Of a stretch of 7,740 nt of DNA, positions 1 through 7,740 are shown in pieces; position 1 is the stretch's first letter, and the number at the start of each line of letters is the position of its first letter. Both the position numbers and the translations under genes were made by a program. The notes beneath the pieces are model-generated. The model made no database searches. It was given only the letters and a program-made list of their open reading frames with translations, and was not told the origin of the DNA. Origin of the DNA: Candidatus Odinarchaeia archaeon (GTDB lineage: Archaea; Asgardarchaeota; Odinarchaeia; Odinarchaeales; Odinarchaeaceae); the NCBI GenBank assembly GCA_029856525.1, contig JAHQXC010000063.1, positions 1-7,740 of the forward strand, in the 5' to 3' direction.

Positions 1-20
1 CGCATACCAGTGGAGAACAT
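1..20 (-). CDS. 5' end of a gene running off the left edge (MFSTGMR...); possibly a RecA-superfamily (RadB/KaiC/RAD55-like) ATPase
   Basis: Minus strand reads ATAGGTGAATT-ATG TTC TCC ACT GGT ATG CG: SD AGGTGA at 24-29, ATG at 20-18. 'STG' at the N-terminus resembles the STGxxxLDxxLxGG start of RadB/KaiC-like proteins, but only about 6 codons are visible, so the product is a guess. Confidence 0.5.
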
Positions 21-51
21 AATTCACCTATTCTTAAAGACGAGCCCCCGC

Positions 52-750
52 TCACTGAATAAATATAAAAATTAAGTAGACTCCTATTATAATATATGAG
101 ACTGACAATGATTTTTTAAAATTAATATCATAGTATTCTCTAAAACTAATCGATAATATTAGAGCGCACCAAAGCCATGCTCCAGCGTCTATAAATTTAT
201 AAAAAATCCATGTATAAGAGTCGAATAAAATCGAGATTTGCGTTAAAACAGTCTCTAAGCTTTGCCCTTCAATAATATTAATAGTAGGCAGTGTTAAATA
301 AGCGGCGAATGTTAAAACAACGCGGCTGAAAATTAAAGGTATTAAAGATTGCAGTGTCAATTTAAAAATCTCAGCGTACGATATTCGCGTATTAAAATAT
401 CTGAGAGCAGCCCAGTAGACTGCGGAGATAACCATCCATGAGAACAATAACGTTAACGTGTTAACGAGGAAAACGCTGAGTAAAGACGATAGAAAATAAT
501 TATTAACAGTGGTTACAAAAATAGTTGAACCTGTAACGTTTAAATGATAGAGTAGAGCGGTGAACGGCAGGGATGTGAATAATATAATTAAAAATGCGTT
601 TATTAAAGGAATACGATTATCTGGAATTCTGGATAGAAGCTTCAAAGTTTTTGAAGGAGAGTAGATTAAACCTAGGATCTTCCTCCATAAAACTGGTTTT
701 TTATAGTCGAAATCTAATTCGAAAAACTCGTCGGCTAATATCCAAGACAC
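52..750 (-). CDS. Yip1-domain multi-pass membrane protein
   Basis: 232 aa with about 5 hydrophobic segments. Yip1-like pattern: N-terminal 'ILGLIYSPSKTLKLL', central 'FSWMVISAVYWAALRYFNTRISYAEIFKLTLQSLIPLIF', C-terminal 'WLWCALILSISFREYYDINFKKSL'. Start uncertain: GTG at 750 lies inside the SD-like GAGGTG. Confidence 0.75.
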   Translation of the reverse strand: MSWILADEFFELDFDYKKPVLWRKILGLIYSPSKTLKLLSRIPDNRIPLINAFLIILFTSLPFTALLYHLNVTGSTIFVTTVNNYFLSSLLSVFLVNTLTLLFSWMVISAVYWAALRYFNTRISYAEIFKLTLQSLIPLIFSRVVLTFAAYLTLPTINIIEGQSLETVLTQISILFDSYTWIFYKFIDAGAWLWCALILSISFREYYDINFKKSLSVSYIIIGVYLIFIFIQ

Positions 751-779
751 CTCTAGATTTCAAATAATTAATATGTTTT

Positions 780-1655
780 TCAGAAAACTATTAAAATTAT
801 ACCTAGAATAATAAGCGCGGTGCCTATACATATATTTAAGTCTAATCTCTCTTTTAAGAAGATAACAGCGAGAATAGTTGAGAACATAGGTGTAACCGAA
901 GTTAAAGGAGATGTCCTAGCGACACCCGCGTAGCTTAAACCTAGTATCAGGAATAATCCGCCTAAAGCTAGTGAAAGGAAACCTCCTATAGTCGACATTT
1001 TACCCCAGTAAGAATTATATTTTTTGTAGAAGGATCTGTCTCCAACAGTTAAATTAAAAGTGACTAGCAGCACGCTGAAATAGATGAGGCGTATAGTGGT
1101 CATTGTTAAAGGAGGCGTGTTTAAAAGTGCCAGTCCGAAGAAAACCTGGCTGAAACCCCACATTAACGCAGCTATAACAGGAATTATTAAAAGAATTTTA
1201 TTATTTGAATTAACTTCTTCAACATTCTGGTTTCTACTCCGGCTTATAAAGAGGATCCCTGTTACGATGGCAGCTATCCCCCCTATTATAAAAAAAGTTA
1301 TATCCTCGTTTAAGAATAAAGCTGAGCCTATTAAAGCGAATACAGGGTAGATTGAAACAATCGGCATTGTTTTTGAAACTCCTAGTCGTCTGAGAGATAA
1401 TAAAAACAGGTAGTCGCCTATAACCAGAGCTAGCGTAGTCCCTGCGATTATGTAAATTACATCTATTACTGCAACTTCGGCTAACGGGTTTAATCCTTCT
1501 ATTAAAACTGTTATGATTAAAGTGAAAACAGCTGCTGGTATAGATCGCATTGTATTCGCGATTAACGGTGGGATTTTAGTTAAACCTATTCTATCAAAAA
1601 CAGCGCCTACAGCCCAGGCTAAGGCGGCCATTAAAGCGAATAATTCACCTATCAA
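780..1655 (-). CDS. EamA/DMT-family transporter (two EamA repeats)
   Basis: 291 aa, about 10 TM segments in two repeats: 'LFLLSLRRLGVSKTMPIVSIYPVFALIGSALFLNEDI' and 'LGLSYAGVARTSPLTSVTPMFSTILAVIFLKERL', each followed by GxxxIxxG. TTG start. Confidence 0.9.
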   Translation of the reverse strand: MIGELFALMAALAWAVGAVFDRIGLTKIPPLIANTMRSIPAAVFTLIITVLIEGLNPLAEVAVIDVIYIIAGTTLALVIGDYLFLLSLRRLGVSKTMPIVSIYPVFALIGSALFLNEDITFFIIGGIAAIVTGILFISRSRNQNVEEVNSNNKILLIIPVIAALMWGFSQVFFGLALLNTPPLTMTTIRLIYFSVLLVTFNLTVGDRSFYKKYNSYWGKMSTIGGFLSLALGGLFLILGLSYAGVARTSPLTSVTPMFSTILAVIFLKERLDLNICIGTALIILGIILIVF

Positions 1656-1689
1656 TCAGCTCAGCCTAGAAATGGTTATAGTCTAATTA

Positions 1690-2109
1690 TTACTCTACTA
1701 TGAAAGTGAGGTTGACTGTACGCTCACGTGGACCGTCTAATTCGAATAATAAAATAGACTGCCAGGTTCCTAAGCCAAGCTCACCGTTTAATATAGGTAT
1801 AGTCACAGAGTTACCTGTTAGAATAGATTTAAGATGAGAGTCCGCGTTGTCGTCTATCCGGTCGTGAGCGTACCCGGCGTGGTAAGGTATTATTTTATTG
1901 AAGAAATTTACGATATCGTTTATAAGACCTTTCTCAGATTCGTTGATTATAATCCCGCATGTAGTATGTTTAACGAAAACATTAACTAAACCGTTTTTTA
2001 AACCCTCGGTGGAGATTATATCTCTAACCTGGTAGGTTATATTAATAACTTCGACTCTGCTTTTACTTGTTACATTAAAGCTTTTAGATAGTGTTCTCAA
2101 TTCCACCAC
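1690..2109 (-). CDS. yjbQ: YjbQ / UPF0047 family protein (secondary thiamine-phosphate synthase family)
   Basis: Family motifs HTTCGIIINE, YAHDRIDDNADSHLKS, LGTWQSILLFELDGPRER. True start is probably TTG at 2100 (MRTLSKSF...) because GTG at 2109 is part of the GGTGGTGG SD. Confidence 0.92.
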   Translation of the reverse strand: MVELRTLSKSFNVTSKSRVEVINITYQVRDIISTEGLKNGLVNVFVKHTTCGIIINESEKGLINDIVNFFNKIIPYHAGYAHDRIDDNADSHLKSILTGNSVTIPILNGELGLGTWQSILLFELDGPRERTVNLTFIVE

Positions 2110-2111
2110 CC

Positions 2112-2130
2112 ATGAATTAATTCATATAAA
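2112..2130 (-). promoter_or_regulatory. Candidate TATA box (TTTATATG, 2130-2123) overlapping a perfect 14-bp palindrome ATGAATTAATTCAT (2112-2125) upstream of yjbQ
   Basis: Both sequences are read directly in the 55-bp get3-yjbQ intergenic region. Function is inferred from position only. Confidence 0.4.
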
Positions 2131-2164
2131 CTGTATTCAAATCTTACGCTCTATCATAGCAGGT

Positions 2165-3124
2165 TTATTCGAATAAGATTCCCGCTAACTCCTTTAACTT
2201 AGATATACCTCTAATTTCATCGTTAAACAAGGGAACCTTTGTAATATTAAACTCTGAGTATAAAGCTTGTATTTCCTTTAAATACTTATCTTGCATAGTC
2301 TTTCTGGAACGGCAGAAAACACAGTCTGGGATATCAGGGTAAATCATGTTGACTATTATATGATCCACTGGTATCTCATACTCGTAGAGAGTTGATAAGA
2401 GTCTTTCAGTTTCATATATCGCCATCGCTTCAGGTATCATAACCACTATGAAACTTGTCTTATTAGGATCAGATAATTCTGATGAAGCTGCTTCTATACT
2501 CTTTTTTAATGCTTCAAGCCTCTCCAAGGAGTCATCGCGGACAGTCTCCCCTCTACTGAAGAAGCTTTTAAACCTATCCCATATAGCGGATAATCTGAGT
2601 CTGAAGGTTAAAAGCTTACCGAAGAAGCTGTTTAATAATTCCGGGAGACTTAGAAGACGGAGGGTGTGACCTGTCGGCGCTGTGTCGAATATTATTAAAT
2701 CGTATTCACTGCTCTCTATGAATTCCAGAACCTTCGAGAAAGCCAGCGCTTCATCAGCTCCAGGCGGGGTTAACCCGCTTAAATCAGTTAAAAGATCCGG
2801 TATTGGGAGAGGGGGTGAAATCGAGTTAAAAGACTCGCCGCTTACAGCAGCCTGATACTTCTGAAACTCTTTCTTAGGGTTCACTTCCATAGCGAATAAG
2901 TTATCTACACCTTGCACTATTTTTATTTCACCGCCTGAAACATCCTGGTTTAGACTATCAGATAAGCTGTGAGCTGGATCAGTGCTTATTATAAGGGTTT
3001 CCCGCCCGTGTTCAGCAGCCCAGATAGCTGCAGCGGCAGCGTTAGATGTCTTACCTACTCCGCCTTTCCCGCCGAATAAAAGGAATTTTCTCGGCTTATC
3101 CACTATTAAATCGTTTAAAGTCAA
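2165..3124 (-). CDS. get3: ArsA/Get3 (ASNA1/TRC40) family ATPase, single-domain Get3 type
   Basis: Deviant P-loop GGKGGVGKTS, switch I STDPAHSLSD, PGADEA, switch II FDTAPTGHTLRLL, YETERL, and CxxC (C268-VF-C271). One ATPase domain in 319 aa and only two Cys, so no ArsA metalloid-binding Cys triad. TTG start. Confidence 0.88.
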   Translation of the reverse strand: MTLNDLIVDKPRKFLLFGGKGGVGKTSNAAAAAIWAAEHGRETLIISTDPAHSLSDSLNQDVSGGEIKIVQGVDNLFAMEVNPKKEFQKYQAAVSGESFNSISPPLPIPDLLTDLSGLTPPGADEALAFSKVLEFIESSEYDLIIFDTAPTGHTLRLLSLPELLNSFFGKLLTFRLRLSAIWDRFKSFFSRGETVRDDSLERLEALKKSIEAASSELSDPNKTSFIVVMIPEAMAIYETERLLSTLYEYEIPVDHIIVNMIYPDIPDCVFCRSRKTMQDKYLKEIQALYSEFNITKVPLFNDEIRGISKLKELAGILFE

Positions 3125-3165
3125 TTTATCATCACGCTGATTTTTAATATTTTATAATAGTCTAA

Positions 3166-3179
3166 TTTAACCGGTTAAA
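3166..3179. promoter_or_regulatory. Perfect 14-bp palindrome TTTAACCGGTTAAA in the divergent get3/profilin intergenic region (candidate operator)
   Basis: Read directly; lies about 42 nt upstream of the get3 start. Confidence 0.35.
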
Positions 3180-3180
3180 A

Positions 3181-3200
3181 AGTTTTTGAAAGATTTTGAA
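3181..3200 (+). repeat. 10-bp tandem direct repeat AGTTTTTGAA / AGATTTTGAA
   Basis: Two adjacent units, 9/10 identical, with one helical turn periodicity, next to the palindrome. Confidence 0.4.
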
Positions 3201-3241
3201 AAATTATTTTGTAGTACCGCAACATTTTTTAACAGATAAAT

Positions 3242-3286
3242 ATAAAGATTTAAATTAAATAGATCGGATAAAATCCTGTAAGGTGG
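3242..3286 (+). promoter_or_regulatory. Candidate profilin promoter and RBS: BRE-like ATAAAGA (3242-3248), TATA TTTAAATT (3249-3256), SD AGGTGG (3281-3286)
   Basis: Archaeal BRE-TATA order, with the expected TSS (about 3278) just upstream of the SD and the ATG at 3291. The region is AT-rich, so other TATA-like words also occur. Confidence 0.45.
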
Positions 3287-3290
3287 TAAT

Positions 3291-3650
3291 ATGAGTGTTG
3301 AAGAAGTTGCGAAGAGTTTAATTACAGGAGACATAGGAGCGACGGCTATTATTTCAATGACAGGGGAGGTAATATATCAAACCCCTAATTGGAGCGTTGA
3401 CGGCGCTCATGCAATCAACACGTACAAGAACAGGGAGCCGAATATAATTATACAAGGAGTGAAATATTCGGTTATAGACGTTAACGAAGACCGTTTAATA
3501 GCTACAAATGTAGGAGGGCAGGGTCATATAGTAGGAGCGGCTATAGGAGCTAAGGGGCTGTTACTCGGCTATGTTAGCCCTAACGGTGACGCGAGAACCG
3601 CTTATATTCAAATAGATAAAGCAGCCAGACAATTATCAAAAATATTGTAG
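3291..3650 (+). CDS. pfn: Asgard archaeal profilin (actin-monomer-binding protein)
   Basis: 119 aa. 'TAIISMTGEVIYQTPNWSV', 'IIIQGVKYSVIDVNEDRLIATNVGGQGHIVG' and 'LLGYVSPNGD' match the profilin pattern (IxGxKY, G-rich hairpin). From memory it is very similar to the Odinarchaeota profilin characterised by Akil and Robinson. Good SD and ATG start. Confidence 0.93.
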   Translation: MSVEEVAKSLITGDIGATAIISMTGEVIYQTPNWSVDGAHAINTYKNREPNIIIQGVKYSVIDVNEDRLIATNVGGQGHIVGAAIGAKGLLLGYVSPNGDARTAYIQIDKAARQLSKIL

Positions 3651-3663
3651 AATAATAAACTAG

Positions 3664-4410
3664 TTAAGAGTGTGCGCCGAATAATTTCCTAGCTTTCTCC
3701 ATTAACCTGATAAATCTCTTCTGAATATTATATTTCTCCTCCACTCCGCCGAAGGTTGAAGATTCGGCTACTATCAATCGATCCCCTTTAACTTTTACAC
3801 TGCAGAGCCTAGTGTTAGCCGCGTCAATCATGTAACGCTCAGCTTCACGAGTAATCCTTATATCATTATAGGTTAATAGAATGGAAGCTAATAATACTCC
3901 TAGCCTCCTGTAGCCGGCTTCATATAGTTTCTCTGAAGAACAGCTTTGAGTTGAAGAATTAATCCTCCCTTTTAACTCTTCTATTGGACGTATTATAGTC
4001 TCGCTTCTGAAATCGGGAGATTTAATCCGGGGGGTTTCAACAGGAGTTTTAAATACAGGTTTAGGCGGAGGCCTAGTTAAAATTGATTTCAACTGTTGAA
4101 TTTTTGACTGCCTTATCTCAGCTCCCTCTTCTACATCTATTATTATAAATTCTTTACACTTGTTTCCTATAACACTGTTATTCAGCGGATATCCGAGACG
4201 CCTTACGAAATTAGCAGCTCTCATCCCAGCTCGTCGATGAATAAGAGTTGTATTCGAACCTATGAAAAGCCAGTTACAGGCGTAATCTTCATCCACGACT
4301 AATATAATAGAATCTTCGGCTAGTATCGGAGGGCCGTCTATTATTTTAAGCCCGCCGTCTGAGCTTATAGTAAAAGCGAATAAATTCCGACCTTGACCCA
4401 ATAAAATCAA
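3664..4410 (-). CDS. Gelsolin/villin-like domain protein with Pro-rich linker and unassigned C-terminal domain
   Basis: Residues ~9-111 follow the gelsolin repeat pattern: 'LAEDSIILVVD' ~ LxSxDxFILD; 'NWLFIGSNTT' ~ IYxWxGxxS; long basic helix 'LIHRRAGMRAANFVRR'; 'DVEEGAE' ~ VxEGxE. Linker 112-160 contains RPPPKP, TP, TP and SP. Residues ~161-248 form a further alpha/beta segment. Start is TTG 4410 or TTG 4401. No HMM search was run. Confidence 0.68.
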   Translation of the reverse strand: MILLGQGRNLFAFTISSDGGLKIIDGPPILAEDSIILVVDEDYACNWLFIGSNTTLIHRRAGMRAANFVRRLGYPLNNSVIGNKCKEFIIIDVEEGAEIRQSKIQQLKSILTRPPPKPVFKTPVETPRIKSPDFRSETIIRPIEELKGRINSSTQSCSSEKLYEAGYRRLGVLLASILLTYNDIRITREAERYMIDAANTRLCSVKVKGDRLIVAESSTFGGVEEKYNIQKRFIRLMEKARKLFGAHS

Positions 4411-4413
4411 CCT

Positions 4414-5328
4414 TTAATAGTAGTCAGCGCTCGCCAATCCTTTTAACTCAGCTATAAGATTGACAGCCGCGGTTGCTCCCTGACCTACAGCGGTAGCTAT
4501 CTGCCGTACACCACCCGTGCAATCACCGGCTGCGTAAACTCTTGGAAGATTGGTCCTCTGCTTGCTATCCACTTTAATATACCCGCCCTCTAATATTATA
4601 CCCATTTTCAAAGCGATATCGGCTGCGCTTGAAGAACCTATAGCTATGAACACACCGTCACATTTAACAGTTGACCCGTCTTCTAATATAATCCCCTCTA
4701 ATTTTTTACCTCCTGTAAAAGAGATTATTCTCTGAGTTTTCAACTCTATATTTTTAGCTTTAAGTTTTTCAAGTAAACCTTCATCTATTTCAGGTTTCAA
4801 CCCGTTAGTGTAAATTGTTATATCAGATGTGTAATCTGTTAATTCAAGCGCCTCCATAGCAGCATAATTCTTAGAGCCGATGACAAAAACCTTCTTTCCG
4901 CGGAAAAAGAAGCCGTCGCATGTCACACAGTAGCTTATCCCTTTTCCTTCAAATTTCTCCAGGTTATTTATATCTATCTTCTTATATTCCACACCCATGG
5001 CGATTATAAGTCCTTTAGCCGCGTAAGAGGACCTATTTGTTTTTACAACGTATAGGTCATCTTGCATTTTAACGCTGAGAACCTCCTCGTTCACGGTTTC
5101 ACTTCCTAAAAGCCTTATATGCTTGCAGCCTAATTGAATCAACTCTTTTCCGTCTATACCTTCAGGGAACCCTAAGTAATTGTAGACTCTACCTATCTTA
5201 TAGTTTAAACAACCTCCTTTATCGATTAGAAGAGTCTTATAATTAGCTCTACTAGTGTAAATCGCCGCGGATAAACCAGCAGGGCCCCCTCCTATAACAA
5301 TAACATCATAAGTTTTCAAAAATAACAC
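4414..5328 (-). CDS. trxB: Thioredoxin reductase-like FAD-dependent disulfide oxidoreductase (TrxB family)
   Basis: FAD motif DVIVIGGGPAGLSAA, redox motif GKGISYCVTCDG, C-terminal TNLPRVYAAGDCTGGVRQIATAVGQG. Likely true start is TTG at 5319 (MKTYDV...) behind GAGGTG. Confidence 0.88.
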   Translation of the reverse strand: MLFLKTYDVIVIGGGPAGLSAAIYTSRANYKTLLIDKGGCLNYKIGRVYNYLGFPEGIDGKELIQLGCKHIRLLGSETVNEEVLSVKMQDDLYVVKTNRSSYAAKGLIIAMGVEYKKIDINNLEKFEGKGISYCVTCDGFFFRGKKVFVIGSKNYAAMEALELTDYTSDITIYTNGLKPEIDEGLLEKLKAKNIELKTQRIISFTGGKKLEGIILEDGSTVKCDGVFIAIGSSSAADIALKMGIILEGGYIKVDSKQRTNLPRVYAAGDCTGGVRQIATAVGQGATAAVNLIAELKGLASADYY

Positions 5329-5343
5329 CTCTCAGAAGTGTTA

Positions 5344-7107
5344 TTATTTAATTCTCTTAAGCTGATTATTATACATTTCGATTACTTCTTCCTCGGTGGT
5401 GCTCTCCTCAGGGGATTTATCGTCTCTTATACGCCCTGTGAAACGGGGGAATCTTATAGCTATTCCAACACCGTTTTTAATCTTAGAAAAAGCGCATGTA
5501 TGAACAGGGCTTAGAGTTAACTCCGCGCCCTTCACCTCTATTACAAGCTTAGGGAGAATCCAGAAGTCTGGTTCAAGGTTTGTTTCAACTCTAGGATGTT
5601 TAGACTTTATTATAAGCGGTTTTAAAATACTGGATAAGTATGAGAGATCTTCGTCTTTAAACCCGCTTCCAACTCTAGCCACTGTTTTAAAAACATCGTT
5701 AACATGATCGTAACAAGCCAGTAGAAGGGTTCCATAAGTTCCCGCTCTTCTACCTTTTCCAACGTAAGCGCCCACGACAACCAAGTCAAGTGTATCTGTA
5801 AGTTCAGATCTGTAATCACGCTTATATTTTATCCAAAGCCAGCCTCTGCCACCAGCCTGATAGAGTGAGTCCTCTGATATAGATTTCGCGATAACTCCTT
5901 CACATCCAGCTGACACAGCTTCATGAAAGAATTTTTCGAATACATCCACATTATCTGTGATTATTTGAGTGGCTAGTTCACATCGCTCATCTACGTTAAC
6001 AATTTTTTCCAGGATGCTACGTCTCTCAAGATATGGTTTATTAATCATTTGCTGGCCTTCATTATACAAGCAGTCAAAGAAGAAGAGTTTAACAGGATAT
6101 GATTCCATCGCTTCTTCAACTTCATATTTTCTACGCCTATGCATTAACTGCTGGAAGGGGAGTATCTCCCCGTTATCCGGGTCTACAGCCACACATTCCG
6201 CCTCGGTGATGCAGTTTTCCGATTTCAAATATTTTTTTATTATCTCCACGGCGTCAGGGTATTGATCTGTTATAACCTCTAAACGTCTAGAGAATATTTT
6301 AATCTCCGAACCTTTCTTGTGAATTTGGAATCGCTCACCATCATACTTGTATTCGACAGCGCATCTCCCTATTTTCTCGAATATCTCCTCTATTGTTGAA
6401 AGCCTTTGAGCCAGCATCATTCTAACAGGTACACCTACTTGCAACTGAATTGTTTTAAGCCATTCAACTCCGTTTAAAAGAATATTCTTAGCTATTAAAC
6501 CGAGATCCGAGCAAATATTATAGGAGTGTTCTATATCCTCTCGACTAGCCTTACTTCCAGCTAAAGCTATCGACAATGCATCCATGATAGTCATGTCAGC
6601 TATACCCAGCCTCAGATTACCTGTAACTATTCTAGAAATATACCGGGCTTCTAAAGGTGTAGCCCTATGCAGTAGACCTGAAAAAAGCCTTTTTTTATCT
6701 TCACTCGATCCTTTACCAGTCATCCGCGCGATTTTATCTAGTTGATTATACACGTATTGGACTGTTAAAGGCTCGAAATCCTGTATTATTGTTTTTTGAA
6801 CCTTGCTTTTTAAAGCCTTCTCCGCAGCTAAACCGATGTCACCTGTCTCCTGTAGAAAAGCTGTTACTTTTTCAAGCGACAGCCCGCTTGCAGCTGATAT
6901 AACTTCTAAAACAGTTTTCTCAGCCATCCCTATCTCAGGATACCCATACCAGTCTGGGTGGAGCTTACCCTGAGTCATATATATTACTTTATCTATCTCC
7001 TCTGAGTTAAGCTTGGATATGAGCTCTTTAAGAATATCAGTTAACTCTAATCTTTTAGTTGTATCCTCTAGTCTTCGATAATATTCTGAGACTTCTCTGA
7101 AAAGCAA
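5344..7107 (-). CDS. lig: ATP-dependent DNA ligase (archaeal; DNA-binding, adenylation and OB domains)
   Basis: Motif I EYKYDGERFQIH (K254), III EAECV, IIIa FFFDCLY, IV EGVIAK, V WIKYKRDY, DLVVVGAYVGKGRR, IRFPRF. SD GCGGTGAT at 7111-7118, TTG start. Confidence 0.97.
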   Translation of the reverse strand: MLFREVSEYYRRLEDTTKRLELTDILKELISKLNSEEIDKVIYMTQGKLHPDWYGYPEIGMAEKTVLEVISAASGLSLEKVTAFLQETGDIGLAAEKALKSKVQKTIIQDFEPLTVQYVYNQLDKIARMTGKGSSEDKKRLFSGLLHRATPLEARYISRIVTGNLRLGIADMTIMDALSIALAGSKASREDIEHSYNICSDLGLIAKNILLNGVEWLKTIQLQVGVPVRMMLAQRLSTIEEIFEKIGRCAVEYKYDGERFQIHKKGSEIKIFSRRLEVITDQYPDAVEIIKKYLKSENCITEAECVAVDPDNGEILPFQQLMHRRRKYEVEEAMESYPVKLFFFDCLYNEGQQMINKPYLERRSILEKIVNVDERCELATQIITDNVDVFEKFFHEAVSAGCEGVIAKSISEDSLYQAGGRGWLWIKYKRDYRSELTDTLDLVVVGAYVGKGRRAGTYGTLLLACYDHVNDVFKTVARVGSGFKDEDLSYLSSILKPLIIKSKHPRVETNLEPDFWILPKLVIEVKGAELTLSPVHTCAFSKIKNGVGIAIRFPRFTGRIRDDKSPEESTTEEEVIEMYNNQLKRIK

Positions 7108-7149
7108 AAAATCACCGCGTACTAGTTAACGAAAACGATTATTTAAGCG

Positions 7150-7740
7150 CTATTTTTCTATAAATACTGCTATAGGTACACTTGCTCCTCTAAGCTTCTC
7201 ATAGTATTCTTCATACCCCATATCTATTTTCTGATTTCCAGGCGCTCCTACAACGATGAGAGCCGAGTTTTCTTTAAGCTGTTTATAAACTGTTAAAATC
7301 CATTTATCTGTTCTCGTAATTAACTTCTGAGCGATCGTGATAGGTGGATGAGATTTATAAGCTGAGTAGAGTTTCTCGAAATCTAAGAAATGTAGTAAGA
7401 GAAAGTTTACTCTATTTAAAAGTTTAATCGCCTTAACATAGGTTTCAGCGTCATCTTTAGCCGGTATCCTAGTTAAACTACCATCTAAAAAATCCATGCT
7501 AGCGGAGCATCCTATGAAACTTGTTTTCAAATTATTTTCAGCAAGATAATTGAATAAATTAAAACCGGTGCCAGCTAAACCACCGTTTAATATAGTAGCC
7601 ATTATATTCTCTGTAGAAGGGTTATTAGAGTTTAATAAAACAATAGCTTTCACATTCGCGATAATAAACTTGGGTTTATAATAGACGCATTCGAAAAGAC
7701 CGAAGTTATCTAAAAGAACCATAACTATTTGGTCATACCT
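7150..7740 (-). CDS. Alkaline-phosphatase/metalloenzyme-superfamily fold protein, 5'-truncated by the window, probably catalytically degenerate
   Basis: The frame is open from the window edge (RYDQIV-MVLLDNFG). Order of elements matches the AP/iPGM/NPP fold: VLLDNFG, PST..ATILNG, LFNYL..NLKTSFIG, DD, FLLLHFLD, RTDKWI, ALIVVGAPGN, VP. The expected DxxGH and ADHGN ligands are replaced. Confidence 0.55.
   Translation of the reverse strand, partial: RYDQIVMVLLDNFGLFECVYYKPKFIIANVKAIVLLNSNNPSTENIMATILNGGLAGTGFNLFNYLAENNLKTSFIGCSASMDFLDGSLTRIPAKDDAETYVKAIKLLNRVNFLLLHFLDFEKLYSAYKSHPPITIAQKLITRTDKWILTVYKQLKENSALIVVGAPGNQKIDMGYEEYYEKLRGASVPIAVFIEK

Follow-up and report, generated by a model that had tools for sequence, protein, structure and literature searches.

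The window, the whole 7,740-nucleotide (7.7-kb) stretch of DNA that was analyzed, is contig C115 of a 1.32-Mb genome that is 93% complete. The source genome and Ca. Odinarchaeum LCB_4 are of one genus but of different species. Nine genes are present in the window. The sole gene on the plus strand encodes profilin and the other eight genes are on the minus strand. The profilin gene (3291..3650, plus strand) encodes 119 amino acids and ends with a TAG stop codon at 3648-3650. It is preceded by an AT-rich intergenic stretch of 166 bp (3125..3290, plus strand) that contains TATA-like AT tracts and a GGTGG Shine-Dalgarno-like motif at 3284-3288. Inspection of the sequence suggests that this stretch is probably profilin's own promoter and leader.

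The profilin stop codon is followed by a spacer of 13 bp (3651..3663) and then by the stop codon (3664-3666) of a gene on the opposite strand (3664..4410, minus strand). The two genes therefore end 13 bp apart, exactly as the original prediction had it. The second gene encodes 248 amino acids when it is read from a TTG codon at 4410. The public annotation uses an alternative start, a TTG at 4401, which gives a protein of 245 amino acids and is better spaced from an AAGGT Shine-Dalgarno-like motif than the TTG at 4410. This open reading frame (ORF) is a member of an Asgard-wide family that is here named GelX type A.

GelX lies 3 bp behind a thioredoxin-reductase-like (TrxR) flavoprotein gene (4414..5328, minus strand), which itself lies 15 bp behind an ATP-dependent DNA ligase gene (5344..7107, minus strand). 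All three genes are co-directional, and the short gaps make GelX the last gene of a tightly packed array. A gene without family assignment (7150..7740, minus strand) is cut by the end of the window and encodes approximately 238 amino acids in relatives. The further minus-strand genes encode a Yip1-domain protein, an EamA transporter, a YjbQ/UPF0047 protein and an ArsA/Get3 ATPase.

The window profilin matches chain P of the Odin profilin/actin structure (PDB 5ZZA) over residues 1-119 with an E-value of 1.4e-63. It is 84% identical to the Odin LCB_4 profilin over its full length. Its Pfam Profilin score of 22.6 bits is just under the cut-off of 25 bits. Pfam scores slightly under the threshold are usual for Asgard profilins. 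Judged by its sequence, the window protein is the orthologue of the LCB_4 profilin (PDB 5ZZA; Akil and Robinson 2018), and the flanking genes also match the LCB_4 chromosome. The window profilin differs from the LCB_4 profilin in coming from another species of the genus and in its Pfam score under the cut-off.

The 248-amino acid ORF has no match in Pfam, even at E<=1, or in a search of PDB sequences. A word-indexed sequence search with this ORF returns three Odinarchaeial proteins only. When an alignment of those proteins is used in HMMER, the family expands to 80 representatives at 50% identity clustering, and GelX-related sequence is found in 344 of 400 genomes of the phylum. This conservation rules out the possibility that the ORF is not a real gene. 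Named members of GelX type A are from Odin-, Hel-, Ran-, 'Hod'- and Asgardarchaeia MAGs and all are labelled 'hypothetical'. The Pfam Gelsolin model (PF00626, cut-off 21 bits) matches 2 of 49 family members, with a best E-value of 0.0012, and does not match the window protein. It had been predicted that standard annotation would pass over the second gene; databases do give it as 'hypothetical' only, and its gelsolin domain is missed by Pfam.

In AlphaFold2 (AF2) models, GelX type A consists of an N-terminal gelsolin domain, a Pro-rich linker and an alpha-beta4-alpha C-terminal domain. The window protein has a gelsolin/ADF-H-fold N-terminal domain (residues 7-112; 4075..4392, minus strand), a Pro/Ser/Thr-rich linker modelled with low confidence (residues 113-158; 3937..4074, minus strand) and a C-terminal 'domain X' (residues 159-248; 3667..3936, minus strand).

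The N-terminal domain is modelled with a pLDDT of 71-84 over residues 7-112. It has a central mixed beta-sheet between a long and a short helix, the arrangement by which the gelsolin fold is recognized. The closest structure is Thor ProGel (7C2F), with a Z-score of 10.3, an rmsd of 2.9 A and 20% identity over 87 of 88 residues. Foldseek agrees and returns 7C2F at an E-value of 1e-4. The best 30 structural matches are all gelsolin or ADF-H domains. Among these, the domains of fragmin, gelsolin, adseverin and villin have Z-scores of 8-9 and the ADF-H domains have Z-scores of 5-7. Profile comparisons give the same result. A profile of the 49-member family matches the 7C2F sequence (E-value 3.2e-5), and no other PDB sequence falls below 1e-4. 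HHalign aligns GelX type A with a profile of ProGel and type B domains (described below) at 98.4% probability (E-value 4.2e-15), and that profile itself matches villin, gelsolin and 2DGel with E-values of 1e-19 to 1e-16, the range for villin and gelsolin being 1e-19 to 1e-17. The N-terminal domain of GelX has the gelsolin fold and is homologous to gelsolin domains. The gelsolin-like N-terminus proposed for this ORF from its sequence motifs is thus borne out by structure and profile matches.

Residues G19, D40, E41, W47, G51, R60, R64, A66 and G73 are conserved in the 49 family members. In gelsolin domains, the DWG motif consists of an Asp that is hydrogen-bonded to a Trp and is followed by a Gly. 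Two of these positions, D40 (96% conserved in the family) and G51 (100%), are present in the window protein. The column aligned with the ProGel Trp is occupied by Trp in 78% of the family and by Phe49 in the window protein. W47, two residues before Phe49, is conserved in the family.

The linker is less uniform among lineages. A motif in the linker, (I/L)IRP(I/L)(E/D)E, is conserved among the Odinarchaeial homologues only, and in most relatives the linker is a longer tract of Pro, Ala, Lys and Glu. The near-invariant 'P142' of the wide alignment arises because Pro-rich, low-complexity linkers were aligned with one another. A role of the Pro-rich linker as a docking site for profilin is not supported for the window protein, as its nearest homologues (47-57% identity) already lack a conserved RPPPKP run. 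In other lineages, a docking site in the linker is conceivable.

The C-terminal 90 residues are predicted by AF2, from an alignment of 50 sequences, with a pLDDT of 92.8 and a pTM of 0.84. The fold is a helix, a four-stranded antiparallel sheet and a second helix. No convincing match was found among PDB structures, where the best Z-score is 5.7 and the matching chains are a mixture of unrelated proteins. A faint frataxin-, KA1- and XisI-like resemblance is seen among these matches. Foldseek against the PDB returns E-values of 0.1 or higher only, and the ESM Atlas returns DUF5655, DUF1801 and PHA_gran_rgn at a TM-score of approximately 0.5, none of which is convincing. Among the AlphaFold DB clusters, only the first three matches are convincing (E-values 1e-6 to 1e-3). 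These are unnamed or uncharacterized proteins that are matched at their C-terminal ends, and they are probably members of the GelX type A family itself.

A lone gelsolin domain with a C-terminal 'domain X' after it, the 1DGelX or GelX architecture, is published for Asgard archaea (PMC7444086, PMC9433394, bioRxiv 10.1101/2025.11.30.690169). Akil et al. (2020 PNAS, PMC7444086) defined ProGel, 1DGelX and 2DGel and mentioned comparable architectures in Odin. By its domain layout, the window protein is a 1DGelX and is a known kind of Asgard protein. The locus had been put forward as a candidate for an undescribed system; the GelX protein itself is of a described kind.

The 1DGelX layout is shared by two separate families, type A and type B, that are encoded in the same genomes. 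The gelsolin domain of type A is 21-28% identical to ProGel or to the genome's own ProGel-like protein, and that of type B is 40-51% identical to ProGel. For example, in three genomes of the Thor-like family f31, identity to ProGel is 49-51% for type B and 21-27% for type A. The C-terminal region of type B is conserved but is different from that of type A, and a profile of the type A C-terminal domain matches type A and not type B. The window genome contains a type B gene (G000:C91, 286 amino acids) and a ProGel-like gene (G000:C9, 83 amino acids) in addition to the window gene. In a 232-amino acid protein of this genome (G000:C24), the C-terminal module of type A stands at the N-terminus.

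The Thor 1DGelX nucleates actin and also severs it, in both cases independently of Ca2+ (PMC7444086), and the published single-domain Asgard gelsolins are likewise Ca2+-independent (PMC7444086). The identity of Thor 1DGelX to ProGel is given as 35% (PNAS, PMC7444086) or 47% (preprint). These values fit the type B range better, and the characterized Thor 1DGelX probably belongs to type B. The transfer of its activities to type A is consequently weaker than it appears, and GelX type A may be biochemically uncharacterized so far.

As in Asgard 1DGelX, a gelsolin/cofilin domain at the N-terminus of the window protein is joined by a long linker to a C-terminal, non-gelsolin 'domain X'. Of its two folded domains, the N-terminal one alone matches gelsolin. 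The window protein and 1DGelX are both specific to Asgard archaea, and by analogy a calcium-independent, actin-regulating role would be expected for both. With Thor ProGel (7C2F), the window protein shares the pattern hDExxxxxW/Y-L-W-x-G, followed by a (R/K)(R/K)xxxxRxA helix. ProGel is a bare domain of approximately 92 amino acids with weak actin affinity, whereas in the window protein a linker and another folded domain follow, and Phe49 takes the place of the motif Trp. The fold is also common to eukaryotic gelsolin/villin and ADF/cofilin, and a similar binding mode at the barbed-end cleft may be expected by analogy. Eukaryotic gelsolin and villin have three to six domains, whereas the window protein has one and lacks a Pfam Gelsolin match.

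Gene order was compared in a sample of 55 genomes from across the phylum, in 53 of which the profilin profile is matched. The synteny counts rest on the 36 genomes, from 16 families, that contain a full-length type A gene. Families f1 (the family of the window genome) and f2 (its sister family) belong to the same order, f21 and f22 are Loki-like and f31 is Thor-like. In six Odinarchaeial loci, the ligase, TrxR, GelX and profilin genes form a collinear block, even where the outer flanks differ. The spacer between the convergent GelX and profilin genes is 13 bp in the window and 15-50 bp in the other loci of these six. TrxR separates the ligase from GelX in the window genus and in the Odinarchaeial metagenome loci L009 and L010, and does not do so in f2.

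GelX and profilin are adjacent in three of the 16 families. They are convergent in f1 (3/3 genomes), divergent in f17 (2/2) and co-directional in f19 (1/1). In addition to the f1 genomes, the adjacency is present in five Odin metagenome loci, so the arrangement is not unique to the window genome. That it survives changes in both order and orientation is a hint of some selection. In the remaining 13 families, GelX and profilin are not adjacent. In f2, an inversion of the block made up of the ligase and GelX leaves GelX approximately 10 kb from profilin, and 12 families are without the pair. Small ORFs adjoining GelX in loci L011 and L012 were checked, and no profilin was found among them. The second ORF of L012 is a tandem GelX paralogue.

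The ligase is the commonest conserved neighbor of GelX across Asgard families. The two genes adjoin in 19 of the 36 genomes and in eight of the 16 families: f1 (with TrxR between), f2 (3/3 genomes), f8, f18, f19, f20, f21 (4/4) and f22 (5/5). They are often co-directional with gaps of 50-120 bp, the ligase preceding GelX in f2 and GelX preceding the ligase in f21 and f22. In three further families (f14, f15 and f16), the ligase is adjacent to profilin with no GelX between them. Neither profilin nor the ligase is linked to GelX type A in f31 (0/7 genomes), among others. The gene at 7150..7740 (cluster c3) also recurs near these three genes, to a lesser extent; it stays near the ligase in f1 and f2, within its own order, and in the distant Asgard families f18 and f19. 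No description of the recurrent linkage of GelX to the ligase and profilin was found in the literature searched.

The absence of the GelX-profilin adjacency from most Asgard lineages is what would be expected if it were a chance arrangement that carries no information. A chance arrangement is extremely improbable, because an immediate neighbor is expected by chance in approximately two of the 1,500-5,000 genes of a genome, and the same three genes are neighbors in 12 of the 16 sampled families. The outer flanking genes serve as an internal control: they vary among lineages, while the ligase, GelX and profilin recur. Near-identical genomes are excluded as the cause by ligase identities of 40-57% between the sampled families.

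The original prediction was that profilin and GelX form a two-gene actin-turnover module. Taken further, the pair would be dedicated and co-regulated, and the tight convergence would itself be functional, for example if overlapping 3' ends or transcriptional interference kept a factor that binds monomers in balance with one that caps or severs. The recurrence of the adjacency, in three orientations and despite rearrangement, is consistent with selection for such a pair. So are the short spacers (13-50 bp) of all six Odinarchaeial loci and the expectation, from structures 5ZZA and 7C2F, that both proteins bind the same actin surface. The prediction thus holds in part. Convergent genes share no common promoter and do not lie on the same strand as the genes of an operon do, and in the window GelX is instead packed 3 bp behind TrxR in the array led by the ligase. 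The pair is unlinked in most families, including f2, all Loki-like f21 and f22 genomes and all f31 genomes, and the ligase is adjacent to GelX more widely than profilin is. In f17 and f19, a paralogue other than the adjacent profilin gives the best match to the Odin-type profile. A dedicated module is therefore unlikely.

The linkage of GelX to the ligase is at least as strong as its linkage to profilin, and an actin function leaves the ligase linkage unexplained. One alternative is that GelX type A is not chiefly an actin regulator but acts alongside the replicative DNA ligase in DNA replication or repair, in the handling of chromosomes or in the timing of the cell cycle, its gelsolin fold being used for a partner other than actin. 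The gelsolin-like domain of Sec23/24 is an example of a gelsolin fold used for a non-actin partner. The persistence of the ligase as the most conserved neighbor, in an order that is swapped between lineages, is congruent with a partnership of this kind, as are a gelsolin domain divergent enough to lie below Pfam detection and a C-terminal domain without a known fold relative. However, GelX keeps the long-helix signature of ProGel and is clearly homologous to the actin-binding gelsolin domains of Asgard archaea, and profilin, an undisputed actin regulator, is in the same neighborhood. Profilin itself adjoins the ligase in f14, f15 and f16, and GelX is thus not the only gene linked to the ligase. 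No feature for binding DNA or the ligase was seen in GelX. A role mainly with the ligase, and not mainly with actin, is improbable.

The greater frequency of the ligase than of profilin beside GelX points to the pair as the remnant of a three-gene neighborhood. The GelX-profilin adjacency is likely to be what is left of an ancestral ligase/GelX/profilin neighborhood and not a dedicated, co-regulated pair. The best overall explanation, with a probability of about 0.7, is that the window encodes a divergent Asgard gelsolin-domain actin regulator beside an ordinary profilin, and that their adjacency is a relic of this neighborhood. The tail-to-tail pair would be a surviving edge of the ancient arrangement, of which different lineages would keep different pairs, and the profilin next door would be an ordinary, separately transcribed Odin profilin.

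Under this explanation, the conserved long helix of GelX (R60-x3-R64-x-A66...K70) would occupy the cleft between subdomains 1 and 3 at the barbed end of Odin actin. The docking mode would be that of Thor ProGel and gelsolin G1, and the surface would be the one used by the neighboring profilin. The linker and the C-terminal domain would add a second contact, whether with the filament side, through self-association or with another partner. With this second contact, a single domain that binds weakly would become a factor that severs, caps or nucleates, and calcium would probably not control it. The genes, the gelsolin fold and the domain layout are certain, and homology to gelsolin domains, the spread of the family and its gene-order pattern are shown by the data. 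That GelX binds, caps and severs actin is predicted from its fold alone, and we infer its activity, its independence of Ca2+ and what its C-terminal domain does. It is fairly likely that GelX binds actin at the barbed-end cleft by its long helix, competes with profilin there and makes a second contact by its linker and C-terminal domain.

A more far-reaching proposal is that the ligase/GelX type A/profilin neighborhood was in place before the Odin-, Heimdall-group- and Loki-like lineages separated and was maintained by selection because GelX, by its unassigned C-terminal domain, ties actin dynamics to the replication of DNA, to chromosome handling or to the cell cycle. GelX type A would then be an uncharacterized actin regulator distinct from Thor 1DGelX. 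This proposal as a whole is quite unlikely.

The Robinson group has reportedly noted that gelsolin orthologues exist in Odin. In a gene-content survey, gelsolin is stated to be absent from Odin LCB_4 (PMC8813620). The gelsolin-fold proteins of Odin are below Pfam detection, which explains the difference between the two accounts. What is new here is a divergent GelX family, probably uncharacterized, in a conserved and unexplained ligase/profilin neighborhood. Type A is a widespread family whose C-terminal domain is well predicted and is without a recognizable fold relative. The window genome encodes at least three gelsolin-fold proteins (the window gene, G000:C91 and G000:C9), one profilin and one actin. 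A small genome with this gene content represents a minimal and tractable set for Asgard actin regulation.

The window genome contains three gelsolin-fold genes. In addition to the GelX type A gene of the window, it encodes a 286-aa type B protein on contig C91 (L048:1056-1916, minus strand) and an 83-aa ProGel-like protein on contig C9 (L049:1309-1560, plus strand). Type B is a second family with one gelsolin domain. The N-terminus of the type B protein resembles ProGel, the single-domain Thor gelsolin (PDB 7C2F), and its different, conserved C-terminal region is common to 305-324-aa proteins of the Thor-like family f31. Type A GelX genes form clusters of three paralogues in genomes of the Asgard family f14, and a Ranarchaeia MAG carries two type A genes in tandem. 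Clustered paralogues occur at G100:C2:2032-7097, G101:C24:58409-63499 and L012:4320-6123.

In the window genome, the actin gene is split over two contig ends (C3 and C8). The actin ORF of the LCB_4-like closed genome (G303; L054:1441-2601) ends early, and its last ~35 residues are unlike those of all relatives. Both features suggest a frameshift or an assembly error.

In the Odinarchaeial loci, genes for E1-like (ThiF), E2 (UQ_con), ubiquitin-like and RING-finger proteins cluster downstream of Yip1 (L004:10580-12533 and matching parts of L005, L007 and L009). This cluster is the Asgard ubiquitin system, which is already known. One Odinarchaeial MAG has two genes between profilin and the ArsA/Get3 gene, one for an arginyl-tRNA synthetase and one for an Arf-family small GTPase (L010:7417-9954).

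A gene for a ~238-aa protein without a Pfam family lies near the DNA ligase gene (window 7150-7740, minus strand; L004:2533-3249; L044:13581-14303; L061:11045-11767). Two Odin-like families (f1 and f2) and two distant ones (f18 and f19) share this proximity. The six-frame DNA ligase matches of several Loki-like genomes (G149, G207, G189, G135, G250 and G126) contain one to three in-frame stop codons. These may be real breaks, sequencing errors, or matches that extend beyond the ORF.

Domain X, the C-terminal module of the window protein, is also present in a 232-aa protein on contig C24 of the same genome (L047:2202-2900, plus strand; profile match, E = 1e-35). There the module is N-terminal, and a Pro-rich linker and a further region come after it. 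This arrangement shows domain X to be a mobile module, independent of gelsolin domains.
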